NCBI GenBank assembly: GCA_017463815.1
Contig: JAFTOK010000092.1
Coordinates: 1 to 40,796, forward strand
DNA: 40,796 nt
Source of the DNA: Clostridia bacterium
Lineage (GTDB): Bacteria; Bacillota; Clostridia; Oscillospirales; CAG-272
Direction: 5' to 3'
Shown here one piece after another: positions 1 through 40,796 of the stretch. A program made the translations under genes and the position numbers. How positions within the stretch are numbered: position 1 is the stretch's first letter; each line of letters starts with the position of its first letter. A model generated the notes under the pieces. That model ran no database searches. It saw nothing but the letters and a program-made list of their open reading frames with translations, and had not been told where the DNA came from.

Positions 1-204
1 ACGCAGGAGCTTGTTACAGAGGGCGTTATTTCCGGCGGTATGATACCGAAGGTGGAATGCTGCACGGAGGCTATACGCCGCGGCGTTAAGAAGGTGTTCG
101 TTATCGACGGCAGAGTGCCCCATTCGCTCCTTATCGAAATACTCACCGACGAAGGCATGGGCACGATGCTCGTTTCAGGCGACGGCGTTTCGGAGGCTAA
201 ATGA
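1..204 (+). CDS. argB: Acetylglutamate kinase, C-terminal fragment (truncated by window edge)
   Basis: Frame 1 translates as ...ISGGMIPKVECC...VIDGRVPHSLLIEILTDEGMGTM...AK*, the typical NAGK C-terminus. The stop overlaps the argD start (ATGA). Confidence 0.93.
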   Translation, partial: TQELVTEGVISGGMIPKVECCTEAIRRGVKKVFVIDGRVPHSLLIEILTDEGMGTMLVSGDGVSEAK

Positions 205-1379
205 TGAATACGAACGAGCTAGATACAAAATACGTCGCGAATACGTACCACCGTGTTCCCGTAGAAAGAGTAAGCGGCAAGGGCGCGCGCCTTTTCGACG
301 AAAACGGCAAGGAATATATAGACATGGGCGCGGGTATTGCCGTTAATACCTTCGGCATGGCAGACGAAGGCTGGGTCGCGGCCGTTACGGCACAGCTTTC
401 TAAATTCCAGCACACCTCGAACCTTTACTACACGGAGCCTTGCGCGCGTCTTGCCGAAATGCTTTGCACGCGCACGGGCATGAAAAAGGTATTCTTCGGC
501 AACAGCGGCGCAGAGGCAAACGAATGCGCCATAAAAGCCGCGCGCGAATACGGGATTACGAAAAAGGGCGAGGAATACTATAACATCATAACGCTTAAAA
601 ACAGCTTCCACGGCAGAACGCTCGCAACGCTCGCGGCAACGGGGCAGGACGTTTTCCACGAACATTTTACACCTATGCCCGAGGGCTTCCTCTACGCGGC
701 GGCGAACGACTGCGAAGGGCTTGAAAAGCTCGTGGCGGAAAACAAGGTCTGCGCTATCATGTTCGAACTCGTGCAGGGCGAGGGCGGCGTAAACGCGCTT
801 TCCCGCGAGTTCGTGGCGAAAATTGCGGAGCTTTGCGAAAAATACGACCTGCTTATGGTAGACGACGAGGTTCAGTGCGGCAACGGCAGAACGGGCGCGC
901 TCTATGCGTATATGCACTTCGGCATAACGCCCGATATCGTAACTACGGCGAAAGGGCTTGGCGCGGGGCTTCCCATAGGCGCGACCATGTTCGGCGAAAA
1001 GGCGGCGGATATTTACAAGCCCGGCTTGCACGGCAGCACATTCGGCGGCAACCCCGTTTGCGCGGCGGGCGCGTGCCATGTGCTTTCGCGCCTTACAAAT
1101 GAGCTTATGGCAGACGTTACGGCAAAAGCCGAGTATATAAAAAATGCGCTCTGCGGCGCAGAGGGCATAAAAAGCGTTTCAGGCATGGGCCTTATGATGG
1201 GCATTGAAACGGAAAAGAAGGCGGCAGACGTTGTTGCCGCCGCAATGGAAAAGGGCGTGCTTCTTCTCACGGCGAAAACGAAGGTGCGCTTGCTCCCCCC
1301 GCTTAATATAACTTACGAAGAGCTTGAAAAAGCAGTTGAAATTATAAAAGAGGTATGTAAAAATGAAACACTTGCTTAA
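201..1379 (+). CDS. argD: Acetylornithine aminotransferase (class III PLP enzyme)
   Basis: Motifs NSGAEANE, SFHGRT, DEVQCG, TAKGLG (PLP lysine), HGSTFGGNP. Lies between argB and argF. Confidence 0.95.
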   Translation: MMNTNELDTKYVANTYHRVPVERVSGKGARLFDENGKEYIDMGAGIAVNTFGMADEGWVAAVTAQLSKFQHTSNLYYTEPCARLAEMLCTRTGMKKVFFGNSGAEANECAIKAAREYGITKKGEEYYNIITLKNSFHGRTLATLAATGQDVFHEHFTPMPEGFLYAAANDCEGLEKLVAENKVCAIMFELVQGEGGVNALSREFVAKIAELCEKYDLLMVDDEVQCGNGRTGALYAYMHFGITPDIVTTAKGLGAGLPIGATMFGEKAADIYKPGLHGSTFGGNPVCAAGACHVLSRLTNELMADVTAKAEYIKNALCGAEGIKSVSGMGLMMGIETEKKAADVVAAAMEKGVLLLTAKTKVRLLPPLNITYEELEKAVEIIKEVCKNETLA

Positions 1380-2274
1380 ACTTATGGACTTGAGCTACAA
1401 GGAAATTCTCGAAATTCTCAACCTTGCAGACCAGCTTAAATACGAAAAGAAATACGGTATTGAGCACCACTATCTTAAGGGCAAAACGCTCGGTATGATA
1501 TTCCAGAAATCCTCCACGCGTACGCGCGTTTCCTTTGAGGTTGGTATGTACGACCTCGGCGGCAGCGCACTCTTCCTTTCCTCCCGCGACCTCCAGATTG
1601 GCCGCGGCGAGCCTATTGAAGACACAGCACGCGTGCTTTCCCGCTACCTCGACGGTATTATGATTCGTACGTACGACCAGGAAGAGGTTGAAAAGCTTGC
1701 AAAATACGGCGATATTCCGATAATCAACGGTCTTACAGACTACGCGCACCCCTGCCAGGTGCTTGCCGACCTTATGACAATACGCGAGCATAAGGGCTCT
1801 ATCCGCGGCAGAAAGCTCTGCTTTATAGGCGACGGCAACAATATGGCAAACTCCCTTATCGTAGGCGGCATAAAAATGGGTATGTCCGTGGCAATCGGTT
1901 GCCCCAAAGGCTATGAGCCCGACGCCGAAATTATGAAATGGGCGAGCGAAAACGGCGAATTCCTCTGCACAGACGATATTTACGAAGCCGCAAAAGACGC
2001 AGACGTCGTTTACACAGACGTTTGGGCATCTATGGGCGAAGAAGCGGAAGCAGAAGCAAGAAAGCAGATTTTTGCGGGCTTCCAGGTAAACGCAGAGCTT
2101 ATGGCTGTTGCCAAAAAGGACGCAATGGTGCTCCATTGCCTGCCCGCACACCGCGGCGAAGAAATCACGGCAGACGTGCTCGAAGCACACGCGGCTGAAA
2201 TCTTCGACGAAGCGGAAAACAGACTCCACGCACAGAAAGCCGTTATGGTTATGTGTATGAGAAACAAAGGCTAA
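1363..2274 (+). CDS. argF: Ornithine carbamoyltransferase
   Basis: Motifs SSTRTR, HPCQ, DVWASMG, HCLP, FDEAENR. Confidence 0.97.
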   Translation: MKHLLKLMDLSYKEILEILNLADQLKYEKKYGIEHHYLKGKTLGMIFQKSSTRTRVSFEVGMYDLGGSALFLSSRDLQIGRGEPIEDTARVLSRYLDGIMIRTYDQEEVEKLAKYGDIPIINGLTDYAHPCQVLADLMTIREHKGSIRGRKLCFIGDGNNMANSLIVGGIKMGMSVAIGCPKGYEPDAEIMKWASENGEFLCTDDIYEAAKDADVVYTDVWASMGEEAEAEARKQIFAGFQVNAELMAVAKKDAMVLHCLPAHRGEEITADVLEAHAAEIFDEAENRLHAQKAVMVMCMRNKG

Positions 2275-2278
2275 AATA

Positions 2279-2326
2279 AAAAACGCACTTGAAAAGTTTA
2301 ACCGCTTCTTAAGTGCGTTTTCTTTT
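2279..2326 (+). terminator. Rho-independent terminator of the arg operon
   Basis: AAAACGCACTT...AAGTGCGTTTTCTTTT hairpin directly after the argF stop. Confidence 0.75.
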
Positions 2327-2332
2327 GCCTAC

Positions 2333-2361
2333 TTGAAAACGTATGTGAAAAATGGTATAAT
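2333..2361 (+). promoter_or_regulatory. Sigma-A promoter for trkA1-trkH1
   Basis: TTGAAA-17 bp-TATAAT with extended -10 TG. Confidence 0.75.
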
Positions 2362-2425
2362 TAAAAGGTAAAATGAAAAACTTGGAAAAGACACGGTAAA
2401 AAACGTTTCGGAAGGGAAGTTTTCT

Positions 2426-3787
2426 ATGAAAATAATTGTTGCAGGCTGCGGAAAAATAGGCAGAGCTATAGTTAAAAGCCTCGTGGCAGAGGGGCACGAC
2501 ATTCTTATAATAGACACTAAGCCCGAAATAGTGGAAGAACTTACGAATATTTACGACGTAATGGGTATTTGCGGCAACTGTGCCGACAGCGATATTGTAA
2601 GCGAAGCGAACGCCGGTGAAGCAGACATCTACCTCGCCGTGGCAGACTCCGACGAGCTGAATATGCTCAGTTGTTTTATAGCCAAACGTATGGGCGCAAA
2701 AGATACCATAGCGCGTATACGCGCCCCCGAATATAACGATAACAGCTTGGTGTTTATGAAGGATAACCTGGAAATATCTATGCCCATAAACCCCGAGCGC
2801 CTCGCCGCACAAGAGCTCTTCAATATACTCAAATTCCCCTCTGCGCTGAAGGTGGAAACCTTTTCTCGCAGAACTATGGAAATGACAGAGGTGCGCTTGC
2901 AGGAAGATTCCGTGCTCGACGGCGTCAAACTTCTCGATATACGCCAGAAATTTAAAGCGCAAGTGCTTATTTGCTGTGTGCAGAGGGGCGAAGATGTGTT
3001 CATTCCCGACGGTAACTTCGTGCTTCGCGGCGGCGACAGAATAGGCGTTACGGCTTCTAATGCGGAGCTTGTGAAGTTTTTCAAAAACACGGGGCTTTTG
3101 CAACGCCCTGTTAAAAACGTCATAATCCTCGGCGGCAGCCGCACGGCGTATTACCTGGCGGAAATGCTGATTGATATAGGCGCAGACGTAAAAATTATAG
3201 ATAAAGACGAAAATATTTGCGAAAGTTTGAGCGATTCCTTGCCGCAAGCGGTCGTGATTCACGGCGACGGCTCGGAGCAGGAGCTTCTTCTGGAGGAAGG
3301 CATTTCCACGGCAGATGCCTTTGTTTCGCTCACGGGTTCCGACGAAACGAACATACTTGTTTCTATGTTCGCTATGATGAACAACGTGAAAAAGGTTATT
3401 GCCAAAGTAAATCGCGACGAAATCGCGCCTATGGCGGAAAGGCTTGGCCTTGACTGCATCATTTCCCCCAGAAAAATCGTTTCGGATGTGGTTCTGCGAT
3501 ATGCGCGCTCTCTCGAAAACTCTATGGGCAGCAACGTGGAAACGCTCTATAAGCTTATGGACGATAAGGTAGAGGCGCTGGAATTTAACGTGCGCGCAGA
3601 CGCAAAATGCCTGAACACGCCGCTGAAAGATTTAAAACTGCTAAAAAATCTGCTTATTATCGGCATTGTGCGCGAGGGAGCCGTTATAACACCATCAGGT
3701 ATGACGGAAATTCACGCGGGCGACAGGGTCGTGCTTATAACTACGAACAAAGGGCTCGGCGACCTTTCCGATATTTTGGCAAAGTAA
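2426..3787 (+). CDS. trkA: Trk potassium uptake regulatory subunit (RCK domains), copy 1
   Basis: 453 aa. N-terminal KIIVAGCGKIG Rossmann motif, second ILGGSR motif, paired RCK_N/RCK_C layout, adjacent to trkH. Confidence 0.95.
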   Translation: MKIIVAGCGKIGRAIVKSLVAEGHDILIIDTKPEIVEELTNIYDVMGICGNCADSDIVSEANAGEADIYLAVADSDELNMLSCFIAKRMGAKDTIARIRAPEYNDNSLVFMKDNLEISMPINPERLAAQELFNILKFPSALKVETFSRRTMEMTEVRLQEDSVLDGVKLLDIRQKFKAQVLICCVQRGEDVFIPDGNFVLRGGDRIGVTASNAELVKFFKNTGLLQRPVKNVIILGGSRTAYYLAEMLIDIGADVKIIDKDENICESLSDSLPQAVVIHGDGSEQELLLEEGISTADAFVSLTGSDETNILVSMFAMMNNVKKVIAKVNRDEIAPMAERLGLDCIISPRKIVSDVVLRYARSLENSMGSNVETLYKLMDDKVEALEFNVRADAKCLNTPLKDLKLLKNLLIIGIVREGAVITPSGMTEIHAGDRVVLITTNKGLGDLSDILAK

Positions 3788-3801
3788 GGGCGGTTTGATT
3801 T

Positions 3802-5256
3802 ATGAATTACAGAATTGTTTTACATACGGTGGGGCGCATTTTGCAGATAGAGGCTTTGCTTATGTTGCTCCCCCTCGCCGTAAGCGTTATCTATGCGGGG
3901 CAGGACGGTACTGCCGCAATATGGGCGTTTCTTATAGCTATCGGCATATCTCTTGCGCTCGGGTTCTTTCTTACGTACGTTCTGGGCAAAAACAATAATC
4001 TGCTTTTTGCGCGCGAGGGCTTTGCCATAGTTGCGCTTGCGTGGATTCTTATGTCCGTGGTGGGCGCTCTGCCGTTCGTTATAAGCGGGGAAATCCCCTC
4101 CTTCATAGATGCGTTTTTTGAAACCGTGAGCGGCTTTACCACGACGGGCGCTTCCATTCTTACAGACGTGGAGGCTATGAGCCACGGTATGCTCTTCTGG
4201 CGCAGTTTTACGCACTGGGTGGGCGGTATGGGTGTTCTCGTGTTCGTAATGGCTATTTTGCCGCAGGACACGGGCAGAAATATCCATATAATGCGCGCGG
4301 AAATGCCCGGGCCCATTGTGGGCAAGCTTGTGCCCAGGCTTAAAGATACGGCGAGAATACTCTACGTTATCTACATTGTTCTTACGGCGGTGGAGGTTGT
4401 TTTGCTACTCCTCGGCGGTATGTCGCTTTTCGATAGCTTGCTTCATTCGTTCGGCACGGCGGGTACGGGCGGTTTCGGTATAAAAGCCGACAGCCTCGGC
4501 GGCTACAACGCTTATTTACAATGGGTTATAACCATATTTATGCTGGTTTTCGGCGTGAACTTCAACCTCTATTATCTTATTCTTATAAAACAGTTTAAAA
4601 CCGCCATCAAAAGCACGGAGCTTTGGGTGTACGGCGCTATAGTGTTCGTTTCGGGCGTGCTTATTTCGTTTAACATTTACCCTATGCTCGGCGATGTGGG
4701 CGATTCCGTGCGCCACGCGTTCTTCCAGGTGGCTTCCATAATAACCACGACGGGCTATTCCTCTGTGGATTTTAACCTGTGGCCGGGCTTTTCAAAGGCA
4801 ATTCTCGTTGTGCTTATGTTTGTGGGCGGTTGCGCGGGCTCTACGGCGGGCGGCATAAAGGTTTCGCGTTTTATAATAGCGATAAAGACGGTTTTCAAGG
4901 ATATAAAGAAAATGCTCCACCCTCGCTCTGTTGCGGGCGTGAAGTTAGAGGGCAAAAAGGTAGACGATAAAACAATAAATTCCGTAAGCACGTATTTTGC
5001 TTTCTATTTTATCATTTTCCTAATCATTTTCCTTTTGCTTTCGCTTGAACCGTTCGATTTTGAAACGAATTTTACAGCGGTTTCCGCTTGCTTTAACAAT
5101 ATAGGTCCTGGGCTTTCGGCGGTAGGCCCTATGGGCAGCTTCTCGATATATTCCGATGCGGCGACATTGTTGCTTTCCTTTGCGATGCTTCTCGGCAGGC
5201 TCGAAATTTTCCCTCTGCTGCTCATTTTTACACCGTCTATGTGGAAAAAGAAATAA
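3802..5256 (+). CDS. trkH: Trk potassium channel subunit, copy 1
   Basis: Four pore loops TTTG, GTGG, TTTG, NNIG. Also GGCAGST loop and GRLEI. Confidence 0.95.
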   Translation: MNYRIVLHTVGRILQIEALLMLLPLAVSVIYAGQDGTAAIWAFLIAIGISLALGFFLTYVLGKNNNLLFAREGFAIVALAWILMSVVGALPFVISGEIPSFIDAFFETVSGFTTTGASILTDVEAMSHGMLFWRSFTHWVGGMGVLVFVMAILPQDTGRNIHIMRAEMPGPIVGKLVPRLKDTARILYVIYIVLTAVEVVLLLLGGMSLFDSLLHSFGTAGTGGFGIKADSLGGYNAYLQWVITIFMLVFGVNFNLYYLILIKQFKTAIKSTELWVYGAIVFVSGVLISFNIYPMLGDVGDSVRHAFFQVASIITTTGYSSVDFNLWPGFSKAILVVLMFVGGCAGSTAGGIKVSRFIIAIKTVFKDIKKMLHPRSVAGVKLEGKKVDDKTINSVSTYFAFYFIIFLIIFLLLSLEPFDFETNFTAVSACFNNIGPGLSAVGPMGSFSIYSDAATLLLSFAMLLGRLEIFPLLLIFTPSMWKKK

Positions 5257-5267
5257 AATATAACTTT

Positions 5268-5297
5268 AGCCTTCCCCGACAGGGGAAGGCTTTTTTT
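5268..5297 (+). terminator. Rho-independent terminator after trkH1
   Basis: AGCCTTCCCC-GACA-GGGGAAGGCT followed by a T run. Confidence 0.8.
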
Positions 5298-5302
5298 GTA
5301 TA

Positions 5303-5669
5303 ACGAAAAAACCACGCGATAGTCGCGAGGTTCAATAAAGGCTATGCCGATAAATTGAAAAGAAAAAAGTGGTAGGAGATGTTGTGGTGTCAAAGGCTCC
5401 CTTGTGCAAAGGGAGCTGTTGAGCGATAGCGAAACTGAGGGATTGTTACAAAGATTTACTATTTTTTCTAAAACAATCCCTCCGTCTTTTGCTTCGCAAA
5501 ATCCACCTCCCTTTGCACAAGGGAGGCTTGTATAAAAACCCATTTATGGGTATAAGTAATAATTGCGTGGCTGGCAGGCCAATCTAAAACGCACTTGTGC
5601 GTAGCCAGTAGCGTTTAGGGATATGCCCGAAAATGAAATATCCCCCGTTATACGTGGGGAATATTTATT
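5303..5669 (+). mobile_element. Probable internally deleted IS200/IS605-like remnant (no transposase ORF)
   Basis: Subterminal hairpins at 5310-5332 (AACCACGCGA-TAG-TCGCGAGGTT) and 5638-5664. The stretch CCCATTTATGGG...GCTGGCAG...GGGATATGCCCGAAAATGAA resembles clostridial IS200 3' ends as I recall them (not searched). Confidence 0.45.
5394..5528. repeat. REP-like inverted doublet (REPIN-like)
   Basis: GGCTCCCTTGTGCAAAGGGAG...GAGGGATTGT faces ACAATCCCTC...CTCCCTTTGCACAAGGGAGGC. A close reverse-complement copy lies at 33275-33407. Confidence 0.9.
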
Positions 5670-5707
5670 GCCGGGCGCAAAAATCTTTCCAACCTTTATT
5701 GCAGGTA

Positions 5708-5736
5708 TTGCAAAAGCGGTTAAAAAATGGTAAAAT
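5708..5736 (+). promoter_or_regulatory. Sigma-A promoter for trkA2-trkH2
   Basis: TTGCAA-17 bp-TAAAAT. Shares AAAAATGGTA.AAT with the trkA1 promoter. Confidence 0.65.
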
Positions 5737-5792
5737 AAAAAAAGAAATATTATATGAATTTTAACTTGACAACTGTTAGGGGATTTGGGTTT

Positions 5793-7154
5793 ATGAAAAT
5801 TATCATCGCGGGTTGCGGTAAAATCGGCACGACTATTGTGGAAAGCCTTGTAGCAGAGGGCCACGATATACTTATAATAGATAACGACGATTCTATAATA
5901 CAGGAAATAACCAATGTGTTCGACGTAATGGGCGTTTGCGGCAACTGTGTAGACAGCGACGTTTTGGAGGAAGCGAGCGTGAAAACAGCAGAGCTTTTCC
6001 TTGCCGTTACGGATTCCGACGAGCTGAATATGCTCAGCTGTTTTCTCGCAAAAAAAATGGGCGCGCAACACACAATCGCGCGTATACGCACGTCCGAGTA
6101 TAACGACAAAAGTTTGCTCGTTATGAAAAATAACCTGGAAATATCTATGCCCATAAACCCCGAGCGTCTTGCCGCACGCGAGCTTTTCAATATACTGAAA
6201 TTCCCGTCTGCCGTAAAGCTGGAAACCTTTTCCCACAGAAATATGGAAATGGCAGAGGTGGTTTTGCGAGAGGATTCGCCGCTGGACGGCGTTAAGCTTT
6301 CCGAAATCCGCGGCAAATTCAAAGCAAACGTGCTTGTTTGCTGTGTTCAGCGCGGCGAAGAAATCTTTATTCCCGACGGTAGCTTTGCGCTTCGCGGCGG
6401 CGACAGAATAGGTATGACGGCATCGCATACGGAGCTGCAAAAGCTTTTCCGCTACACGGGCTTGCTGAAAAAGCAGGCAAGGGACGTTATAATTCTCGGC
6501 GGCAGCCGCGTTTCCTATTATCTTGCGGAAATGCTCGCGGAAATCGGCGCTTCGGTTAAAATTATAGACCGCGACGAAAAGGTTTGCGAGCTTTTGGGCG
6601 ATAAGCTGCCGAAGGCTGTGGTTATACGCGGCGACGGCACACAGCAGGAGCTGCTTCTGCGCGAGGGGCTTTCCCGCACAGATGCTTTTGTGGCGCTTAC
6701 GGGGCTTGACGAAACAAACGTGCTTATTTCTATGTTTGCCACGCGCAGGGGCGTGCCGAAGGTGATTGCAAAGGTAAACCGCGAGGAGCTTATTCCTATG
6801 GCGGAGGATTTGGGGCTTGACTGCATCGTTTCCCCGCGAAAAACCGTTTCCGATGTTGTGGTAAGCTATGCCCGCGCCATAGAAAACTCGCTGGGCAGTA
6901 ACGTAGAAACGCTTTATAAACTTATGGACGATAAGGTGGAGGCGCTGGAATTTAACGTGCGCGAAAAATCGCGCGTGGTGGATGTGCCGCTTAAAAACCT
7001 TAAACTGCGCAAAAATATCCTTATTATCGGCGTCATACGCGACAGAAAACTTATAACCCCCACGGGTGAAACGGAAATACAGCTCGGCGACAGGGTAGTG
7101 GTTATTACCGCAAACCAAGGCCTGGGCGACCTTTCCGACATACTTGAAAGATAA
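5793..7154 (+). CDS. trkA: Trk regulatory subunit, copy 2
   Basis: Colinear paralog of 2426-3787. Start placed at MKIIIAGCGKIG (ATG 5793), giving the same 453 aa length. Confidence 0.95.
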   Translation: MKIIIAGCGKIGTTIVESLVAEGHDILIIDNDDSIIQEITNVFDVMGVCGNCVDSDVLEEASVKTAELFLAVTDSDELNMLSCFLAKKMGAQHTIARIRTSEYNDKSLLVMKNNLEISMPINPERLAARELFNILKFPSAVKLETFSHRNMEMAEVVLREDSPLDGVKLSEIRGKFKANVLVCCVQRGEEIFIPDGSFALRGGDRIGMTASHTELQKLFRYTGLLKKQARDVIILGGSRVSYYLAEMLAEIGASVKIIDRDEKVCELLGDKLPKAVVIRGDGTQQELLLREGLSRTDAFVALTGLDETNVLISMFATRRGVPKVIAKVNREELIPMAEDLGLDCIVSPRKTVSDVVVSYARAIENSLGSNVETLYKLMDDKVEALEFNVREKSRVVDVPLKNLKLRKNILIIGVIRDRKLITPTGETEIQLGDRVVVITANQGLGDLSDILER

Positions 7155-7165
7155 GCGGGGTTTTT

Positions 7166-8611
7166 ATGAATTACAGAATTATTTCACATACGGTAGGGCG
7201 GATTTTACAGCTTGAAGCGGCGCTTCTTTTGCTTCCGCTTTTCGTAAGCCTGCTTTACCGCGAAACGGATAACGTAATAGCTTTTCTTATTTCTGCGGCG
7301 GCGGCACTTGCCGTTGGCTTGCTCCTGACATATGTTCTCGGTAAAGACGATAGACTGCTTTTCGCACGCGAAGGCTTTGCCATAGTTGCGCTCGCGTGGC
7401 TCGCTATGTCTGCCGTGGGCGCTTTGCCGTATGTCATAAGCGGGGCAATCCCCTCTTATGCAGATGCGTTTTTTGAAACGGTAAGCGGTTTTACAACCAC
7501 CAGCGCCACTATACTCAACGATGTGGAAAACCTGAGCAACGGTATAATTTTCTGGCGCAGTTTCACACATTGGCTCGGCGGTATGGGTGTGCTTGTGTTT
7601 ATTATGGCGATTTTCCCGCAGGAATCGGGCAGAAGCATACATATTATGCGCGCGGAAATGCCGGGGCCCACGGTGGGTAAGCTCGTGCCCAAGCTAAAAG
7701 AAACAGCGCGCATACTTTACCTTATATATATCGGCATAACTATTGTGGAGGCGATTTTGCTGTTTCTCGGCGGTATGTCGCCTTTTGAAAGCTTTGTTCA
7801 CGCCTTCGGTACGGCGGGAACGAGCGGCTTTGCCATAAAAGCCGACGGTCTTGCGAGCTATGCACCCCACTTGCAATGGATGGTTATGGTGTTTATGCTG
7901 ATAGGCGGCATCAACTTCAACCTCATTTACCTTATGCTTATAGGGCATTTCAGGCCCGCCGTAAAAAGCACGGAGCTTTGGGTGTACCTTATAATCATAG
8001 TTGTGGCGGGCGTTGCCGTTACGTTCAACGTTATGCCAATATACGGTTCGTTTTGGGAATCGCTCCGCCAGGCGTTCTTCCACGTGATTTCTATTGTGAC
8101 CACAACGGGTTATTCCATTTCAGATTACAACGAGTGGCCGCTGTTTTCCAAAACATTGCTCGTTGTCCTTATGTTTGTGGGCGGTTGCGCGGGTTCGACC
8201 TCGGGCGGTATTAAAATTTCACGTTTTATACTTTTAATCAAAGCTGTTTTCAGGGATATAAAGCAAATGCTTCACCCCACGGCGGTTTCGGGCGTTCGCT
8301 TCGACGGCAAAAAAGTAGACGATAAAACCATACACGGCGTAAGCACGTATTTTGCGTTTTATTTTATAATTTTCTTTGTTATACTTATGCTTATTTCCTT
8401 TGAACCGTTCGATTTTGAAACGAATTTTACGGCGGTTTCGGCTTGCCTTAACAATATCGGCCCCGGATTTGGCGCGGTAGGGCCGCTTGCCAGCTTTTCG
8501 GCGTATTCCGTGCCTGCGAAGTTTTTGCTTTCCTTTGCGATGCTTCTCGGCAGACTTGAAATTTTCCCGATATTGCTTCTTCTTATGCCCTCGTTCTGGG
8601 CGAGAAAATAA
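7166..8611 (+). CDS. trkH: TrkH-family cation channel, copy 2, with altered filter (TTTS)
   Basis: Paralog of 3802-5256. Pore loops TTTS, GTSG, TTTG, NNIG. Confidence 0.93.
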   Translation: MNYRIISHTVGRILQLEAALLLLPLFVSLLYRETDNVIAFLISAAAALAVGLLLTYVLGKDDRLLFAREGFAIVALAWLAMSAVGALPYVISGAIPSYADAFFETVSGFTTTSATILNDVENLSNGIIFWRSFTHWLGGMGVLVFIMAIFPQESGRSIHIMRAEMPGPTVGKLVPKLKETARILYLIYIGITIVEAILLFLGGMSPFESFVHAFGTAGTSGFAIKADGLASYAPHLQWMVMVFMLIGGINFNLIYLMLIGHFRPAVKSTELWVYLIIIVVAGVAVTFNVMPIYGSFWESLRQAFFHVISIVTTTGYSISDYNEWPLFSKTLLVVLMFVGGCAGSTSGGIKISRFILLIKAVFRDIKQMLHPTAVSGVRFDGKKVDDKTIHGVSTYFAFYFIIFFVILMLISFEPFDFETNFTAVSACLNNIGPGFGAVGPLASFSAYSVPAKFLLSFAMLLGRLEIFPILLLLMPSFWARK

Positions 8612-8633
8612 AAAAGTTGACTTCGTCAACTAT

Positions 8634-8658
8634 AAAACGCCCGAAATCGGGCGTTTTT
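8634..8658. terminator. Bidirectional terminator between trkH2 and the small membrane protein gene
   Basis: AAAACGCCCG-AAAT-CGGGCGTTTTT. Confidence 0.8.
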
Positions 8659-8660
8659 GT

Positions 8661-8804
8661 TTATTCATCGCGTTTGCTTTTTTCGTATTCTTCATATTCC
8701 TCGCGTGTCATAGGTTTTTTGCGGTTGAAGCGCATCGTGGAAAAAACGCCGAGGGCGATGATAGCAACCACCAACCCTATTGCTATGTAACCCGTTATAT
8801 CCAT
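8661..8804 (-). CDS. 47-aa single-pass small membrane protein (not in the ORF track)
   Basis: MDITGYIAIGLVVAIIALGVFSTMRFNRKKPMTREEYEEYEKSKRDE. GGAGG RBS 6 nt before the ATG, and a terminator right after the stop. Confidence 0.8.
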   Translation of the reverse strand: MDITGYIAIGLVVAIIALGVFSTMRFNRKKPMTREEYEEYEKSKRDE

Positions 8805-8892
8805 TTTAAACCTCCAAAATCTGTTTTTATATTGCTTTTGCCGCCCCGATGTGGTAAACTAAAGAAAATTCACGCATTTCGGGGGCTTTTTT

Positions 8893-9780
8893 ATGAATAA
8901 AAATCTTCGCGGCGGGGCTATATTGCTCCTTACCGCCATAATATGGGGCTTTGCTTTCGTGGCGCAGAGCGAGGGTATGGAAAAAATCGGTGCGCTCACG
9001 TTTCAAGCCTCGCGTATGTTGCTCGCCGCGCTGGTGCTTTTGCCAACAGCGCTCGTTTTCCACAAAGCAGGGGAAAAGAAAAACGGCGAAAAAGCGGCGT
9101 TTATGGATAAGAAAACGCTGCTTGTGGGAATAGTCTGCGGCTTTTTCCTTTTCGGTGCGTCTGCGCTCCAGCAGATGGGCATCGCGCACACGAGCGTGGG
9201 GCACGCGGGCTTTCTCACGGCGCTCTACATACTCATCGTGCCCGTGCTCGGCATTTTTACGGGCAAAAAAGTGGGCTCGCGCATCTGGCTTTGCATCGCG
9301 CTTGCTCTTGCGGGGCTTTACCTGCTTTGTATGACGGGCGAGGGGTTTTCTATGTCGCTCGGCGACGTGCTCGTAACGCTGTGCGCGTTCGTTTTCGCCC
9401 TGCACATCATCGCGGTGGACAAACTTGCGGGCGCGCTCGACGGTGTTAAGGTGTCGCTTGTGCAGATGACTTTTGCGGGGTTGTTGTCGCTTGCTTGCGC
9501 GTTCATTTTTGAAGAACCGAATATTTCGGACATAGCGGCATCGTGGCTGCCCATAGCGTACGCGGGCGTGCTTTCCTGCGGCGTGGCGTACACCCTGCAA
9601 ATCATAGGGCAAAAATACACCGAGCCGACGGTGGCTTCGATTATAATGAGCTTGGAATCCGTTTTCGCGGTGCTCGGCGGTGCTGTTTTGCTCGCACAAT
9701 TTCCAACGCTGCCGGAGCTTGCGGGTTGTGCGCTTATGTTCGCGGCAACCGTAATCTCACAAATACCTTCCAAAAAATGA
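8893..9780 (+). CDS. DMT/EamA family permease
   Basis: About 10 hydrophobic helices. Motifs IWGFAFVAQ, GVAYTLQIIGQ, SLESVFA. Confidence 0.9.
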   Translation: MNKNLRGGAILLLTAIIWGFAFVAQSEGMEKIGALTFQASRMLLAALVLLPTALVFHKAGEKKNGEKAAFMDKKTLLVGIVCGFFLFGASALQQMGIAHTSVGHAGFLTALYILIVPVLGIFTGKKVGSRIWLCIALALAGLYLLCMTGEGFSMSLGDVLVTLCAFVFALHIIAVDKLAGALDGVKVSLVQMTFAGLLSLACAFIFEEPNISDIAASWLPIAYAGVLSCGVAYTLQIIGQKYTEPTVASIIMSLESVFAVLGGAVLLAQFPTLPELAGCALMFAATVISQIPSKK

Positions 9781-9866
9781 TGCTCACGCATCGTTTTTTT
9801 GTTTTTTCAAAGAGTGCTCCGTATTCGAATAAGAACAAAAATTGCTTTCGCAATTTTTGAAATTTA

Positions 9867-10275
9867 TTTTATTCGCGCTTTTCTTTATTTGAAAGAAAAG
9901 GCGCGGCAAAAGAAGCAAAAAAACGTGCCGTTTTATCGCTTTGGTTCTGCTGACAACTATGGCAAGAACCGCTCCCCGAGTGGAATTTTTGCTCCGAACG
10001 CTTCGCAAAAATTACTCGGAACCACGCGGTTGATGGCATAAAATTCAAGTTTGCGATTTTTCGCAAACTTCGCGTATTTATATTCACCAAAATAAGGCCT
10101 GCGCGGCTCGTTATGGCTTGATTACAAGTTTTCACGCGTCGATATATTCGAGCTTTGAATACACTTATTCGCCGCGCTATTCGCACACATCAAATCTGCG
10201 CACACCGAGCGATAAACCGTTAGGGTTTTTGCTTCTTTATTAACTTTTTCTTTCAAAAAGAAAAAGTTAATAAAA
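9867..10275. repeat. Non-coding element with ~75 bp imperfect inverted ends (MITE-like or structured RNA)
   Basis: 9867-9945 aligns with the reverse complement of 10204-10275. Several internal hairpins. Confidence 0.7.
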
Positions 10276-10319
10276 TTATTAGGAAAGACGAAGGCTTTCC
10301 TGCCATACGCTCTTTGAAA

Positions 10320-10347
10320 GAAAAAGCCGCGCAAGGCGGCTTTTTTC
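10320..10347. terminator. Bidirectional terminator
   Basis: GAAAAAGCCGC-GCAAG-GCGGCTTTTTT. Confidence 0.8.
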
Positions 10348-10356
10348 GTCATTTTC

Positions 10357-11925
10357 TCAGTTTTCTTTCTTTTCTTCGTGGTATTCCTTTTCCGTGTTCA
10401 CGTTCCAGATGGCTTCGCGGGAAGCATCGCCGTTTTTGAGCACGCGAACAGCCTCAAACGCTGTCATCATAGAGTGGTCCATATTGTTGTAGCGGTGCTG
10501 GCCGTTTCTGCCTATGCAGTAAAGGTTGCCAATGCCGTCGAGGTAGTTTTTAACCTTATCGAACTGCGCGTACGTGCCGAAATACGCGGGGTACGCCTTT
10601 TTAACTTTCGCACGGACTGCATCGAGAATGTCTTCTTTGTCGATTATACCGATTTTTTCAAGCTCCGTGGATGCAAAACGAATAAAGTCTTTGTCGTTCA
10701 TTCTCCAGAGCATATCGCCCTCGGAGCAGAAGTATTCAAGCCCAATCCAAACGGTGTTTTTAAAATCTTTAACCATATAGGGCGACCAGTTGTTGAAAAT
10801 CTGAAGTCTGCCGATTTTCACGTCGCGCTCCTGAATGTAAATCCAGCAGTCGGGCACGATGTCGCCAACGGTTTTGATTTTCGTTTCGTTCTTGATTTTC
10901 AGCTTGTTTACAAGCAAGCCTACCGTTATAAAATCGCGGTACGGCAAGTTTACGGCAACGTCGTGTACGTCCTCGGGTACAACTTCGCCCATACCTGCCA
11001 CGAGGTCTTTTATTGGCATTGTGGAGAAGTAGTAGTCCGCTTTCATCATTTCCTCTCTGCCGTTGTGGAGCACGCCCACGGAAAGGATTTCCTTGCCGTC
11101 TGTTTCGAGCGTCTTTACAGCACAGTTTTTGATGATTTTGCCGCCAAGCTTTTCAATTTCTTCGGCAACGGTTTCCCAAAGCTGACCGGGGCCTTTTTTC
11201 GGGTAGATATACTGCTCTATAAGCGAAGTTTCCACATTTTTCGCGTCTTTTTTCTTGAAAGGCTTCGTAATCATATCCGCCACAGCTTTGCGGAGCGAAA
11301 GACCTTTTACACGCTGTGCGCCCCAAGAGGGGTCGATGTTTTTGGGGTTCACACCCCAGAGCTTTTCTGTGTAATCTTCAAAAAACATTTCATAAAGAGG
11401 TTCGCCGAAGCGGTTGATGTAGAAGTTTGCGAGCGAATCTTCCTCTTTTTTGAACATAGCGGATTTAACGTAGCCGAATCCCGCTTTCATCGTGCGCGCA
11501 AAGCCCATATTCGTGAAAGTCTGAAGCTTCAGGCTTATGGGGTAATCGAAGAATTTTTTAAGGTAGTATATGCGCGAAACGCGGTTGCGCACGAGCATAA
11601 CCTTGTCCTCTTTTTCGGGGTCGGGGCCGTTTTCCGCGAGTTTTTTTGTCGTCGTGCCGAGAGCGATGTCATCCTTGGAGGGCGCGCCCTGTGTGGGCAT
11701 AAATTTCGCCCAGAACTCGTTTACCTCCTCGCTTTTGGAAAAGAAGCGGTGGCCGCCGATGTCCATTCTGTTGCCATTGTACTCAATCGTGCGGGAAATA
11801 CCGCCGATGAATTCAGATTCTTCCAGAATAATCGGTACGATGTCCGTTTCCGCAAGCAAAGTGTACGCCGCGCAAAGCCCTGCGGGGCCCGCACCGATGA
11901 TTATTGCAGTTTTTTTACATTCCAT
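10357..11925 (-). CDS. FAD-dependent oxidoreductase (protoporphyrinogen oxidase / UDP-galactopyranose mutase-like fold)
   Basis: Motifs [20 protein letters not shown] and C-terminal [14 protein letters not shown]. Confidence 0.85.
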
Positions 11926-11947
11926 AATTTTTCCTCAATTCATAAAA

Positions 11948-12385
11948 TCAATGTCCGCGATAGACGAAAATTTTTCTGCCTATGTAGTTCCAGATAAGCA
12001 CCACACCTTTTACAAAGCAAGTGAGCAAAAGGTACCAGATGCCCGATTCACCTATAAAATACGTGCCGAGAAGCGTAAGCCCTACCGTAAGGAAGTAGCC
12101 TATGACCCCCACAACCGCGTAGATTACGAACGCTTTCACGGTCTTGCCGTCTTTTTGCTGCTCCGCCTTGCGGAAAACGAAGACATTCGAAAGCGCGAAG
12201 TTCACGATAAGCCCTATAACGAAGCCCGCAGTAACTGCGGCGGCAACCTGCCATTTATCGTCCTTCGTAGCGCCCAAAATCAGATAGAGCACCGCGTAGT
12301 TCACGCCCATATCCACGAGCGCCGCCACGCCGCCCACGACGACATAACGCAAAAATTCAAATAATGTGTCTTTTTTCAATTTCAT
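11948..12385 (-). CDS. GtrA-family lipid-linked sugar flippase
   Basis: 145 aa, 4 TM. Motifs FLRYVVVGGVAALVD, NFALSNVFVF, WNYIGRKIFVY. Confidence 0.9.
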   Translation of the reverse strand: MKLKKDTLFEFLRYVVVGGVAALVDMGVNYAVLYLILGATKDDKWQVAAAVTAGFVIGLIVNFALSNVFVFRKAEQQKDGKTVKAFVIYAVVGVIGYFLTVGLTLLGTYFIGESGIWYLLLTCFVKGVVLIWNYIGRKIFVYRGH

Positions 12386-12471
12386 AATACACCTTAATTA
12401 TAACATACGTCATTTTAAATATATGTCGAAAAAAGCGTCATATTTTCTCATACAAAATTCTTTCTTTGTTT

Positions 12472-12500
12472 AGTATAACATATAAACCGCTCAAATGCAA
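12472..12500 (-). promoter_or_regulatory. Sigma-A promoter upstream of the gtrA-like operon
   Basis: Minus strand TTGCAT-17 bp-TATACT with extended TG. Confidence 0.55.
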
Positions 12501-12591
12501 CAAGTTATTTGTTAACATTGGGTTAAATATAGTTGTAAGGGAAAGAAAAAGAGCTGTTGCACGCAACAGCTTTTAATTAAATCAAAATGAA

Positions 12592-12620
12592 TTGACAAAA
12601 ATCACAATTTGTGTTAATAT
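12592..12620 (+). promoter_or_regulatory. Sigma-A promoter of the putative toxin mRNA
   Basis: TTGACA-17 bp-TAATAT with extended TG. Confidence 0.75.
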
Positions 12621-12752
12621 GGTTTGCAGAGTCACTCGATACGGTGGCGGTTATGCCCCTTTTTATGAAAGGGGTGATATTCTTTGCTCATTTCAAATAC
12701 ATAGGAAATGAGTGGTGCGATATGATTGTTCATAGTGCACCTTGTTTGGCAA

Positions 12753-12839
12753 ATGACACCTACAGAGCTGTATGCCTTTTGTATGGTACTCATCGCTGTT
12801 ATAACGCTTGTGAAAGACTTTTACAACAGCCGCAAATAA
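12753..12839 (+). CDS. Putative type I toxin, 28-aa hydrophobic peptide
   Basis: MTPTELYAFCMVLIAVITLVKDFYNSRK has one TM helix and a basic C-terminus. It lies inside a transcript whose 5' and 3' ends pair, opposite a convergent promoter. Confidence 0.7.
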   Translation: MTPTELYAFCMVLIAVITLVKDFYNSRK

Positions 12840-12934
12840 TAAAGAAATAATCGCCTTTCTACCCTGACAAGTTAAAAAGGCGATGTTTCTGTTTACAGTG
12901 GTCGGAGCGTAACCGTCACCGGGTGGCTCCTTCT
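12840..12934 (-). ncRNA. Putative antisense antitoxin RNA
   Basis: Downstream of a perfect minus-strand promoter. Ends at the ATCGCCTTT...AAAGGCGAT hairpin, followed on the minus strand by a T-rich tract. Ends are approximate. Confidence 0.6.
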
Positions 12935-12940
12935 ATATAT

Positions 12941-12969
12941 ATTATAACCTTTATTATCTTATTTGTCAA
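12941..12969 (-). promoter_or_regulatory. Consensus sigma-A promoter of the antisense RNA
   Basis: Minus strand TTGACA-17 bp-TATAAT with no protein gene immediately downstream. Confidence 0.8.
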
Positions 12970-12983
12970 TATCAAATTAGTGA

Positions 12984-13012
12984 TTGACAAAACAGGCAAA
13001 ATATGATAGAAT
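12984..13012 (+). promoter_or_regulatory. Sigma-A promoter for riboswitch-mntP
   Basis: TTGACA-17 bp-TAGAAT. Confidence 0.75.
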
Positions 13013-13023
13013 ATTAAACAATA

Positions 13024-13150
13024 GTAAGGGAGTAGTCGGCGTTGCGATTGCAACGTGGCGAAGTCAACATACTGGAAGCGTGTGCTTTCTGGCTCTGCCC
13101 CAAACGATGAGACTTATCTGCCAACGGGGTAGGTGGGTCTTTTTTTGTTT
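13024..13150 (+). ncRNA. yybP-ykoY manganese riboswitch with terminator-type expression platform
   Basis: TAAGGGAGTAG...GTCAACATAC...CTGGC...GAGACTTA consensus pattern, followed by a hairpin and T run, directly upstream of mntP. Confidence 0.88.
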
Positions 13151-13208
13151 GTTCAGTCCTCCTTTCCCGCAAGACATCTCCCTAATATAAAATTTTTGGA
13201 GGACGTTT

Positions 13209-13778
13209 ATGTCAACATTCGAACTTTTCATCATCGCCGTAGGGCTTTCTATGGACGCTTTTGCCGTTGCTATATGCAAAGGGCTTTCGGTGAAATCTCT
13301 CAAACCGCGCCATATGCTAATTGTCGGGCTTTATTTCGGTGCGTTTCAGGGGCTTATGCCGCTGGCGGGCTATTTTCTCGGCAAGCAGTTTGAAGAGTAT
13401 ATCACAAAATTCGACCACTGGATAGCTTTCGTGCTTCTCTGCGTTATTGGCGGAAATATGATTCGCGAAGCTATAAAAGGCGAAGCGGAAGAATGCGGCG
13501 ATTCTTTCGGCGTAAAAGCTATGCTTCCTATGGCGGTCGCCACGAGCATAGATGCGCTCGCCGTGGGCGTTACGTTCGGCTTTATGCCTGACGTTAACAT
13601 CTGGTTCGCCATCATTTTCATCGGCGTAATCACGTTTGCGCTTTCTGCAATCGGCGTTAAAATCGGCAATGTTTTCGGCGCCAAATTCAAAGCCAAGGCG
13701 GAGCTTACGGGCGGCATCATTCTGATTGCTATGGGCATTAAAATTCTTCTCGAACATCTGGGAATAATCAATTTTTAA
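13209..13778 (+). CDS. mntP: Manganese efflux pump MntP
   Basis: Motifs [10 protein letters not shown] and [10 protein letters not shown], plus the upstream Mn riboswitch. Confidence 0.95.
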
Positions 13779-13795
13779 AAAGGCAGGTATAAAAT

Positions 13796-14512
13796 ATGGT
13801 TGTAAAAGAGATTTTTTACGTCGGTTACAGCGACATAACAAGCGACCTCAAACTTTCGGACACTTCGATTTTGAAAATTTTTGAAAATATGGCGTGTATG
13901 CACGGCACACGCGCGGGCGAAAGCATAAAAACGTGCCCGGCAAGATGGTTCCTTACGGCATATGACGTTAAAATACTCAAACGCCCCGAATATGAGGATA
14001 CTGTAACCGTGCACACCTGGAGCAGGGATATGCGCGGCGTTTCCGCCTGCCGTGAATTTGAAATTTACAACGGCAACGGCGAGCTTTGCGTAGTGGGTAT
14101 TTCCAACTGGGCGCGCGTAAACGCCGCCACACAGAAGGTAGAGCGCGCCACACCGGAGGTCGTAGCCGCTTACCAAAGCGAAAAAGAACGCACAAACTTC
14201 GATTTCATCTGGGCGCCGAAGCTGGAAGAGCCCGCGGAATATACCGCCGCGCAAGATTTTAAGGTTACGCGCAATTTTATAGATGCCAACCACCATATGA
14301 ACAACGTTTACTACCTCGAAGTGGCCAAGCTTATGCTGCCCGAGGACGTATATAACAACTGCGATTTTACGGGATTTAAAATTATGTACCGCCGCGCCAT
14401 AAAATACGGCGAAACGGTGCGTTGCCTCTACGGCGAAACGGAAAAATCCTACGTTGTTACCGTAAAGGGCGAGGAAAACGATATCCGCGCTATTATAGAG
14501 CTCGTGAAGTAA
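13796..14512 (+). CDS. Acyl-ACP thioesterase (double hot-dog fold)
   Basis: IDANHHMNNVYY catalytic motif, RPEYEDTVTVHTW, REFEI. Confidence 0.9.
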   Translation: MVVKEIFYVGYSDITSDLKLSDTSILKIFENMACMHGTRAGESIKTCPARWFLTAYDVKILKRPEYEDTVTVHTWSRDMRGVSACREFEIYNGNGELCVVGISNWARVNAATQKVERATPEVVAAYQSEKERTNFDFIWAPKLEEPAEYTAAQDFKVTRNFIDANHHMNNVYYLEVAKLMLPEDVYNNCDFTGFKIMYRRAIKYGETVRCLYGETEKSYVVTVKGEENDIRAIIELVK

Positions 14513-14553
14513 CGAAAAAGCATCTCGTACATAAAAGAGTATTTCACTATGAT

Positions 14554-14588
14554 AAAAAATATGGGTTGCGTAAACAACCCATATTTTT
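14554..14588. terminator. Bidirectional terminator
   Basis: AAAAATATGGGTTG-CGTAAA-CAACCCATATTTTT between convergent genes. Confidence 0.85.
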
Positions 14589-16125
14589 ACATAAGAGGAG
14601 CGAATATGCGGAGTATATCCTGAATTGATTTCACGAAAATATTACACTTGCAATCCTTTTCTGTTATAACCTGGCAAATTTCAAGAGTATCAAGAAAATC
14701 TTTTTTTACATCTTCTATGGTTTCGCTGCCGTAAATGACAGTGCCGCATTCAAAATGCAAATAAAGACTGCGGAAATCCAGGTTTGTTGTGCCTACTGTG
14801 GCGACGGTATCATCGGAAACAAAGGTTTTTGAATGTATAAACCCCTTTGTATATTCGTATATCTTTACACCGTTTTTGATAAGCTCGCGGTAATATGACC
14901 TTGTCGTCATATGAACGAACCATTTATCCCACTTGTGCGGCGTGATTATGCGCACGTCTACACCGCTTTTGGCGGCCAGAGAAAGCGCACAGAGCATTTT
15001 TTCATCTGCGATAAGGTACGGTGTGGTTATGTAAATATACTTTTTTGCGTTGTTAATGATTTGCAGGTAGACTTGTTCGCCTACGTTGTCTTTATCTATG
15101 GGGCTGTCGGCATAGGGGAGCACGAAGCCATCGGTCCGGATATCGCACCCGACGTTTTGCCAGGGGTAATATTCTGCATAATCCTCGCTTTTACCGGAGG
15201 CAAGCTCCCACATTTGCAGGAACATCAGCGTGAAGCTCCAGGCGGCTTTGCCTTCCACCATTATGGAAGCATCTTTCCAATGCCCGTGCTTTTCCACGGC
15301 ATTTATATATTCGTCGGCGAGGTTTATACCGCCGGTGAAGGCAACTTTGCCGTCTATGGAAACAATTTTCCTGTGGTCGCGGTTGTTTTGCTTCGCTGTT
15401 AAAAACGGGCGAAAGGGATTGAAAACGGCACACTCTATGCCCATAGCGAGCAGTGTTTTTGTGTAATCTTTCGGCAAAAGCAGAAAACAGCCCATATCAT
15501 CGTATATGATTTTTATTTTTACACCTTCGGCGGCTTTTCTCTTTAGAACTTCCAGAACCTTGCCCCACATTTCGCCCTCCTGAATAATAAAATATTCGAG
15601 AAAAATGTATTTTTCGGCTTTTTCAAGCTCTGAAAGGAGCGATTCCAGCTTTGCTTCGCCCGGGGAAAGATATTTTGTGCGGCTTTGTGTGTATACGGGG
15701 AACCCCGCAAAATTTTGCAGATAATTTATTTGCGCAGTGTATGCCGGCATTTCGGCGATTGCTTTTTCATAACCCGTGCCGGGGAGAAGTGCAAGTTTTT
15801 TTACTTTTTCCTGTGTTCCGTGCAGCTTTTTTTGGAAACGGCGAGTGGACGACTGAAAAGCAAAAAGAAGGTACATAAGCCCGCCGAATATCGGAAAGTT
15901 CAGAATCAGGAAAACCCACATAAGCTTATATGAGCCGTTATCATCTTTGATTATTATATAAATGCTGACGCAAAGGCTTATGAATTTGAGCACATTGCTC
16001 GTTATGTCTGATATGGTGCTTCTCACGGCAAGGCTGTAGATGATAATAGCCAGCTGAACAATAACAAGAAAAATTGTAAAAACGCGCTGCCTGAATATAG
16101 CGCGAAACCATTTTTGTTTGAACAT
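14587..16125 (-). CDS. cls: Cardiolipin synthase
   Basis: Two HKD motifs (HRKIVSID, HSKTFVSD) and N-terminal TM helices. Confidence 0.95.
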   Translation of the reverse strand: MFKQKWFRAIFRQRVFTIFLVIVQLAIIIYSLAVRSTISDITSNVLKFISLCVSIYIIIKDDNGSYKLMWVFLILNFPIFGGLMYLLFAFQSSTRRFQKKLHGTQEKVKKLALLPGTGYEKAIAEMPAYTAQINYLQNFAGFPVYTQSRTKYLSPGEAKLESLLSELEKAEKYIFLEYFIIQEGEMWGKVLEVLKRKAAEGVKIKIIYDDMGCFLLLPKDYTKTLLAMGIECAVFNPFRPFLTAKQNNRDHRKIVSIDGKVAFTGGINLADEYINAVEKHGHWKDASIMVEGKAAWSFTLMFLQMWELASGKSEDYAEYYPWQNVGCDIRTDGFVLPYADSPIDKDNVGEQVYLQIINNAKKYIYITTPYLIADEKMLCALSLAAKSGVDVRIITPHKWDKWFVHMTTRSYYRELIKNGVKIYEYTKGFIHSKTFVSDDTVATVGTTNLDFRSLYLHFECGTVIYGSETIEDVKKDFLDTLEICQVITEKDCKCNIFVKSIQDILRIFAPLM

Positions 16126-16178
16126 AGTTTTCCTCCGGAATTATCAAGATATTAAACATTATAAAAACCATATTAAGG

Positions 16179-16194
16179 TTTGTCATTGGACAAA
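16179..16194. promoter_or_regulatory. Candidate TetR operator
   Basis: Inverted repeat TTTGTC-ATTG-GACAAA between the divergent cls and tetR genes. Confidence 0.45.
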
Positions 16195-16268
16195 AAAGAG
16201 GAAAGTGACGTTTTTGGACATTTTGAGCTTTTTGGGCAAAAAACATTTTTGAACACGAGGTGATTTTT

Positions 16269-16823
16269 TTGGCAGATTCCGTTATAACAAAAAAAGCATT
16301 GGCGGCTTCGCTTAAAAAGCTGATGGAAAAAGAACCGTTTTTAAAAATCAGCGTAGGTGATATTTGCGAAAAATGTAATATGAGCAGAAAAAGCTTCTAC
16401 TACCATTTTTCTGATAAATATGAGCTGGTAAACTGGATTTTTGATACAGAATTCAAAGAATTTGTGTGTGTGTCTGAAATAAATGGAATCTATGGTTTGA
16501 AGACTCTTACATATTATTTTTATGAAAACAGAAATTTTTACAGAAAGGCTTTTGCCATAGAGTGCCAGAATTCTTTTTCGGAACACTTCAGAAGTATTTG
16601 TTACCCTGCAATTTTTGAAGAGATAAAGGAGCTTGCAGGTTTTCCGGATGCTATGGAATTCCAAGCCAACCTTCTTACGGACGGTGTTATATGTTCTTTT
16701 AAAAGGTGGCTTACCTTGCGCGAGCCGATGTTGCCGGACGAATTTCTGGAACAAATAAATATTTGCCTGCGCATTGTGGCAAAGCAAGCAGACATAGGTT
16801 TAATTTACAAGGAGAATATATGA
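16269..16823 (+). CDS. TetR family regulator (DhaS-like)
   Basis: HTH ISVGDICEKCNMSRKSFYYHFSDKYELVNWIF. TTG start chosen from spacing to the GAGGTG RBS. Confidence 0.9.
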   Translation: MADSVITKKALAASLKKLMEKEPFLKISVGDICEKCNMSRKSFYYHFSDKYELVNWIFDTEFKEFVCVSEINGIYGLKTLTYYFYENRNFYRKAFAIECQNSFSEHFRSICYPAIFEEIKELAGFPDAMEFQANLLTDGVICSFKRWLTLREPMLPDEFLEQINICLRIVAKQADIGLIYKENI

Positions 16824-18571
16824 AAAAAACAAAAAATAAGGGTTTGCTTCGACGCTTTTTGCCCTACTACAAAAAATACAGCTGGATAATGGCGGCGGAC
16901 CTTTTCTGCGCCGCGCTCACCACGGTCTGCGAACTCGTCCTGCCTATGATTGTGCGCGAAATAACGGGCGCGGCTACGGAAGATATAGCCTCGCTCACGC
17001 TTGAGCTTATTTTGCGTTGCGGCCTTCTCTACGTTGCCCTTCGCATAATCGACACGGCGGCGAACTATTATATGACATCTGTGGGGCACATAATGGGCAC
17101 GAAAATCGAAAACGATATGCGCCGCGACCTTTTTGCCCACCTGCAGAAACTTTCTTTTTCCTACTATGACAATACGAAAGTCGGCACGCTTATGTCGCGC
17201 ATAACGAACGACCTTTTCGACGTTACGGAGTTTGCACACCATTGCCCCGAGGAATTTTTTATCGCGGGCATAAAAATCGTGTGCGCGTTTATCATTCTTT
17301 GCACGATGAACGTCGCGCTCACGCTCATAATTTTCTCTGTCGTTCCCGTTATGATTATCGTGCTCATCTATTTCCGCTTGAAAATGAAGGCGAACTTCGC
17401 AGATTCGCGCAAGCAAATCGGCGAGCTTAACTCGCAAATCGAGGATAGCCTGCTCGGCATACGCGTGGTTAAATCCTTCGCAAAGGAAGATTTGGAGCAG
17501 AAAAAATTCGACAAAGGCAACAAAGAATTTCTGCGCCTTAAATCGGAGCGCTACTACATAATGGGCGGTTTCACCTCCGCGACACGCCTTTTCGAGGGCA
17601 TTATGTACATCGTGGTGGTTATGGTCGGCGGTGTCTTCCTTTTGAACGGAGGAATCACGGCGGCAGATTACGTGGCGTACCTTATGTTCGTTTCCACGCT
17701 CCTTACGTCCATACGCAGAATCGTGGAGTTTGCAGAGCAGTTCCAGCTTGGTATGAGCGGCATAGAACGCTTTGCGGAAATTATGGACACAGAGCCCGAA
17801 ATCCGCGATGCTGCGGGCGCACGCACGCTCGAAAACGTAAAGGGCGCGGTGGAATTTCGCAACGTTTCTTTCCATTACGAAAGCGAAAAGCAGGAGGTTC
17901 TGCACGGGCTCGACCTTTCCGTTAAGGCGGGCGAAAGCGTGGCGCTCGTTGGCCCCTCGGGCGGCGGCAAAACCACACTTTGCTCTCTTATTCCGCGCTT
18001 CTATGAAGCCTCTGCGGGCGAAATACGCATAGACGGCACGGATATAAAGGGCGTAACACTCGCCTCCCTGCGCGAAAACATCGGCGTGGTGGCACAGGAC
18101 GTTTACCTTTTCTCGGGCAGTGTGCGCGAAAACATAGCGTACGGCAAAACGGACGCTACCGACGAAGAAATAGAGCGCGCGGCACGCCTTGCGGGCGCAC
18201 ACGAGTTTATTTCCGCCTTGCCCGACGGCTACGACACATACGTGGGCGAACGCGGCGTGAAACTTTCGGGCGGGCAGAAACAGCGCATTTCCATAGCGCG
18301 CGTATTTTTAAAAGACCCTCCCATTCTCATTCTCGACGAAGCCACGAGCGCGCTCGATAACGAAAGCGAGCGTTTGGTGCAGGAGTCGCTTGAAAAGCTG
18401 GCGAAAGGCAGAACAACATTCACCGTGGCGCACCGCCTCACGACGATTAAGAACGCAGACCGCATTCTCGTGCTCACGGAAAACGGCATAGAGGAAAGCG
18501 GCACGCACGCAGAGCTTCTCGCAAAAGGCGGATTATACAGCGAGCTTTACAAGCTTTACACGGTTGTATAG
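16820..18571 (+). CDS. ABC exporter, fused permease/ATPase
   Basis: Walker A GPSGGGKT, LSGGQ, ILDEATS. ATG 16820 follows AAGGAG and overlaps the tetR stop. Confidence 0.93.
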   Translation: MKKTKNKGLLRRFLPYYKKYSWIMAADLFCAALTTVCELVLPMIVREITGAATEDIASLTLELILRCGLLYVALRIIDTAANYYMTSVGHIMGTKIENDMRRDLFAHLQKLSFSYYDNTKVGTLMSRITNDLFDVTEFAHHCPEEFFIAGIKIVCAFIILCTMNVALTLIIFSVVPVMIIVLIYFRLKMKANFADSRKQIGELNSQIEDSLLGIRVVKSFAKEDLEQKKFDKGNKEFLRLKSERYYIMGGFTSATRLFEGIMYIVVVMVGGVFLLNGGITAADYVAYLMFVSTLLTSIRRIVEFAEQFQLGMSGIERFAEIMDTEPEIRDAAGARTLENVKGAVEFRNVSFHYESEKQEVLHGLDLSVKAGESVALVGPSGGGKTTLCSLIPRFYEASAGEIRIDGTDIKGVTLASLRENIGVVAQDVYLFSGSVRENIAYGKTDATDEEIERAARLAGAHEFISALPDGYDTYVGERGVKLSGGQKQRISIARVFLKDPPILILDEATSALDNESERLVQESLEKLAKGRTTFTVAHRLTTIKNADRILVLTENGIEESGTHAELLAKGGLYSELYKLYTVV

Positions 18572-18601
18572 AAACACGCTTAACGGAAAAATCGCACAAA
18601 T

Positions 18602-18642
18602 AAAAAATCCCACAGACCGTAGGGCGGTTTTGTGGGATTTTT
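18602..18642. terminator. Bidirectional terminator
   Basis: AAAAATCCCACAGACCG...CGGTTTTGTGGGATTTTT. Confidence 0.85.
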
Positions 18643-18648
18643 CTATGC

Positions 18649-20634
18649 TTAAAATTGCGGGCGTTCGCCTTTGGGCGGTCTGCCGTGCGGGGGAGGGGGC
18701 GGAAAATCGCCTTTGGGCTCTTCGCCGTCGGGGTTTTCCATATAGCGTTTTGCCTGTGTGGAGAAAAGCTCGTAGTACGTGCCGCGCTTTTTCATAAGCT
18801 CCTGGTGGTTGCCCTGCTCGGTGAGCACGCCGCCGTCGATAACGAGGATTTTATCCGCTACCGTGGCGCTGGAAAGCCTGTGGGAAACGAAAATCGTCGT
18901 CTTATCCTTGCGCAGAGTGTCGAATTGGTTGTAAATTTCCTGCTCGGCAATGGCATCGAGGCTCGCCGTGGGCTCGTCGAGAATGAGAATGTCAGAGTCG
19001 CTGTAGAATGCGCGTGCTATGGAAAGCTTCTGCCACTGACCTATGGAAAGCTCTATGCCGTCCTTTTCAAACACTCGCGTGAGCGAGGTGTTGTATTCGT
19101 TGGGGAGTTTTTCGATAAACTGCGTGGAGGAGGATTTTTCTGCTGCGGAAAGCACTGCTTGCTCGTCTACGGGGTCGTTTATACGGGAGAAGGTGATGTT
19201 GTCGCGCACGCTAACGGCGTATTTGCCGAAATCCTGGAAGATGATGCCGTAGAGGGAATAAAGCTCTTTAAGGTCGTATTCGCGTATGTCGTGGCCGTCG
19301 AGCAAAATGCGCCCTTCCGTAGGGTCGTAAAGGCGGGTAATGAGCTTAATCAGCGTGGTTTTGCCCGCGCCGTTAAGGCCTACGAGAACGACGGTGTCGC
19401 CCGGTTCAAGCACGGCGGAGAAGTTCTTTATAACGAAGCGTTCTGTGCCGGGGTAACGGAAAGACACGTTCTGGAGCTCTATTCTGTGGCCTGTGTGGCG
19501 TTTAACCTTGAGCGGCTCGGAAATAAGGGGAACAACCGTCTGTTTTTCGTCCATAAACGTGATAAGGTTGTCTATAAAGAGCGTGCCTTCGTAAATAGAT
19601 GACATCGTGGCGATGAACGTGGTGATACCGTGGGAAATGGAGTTGAGCGCGCCGGTGTAGAGGTTATAGTCGCCGACCTCCATCCAGCCCTCGAAAACGC
19701 CGTTTGCTATGTAGAGGAAGAGGAAGCAGTTTACCACGGCGGAAACGACGGCTACGGAAATATTGAGCACGCCCTCTTTTATAAAGAGCTTTTTAAGGCC
19801 GCTGAAGTATTTTTGGAAGATATTCTGGTATTTTTCCGTGAAATGGTCGTAAAGTCCGAAAATGCGAAGCTCTTTTGCCATATCCTTGTTCGTTGTGAGC
19901 CCCGAATAATAGGAAAGCTCGCGGCGGGATTTGGAGTTGCGGCGCATATAATTGAAGTTTTTCTTGCGGTAGGAGAATGTGATTATCGCACTGGGGAGCG
20001 AAAGAAGAATAATGAGCCAAGGCGCGCCGGGGCTTATTGCCCAAAGTATGGTAACGTAGGAAATCATACTTATAAGCGTGCTCATTATCTGGAACGTGGA
20101 GCGCAAAATCTGAATGGGGCGGGAGCCTGCTTCACGCGAAGCGTTTTCGAGCTTTTCGTAAAACTCGGGGCGGTCGAAGCTGGCGATGTCGATGGTTTTC
20201 GCCTTTTTCATAATCTTTGTGTTTACGTGGTTTACCACAAGCTCGCCCGAAATGCGCGTAACCATAGTTTCCACGTTGGAAACTATGCTCGTTATGAAAA
20301 TGAGCGCAAACTGCAAAATAAGCAGCTTCATCGTGGCATCGAACGAAACGGCTTCACCGTTCTGGTTGTTAAGGTATATGTCTGCAAGTTCATTTAAGAT
20401 TTCCGCGCCTACGAGCGATTTTATAACGGGCAAAAAGCCCTGAATAATCGCTATGAAGAGAAGCGCAAAAAGTATCCACGGGCGCGTTTGCCAAACAAGC
20501 CCTACGATGTAGAAAAGTCTGAAAAAGAAGTTTTTTACTACGTTGAAGACGAAAGAGGGCACTTCACGTATGCTTTTTGGTTTTGGCACACGGTTTTTTT
20601 CGCTCGCTTCGCCGGGGGGCGGTCCCATCATCAT
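18649..20634 (-). CDS. ABC exporter, fused permease/ATPase
   Basis: Walker A GLNGAGKT, variant signature LSIGQ, ILDEPTAS. Confidence 0.93.
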   Translation of the reverse strand: MMMGPPPGEASEKNRVPKPKSIREVPSFVFNVVKNFFFRLFYIVGLVWQTRPWILFALLFIAIIQGFLPVIKSLVGAEILNELADIYLNNQNGEAVSFDATMKLLILQFALIFITSIVSNVETMVTRISGELVVNHVNTKIMKKAKTIDIASFDRPEFYEKLENASREAGSRPIQILRSTFQIMSTLISMISYVTILWAISPGAPWLIILLSLPSAIITFSYRKKNFNYMRRNSKSRRELSYYSGLTTNKDMAKELRIFGLYDHFTEKYQNIFQKYFSGLKKLFIKEGVLNISVAVVSAVVNCFLFLYIANGVFEGWMEVGDYNLYTGALNSISHGITTFIATMSSIYEGTLFIDNLITFMDEKQTVVPLISEPLKVKRHTGHRIELQNVSFRYPGTERFVIKNFSAVLEPGDTVVLVGLNGAGKTTLIKLITRLYDPTEGRILLDGHDIREYDLKELYSLYGIIFQDFGKYAVSVRDNITFSRINDPVDEQAVLSAAEKSSSTQFIEKLPNEYNTSLTRVFEKDGIELSIGQWQKLSIARAFYSDSDILILDEPTASLDAIAEQEIYNQFDTLRKDKTTIFVSHRLSSATVADKILVIDGGVLTEQGNHQELMKKRGTYYELFSTQAKRYMENPDGEEPKGDFPPPPPHGRPPKGERPQF

Positions 20635-20683
20635 AAATACTTTCCTCCTTGAAAATATGTAAATTTTGTAAGATACCTAACTA

Positions 20684-20712
20684 ATTTTAACACGATATGA
20701 ACGATGTGTCAA
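20684..20712 (-). promoter_or_regulatory. Sigma-A promoter for the ABC transporter
   Basis: Minus strand TTGACA-17 bp-TAAAAT. Confidence 0.7.
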
Positions 20713-20924
20713 CAAAATATACGGTTTCTTCATACTTTTTTAACATTTTTCTGCAAATGTTTAAATTTTCTTATTTTTGAAGCGCTTGGAAAGGGAGTTT
20801 ATATAAGGATTTCGTGCCAATCTTCTACTATTGATTCGGTAGGTTATGGTAAGATATAATGATTTTGTAATCAGACGAGAAATTTGTTTGAAATAAAAAA
20901 ATCTACCTGAAAGGAAAACTTTTT

Positions 20925-22082
20925 ATGAACAAGAAACCGCAAAGAATAAGACATTTACCCGGCAAAGGGAAGAAATTCAAGCTCAAAAACGGTGGCAAGG
21001 CGGCGCTTGCCACGGGGGCGCTCACGCTCTCTATTTTGCTCGCCTCCTGCGGAGAGGTTTCGGGCGACGGCACGGAGAGTGGCACGGGAAGCACGGGACG
21101 GCCTGCGGGCAGCACCCGCCCGAGCGACGTTACAACAGTTGCCCCGCTCGAAAACGGCACGCACACGAGCGTTTTTTACGAAGAAATTCCATTTGAAACG
21201 GTTTACATAGAAAGCCCCGAGCTTTACGACGATGAAGAAATCGTACAGGAAGAAGGCGCGGCAGGCAAGGCGGAGGTGCGCGAGCACACGCTATACAAAG
21301 ACGGCAAGGTGCAGGACGTTTGGCAGGAAACGCTCACGCTTGCAGAGGCGAAAAACCGCGTTATTTTGCGCGGAACGAAGCCGAGCGTGGAAATAAAAGA
21401 AAATACTATCACCGAAACTTTGGAAAAATACTCGACAATTTACGAAGAATGTGATACTATGGAAGTAGGCACAACAAAATTAAAAACAGAAGGCAAAGAT
21501 TCCGTTGCCACAAGAACCTATCGTTATACGTATACGAAAGGCGAGCTTACGGGCACGGAAATTGTAGCGGAGGAGCTGAGCACGCGTGTGGACGAGGTTA
21601 TTCTCGTAGGCACGAAAGCGCAGAGCTTCGGCTTGCCGTTTATCGATGCGGCGCACGGCGGCGTGGACTACAAGCTCACGCAGTCCTTCGGCGGTGCGAA
21701 CAACCACCGCGGGCTCGATTTTGCCGTTTACTACGGCGACCCGATAATAGCGACGATGGACGGCACGGTGATAGAAGCGTACGACGCGGGCTATTTTTCC
21801 AAAAACAATATTCTTTGGACATACGGCACGTACGTCGTTATCCAGCACGACAACGGATTCCGCACCTATTACGCGCACCTTTCCCGCCGCACGGTGAAAA
21901 AGGGCGACAAGGTGAAGAAGGGCGAGGTCATCGGCGCTTCGGGCAACACGGGGCGGCTGAATACCACAGCCACGGGGCCTTATGCGGGTACGCACCTGCA
22001 TTTCGAGATACGCAAGTATAACGCGAAAACGGGTGTTTACAACACCGTAGACCCGAAACCCTACCTGCCGTGGTGGAGATAA
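20925..22082 (+). CDS. Lipoprotein with G5 domain(s) and C-terminal M23 peptidoglycan endopeptidase
   Basis: Lipobox LASC. G5-like segments (EEIPFET...VILRGTK, DEVILVGTK). M23 motifs HRGLD, YAHL, HLHFEI. Confidence 0.9.
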   Translation: MNKKPQRIRHLPGKGKKFKLKNGGKAALATGALTLSILLASCGEVSGDGTESGTGSTGRPAGSTRPSDVTTVAPLENGTHTSVFYEEIPFETVYIESPELYDDEEIVQEEGAAGKAEVREHTLYKDGKVQDVWQETLTLAEAKNRVILRGTKPSVEIKENTITETLEKYSTIYEECDTMEVGTTKLKTEGKDSVATRTYRYTYTKGELTGTEIVAEELSTRVDEVILVGTKAQSFGLPFIDAAHGGVDYKLTQSFGGANNHRGLDFAVYYGDPIIATMDGTVIEAYDAGYFSKNNILWTYGTYVVIQHDNGFRTYYAHLSRRTVKKGDKVKKGEVIGASGNTGRLNTTATGPYAGTHLHFEIRKYNAKTGVYNTVDPKPYLPWWR

Positions 22083-22140
22083 TACCGCAAACCCTGCTGT
22101 TTTTAATAAAACCAAATTTAAAGAAAAGGAAAGAAAAGCT

Positions 22141-24429
22141 ATGGTTGAAATTTCCAAAACAAAAAACTACGGCCATTTTGAAAACAGCGGCGAAACCTTT
22201 GTGATTACCGACATCGAAACCCCCAGACATTGGTATAACTACTTCTTTAATGATGAATACGTTTCTTTCACCTCTCAGGTGGGCTTTGGCGAAGGTCTTT
22301 GCCAGGACAGTATGGGAAGAAGAATTTTCCTCGTTTCAAACAGAAACGTGTTCCTTAAATCCGCCGACAAGGCGTGGAGCGCTTTCGGTTTGCCTGTTGG
22401 CTACGGCTACACAGATTACGCTTGCGCACACGAAAACGGTGCCAGCACGGTTTCCCTTACATATGAAGGCGTAAAGAGCGCGGTTCGCATTTTCGTCCCC
22501 AACAAGGGCAAATACGAAATCTGGAGCGTTACCGCGGAAAACACGACGGCTGAAACAAAAGAGCTTTCCGTAATCGCATACGCAAAAACGGAAATCGACG
22601 GTACTTACCGCCCGCAGTGCTATAGCCTCGGCAAAGGCGGCTTCTGCGAAAAGCACAACGCCGTTTACGGTCACGTATATGCCGCATATGAAACCGCCAA
22701 AAACCGCGACGTTTGGGGATATATGTCTGCAAGCGAAACGGCAGACGGCTACGACAGCCGCCGCAACGCCTTCATCGGTCCTTTCGGTGACGAACAGCAC
22801 CCTGTGGCTATAACGAAAATGCTCGGCTGCCAAAACTCCGAATGCCATTCCGAAAAGCTTTGCTACGCGCTCGAAAACAAGCTCACACTTGCCCCCGGCG
22901 AAAAGAAGACGGTTCACTACCTTGTGGGCGTTGCGCTCTCTTGGGATGAAATGGTTACACCCACGGCAGAATGGGCAGAGGCTGAATTTGCCGCTATGAA
23001 AGCAAAATATGCGCGCGACCTTGCGGGCGTTGAAATAAACACACCCAATGCACAGCTCGACAACCTCGTAAACGGTTGGCTCAAATATGCGGCGCATATG
23101 GGCAGCCGCTGGGCACGCGTGCGCCACAATGGCTACCGCGACCTCACGAGCGACACGGAATGCTTCGCTTGCGTAAACCCCGCACTCGCTTGGGAAAGAA
23201 TAAAACGCATACTCACTTTCCAATATGACACGGGTTATGCCCCCCGCACGTTTATCGACGGCGCTATAAAGGACCGCAATTTTGCGGATAACACGGTTTG
23301 GCTTGCTTCCGCCGTTGCCACAATCGTAAAAGAGCTCGGCAACAAAGAGCTTCTTAACGAAGAAGTTGCGTTCAACAACGGCACAGTTGCCACGGTTTAC
23401 GAGCATATCCGCAGAAGCGTGGATTTCCTCTTCAATTTCCAGGGTCTTTACGGTCTTGTTAAAATTTGGGGTGGCGACTGGAACGACTGCGTAAACTTCG
23501 CAGGTCTTAAAGGCAAAGGCGTTTCCGTTTGGCTTTCCATTGCTTGGTGCTATGCAAACAAACGCTTCCGCGAACTCGCCGTTATGCTCGGCAAAGAGGA
23601 AGACGCGGCGCTTTCCGAAGAGCGCGGCAAGATTATGGCAGAGCGCATAGAGGAATACGGCAGAGATAAAGAAGCGGGCTACTACATCTACGCCCGTACA
23701 GATGACGATATTGTAATGGGCGCGCACGATTGCGAAGAAGGTCAGATTTTCCTCATTTCTCAGCTTTGGTCCGTTTTCGCGGGGCTTGAAAACGCTGCAG
23801 AAGCGATGGACAAAGCGGAAGAAATCCTCGAAACGCCCATCGGTATCCGCCTCGCATACCCCGCGTACTCCCATCAGTACGACTACATCGGCTCTATGGC
23901 GGAAAAAGAACCCGGCACACAGGATAACGGAGGTATCTACCTCCACCCCTCCGCTTGGAAGCTCGCGGTAGACTCGCTCCTCCGCAGACCCGACAGAGTG
24001 GAAGAGGGCATACTCAAAATGCTCCCCGGCGCGAACGCATACGGCGGCGAAACCTGCGGCGAACCCTACGCTATGTACAACTCCTATTTTGCGCCCGAAA
24101 CGGGCTACAGAATGGGCACACCGGGCCAGAGCTGGCGCACGGCGTCGAGCTCCTGGATGCTTAAATCCGTTGTGGAATACATCTTTGGTATGCACGCGGA
24201 AATGGAAGGCCTGCGTATAGAGCCTTGCTTGCCGCTTTCCTGGAAGGAATGCTCTATAAAGAAAGTATTCCGCGGCTGCACGTACGATATTAAATTTATC
24301 GGAAACGGCGAAGGCACAGACGTTATCGCTATGAAAGTAAACGGCGAAGATGTGGCGTATGAACGCAACATCGTTCCCGCAAAAGCAGGCGAAACGCTCA
24401 AAGTGGAAGTTTACCTCGGCAAGAAATGA
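22141..24429 (+). CDS. GH94-family glycoside phosphorylase (cellobiose/chitobiose phosphorylase-like), specificity unknown
   Basis: TPRHWYNY, GYRD, GDWND (catalytic Asp), DNGGIYLH, GLRIEPCLP. Confidence 0.85.
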   Translation: MVEISKTKNYGHFENSGETFVITDIETPRHWYNYFFNDEYVSFTSQVGFGEGLCQDSMGRRIFLVSNRNVFLKSADKAWSAFGLPVGYGYTDYACAHENGASTVSLTYEGVKSAVRIFVPNKGKYEIWSVTAENTTAETKELSVIAYAKTEIDGTYRPQCYSLGKGGFCEKHNAVYGHVYAAYETAKNRDVWGYMSASETADGYDSRRNAFIGPFGDEQHPVAITKMLGCQNSECHSEKLCYALENKLTLAPGEKKTVHYLVGVALSWDEMVTPTAEWAEAEFAAMKAKYARDLAGVEINTPNAQLDNLVNGWLKYAAHMGSRWARVRHNGYRDLTSDTECFACVNPALAWERIKRILTFQYDTGYAPRTFIDGAIKDRNFADNTVWLASAVATIVKELGNKELLNEEVAFNNGTVATVYEHIRRSVDFLFNFQGLYGLVKIWGGDWNDCVNFAGLKGKGVSVWLSIAWCYANKRFRELAVMLGKEEDAALSEERGKIMAERIEEYGRDKEAGYYIYARTDDDIVMGAHDCEEGQIFLISQLWSVFAGLENAAEAMDKAEEILETPIGIRLAYPAYSHQYDYIGSMAEKEPGTQDNGGIYLHPSAWKLAVDSLLRRPDRVEEGILKMLPGANAYGGETCGEPYAMYNSYFAPETGYRMGTPGQSWRTASSSWMLKSVVEYIFGMHAEMEGLRIEPCLPLSWKECSIKKVFRGCTYDIKFIGNGEGTDVIAMKVNGEDVAYERNIVPAKAGETLKVEVYLGKK

Positions 24430-24438
24430 TAATATGAG

Positions 24439-24467
24439 AAAAATCCTCCTGAAAAGGAGGATTTTTT
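24439..24467. terminator. Terminator after the GH94 gene
   Basis: AAAAATCCTCCT-GAAA-AGGAGGATTTTT. Confidence 0.85.
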
Positions 24468-24470
24468 AGA

Positions 24471-24580
24471 GAGCCTCTCACTTTGGGAGAGGTGCCGAGT
24501 TTACGAGGCGGAGAGGGCTTGGGCTAAGCAAAATATGCCCTCTCAGTCGCTAACGCGCCAGCTCCCCCAGGGGGCGAGCC
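24471..24580. repeat. REP-like inverted doublet, diverged variant
   Basis: GAGCCTCTC...GAGAGGTG-hairpin-GAGAGGGC faces GCCCTCTCAGTC-hairpin-CAGCTCCCC...GAGCC. Confidence 0.8.
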
Positions 24581-24585
24581 TGATG

Positions 24586-24858
24586 TTATCTTTTCGTTAT
24601 AAGATATATTCCTCTTGCGAAAAAACTGCGCGTGCGCTCGAAAGCGTTATCTACTTCGGGGTAGGGGATATTTTTAATTCCGTGTCTTTCTCGGAAAATT
24701 CGGTTTATTCCGCGTTTATATCTGTCGCTCGGCTCTATTTTTTCTGTGGAGCGCAATTCTTTTTTTGTTTTTTCGTACTCTATACGGTTACATTCAATAA
24801 ATGCGGCTTTCAACTTTTCAAGCCCGATTTGCGCTTTTTCTTTATCAAATTCATTCAT
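24586..24858 (-). CDS. Hypothetical 90-aa protein
   Basis: AAAGGAG RBS, charged helical composition, divergent from the XRE gene. Confidence 0.75.
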   Translation of the reverse strand: MNEFDKEKAQIGLEKLKAAFIECNRIEYEKTKKELRSTEKIEPSDRYKRGINRIFRERHGIKNIPYPEVDNAFERTRSFFARGIYLITKR

Positions 24859-25007
24859 AAAACTATTCTCCTTTGAAAAAAATTTTTGTTTAATATACAG
24901 AGTAGATATTTAATATATACTCTATTAACAATTATATTTAATTTTAGTATAAAATCAATATAAAAGATAAAAAATATATAGTGTATATAATTGTTGGGAT
25001 TGTATTT

Positions 25008-25277
25008 ATGGCAAAAACGATGTTTTTAATAAAAGGAAATATTTGTGCGGAACGAGTGCGCCTCGGCAGAGCGTTGCAAAACCCGCATATGACACAAGAA
25101 GAACTTGCTCGAAAAATTCAACTTATGGGAATGGAAATGACACCTGTTATAATTTCCAGAATAGAGCAAAATCAACGTCACATTTGCGATGCAGAATTGC
25201 GTATGATAGCCAAAGCACTCGGCGTTTCTATGGAGTGGCTATGTGGCGATGTTAATGAGATAAAATTGAATAAATAA
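25008..25277 (+). CDS. XRE-family helix-turn-helix regulator
   Basis: MTQEELARK...ISRIEQNQR...IAKALGVSMEWL. Confidence 0.9.
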   Translation: MAKTMFLIKGNICAERVRLGRALQNPHMTQEELARKIQLMGMEMTPVIISRIEQNQRHICDAELRMIAKALGVSMEWLCGDVNEIKLNK

Positions 25278-25329
25278 AAAGCCTGCCCTGTGTGAGGTAG
25301 CTTTTTTAGTTGAGAAGGCGGAAAAAACG

Positions 25330-25856
25330 GGCTTCCCCTTTGAGGGGAAGCTCCGCGAAGCGGTGATGAGGTGTCTAAAAATCTTAAAAAATAAAAATTC
25401 ACCTCAATTTTGTTAAGCGAAGGTACACCCCTTCAGTCCCTTACGGGACAGCTTACCCCTATTAAGAGGGGAAGCCTTTTTTTACGGAGGATTTTTGCCC
25501 CTGCAAGCGCACCGAATTTGCAGAAAGCCTTCCCCTGCATCAGCATTAGGGGAAGGGTGACCGCTTGCGGTGGAAGGGGTATTCCTTCGTTTTTATAAAA
25601 ATACGGTGCGAAAGTACACCCCTTCAGTCCCTCGCGGGACAGCTTCCCCTATTAAGAGGGGAAGCCTTTTTTACGGAGGATTTTTGCCTCTGCAAGCGCG
25701 CCGAATTTGCAGAAAGCCTTCCCCTGCATCAGCATTAGGGGAAGGGGGACCGCTTGCGGTGGAAGGGGTATTCTTTCGCTTTTATAAAAATACGGTGCGA
25801 GGGTACACCCCTTCAGTCCCTCACGGGACAGCTTCCCCTATCAAGAGGGAAAGCCT
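25330..25856. repeat. BIME-like tandem array of alternating REP-like units, period ~190 bp
   Basis: GCGAnnGTACACCCCTTCAGTCCC recurs at ~25417, ~25608 and ~25797. Each period holds two oppositely oriented palindromic units, and a further unit lies at 25330-25373. Confidence 0.92.
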
Positions 25857-25908
25857 TCTTGGTTTATTTTTGAAAAATTGATTTCCCTATCTTAAATAAA
25901 ATCCCGTC

Positions 25909-25937
25909 TTGACAATGCGGCGTTTTTGGGGTACACT
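25909..25937 (+). promoter_or_regulatory. Sigma-A promoter
   Basis: TTGACA-17 bp-TACACT. Confidence 0.65.
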
Positions 25938-25973
25938 TTATATATAAGGTTTAATAAAGGGAAGGTAATCATT

Positions 25974-27254
25974 ATGGATTTGACAAAAATTCTCGCGGGG
26001 CTCGAAAACTGCCCTTGCGGTAAAAAACACACGTTTTTCACAAAAGCGATTGAAATAGGCAGCGGCATCACGAAAGATACGGGCAAAATTTTGCGCGCAA
26101 ACGGCTTTGCCGACACACTTCTTTTGGTAGCCGACGAAAACACCATCGCGGCGGCAAGCGGTATTCGCGAAAGCCTTGCAGAGGCAGGCTTTGCCGTTAA
26201 GGAACAGATTTATGAAAATATGATGTATGCCCGCGCAGAGCAGGTGGAAGAGTTGATTGCCCTTTCCGAGGACGTTGAGGGTATTATCTCTGTCGGCACG
26301 GGCTCGCTCAACGATATTTGCCGTGTTACGGCGTTCAAAACAGGCAAAAAATTCTGCATTTTTGCCACAGCACCCAGTATGGACGGTTTTGCTTCCGACA
26401 CAGCGCCCATTATCAAAAACAACTTCAAAGAATCCTGGCAGGCGGAACAGCCGCTCGTTATCATAGGTGACACAAAAGTTCTCGCCGCCGCCCCCACAGA
26501 GCTTAAAGCCTCCGGCTTTGGCGATATGGTTGCCAAATACATAGGTCTTGCGGAATGGAAAATTGCAAACCTGCTCATCGGCGAATACTACTGCGAAAAT
26601 ATCGCCGCGATTACGCAGCAGGCTGTAGACAAAATCTCCGCCCTCGCAGACAAAATCTGCGAAAACAGCGAAGAAGCCGCAGGCGCCGTTATGGAATCTC
26701 TCGTGCTCACAGGCCTTGCAATGAAGCTCGCAGGTTGCTCCCGCCCCGCGTCCGGTGCGGAACACGTTGTTTCCCACTACCTCGAATGCTACAAGGTTAA
26801 CCGCGGCATCTGGCCCGAGTTCCACGGCAAAAAGGTTGGCGTGGTAACTGTGCTTCTCAACCGCGCATACCGCAACCTCGCAGAACGCGTTACGGAAATA
26901 GACCCCGTGGCAGACCCGACGGATTGGGAGCTCGTTTACTCCAAATACGACGAATGTATGCTTGCAGACGTAAAACGTGTTAACACTCCCACGATTACGG
27001 ACAAGGTTGACCCCGCGAAGCTCAAAGAGCTTTGGCCCGAAATCCGCAAAATCATTCTCGAAACGCTCCCCACAGACGAAAAACTTATGGCGGATATGAA
27101 GGCGGCAGGCGCGGCTACCACGCCCGAAGAAGTGCACGTGGGCGAAGAACTCCTCGAAAATGCGCTCCGTTTCCACCCCTATATGCGCTACCGTTTGCTC
27201 ATAACAAGACTTATGCCTATGCTCGGCCTTGATATTATGGACTTTATGGAATAA
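25974..27254 (+). CDS. sn-glycerol-1-phosphate dehydrogenase (AraM/EgsA-like)
   Basis: N-terminal CPCGKKH, GTGSLND, TAPSMDGFAS, ASGAEH..SH, HGKKVG. Confidence 0.88.
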   Translation: MDLTKILAGLENCPCGKKHTFFTKAIEIGSGITKDTGKILRANGFADTLLLVADENTIAAASGIRESLAEAGFAVKEQIYENMMYARAEQVEELIALSEDVEGIISVGTGSLNDICRVTAFKTGKKFCIFATAPSMDGFASDTAPIIKNNFKESWQAEQPLVIIGDTKVLAAAPTELKASGFGDMVAKYIGLAEWKIANLLIGEYYCENIAAITQQAVDKISALADKICENSEEAAGAVMESLVLTGLAMKLAGCSRPASGAEHVVSHYLECYKVNRGIWPEFHGKKVGVVTVLLNRAYRNLAERVTEIDPVADPTDWELVYSKYDECMLADVKRVNTPTITDKVDPAKLKELWPEIRKIILETLPTDEKLMADMKAAGAATTPEEVHVGEELLENALRFHPYMRYRLLITRLMPMLGLDIMDFME

Positions 27255-27265
27255 TGTGATAATAT

Positions 27266-27295
27266 AAAAATCCTCGCTTCGGCGGGGATTTTTTT
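27266..27295 (+). terminator. Rho-independent terminator
   Basis: AAAAATCCTCGC-TTCG-GCGGGGATTTTTTT. Confidence 0.85.
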
Positions 27296-27409
27296 GCGCA
27301 GACGCGAGCAATCCTTAAAATTTGTTAAAGTTTTTCTTTGCGTATTGCCTTTTTTCGTTTTTTGTATTACAATGTAAAAGGTAAAGTTTTTTTGAAAGGA
27401 GTGAACGTT

Positions 27410-28264
27410 GTGGTAATACGCGCAAAAAGGACGTCGGAGCATATAGCGCTTGCGCTTTTTATGGGCATTTTGCTCTATTTTGCCCATTCTTTTCTCGTTA
27501 CGGAAAAGTTAATTCCGAACGATATACTGCGGAGCATAGCTTCTGCCGCCTTTTCCGTTTTGCGCCTCGGCGTGCCCGCCCTTATGCTCGGGCTTATGCA
27601 AAAACGCGCAGGATTTAAAGAGCTCGAACTTAAAAAAAATCCCGAGGGTTCGGCAAAATATAACGTAACGCTTGCTTTCGGCGGCTTTGCGGTTATATTC
27701 GTTTTCGGCTTAATGTATTCCGCAGCGTTTCCTATGGCGGCGGCTTCTTTCGCCGGCGACGACGCTTTCTCGGTTGCCATAACCGTTATAAACTCGGTGC
27801 TTGTGCCCGCTGTTTTTGAAGAATACCTTTACCGCAGGCTCATTTGCAAGGAGCTTACGCTTCACGGCGGCGCGTTTGCAGTTATAATTTCCGCGCTTCT
27901 TTTCGGCCTTGCGCATTTTTCGTTCTATACGTTCCCGTACGCATTTGTATGCGGGCTTATACTCGGTTTCGTATACCTCAAAACGGGCTCGGCAAAATAT
28001 ACCGCGGCTGTCCACTTTGCGAATAATCTGCTTTCTTACGTTTTGTCGCTCGTCGGCACGAAAATGGAAAAGCTGGATTATACAAACCTCGTAATGCTGC
28101 TGACCATCGCCCTGTGCGTGATGGCGCTCGGCGCTTTCTACACGATTATACCAAATATGAAAAAATTTGCCTTTTGCGAAAACGGAAATGTCGCTTCCTC
28201 TGTGTTTCTCACGTTTTCTATGGTGGTATACATCGCTTGCGCCGTGCTTATGAACTTTATATGA
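27410..28264 (+). CDS. CPBP (CAAX/Abi) intramembrane metalloprotease
   Basis: EEYLYR, LFGLAH, HFANN motifs. GTG start after AAAGGAG. Confidence 0.9.
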   Translation: MVIRAKRTSEHIALALFMGILLYFAHSFLVTEKLIPNDILRSIASAAFSVLRLGVPALMLGLMQKRAGFKELELKKNPEGSAKYNVTLAFGGFAVIFVFGLMYSAAFPMAAASFAGDDAFSVAITVINSVLVPAVFEEYLYRRLICKELTLHGGAFAVIISALLFGLAHFSFYTFPYAFVCGLILGFVYLKTGSAKYTAAVHFANNLLSYVLSLVGTKMEKLDYTNLVMLLTIALCVMALGAFYTIIPNMKKFAFCENGNVASSVFLTFSMVVYIACAVLMNFI

Positions 28265-28758
28265 CGAACGAAACAGATAATTTTGAGTATATGCGCCTTG
28301 CCATAGAGGAAGCAAAAAAATCCCTCGCCATAGAAGAAGTGCCCGTGGGCGCTGTGGTCGTGTGCGAAGGGGAAGTGGTATCGGCGGCATTCAACACGCG
28401 CGAAACAGAAAAAAACGCCATACGCCACGCGGAGGTCACGGCAATCTCCCGCGCTTGCGAAAAGCTGGGCGGCTGGCGTCTGCACAAATGCGAACTTTAC
28501 GTTACGCTCGAACCCTGCCCGATGTGCGCGGGCGCAATAGTCAATTCCAGAATAAAGCGCGTTGTTTACGGCGCAAAAGACACAAAAGCGGGCGCTTTCG
28601 GCACGGTGCTCGATTTAAACGACTTCCCGCTCAACCATAAACCCGAAATCGTTTCGGGCGTTTGCGAGGAGGAATGTGCCGCCTTGCTCTCTGATTTTTT
28701 TAAAATTCTGCGTGCAAAAAAAAATGCGACAAAAAAAGCCGAGATACATACAAATTAA
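28261..28758 (+). CDS. tadA: tRNA adenosine(34) deaminase
   Basis: EVPVGAV, HAE, TLEPCPMCAGA. The start overlaps the upstream stop (ATGA). Confidence 0.93.
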   Translation: MTNETDNFEYMRLAIEEAKKSLAIEEVPVGAVVVCEGEVVSAAFNTRETEKNAIRHAEVTAISRACEKLGGWRLHKCELYVTLEPCPMCAGAIVNSRIKRVVYGAKDTKAGAFGTVLDLNDFPLNHKPEIVSGVCEEECAALLSDFFKILRAKKNATKKAEIHTN

Positions 28759-28824
28759 GGAAATAATTTGTATAACAAAGCATTTTCGGCGTGCAAAGTG
28801 GCGTAAAATGGGGTTAAAATATGT

Positions 28825-28853
28825 TTGACTTTTAATATGCCATATGCTATACT
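28825..28853 (+). promoter_or_regulatory. Sigma-A promoter
   Basis: TTGACT-17 bp-TATACT with extended TG. Confidence 0.7.
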
Positions 28854-28948
28854 TAACTTACAAAAACAAAAGGAAATTTTCCGTGCGGAGCGCTCGTTCT
28901 TCATCTTGTACAGCTCGGAGCGGAAGAAAAACAAAAAGGAGAGAAAAA

Positions 28949-30268
28949 ATGAAAAGAAACCTCAAACAAATCTTGCTCGTATTCCTTGCCCTCGCGATTA
29001 CCGTTTCCGCAAGCACCTGCCTTTTCTCTTGCGGCAGAGAATCTACGGCACAAACCACGGGCGAAACCATTCCCGGCATTATGTCCTCCGACAATTCCAC
29101 GAGCGGCACCGTAGACGCTACGGGCGGCACAACAACAGGTACAGTACAGGAACCCATCGACGGCACAACAACAGGCACGACAACACCCATAGTTACACCC
29201 CCTGTAAACGACGGCGATTACATAAACCCTCTCACGGGTCTTAAAACAAATAATAAAGACGCTTCCACGCTCAAGCCCCTCGCGGTTATCGTGGATAACG
29301 TAGATGCGGCATACGCACACCAGACAGGCCTTACACAGGCAGACATTCTTTATGAAACGCTCGTTGCCCCCGGCATCACACGTTTTACAGCGCTCATTTC
29401 CGATTATTCCGCGCTCAAGGATATTTGCAACATCCGCGAGGCTTATATGGAACATATAGACATCGTGGGCAGCCACAACGCGGTTCTCGTGGCTCACGGC
29501 GGTGCTACACACCTCGGCGATTTCGTTTCCGTTGCGGCGGCTCGTTTTGGCGGCGGCTGGAACGAAAACCTCCAGAAAAACACATACGGCTACATCAACA
29601 CGATGAAAGATATCGCTTTCACAGCCGAGGGCGGTGAAAGATACGGCACAATTAAATATTATAAAGACGACGAAAGCTACCGTAAAGACATCGGCTTCGA
29701 TACACTTCTCACTTCTTCTGCGGTTGCGGCTATTTTCAGCACCAAGGCAAGCGCGTTTGTTCAGTCCGGCGCTACGGAAAAGGGCTCTGCAAAGGCGTTT
29801 ACCTTCGTTGACCTTACGGAAACAAAGGTTATGAACGGCACGGCGGCGAAAGAAATAAAAATTTCTTTCACAATGGATAATTACGCGGGCACAAAGAGCG
29901 TTGCATACGTTTATGATACAGAGCTCGGTATGTATTTGCGCTACCAGGGCACAAGCAACAAGGCTCACAAAGACTCCGTAACAGGCGCACAGCTCGCGTT
30001 CACAAACGTGCTCACACTCTTCACGGACGTTACAAGCACAAAAACTGCAAACGATGAGGTTGTTACCTCCACGATGGTTGTGGGCGAAGGCACGGGTTAC
30101 TACTTCTACGGCGGCGAAGCTGTTGAAATAAAATGGTCTAAATCCGCTTGGGACGGCGCTCTCACACTTACGGATAAAGACGGCAACGCGCTCGAACTCG
30201 CACGCGGCACAACGTACGTTTCCTACCTCGACAACACAAACACGGCAAAAGCGGTAAGCTTTAGCTGA
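28949..30268 (+). CDS. DUF3048/YerB-like lipoprotein
   Basis: Signal peptide with LFSC, Thr-rich linker, NPLTG, PLAVIVDN, QTGLTQADILYE...GITRF. Confidence 0.8.
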   Translation: MKRNLKQILLVFLALAITVSASTCLFSCGRESTAQTTGETIPGIMSSDNSTSGTVDATGGTTTGTVQEPIDGTTTGTTTPIVTPPVNDGDYINPLTGLKTNNKDASTLKPLAVIVDNVDAAYAHQTGLTQADILYETLVAPGITRFTALISDYSALKDICNIREAYMEHIDIVGSHNAVLVAHGGATHLGDFVSVAAARFGGGWNENLQKNTYGYINTMKDIAFTAEGGERYGTIKYYKDDESYRKDIGFDTLLTSSAVAAIFSTKASAFVQSGATEKGSAKAFTFVDLTETKVMNGTAAKEIKISFTMDNYAGTKSVAYVYDTELGMYLRYQGTSNKAHKDSVTGAQLAFTNVLTLFTDVTSTKTANDEVVTSTMVVGEGTGYYFYGGEAVEIKWSKSAWDGALTLTDKDGNALELARGTTYVSYLDNTNTAKAVSFS

Positions 30269-30281
30269 AAATGAAAAAACA

Positions 30282-30309
30282 AAAAATGCACTCGAAAGAG
30301 TGCATTTTT
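30282..30309. terminator. Bidirectional terminator
   Basis: AAAAATGCACTC-GAAA-GAGTGCATTTTT. Confidence 0.85.
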
Positions 30310-30314
30310 GTTTT

Positions 30315-30974
30315 CTATTCCGTTTTAATTGTGTACCCTATGCCGCGCACGGTGGAAATGAGCTTTATGCCAAACTTTTCATCCAGCTTCTCGCGCAGGT
30401 AACGCACGTAAACGTCCACAATGTTTGTGTCTGTGCCGTCTTTTTCCCAAACGGCTTTTGCCGCTTGAGCACGCGTTACCGTGCCGCCTTTGTTCTTTAT
30501 TAGGTAGAGAAGCAGCGCAAATTCACGCTTCGTGAGCTCTACGGTTTCGCGCTTATAGGAAACGGTGTGCTCCTTTTCGTTTAAAATGAGCGAATCTGCC
30601 GCGCTTTTGCGGTGCTTCGCCACGCGCACACCGAAATCCGCCTCCTCGCTTTTTTCAAAGAAAGAGGAAATGAAGCCCGTTATGGAAAAGGGGCGCGTGA
30701 AAATGTGGAATCCGGCGGCAATTTTGGGGGATACGCCCGCAAGCGCCTCGGGGGAGCCGAAAAGCAAGACCTGCGTGCTTTCAAGCTCGCAGGAGTCTTC
30801 CGAAATTTGCGCGAAAATTTCCGCATCGAGCACGGTAAAATCGGCGGCGGATATTTCCTTGCGCGTTTCTTCGGAAAGGCTTTCCGCCACGGAAACGTGC
30901 GGGCAGAAAGCGGAAATTTCCAAATACAGCATTCGGGCGAAAATTTTATCTTTTGTCAGTATAAGAACTTTCAT
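30315..30974 (-). CDS. OmpR/PhoB-type winged-helix regulator with degenerate receiver domain
   Basis: LTKREFALL, NIVDVYVRYLREKL, ISTVRGIGY. Confidence 0.88.
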   Translation of the reverse strand: MKVLILTKDKIFARMLYLEISAFCPHVSVAESLSEETRKEISAADFTVLDAEIFAQISEDSCELESTQVLLFGSPEALAGVSPKIAAGFHIFTRPFSITGFISSFFEKSEEADFGVRVAKHRKSAADSLILNEKEHTVSYKRETVELTKREFALLLYLIKNKGGTVTRAQAAKAVWEKDGTDTNIVDVYVRYLREKLDEKFGIKLISTVRGIGYTIKTE

Positions 30975-31001
30975 AACAGTTTCGCTTTCTTATAATTATA
31001 A

Positions 31002-31031
31002 TAATTCTGCATTCTTCATTCTGCACTCTGC
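31002..31031 (-). repeat. Heptamer tandem repeat (AGARTKM) x4
   Basis: Minus strand AGAGTGC AGAATGA AGAATGC AGAATTA. Confidence 0.85.
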
Positions 31032-31032
31032 G

Positions 31033-33246
31033 TTACTTTTTCAGCGTTCCCGGTGTGGCGGGTATTTTCGTTTTGCGAAGCCCTGTTGTGTCGGGGAATT
31101 CTTTTGCAAAATCTTTGAGCGCGAAAGCGACCTCGTCGTCCTTTTTGAGCGCTATAATGGTAGAGCCTATGCTCGTGCGCGTGGTTTTAAGGGGCAAGAG
31201 CTTCGTGCTTATAATCGTGCCTTTGCCCGCCTTCGTGCCAACAAGCATTTCGAAAGGCTCGCTTTCGTAAATTGCGGCGACAAGCGGCGCGGCGTCGGAA
31301 TATGCCGCCACGAGTTTTTTGCGGTTGCCCTTCGTTTCGTAGGAGGAAACGGGAATCTTCACGCCCTTGCCGTTTGCGAAGATGTAGACGATGTTGTGCG
31401 CGGGCTCGTATTTTTTGAGCGCTTTCATAGCCACAACCTTTTCGCCCACGTCGAAATCGAGCTTGGCAGGCACAAATTCGCCGAGGGAAGATGCCTTCAC
31501 CTGGTCAAATTCGCACACGTGTGATTTATAAATTTTTTGCTTGTCGGTTATAAAGAGGAGCTCATCTACGTTTTCCGCGTCTTCTTCTAAAATTACACGG
31601 TCGCCGTCTTTGAGCTTGTGCTCGTCGCTGCCGCGAAGCGTGCTCGCGCGCAGAGATTGGTGCGTGATTTTCTTGAAGAAGCCGTCACGCGTGAGCACGA
31701 GGCGCACGCTGTAATTTTCCACGTGGTTTTCCTCTGTGTAATCCGCGATGTCATCCTCGAAGATGAGGCGCGTTTTGCGCGGAATAGCGTATTTATCTTT
31801 GATTTTTTTGAGCTGTTTTGCGATGTATTTTTTCAGTTTCTTTTCCGAGCCGAGAATGGAGCGCAGTTCGTCTATTTCCTTTTGCAGGTTTTCTATTTCC
31901 GCAATACGTTCCATAATATATTCGCGGTTGAGGTGGCGGAGCTTGATTTCCGCGATGTATTCCGCCTGAACTTCGTCGAGGTTGAAACCGCTCATAAGGT
32001 TAGGCACGACGTCCTTTTCCTTCTCGGTTTCGCGAACGATTTTGATTGCTTTGTCGATATCGAGCAGGATTTCGCCCATACCCATAAGCAGGTGTAGCTT
32101 TTCGTTCTTCTTTTCGAGGTCGAAGCGAAGCTCGCGGCTTACACAGCCCATACGGAAGTGTATCCACTCCGAAAGGATTTCGCGCACACCCATCGTACGT
32201 GGCGTGCCGTCCACGAGAATGTTGAAGTTGCAGGCGAAATTATCCTGAAGCGATGTCTTTTTAAAGAGTTTCGCCATAAGCTTTTCGGGGTCTGTGCCGC
32301 GGCGCAAATCGAGCGTGAGCTTAAAGCCGTGCAGGTCGATTTCGTTGCGCGCGTCCGTCACTTCGCGGAGCGAACCGTCTTTAATCATATCCGTGATTTT
32401 TTTGAGAATGAGCTCTATCGTGGTGGAATATGGGATTTCAAGCACTTCTATGCAGTTTTCCGCTTTGTCGTAAACGTAGCGCGCGCGCAGGGTAAAGCTG
32501 CCTTCGCCCGTTTCGTAGATGTGGCGGAGCTTTTCGCGGTCGTAGATAATGCCTGCGCCGCCGGAAAAATCGGGCGCTTTTATTATGTCGAGCAGTTCTT
32601 CCGTGGTGGTATCGGGGTTATCGAGAAGCGCTATCGTGCCGTCGCAGATTTCGCCGAGGTTAAAGGAGCAGATTTTGCTTGCCATACCTACGGCTATACC
32701 CATATTGGGAGAAACGAGCACGTTCGGGAACGCCGTGGGCAAAAGAACGGGCTCTTTCATCGTGGCGTCGTAGTTATCCGTCATTTCCACGGCGTTTTTG
32801 TCTATGCCGCCGAAAATTTCGTTGCAGAAGGTGTCCAGCTTTGCCTCTGTATAACGCGAAGCGGCGTATGCCATATCGGAGCTGTACTGCTTGCCGAAGT
32901 TGCCCTTGGAATCCACAAAAGGGTGGAGCAGGGCGCCGTTGCCGCGCGTAAGGCGCACCATAGTTTCGTAAATTGCCGCGTCGCCGTGGGGGTTCAGCTT
33001 CATCGTGGCGCCGACGATGTTTGTGCTTTTTGTGCGTGCGCCCGTAAGAAGCCCCATTTTATACATCGTATAGAGCAGTTTTCTATGCGAGGGTTTGAAA
33101 CCGTCTATTTCGGGAATGGCACGGGAAACGATTACCGTCATAACGTACGGCATATAGTTTTTTTCGATTGTTTCCGTTATGGGTTGTGGAGTTATGGGTG
33201 CTGGTGGGAGTTCTATTTTTACGTTGTTTTTTCTTGTTTTTGCCAT
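31033..33246 (-). CDS. parC: Type IIA topoisomerase subunit A (probably topoisomerase IV ParC)
   Basis: DGFKPSHR, PHGD, AASRYTE (catalytic Tyr). At 737 aa with no recognisable GyrA-box, ParC is favoured over GyrA. Confidence 0.85.
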   Translation of the reverse strand: MAKTRKNNVKIELPPAPITPQPITETIEKNYMPYVMTVIVSRAIPEIDGFKPSHRKLLYTMYKMGLLTGARTKSTNIVGATMKLNPHGDAAIYETMVRLTRGNGALLHPFVDSKGNFGKQYSSDMAYAASRYTEAKLDTFCNEIFGGIDKNAVEMTDNYDATMKEPVLLPTAFPNVLVSPNMGIAVGMASKICSFNLGEICDGTIALLDNPDTTTEELLDIIKAPDFSGGAGIIYDREKLRHIYETGEGSFTLRARYVYDKAENCIEVLEIPYSTTIELILKKITDMIKDGSLREVTDARNEIDLHGFKLTLDLRRGTDPEKLMAKLFKKTSLQDNFACNFNILVDGTPRTMGVREILSEWIHFRMGCVSRELRFDLEKKNEKLHLLMGMGEILLDIDKAIKIVRETEKEKDVVPNLMSGFNLDEVQAEYIAEIKLRHLNREYIMERIAEIENLQKEIDELRSILGSEKKLKKYIAKQLKKIKDKYAIPRKTRLIFEDDIADYTEENHVENYSVRLVLTRDGFFKKITHQSLRASTLRGSDEHKLKDGDRVILEEDAENVDELLFITDKQKIYKSHVCEFDQVKASSLGEFVPAKLDFDVGEKVVAMKALKKYEPAHNIVYIFANGKGVKIPVSSYETKGNRKKLVAAYSDAAPLVAAIYESEPFEMLVGTKAGKGTIISTKLLPLKTTRTSIGSTIIALKKDDEVAFALKDFAKEFPDTTGLRKTKIPATPGTLKK

Positions 33247-33274
33247 ATTTTTTACTCCGTGGTGAGAAGTTTTT

Positions 33275-33407
33275 AGCCTCCCTTGTGCAAAGGGAGGTGG
33301 ATTTTGCGAAGCAAAAGACGGAGGGATTGTTTCAGAAAATACAAAATGTTTGGCTACAATCCCTCAGTCAGCTTGCGCTGACAGCTCCCTTTGCACAAGG
33401 GAGCCTT
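33275..33407. repeat. REP-like inverted doublet
   Basis: Reverse-complement copy of 5394-5528, with one arm essentially identical. Confidence 0.92.
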
Positions 33408-33430
33408 GAAGGCGAAGTGTTTTATTGCAA

Positions 33431-35425
33431 TTATATATCTGCGTCTTTGAGGTAGAATTTGCCGTTTTTGCGGATAAAATCTTTTCTTTCCGCCAGGTCG
33501 TCGCCGAGCAAGGTTTCGAATATATATGCCGTTTGCTCTGCATCGGTGGGGCTTACCTTTATGAGCCTGCGCGTGGCGGGGTTCATTGTCGTCTGCCACA
33601 TCATCTCGGGTTCGTTTTCACCAAGACCTTTGGAGCGCTGTATAGTGTATTTTTTGCCCGCCAGGCGTAAGAGAATGTCCGATTTCTCCTGCTCGTTGTA
33701 GGCAAAATACGTGTCTTTTCCGCAGGTGATTTCAAAAAGCGGGGATTCCGCTATGAAAACCTTGCCCTCTTTTATGAGCGTGGGCAAAAGGCGGTAGAAA
33801 AGCGTGAGCAGAAGCGTGCGTATCTGGAAACCGTCCTCATCGGCATCGGTACAGATGATGATTTTGCTCCATTTCAAGAGGGAAAGGTCGAAGGTGTTCT
33901 GTGCGGCCTTCGTTTTGCCCTGTATTTCCGCGCCGCAACCGATTACTTTGAGCAGGTCTACGATAATTTCGCTTTTGAAAATTTTATCGTACCCGCATTT
34001 AAGGCAGTTCAGTGTTTTGCCGCGCACGGGAATGATTGCCTGAAATTCCGCGTCGCGCCCCTGTATGCAGGAGCCCATCGCGGAGTCGCCCTCCACTATA
34101 TAGACCTCGCGCTTTTCGGGGTCTTTGGAGCGGCAGGAAACGAATTTTTCCACGCGGTTGGCAAGGTCGTTGTTGCCGGAAGCGAGCTTCTTTTTAACGT
34201 CCACGCGCGTTTTTTCCGCAGTTTCGCGGCTGCGCTTGTTTATGAGCACCTGCGCGGCTATTTTGTCTGCCTCAGCGGGTTTTTCAGCAAAGTAGACTTC
34301 CAGCGCGTGCTTCATATAGCTTGTGAGCGCTTCTTTTATAAATTCGTTGGTGATGGCTTTCTTCGTCTGGTTTGCGTAGGAAACCATCGTGGAGAAGCTG
34401 TTTATAACGATAAGCAGGCTATCCTCTATATCGGAAAAGCTGATTTTGCTTTCGTTTTTATTATATTTACCCGTAGCTTTGATATATTTATCTATCGCAT
34501 AGCTGAACGCTGTTTTCGTTGCGCTGTCGGGCGAGCCGCCGTGCTCCAAAAAGCTTGCGTTGTGGTAATATTCCGTTTTGCTCACTTCGTTGGAAAAGCA
34601 GAATGCTATTTCCGCCTTGAAGTTGTATTCGGGCTTGTCTGCGCGGTCGCGCCCGCGTGCTTCCGTCTGCCAGAATACGGGCGTGGTTATGGAGCTTTCG
34701 CCCGCGAGAGATGTTACGTAATCGGCGATGCCGTTTTCGTAATAATACGTGCTTTCATCATATTCGCCGTCGGCTTTCTGCCAGCGGAAGATGAAGGAAA
34801 GCCCCTTGTTGGAAATCGCCTGGCGCTCCAGCATAGTTTCGTAAAATTCGCGCGGGATGGCTGTGTCTGTAAATACCTCCAGGTCGGGGCGCCACGTTAC
34901 AACCGTGCCGTGCTGTTTATCCTTGCGCGAAAGCTTTTCGCGCTTCAGTTCGCCGTCGGGCTTGCCTTTTTTGAAGTGCATTTCCAACATTTCGCCGCCG
35001 CGGTAGGATTTTACCTGCATAAATTCGGAGCTGTACTGTGTGGAGGCCGCGCCGAGGCCGTTGAGACCCAGGGAATATTTGTAGTTTGCGCCGCTGTCGT
35101 TATTGTTGTATTTGCCGCCGGCGTAAAGCTCGCAGTAGACGAGCTCCCAGTTATATTTGCCTTCTTTTTCGTTGTAGTCCAGCGGCACGCCGCGCCCTTC
35201 GTCCTCTATTGAAATGACGCCGTCGCGCGTGACGGTGATATATATTTTTGTGCCGTACCCCTCGCGCGCTTCGTCTACGGAGTTGGAAAGAATTTCAAAG
35301 ACTGAATGTTCGCAGCCCTCTATACCGTCCGAGCCGAAAATAACGGCGGGGCGTTTGCGCACACGGTCTGCGCCCTTGAGCGAGGTGATACTTGCGTTAT
35401 CGTAAACAGGTGTTTTTGCCGGCAT
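33431..35425 (-). CDS. parE: Type IIA topoisomerase subunit B (probably ParE)
   Basis: GHKL motif EILSNSVDE, GLNGLG, TOPRIM EGDSA, PVRGK, DADEDG, KGLGE. Confidence 0.85.
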   Translation of the reverse strand: MPAKTPVYDNASITSLKGADRVRKRPAVIFGSDGIEGCEHSVFEILSNSVDEAREGYGTKIYITVTRDGVISIEDEGRGVPLDYNEKEGKYNWELVYCELYAGGKYNNNDSGANYKYSLGLNGLGAASTQYSSEFMQVKSYRGGEMLEMHFKKGKPDGELKREKLSRKDKQHGTVVTWRPDLEVFTDTAIPREFYETMLERQAISNKGLSFIFRWQKADGEYDESTYYYENGIADYVTSLAGESSITTPVFWQTEARGRDRADKPEYNFKAEIAFCFSNEVSKTEYYHNASFLEHGGSPDSATKTAFSYAIDKYIKATGKYNKNESKISFSDIEDSLLIVINSFSTMVSYANQTKKAITNEFIKEALTSYMKHALEVYFAEKPAEADKIAAQVLINKRSRETAEKTRVDVKKKLASGNNDLANRVEKFVSCRSKDPEKREVYIVEGDSAMGSCIQGRDAEFQAIIPVRGKTLNCLKCGYDKIFKSEIIVDLLKVIGCGAEIQGKTKAAQNTFDLSLLKWSKIIICTDADEDGFQIRTLLLTLFYRLLPTLIKEGKVFIAESPLFEITCGKDTYFAYNEQEKSDILLRLAGKKYTIQRSKGLGENEPEMMWQTTMNPATRRLIKVSPTDAEQTAYIFETLLGDDLAERKDFIRKNGKFYLKDADI

Positions 35426-35654
35426 ATTTTTCTCCTTGAGAATAGAAATGGTGTGTTTGTCACGTTATTTCAACATTGTTAAAATCCGCTATTGCTTTAT
35501 CCGAAAAAATTTGATAAAATATATAATACATTTAATAAAAAACTTTGCATAAGTTTGAAAATTTTAATGTCATTCTAATATTTCGGTTTTTATTATAGCA
35601 CAAAAAATTTGCAAAATCAACAGTAGAACTGTGAGAAAAAGGGGTGAGTTTTGT

Positions 35655-36470
35655 ATGTTTCGTGAAATTTTAAGCGGTTTCGGCGTGGAATTCGCGGGCG
35701 CCGTGCCTTTTTCTGAGTGCCGCGTTTTTGCGGAGGATATAATAACGCGCAGGGGCATCGACGTGGCGAATGTTAAAACCGCCGTGCTTTTCCTAGTGCC
35801 GTACTACGTGGCAGATGCCGAGGAGGGCAACATATCCGTATATGCCCGCGCGCACGATTATCATCTCTTTTTTGAGAAACTTTATGCAGAAGCCGCGCCG
35901 ATGCTGGAGAAAGCATACGGTGCGCCTTTCTACGGCTTTGCCGATAAATCCGCTATTGCGGAGGTACACGCCGCCTCTCTCGCGGGCCTCGGCAAAACAG
36001 GCGACAGCGGGCTTATTATAAACGAAAAATACGGCTCGTTCGTGTTCATCGGCGAATTTCTCACAACCGCCGCTCCGAGTGCCTTTGGCATAGACGAAAA
36101 TTCGCCTTTCGAGCCTTCTTATTGCAACCATTGCGGCGCGTGCAAAAAAGCGTGCCCGATGAGCGAGGGGCTCGGTTGCCTTTCTTTCGTTACACAAAAA
36201 AAGGGGGAGCTTACGGCAGAGGAGCGCGATTTTATTTTGCGCCACGGCTCCGCTTGGGGCTGCGACATATGCGCCGCCGCCTGCCCATACACGAAAAAAG
36301 CCGTTGCGGCGGGGAATGTGACACCCATAGAATTTTTTAAAACAGACAGAATAGTGCACCTTACCGCGGCGCAGGTGGAGGCGATGGACAAAGCCACGTT
36401 CCGCGAGCGCGCGTTTGCCTGGCGCGGAAAAAAGACGATTTTGCGAAATCTTGAAATATTCGGGGAGTGA
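35655..36470 (+). CDS. queG: Epoxyqueuosine reductase QueG-like Fe-S protein
   Basis: YARAHDYH, AGLGKTG, YGSFVFIGE, CNHCGACKKACP, WGCDICAAACP. Confidence 0.8.
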   Translation: MFREILSGFGVEFAGAVPFSECRVFAEDIITRRGIDVANVKTAVLFLVPYYVADAEEGNISVYARAHDYHLFFEKLYAEAAPMLEKAYGAPFYGFADKSAIAEVHAASLAGLGKTGDSGLIINEKYGSFVFIGEFLTTAAPSAFGIDENSPFEPSYCNHCGACKKACPMSEGLGCLSFVTQKKGELTAEERDFILRHGSAWGCDICAAACPYTKKAVAAGNVTPIEFFKTDRIVHLTAAQVEAMDKATFRERAFAWRGKKTILRNLEIFGE

Positions 36471-36473
36471 ATA

Positions 36474-37166
36474 GTGAAAGAAAAAAACAGCGAACTTGCG
36501 CGCCTGAAGCGTGAAAACGCCAAATTGCGGCGCGAAAACGAATATTTAAACCACCGCATAGAAAAGCTTTCCCCGAAAGAGGCGAAAAACGTTTCGCACG
36601 AAAAGGAAATGTTCCTTTCTTCCTGCGACGTGGACAAATACAAGGGGTATTTCCCCTATCTTTTCGGACAGTTCAAGTTTTCGCTCGTTTACAGAATATA
36701 CGATAGAATTTTCTTCGCTTTAAGGAAAATTATTCTTGCTTCTAAAATATGGCGCTATCTTCCGATTGTTCTGGGTGTGCTTGGCGTTATTTTACAGTCA
36801 CTTTTGGCGCTCGGTTCTGTTGTGGTGCTTTTGCCTGTTACGGCGATTATTTCGCTTTTGGTTTTTGCGCTTTCGATTTTTGCTTTTGCGAAGCACAAGC
36901 GTGATTTGCTCAGGGATGTGCGCGGGCGCAGAATATATTTTCTTTACCCCGCAAAAAAACCGAAAAAAGACGGTTTTTTCTATGAAACTATGCAGGCTTT
37001 TGCCAAGGACGGTGTTGTTTTCGCCGTTACTTCTTCGATAACGCTCTGCGGCATAGGCGCCGTGCGCAAGGTGAGCGAGAACGTTTATTTTGTGCACACA
37101 AGCTTTTATTATCATTTCAGAAAAGAAGCGGAAGCGGCAAGCGCCGACGTGGTGAAGGTGTATTAG
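36474..37166 (+). CDS. Hypothetical membrane protein with N-terminal coiled coil
   Basis: 230-aa ORF in an operon position, with two TM segments. Confidence 0.75.
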   Translation: MKEKNSELARLKRENAKLRRENEYLNHRIEKLSPKEAKNVSHEKEMFLSSCDVDKYKGYFPYLFGQFKFSLVYRIYDRIFFALRKIILASKIWRYLPIVLGVLGVILQSLLALGSVVVLLPVTAIISLLVFALSIFAFAKHKRDLLRDVRGRRIYFLYPAKKPKKDGFFYETMQAFAKDGVVFAVTSSITLCGIGAVRKVSENVYFVHTSFYYHFRKEAEAASADVVKVY

Positions 37167-37206
37167 AGTGCAGAATGCAGAGTGCAGAGTGCAGAATTAA
37201 GAATTA
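37165..37206 (+). repeat. Heptamer tandem repeat (AGARTKM) x6
   Basis: AGAGTGC AGAATGC AGAGTGC AGAGTGC AGAATTA AGAATTA. Confidence 0.9.
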
Positions 37207-37275
37207 TTTATAAAATGGGGAGGGACTTGCGCCTCCCGTAAAAACAGAAAAATTTTAAAGAAAGCGAGAGAGAAT

Positions 37276-40200
37276 ATGGTTCATTTTATATACGGCAGAA
37301 CGGGCAGCGGCAAAAGCGCCTATATGCTCGCGCGCGCCGCAGAAACCGAAAATAAGCATATTTTCGTGCTCGTGCCCGACCGCGGCGCGGTTATGGCAGA
37401 GCGCGCTTTCTCTTATGCGCCGAACGCGGGAGACATAGACGTGGTTACGTTCCGAAGGCTTGCAAACTTCGTTTTCCGCAAATACGGCGGCATATGCGAA
37501 AACTATATTTCCCGCGGCGCAAAAAAGGTTATGATGCACAATACGCTCGCCGCGCTTTCGCCGCTTTTTGCCTCACAGGGCGAGTTTTTTGAAAGCGACA
37601 CCGCCGCGACGGAGCGTTTTATAAATATGCGCACGGAGCTTGCGCGCACCGCCGTTACCCCCGAGGTGCTTGCGCGCGCCGCAGAGGCTTGCGAGGGCGA
37701 AACGGGCAAAAAATTTGCCGATATTTCCTTGCTTTTCACGGCGTTCGACGCCGAAGTGGGCGAGCGCTTTGCAGACCCCGACGGAATTTTAGCCAAAATG
37801 AACGCGCTCCTTGCCGAAAACGACTTTTTCGGCGGTTGCGACGTATATATAGATTCGTTTACCTCGTTTTCCAAGGAACAGCTTAACACGGTGCGCGAAA
37901 TTATGCGCACGGCGGAGAACGTCTATATCTCCGTGCCGTACGTTCCCGAGGAGGATAGGGACACGCCCTGCTTCTTCGGCATTGCCGACACGGCGAAGCG
38001 CCTGCGCGACACGGCGGAGGCGGCGCACGCCGAGATGGGGGAAAGCACCGTGCTTTCCGTGCGCGATAGGTTCAAAAACGAGGAGCTTGCTTTCCTTGCG
38101 CAAAATCTTTTCCCCGGCAGCGGGTACGCCAAGCGCACCTATGAGAAAAAGCCCGAGTGTATTCGCGTGATGAGCGCGGCGAACGCCTTTGCAGAAGCAG
38201 AGGCGGTGTGCCTCGACATAGCAAAAAAAGTGCGCGGGGGTGCGAGATACCGAGATTTTGCCGTGATTATACGCAACGGCGAGGCATACGCGGGCGTTAT
38301 AGACGCGATGATGCGAAAATACGAGCTGCCTTGCTTCGTTTCGGGCAGAAAAGACATAACCGAGCTCGCTTTTGTGAAATTCCTGCTTTGCACGCTTGCC
38401 GTGTGCGAACGCGGATTTGCGCGGGAGCTTGTTATTTCATATATAAAAACGGATTTTGCGGGTATTACGCCCGACGAAATCAACCTTTTTGAAAATTACG
38501 TGCGGAAATGGAGCATAAACGGTGCGCGTTTCTACGACGACTACGAATGGAATATGAACCCCGACGGTTTCCGCGGGGAAATGACTGAAGAAAGCGCCGA
38601 AAAGCTTCTGCGCCTTGCCGAAATACGCAGGCGTGCAGTTTTGCCGCTTCGCGCGTTCTGCGAGGACGTGGCGGGTAAGCATACCGTGGCGTATTTCTGC
38701 GAAAAGCTCTATTCTTTTGCCACGAGCCTCGGTGCACACGAAAAAATACTCGCCGATGCCGAGCGCGCAAAGGCAGAGGGAGATAAGTCGCTCGCCGCAG
38801 AGCTTTCCCAGCTTTTCGGCGTGTTCTGCGACGTGCTCGACGCGCTCGTTTCCGCTTGCGGAGAGGAAGAAGTGGGGGCGGCGGAGTTTACCTCGCTTCT
38901 GCGCCTGGTGCTTTCCGAAACGGACATAGGCAAAATACCCACCTCGCTCGACGAAATCACCGTGTACGACGCTCAGGCGGGCGGGTATACGGAGGTCAAA
39001 TATGCTTACGTTATGGGCGCTTGTGAGGGCGTTTTCCCCGCAAGGGTAGAGGACGACGGCGTATTTTCCGACAAGGAGAAAGAATTGCTTTTCCGTCACG
39101 GCATAGAAATCACATCTACCGTGGAGCGCAGGCTGTGCGACGAGCTATACTATTTCTACGCCGCCGCGTGTGCGCCAAGCCGCGAGCTGTGCTTTACCTA
39201 CCCCGTATACGACGGTTCGGGCAAAAAAACGCGCCGCAGCCCCGCGCTTGTAAGCGTGGAGGAGCTTTTCCCGGGGCTTTCGGAGGAGCGGTTTGAGGAC
39301 CTGCCCGAGGAGGCAAGGTTGGAACGTGCGGCGGCTTCCTTTGAATACGTTATGCAAGGGAACGGCGAATATGCGCGCGCCCTGCGTGAATATTACGCAG
39401 AAAACCCCGATTATGCCGAAAAAATACGTTATATAGGCACGCCGCTTTCCTCCTTCCGTTGCAGAATACCTGCAGAGGACGCAAAAAAGCTCTTTACAAA
39501 GGATATGCACACGAGCTATTCGCGCCTTGAAAAATATATTACCTGCAATTTTTCGTATTTCTGCGAATACGAGCTGAAGCTCAAAGACAACTCCCCCGTG
39601 AAGTTTTCCGCCGTGGACGTGGGCAACTTTATGCACAAGATGCTGGAGCTGACCGTGCGGTACGCCCTGCAAAACCCCGACGCCACAGACGAGGAGATGC
39701 GAGAGCAGATACAGAAGGAGTGCAGGCTCTACCTCGAGGCGGTGTGCCGCGGCAGTTACTCGGAAATATCGCCGAGAATCGCGCACCTTGCGGATTACCT
39801 TTCCTTTGCGTGCGAAAAGTTCGTGGGCAAATTCCGCGAGGAATTCCGCGAAAGCCGCTTTACGCCGAAGGATTTTGAAATAACCATAGGTAAGGGCGCG
39901 GATATAGAGCCCATAAAGCTCCGCGATGAAAACGGCAGTGTGGAATTGCGCGGCAAAATAGACCGTGTGGACACATACGAGGACGGCGACGGCAAAATCT
40001 ACGTCCGCGTGGCGGACTACAAAACGGGCAGCAAGAAATTCGAGCTCAAAAACATAGAAGCGGGCAGAGATTTGCAGATGCTGCTCTACCTATATTCCGT
40101 TTGCGAAAACGGGCAGAGAAGATACGGAAAAGAGCTCGCCCCTGCGGGTGTGCTGTACGTTTCCGTAAAACCCGCGAGCGAGAACGTGGACCTCGGCGTG

Positions 40201-40500
40201 GAAACGCCCGAGGAGGCGAAAAACGGCAACAGCGGGCTGTTTCTCGATAATGACGAAGTTCTTGCGGCTATGGAGCCTAAGCTCGAGGGCAGGTTTATAC
40301 CCGTGAAAGCTGGCAAGGGCGGCAAGAAACGCGGCAACCTTATGGCGGCGGAGGCGTTTGATACGCTTAAAAGCGAGGTCATAGAAACCGTTCTTCGTGC
40401 GGCGGGCGAGCTTCGCGCAGGCAAGGCAGACGCCGACCCGTGCGAGGCAAAGGCGTGCGAATATTGCAAGATGAAAGCCGTTTGCAGAGCGAAGAAATGA
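37276..40500 (+). CDS. addB: ATP-dependent helicase/nuclease subunit B (AddB/RexB)
   Basis: N-terminal GRTGSGKS, VVTFRRLA, RecB-type nuclease GKIDRVD...DYKTG...LQMLLY, Fe-S cysteines (TCNF; CEYC....VC). Confidence 0.92.
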   Translation: MVHFIYGRTGSGKSAYMLARAAETENKHIFVLVPDRGAVMAERAFSYAPNAGDIDVVTFRRLANFVFRKYGGICENYISRGAKKVMMHNTLAALSPLFASQGEFFESDTAATERFINMRTELARTAVTPEVLARAAEACEGETGKKFADISLLFTAFDAEVGERFADPDGILAKMNALLAENDFFGGCDVYIDSFTSFSKEQLNTVREIMRTAENVYISVPYVPEEDRDTPCFFGIADTAKRLRDTAEAAHAEMGESTVLSVRDRFKNEELAFLAQNLFPGSGYAKRTYEKKPECIRVMSAANAFAEAEAVCLDIAKKVRGGARYRDFAVIIRNGEAYAGVIDAMMRKYELPCFVSGRKDITELAFVKFLLCTLAVCERGFARELVISYIKTDFAGITPDEINLFENYVRKWSINGARFYDDYEWNMNPDGFRGEMTEESAEKLLRLAEIRRRAVLPLRAFCEDVAGKHTVAYFCEKLYSFATSLGAHEKILADAERAKAEGDKSLAAELSQLFGVFCDVLDALVSACGEEEVGAAEFTSLLRLVLSETDIGKIPTSLDEITVYDAQAGGYTEVKYAYVMGACEGVFPARVEDDGVFSDKEKELLFRHGIEITSTVERRLCDELYYFYAAACAPSRELCFTYPVYDGSGKKTRRSPALVSVEELFPGLSEERFEDLPEEARLERAAASFEYVMQGNGEYARALREYYAENPDYAEKIRYIGTPLSSFRCRIPAEDAKKLFTKDMHTSYSRLEKYITCNFSYFCEYELKLKDNSPVKFSAVDVGNFMHKMLELTVRYALQNPDATDEEMREQIQKECRLYLEAVCRGSYSEISPRIAHLADYLSFACEKFVGKFREEFRESRFTPKDFEITIGKGADIEPIKLRDENGSVELRGKIDRVDTYEDGDGKIYVRVADYKTGSKKFELKNIEAGRDLQMLLYLYSVCENGQRRYGKELAPAGVLYVSVKPASENVDLGVETPEEAKNGNSGLFLDNDEVLAAMEPKLEGRFIPVKAGKGGKKRGNLMAAEAFDTLKSEVIETVLRAAGELRAGKADADPCEAKACEYCKMKAVCRAKK

Positions 40501-40503
40501 TTA

Positions 40504-40538
40504 AGAATGCAGAATGAAGAGTGCAGAATGAAGAATTA
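40504..40538 (+). repeat. Heptamer tandem repeat (AGARTKM) x5
   Basis: AGAATGC AGAATGA AGAGTGC AGAATGA AGAATTA, then a GTTCGCC-CGAA-GGCGAAC hairpin. Confidence 0.9.
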
Positions 40539-40624
40539 AGGGGTTCGCCCGAAGGCGAACGGAATTTATTAAATATAAATTATATATATCGTAGTACCTT
40601 GTTTCAGCTAAAAGTTGACGTTCT

Positions 40625-40774
40625 AAGCCTCCATCTCCGAGGGAGGGGGACCGCCGTGCGGTGGAAGGAGTTTTCCCAAGATAAACAAATTTATTTTTGC
40701 GAAATTTTAAGTGCACGCCTACTCCTTCAGTCTTCGCCTTTGGGGCGAATCCAGCTCCCTCCCGGAGGGAGCCT
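40625..40774. repeat. REP-like inverted doublet
   Basis: AGCCTCC...GGAGGGGGACCGC..GCGGTGGAAGGAGT faces ACTCCTTCAGTC-hairpin-CAGCTCCCTC..GAGGGAGCC. The first arm resembles the units at 25526-25580. Confidence 0.85.
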
Positions 40775-40796
40775 CAGGGTTAGCAAATGCAAGATA

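Follow-up and report, generated by a model that had tools for sequence, protein, structure and literature searches.

Many bacteria keep two Trk/Ktr systems, and in Escherichia coli the two channel paralogs TrkG and TrkH share one TrkA. Replacement of filter glycines in KtrB of Vibrio alginolyticus reportedly led to a loss of high-affinity selective K+ uptake, going by the titles of the Tholema studies of 1999 and 2005. The E. coli paralogs differ in ion behaviour: Na+ is both required and imported by TrkG but not by TrkH (PMC9898762), and the difference has been traced to an Asp close to loop 3. In TrkG, the four filter glycines are all kept and Na+ is still taken up (PMC9898762), so Na+ handling in Trk does not require a change in loop 1. 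According to PMC4791408, the loop-1 Ser of DmHKT1 confers Na+ selectivity, the S84G variant gains K+ conductance and the S84A variant passes both ions; Gly-to-Ser variants of KtrB showed an increased Na+/K+ selectivity. In AtHKT1, a Ser-to-Gly exchange raised K+ transport (PMC3797977). TsHKT1;2 was described as an exception to the Ser rule, as it bears Ser yet takes up K+ (PMC7918770).

The window, the whole stretch of 40,796 nucleotides analysed here, belongs to a fragmented MAG of 259 contigs with a completeness of 77.8%. It holds two trkA-trkH pairs, the second of which encodes a channel protein whose filter reads S-G-G-G, TrkH2 (7166–8611, 481 aa). All features are located on the + strand unless stated otherwise. 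TrkH2 has the fold, four pore loops, a gate loop and the arginine of GRLE in common with TrkH of Vibrio parahaemolyticus (3pjz, 4j9u, 6v4j-l), at an identity of about 33–34%, and the partner TrkA of that system has two TrkA_N/TrkA_C pairs, as does trkA2. It differs by Ser113 in place of the loop-1 filter Gly and by Ser in place of the Gly before the loop-2 filter Gly. The resulting pattern of Ser113, Gly221, Gly315 and Gly432 is that of plant class-I HKT (AtHKT1;1, DmHKT1). Plant HKT structures matched TrkH2 with a TMq of only 0.47–0.56 and 14–16% identity, and TrkH2 lies outside the HKT clade. Because TrkH2 nests within the TrkH sequences of the bacterial genus it comes from, Ser113 is convergent with HKT. 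TrkH2 also has an N-terminal extra domain, a gate loop and a TrkA partner, three features described as absent from plant HKTs (PMC7918770). As in the KtrB Gly-to-Ser and Gly-to-Ala variants, one filter glycine of a bacterial Trk/Ktr channel is replaced, but those are laboratory mutants and TrkH2 represents a natural, conserved TrkH lineage. The presence of two Trk channel paralogs in a single genome resembles E. coli TrkG/TrkH; unlike that pair, each copy has its own TrkA here.

Fold and filter residues of TrkH2

TrkH2 was matched by the Pfam TrkH profile PF02386 with 218.6 bits (E 1.6e-64, cut-off 27), and V. parahaemolyticus TrkH (3pjz) was aligned to residues 1–479 with phmmer at E 1.1e-83. 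The AF2 model showed a pLDDT of 84 and a pTM of 0.87. Its top PDB fold matches were TrkH chains of TrkH-TrkA structures (TMq 0.88), followed at lower ranks by KtrB (about 0.7) and HKT. The N-terminal extra domain and the four M1-P-M2 repeats of the TrkH fold were present in the model, with the N-terminal helices at H2-58. The canonical TrkH filter signature was incomplete, with loop 1 lacking Gly and loops 2–4 keeping it. Based on homology, TrkH2 is a member of the TrkH family despite this incomplete signature.

Ser113 in the motif SGFTTTSAT is encoded by AGC at 7502–7504 and occupies the filter position of pore loop 1, which is Gly in canonical TrkH; opposite to it in 3pjz is the Gly of TTTGAT in the phmmer alignment. 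In the AF2 model, it is placed four residues past the loop-1 pore helix, and the same spacing was found for Gly315 and Gly432 in loops 3 and 4. Ser220 (AGC, 7823–7825) in GTSGF directly precedes the loop-2 filter glycine, Gly221. In the phmmer alignment, Ser220 is opposite the first Gly of IGGF in 3pjz and Gly221 opposite the second. The filter glycines of loop 3 (Gly315 in TTTGY, 8108–8110) and loop 4 (Gly432 in NNIGPG, 8459–8461) are kept, as judged by alignment to 3pjz. The corresponding TrkH1 motifs are SGFTTTGAS, with GGC at 4147–4149, and GTGGF in loop 2. The codons thus agreed with the initial annotation, which had described GGC-to-AGC changes at both sites relative to TrkH1, and the alignment to V. 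parahaemolyticus TrkH placed Ser113 at the site homologous to the class-I HKT serine, as had been proposed.

The other motifs of the protein are intact. The intramembrane gate loop GGCAGSTSGG (residues 339–348, 8180–8209) was intact by motif and 3pjz alignment, and G339, C341, G343, S344, T345, G347 and G348 were invariant among 68 sequences. Arg463 of (L)GRLE (8552–8554), a conserved residue of the final transmembrane helix in the 3pjz alignment, was also intact; this residue was R in 146 of 146 aligned diverse representatives. With an open frame, and with the gate loop, Arg463 and the glycines of loops 3 and 4 all kept, TrkH2 showed no decay, in line with the earlier assessment.

Two trkAH operons and their ancestry

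The canonical system is encoded first. Its two-RCK regulatory subunit, trkA1 (2426–3787, 453 aa), was identified by the Pfam families TrkA_N (E 4.9e-51) and TrkA_C (E 2e-26). TrkA1 and TrkA2 share 71% identity, whereas the TrkA of the genus member G153 matches TrkA1 at 88.7%. The canonical channel subunit trkH1 (3802–5256, 484 aa) has Gly in all four loops (TTTG, GTGGF, TTTG and NNIGPG) and is followed by an intrinsic-terminator-like hairpin of 10 pairs with a T-run (5268–5291). Most of the spacer to trkA2 consists of copies of a dispersed palindromic repeat (5300–5670, strand undefined), with inverted-repeat arms at 5393–5418 and 5504–5529. The repeat gave 50 matches in the genome G000, located on 26 other contigs, at 33275–33408 of the window and in the 5300–5670 region itself, and showed no match to an Rfam family. 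A sigma-70-like promoter, a consensus match only, was found upstream of trkA2 at 5708–5736 (TTGCAA, 17 nt, TAAAAT, extended TG). In the variant system, the regulatory two-RCK protein is encoded by trkA2 (5793–7154), which contains two stretches each of TrkA_N (E 6e-50) and TrkA_C (E 1.3e-26); its ORF opens at 5754 and homology begins at the ATG at 5793. Only 11 bases separate the end of trkA2 from the start of trkH2, and a second intrinsic-terminator-like hairpin follows trkH2 at 8634–8657. The TrkH2 system had been described as possessing its own TrkA and promoter. Both were recovered, the latter as a promoter-like consensus match, and a terminator separates the two operons.

No riboswitch or other credible Rfam match was detected in positions 1–12000 at a permissive threshold. 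Sub-threshold Phe_leader matches at both terminators were the sole returns. The operons are neighboured by arginine-synthesis genes, an EamA transporter and an amine-oxidase-like gene, and these surroundings offer nothing pointing to Na+. A Kup-family gene was not found in the 77.8%-complete genome.

TrkH1 was the sister of the TrkH of G153, another species of the genus with a single trkAH, with a support of 100/99. In the 11-taxon trees, copy 2 (trkA2-trkH2) branched at the base of the genus radiation. The pair is therefore not a recent duplication, and the term 'duplicated' used for TrkH in the initial annotation is misleading: the trees identify two operons of old paralogs rather than a recent tandem duplication. 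The TrkA2 clade comprised 18 rows (SH-aLRT 92), and its proteins lie on contigs equal in size to those of Ser-, Ala- and Gly-type GTSGF TrkH, which suggests shared contigs. By the same criterion, contigs of 41988, 21053 and 13163 bases probably carry both TrkA types. Separate TrkA clades correspond to the two TrkH types. The TrkH2 branch was modestly long, with a root-to-tip distance of 0.32 versus 0.16–0.28 in congeners. A much faster evolution of TrkH2 than of TrkA2 was considered and rejected, since the excess in the 11-taxon trees was only modest and another genus member had a similar H/A ratio.

Distribution and conservation of the altered filter

Glycine dominates at the loop-1 position. 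Among 120 aligned relatives, position 113 was occupied by Gly in 110, by Ala in six and by Ser in four. Within a set of 150 diverse representatives, all 147 informative rows had Gly at this position, and position 220 was G in 146, A in three and S in none. The loop-1 codon was GGN in 132 of 133 motifs counted by eye in 126 of 401 phylum genomes, the sole exception being trkH2. Likewise, one of 197 TrkH genes in the retrieved loci had a non-Gly loop 1, and this was trkH2 itself. Proteins with the GTSGF motif carried a non-Gly loop 1 in 14 of 20 cases, compared with 0 of 219 neighbouring TrkH proteins. The loop-1 change is restricted to one paralog lineage and goes beyond chance.

This lineage, the GTSGF TrkH paralog clade, comprised 14 clusters with 20 sequences (SH-aLRT 100). 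Ser220 marks the entire clade, and the loop-1 residue varied between Ser (six sequences), Ala (eight) and Gly (six). TTTS was combined with GTSGF in six distinct sequences, namely the protein of the window and P0005, P0006, P0007, P0123 and P0124. These six formed a clade (SH-aLRT 100) nested in the GTSGF clade, and residues 113, 221, 315 and 432 as well as Ser220 were without variation among them. A conserved TTTS/GTSG clade, for which the initial annotation had proposed a check, was thereby recovered. The eight Ala-type rows formed a clade of their own (SH-aLRT 100), a sister lineage changed at the same site. At least two replacements at the loop-1 site were required on the tree; constraining Ser and Ala rows to a single clade, a group chosen after the tree had been seen, cost 28 lnL units (AU p 0.03). 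The natural Ser and Ala lineages are paralleled by DmHKT1, in which the Ala variant is an intermediate, non-discriminating pore (PMC4791408). In sister GTSGF members, loop 4 was also altered from NNIGPG to NNIGAG or NNIGFG.

The five database proteins of the Ser type were 88.7–91% identical to TrkH2. In the comparison of the two copies, the identity was 88.7–90.6% for TrkH2 orthologues and 87.8–93.8% for TrkH1 orthologues of the same genomes, assigned by equal-sized contigs. Protein divergence of the TrkH2 orthologues thus does not exceed that of the TrkH1 orthologues presumed to lie on the same contigs. A fragment of a related strain had 12 changed codons, seven of them synonymous and five conservative non-synonymous. 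Orthologues of TrkH2 were found neither in the genus search (11 genomes) nor in the family search (151 genomes), and the contig scan of genomes gave no locus above 68% identity. Among the matches listed in a metagenome scan with P0127, the best locus was 61% identical and none was a GTSGF member. The substitutions F89Y, Y235H, F247G, Q306H and F321Y were considered as a coordinated pore remodelling and rejected, as four of these states occur in the wider family. Among the 150 diverse representatives, Y89 was present in 41, H306 in 14, Y321 in 41 and G247 in seven. The clade-fixed F89Y, Q306H and F321Y are common in the family and hence give no evidence of a concerted filter redesign.

Ion selectivity of TrkH2

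Which ion passes TrkH2 is inferred in every statement that follows. It is about as likely as not that trkA2-trkH2 works as a second Trk system, retained over a long time, with a remodelled filter, a weaker K+ selectivity and a higher relative Na+ permeation. TrkH2 would then be a TrkH-fold channel joined to its own two-RCK TrkA ring, the filter being remodelled by Ser113 for the loop-1 glycine and by Ser220 before the loop-2 glycine. Four strands form the carbonyl rings that coordinate K+, and the side chain of Ser113 would impose another backbone geometry on one of them; this side chain may also present a hydroxyl to the ion. K+ binding and selectivity would most likely be weakened and relative Na+ permeation increased, which would make TrkH2 a low-affinity, Na+-permeable and possibly Na+-preferring channel beside canonical TrkA1H1. 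Mutagenesis of HKT and KtrB makes such a shift towards lower K+ affinity and higher Na+ permeation plausible (PMC4791408, PMC3797977, PMC7918770). As TrkH was reported to be weakly selective (PMC6888753), the physiological effect of Ser113 may be small. It is rather unlikely that this lineage of gut Clostridia arrived at the full plant HKT1 solution by convergence, with the S-G-G-G TrkH as a truly Na+-selective, TrkA-gated channel kept beside a canonical K+ Trk, and the A-G-G-G sister as an intermediate.

Several observations are also consistent with TrkA2H2 being a second K+ uptake system in which Ser113 is tolerated with at most a kinetic effect, for example a lower affinity and a higher capacity, and in which the paralogs differ mainly in regulation or expression. 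All other hallmarks of a K+-conducting TrkH are intact in TrkH2, three of four filter glycines are present and the genomic context has no Na+ link. K+-conducting exceptions are known among class-I HKTs (PMC7918770), and E. coli TrkG and TrkH differ in properties with canonical filters in both (PMC9898762). With no Kup found in the 77.8%-complete genome, two Trk systems could span different K+ ranges. However, the loop-1 Gly in 147 of 147 representatives and in 132 of 132 other motifs argues that its replacement is not neutral for K+ function, and in KtrB and HKT, exchanges of Gly for Ser or Ala reportedly shift both the affinity for K+ and the selectivity (PMC4791408 and the titles of the Tholema studies). 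A purely K+-transporting role is a less likely alternative. Use of the channel to conduct or sense another cation (NH4+, Rb+/Cs+-like or divalent), or mainly for efflux, with Ser and Ala tuning the pore size for that ion and not for Na+, is improbable. The acceptance of both Ser and Ala fits a need for a non-Gly backbone geometry rather than a hydroxyl ligand. The loop-4 changes in sister members also speak for this reading, as does the habitat, an animal gut metagenome. The animal gut is rich in NH4+, Na+ and K+. This proposal is nevertheless speculative; neither a literature precedent nor a supporting gene context was found for it.

An origin of Ser113 in a sequencing or assembly error, or a decaying duplicate, is effectively refuted. 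The fragmented source MAG would be compatible with an error, and the other Ser-type sequences all originate from assemblies of uncultured organisms. However, Ser was shared by five further database entries, each from a contig of a different size, and the identical AGC codon was found in a contig of another sample, X2, which covered 7413–7673 with 0 differences. The possibility that the Ser is private to this assembly, listed as refuting in the initial annotation, was thus contradicted. The codon was also confirmed in a contig of sample X1, probably the source sample; both comparisons were made with contigs, and low-identity pieces from the trkH of other organisms were set aside. Decay is further opposed by the open frame, the intact remaining motifs, a protein divergence equal to that of TrkH1 and the confident AF2 model.

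The rule that four glycines specify K+ and a loop-1 Ser specifies Na+ rests on plant HKT comparisons and engineered mutants. In bacteria, the loop-1 site was changed naturally twice, to Ser and to Ala, within a single small lineage of paralogs. Apart from this site the lineage is intact; it comes with a regulator of its own, and the genome also keeps a canonical copy next to it. The outcome is a natural, internally controlled Gly/Ala/Ser series, which could test the HKT rule across the superfamily; the proteins can be expressed in bacterial hosts, and the structure of a close homologue has been solved. If TrkH2 were Na+-selective, it would be the first case among prokaryotes of a natural Trk/Ktr/HKT superfamily member with a preference for Na+, with a role in regulated Na+ entry or in the Na+/K+ balance. 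If it were an ordinary K+ channel, the loop-1 glycine would be dispensable in a TrkH background. Some gut anaerobes may use a Trk-type channel beyond high-affinity K+ uptake.

Two trkAH operons and the filter residues of TrkH2

Two trkA-trkH operons were arranged head to tail in the window, which is contig C50 of a 2.24-Mb MAG with 259 contigs and 77.8% completeness. The first comprised trkA1 (2426-3787) and trkH1 (3802-5256), the second trkA2 (5793-7154) and trkH2 (7166-8611). All four proteins matched the expected Pfam families well over the cut-offs. TrkH1 and TrkH2 shared 69% identity, TrkA1 and TrkA2 71%. The trkA2 reading frame opens at 5754, with 13 codons (5754-5792) upstream of a conserved MKII start. 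Since homology to TrkA1 and all relatives begins only at the ATG at 5793, this is likely the start of the gene. Terminator-like hairpins followed trkH1 (5268-5291, strong) and trkH2 (8634-8657). No Rfam element was found in window 1-12000. The 460-base spacer between trkH1 and trkA2 consisted mostly of a dispersed, partly palindromic repeat (5300-5670; arms 5393-5418 and 5504-5529). It had 50 genome matches at 71-100% identity, on 26 other contigs and at window 33275-33408, and matched no Rfam family; its form suggests an intergenic element of the MITE or REP-like kind. The neighbours of trkAH were genes for a class-III aminotransferase, ornithine carbamoyltransferase, an EamA transporter and an amine-oxidase-like protein, with no Na+-linked gene among them. 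The trkH1 and trkH2 systems were the only Trk/Ktr systems detected in the 77.8% complete source genome, and no Kup-family gene was found there.

The loop-1 glycine-to-serine change described in the initial annotation was confirmed: TrkH2 carries AGC at 7502-7504 (Ser113, SGFTTTSAT), TrkH1 GGC at 4147-4149 (SGFTTTGAS). In loop 2, AGC at 7823-7825 encodes Ser220 (GTSGF), the TrkH1 motif being GTGGF. Vibrio parahaemolyticus TrkH (3pjz) aligned over residues 1-479 (E 1.1e-83), with Ser113 opposite the Gly of TTTGAT, and the first and second Gly of IGGF opposite Ser220 and Gly221, respectively. Among diverse TrkH representatives, position 221 was Gly in all 149 aligned, and position 220 was Gly in 146 of 150 and Ala in three. 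From this alignment and conservation, Gly221 is read as the loop-2 filter glycine and Ser220 as its neighbour, as had been proposed. The other motifs had likewise been described correctly as intact, namely loop 3 TTTG (Gly315), loop 4 NNIGPG (Gly432), the gate loop GGCAGSTSGG (339-348) and GRLE (Arg463).

The AlphaFold model of TrkH2, built on a 68-sequence alignment (pLDDT 84, pTM 0.87), placed Ser113, Gly315 and Gly432 each four residues past the end of its own pore helix. Compared with solved structures, TMq was 0.88 for TrkH-TrkA, about 0.7 for KtrB and 0.47-0.56 for plant HKT. TrkH2 is a TrkH by homology and fold, in which only the four-glycine signature is incomplete.

Distribution and conservation of the serine

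An error or a change private to this assembly, which had been named as grounds for dismissing the serine, was rejected. Five other protein sequences carried the serine, and contigs of a second sample had the same letters. A search of 5.8 billion proteins gave 120 aligned TrkH proteins, with Gly at position 113 in 110, Ala in six and Ser in four. With cluster members added, TTTS and GTSGF occurred together in six distinct sequences of 88.7-91% identity: the window's protein, P0005, P0006, P0007, P0123 and P0124. The latter five belonged to NCBI assemblies, each on a contig of a different size. Logan contigs covered 6137-8429 in X1, probably the source sample, and 7413-7673 in X2, a further sample from that study, both with 0 differences.

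Ser220 was shared by 20 sequences in 14 clusters (90% identity), and these together formed one clade with SH-aLRT 100 in a 64-row tree (IQ-TREE quick search, LG+G4, rooted on eight family members). Six Ser-type rows, the kind of conserved TTTS/GTSG clade for which a check had been proposed, and eight Ala-type (TTTA) rows each formed their own clade within it (SH-aLRT 100 for both). Six rows kept Gly at loop 1. The loop-1 site requires at least two changes on this tree; a constraint that joined the Ser and Ala rows, a group named after the tree had been seen, in one clade cost 28 lnL units (AU p 0.03). The GTSGF clade is small, as a second database search seeded with an Ala-type member added no clusters. 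The Pro after the loop-4 filter glycine (NNIGPG) was present in all 118 canonical neighbours and retained in the Ser-type clade; Ala or Phe replaced it in the Gly- and Ala-type members P0008, P0011, P0012, P0022-P0025, P0027, P0038 and P0039.

Outside the clade, a residue other than glycine occurred at the loop-1 site in 0 of 219 further TrkH proteins and locus genes, and all 196 other TrkH genes on the fetched loci were canonical. A phylum scan, limited to loops flanked F-E-x-x-S-[GA]-[FL]-T-T-T, found motifs in 126 of 401 genomes; by a by-eye tally the codon was GGN in 132 of 133 motifs, trkH2 being the exception. Loop-1 Gly was also present in 147 of 147 informative rows of the 150 representatives, the remaining three being one gap and P0377 and P0406, which are N-terminally truncated or misaligned. 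Filter glycines elsewhere in the family are not absolutely fixed and are sporadically lost in loops 3 and 4, as these representatives show. The loop-3 glycine was replaced by Ala in five, Cys in one and Ser in one (P0316, P0319, P0342, P0345, P0350, P0375, P0405), and that of loop 4 by Ala in two and Glu in one (P0361, P0378 and one further Ala row). Two TrkH relatives, P0067 (687 aa) and P0310 (691 aa), were about 200 residues over the usual size, and P0310 had unrelated sequence where loop 4 should align; both may be fusions or frame errors. Adjacent pairs of TrkH matches were present on one contig in two other genomes of the family sample (G119:C43:29652-32620 and G081:C56:24651-27582).

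TrkH2 orthologues shared 88.7-90.6% identity, versus 87.8-93.8% for TrkH1 orthologues on apparently the same contigs, the pairing to genomes being inferred from equal contig size. Variable positions numbered 89 among six Ser-type and 92 among five TrkH1-type sequences; the four filter residues and Ser220 did not vary in the Ser-type comparison. A related-strain fragment in runs X3 and X4 covered 7086-7440 at about 94% identity. The 15 of 21 differences that were listed gave 12 changed codons, of which seven were synonymous and five were conservative replacements in the variable N-terminal helices.

Origin of the second system

The two copies had been described as a duplication. A recent in-situ event was rejected because the copies branch apart in TrkA and TrkH trees of 11 taxa each: copy 1 paired with the only trkAH of genus member G153 as its sister (support 100), and copy 2 branched off at the genus's basal polytomy. 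By these trees, copy 2 goes back either to an ancient duplication followed by losses or to transfer between congeners. No second or variant trkH was found in the other 10 species representatives of the genus, whose TrkH genes (8 on 9 loci, L037 being without loop 1) were all canonical. TrkH2 had the longest root-to-tip distance, modestly so (0.32; others 0.16-0.28), and TrkA2 showed no acceleration (0.19 versus 0.12-0.24).

TrkH2 had also been credited with its own TrkA and promoter. The former holds, as trkA2 adjoins it and falls in a TrkA2 clade (18 rows, SH-aLRT 92); the latter amounts to a promoter-like site at 5708-5736. TrkA2-clade proteins occurred on contigs that equalled in size those of GTSGF TrkH: 41988, 75666 and 26654 bases for the Ser type, 21053 and 3374 bases for the Ala type and 9836 bases for the Gly type. 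TrkA2-clade and TrkA1-side proteins occurred together on contigs of 41988, 21053 and 13163 bases. One exception was Gly-type P0008, on a contig of 110433 bases whose TrkA grouped with the TrkA1 side. Because TrkA2-clade, TrkA1-side and GTSGF TrkH proteins share contig sizes, the two-system arrangement seems to have been kept in several lineages.

Possible implications for ion selectivity

According to PMC9898762 and PMC3797977, each Trk/Ktr/HKT pore loop has one Gly, which corresponds to the first Gly of GYG. Class-I HKTs (S-G-G-G) are described in PMC7918770 as Na+ uniporters for the most part, TsHKT1;2 being among the exceptions. TrkH2 resembles them by analogy and is not a member, so its loop-1 serine is convergent with theirs. 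According to PMC4791408, DmHKT1 gains K+ conductance with S84G and passes Na+ and K+ with half the K+ influx with S84A, and Gly-to-Ser variants of KtrB have increased Na+/K+ selectivity. Full-text searches of open-access papers brought up no naturally occurring prokaryotic Trk/Ktr protein in which Ser or Ala replaces a filter glycine. An effect of Ser113 on selectivity is opposed by two points: TrkH is reportedly already weakly selective (PMC6888753), and Na+ is taken up by Escherichia coli TrkG, whose filter is canonical (PMC9898762). The latter source also ties acidic residues after the pore-loop filter residues to Na+-activated transporters. Such residues, 5 or 6 positions after the filter residues of loops 1-3 (D119, D227 and D320 in TrkH2), do not tell TrkH2 from TrkH1, since both paralogs have them.

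Ion selectivity is the claim that matters for TrkH2. Ser113 would distort one of the strands that form the carbonyl rings, and its side chain may supply a hydroxyl. By analogy with the HKT and KtrB variants, affinity and selectivity for K+ would fall, with Na+ favoured, and the Ala sister lineage would be intermediate.
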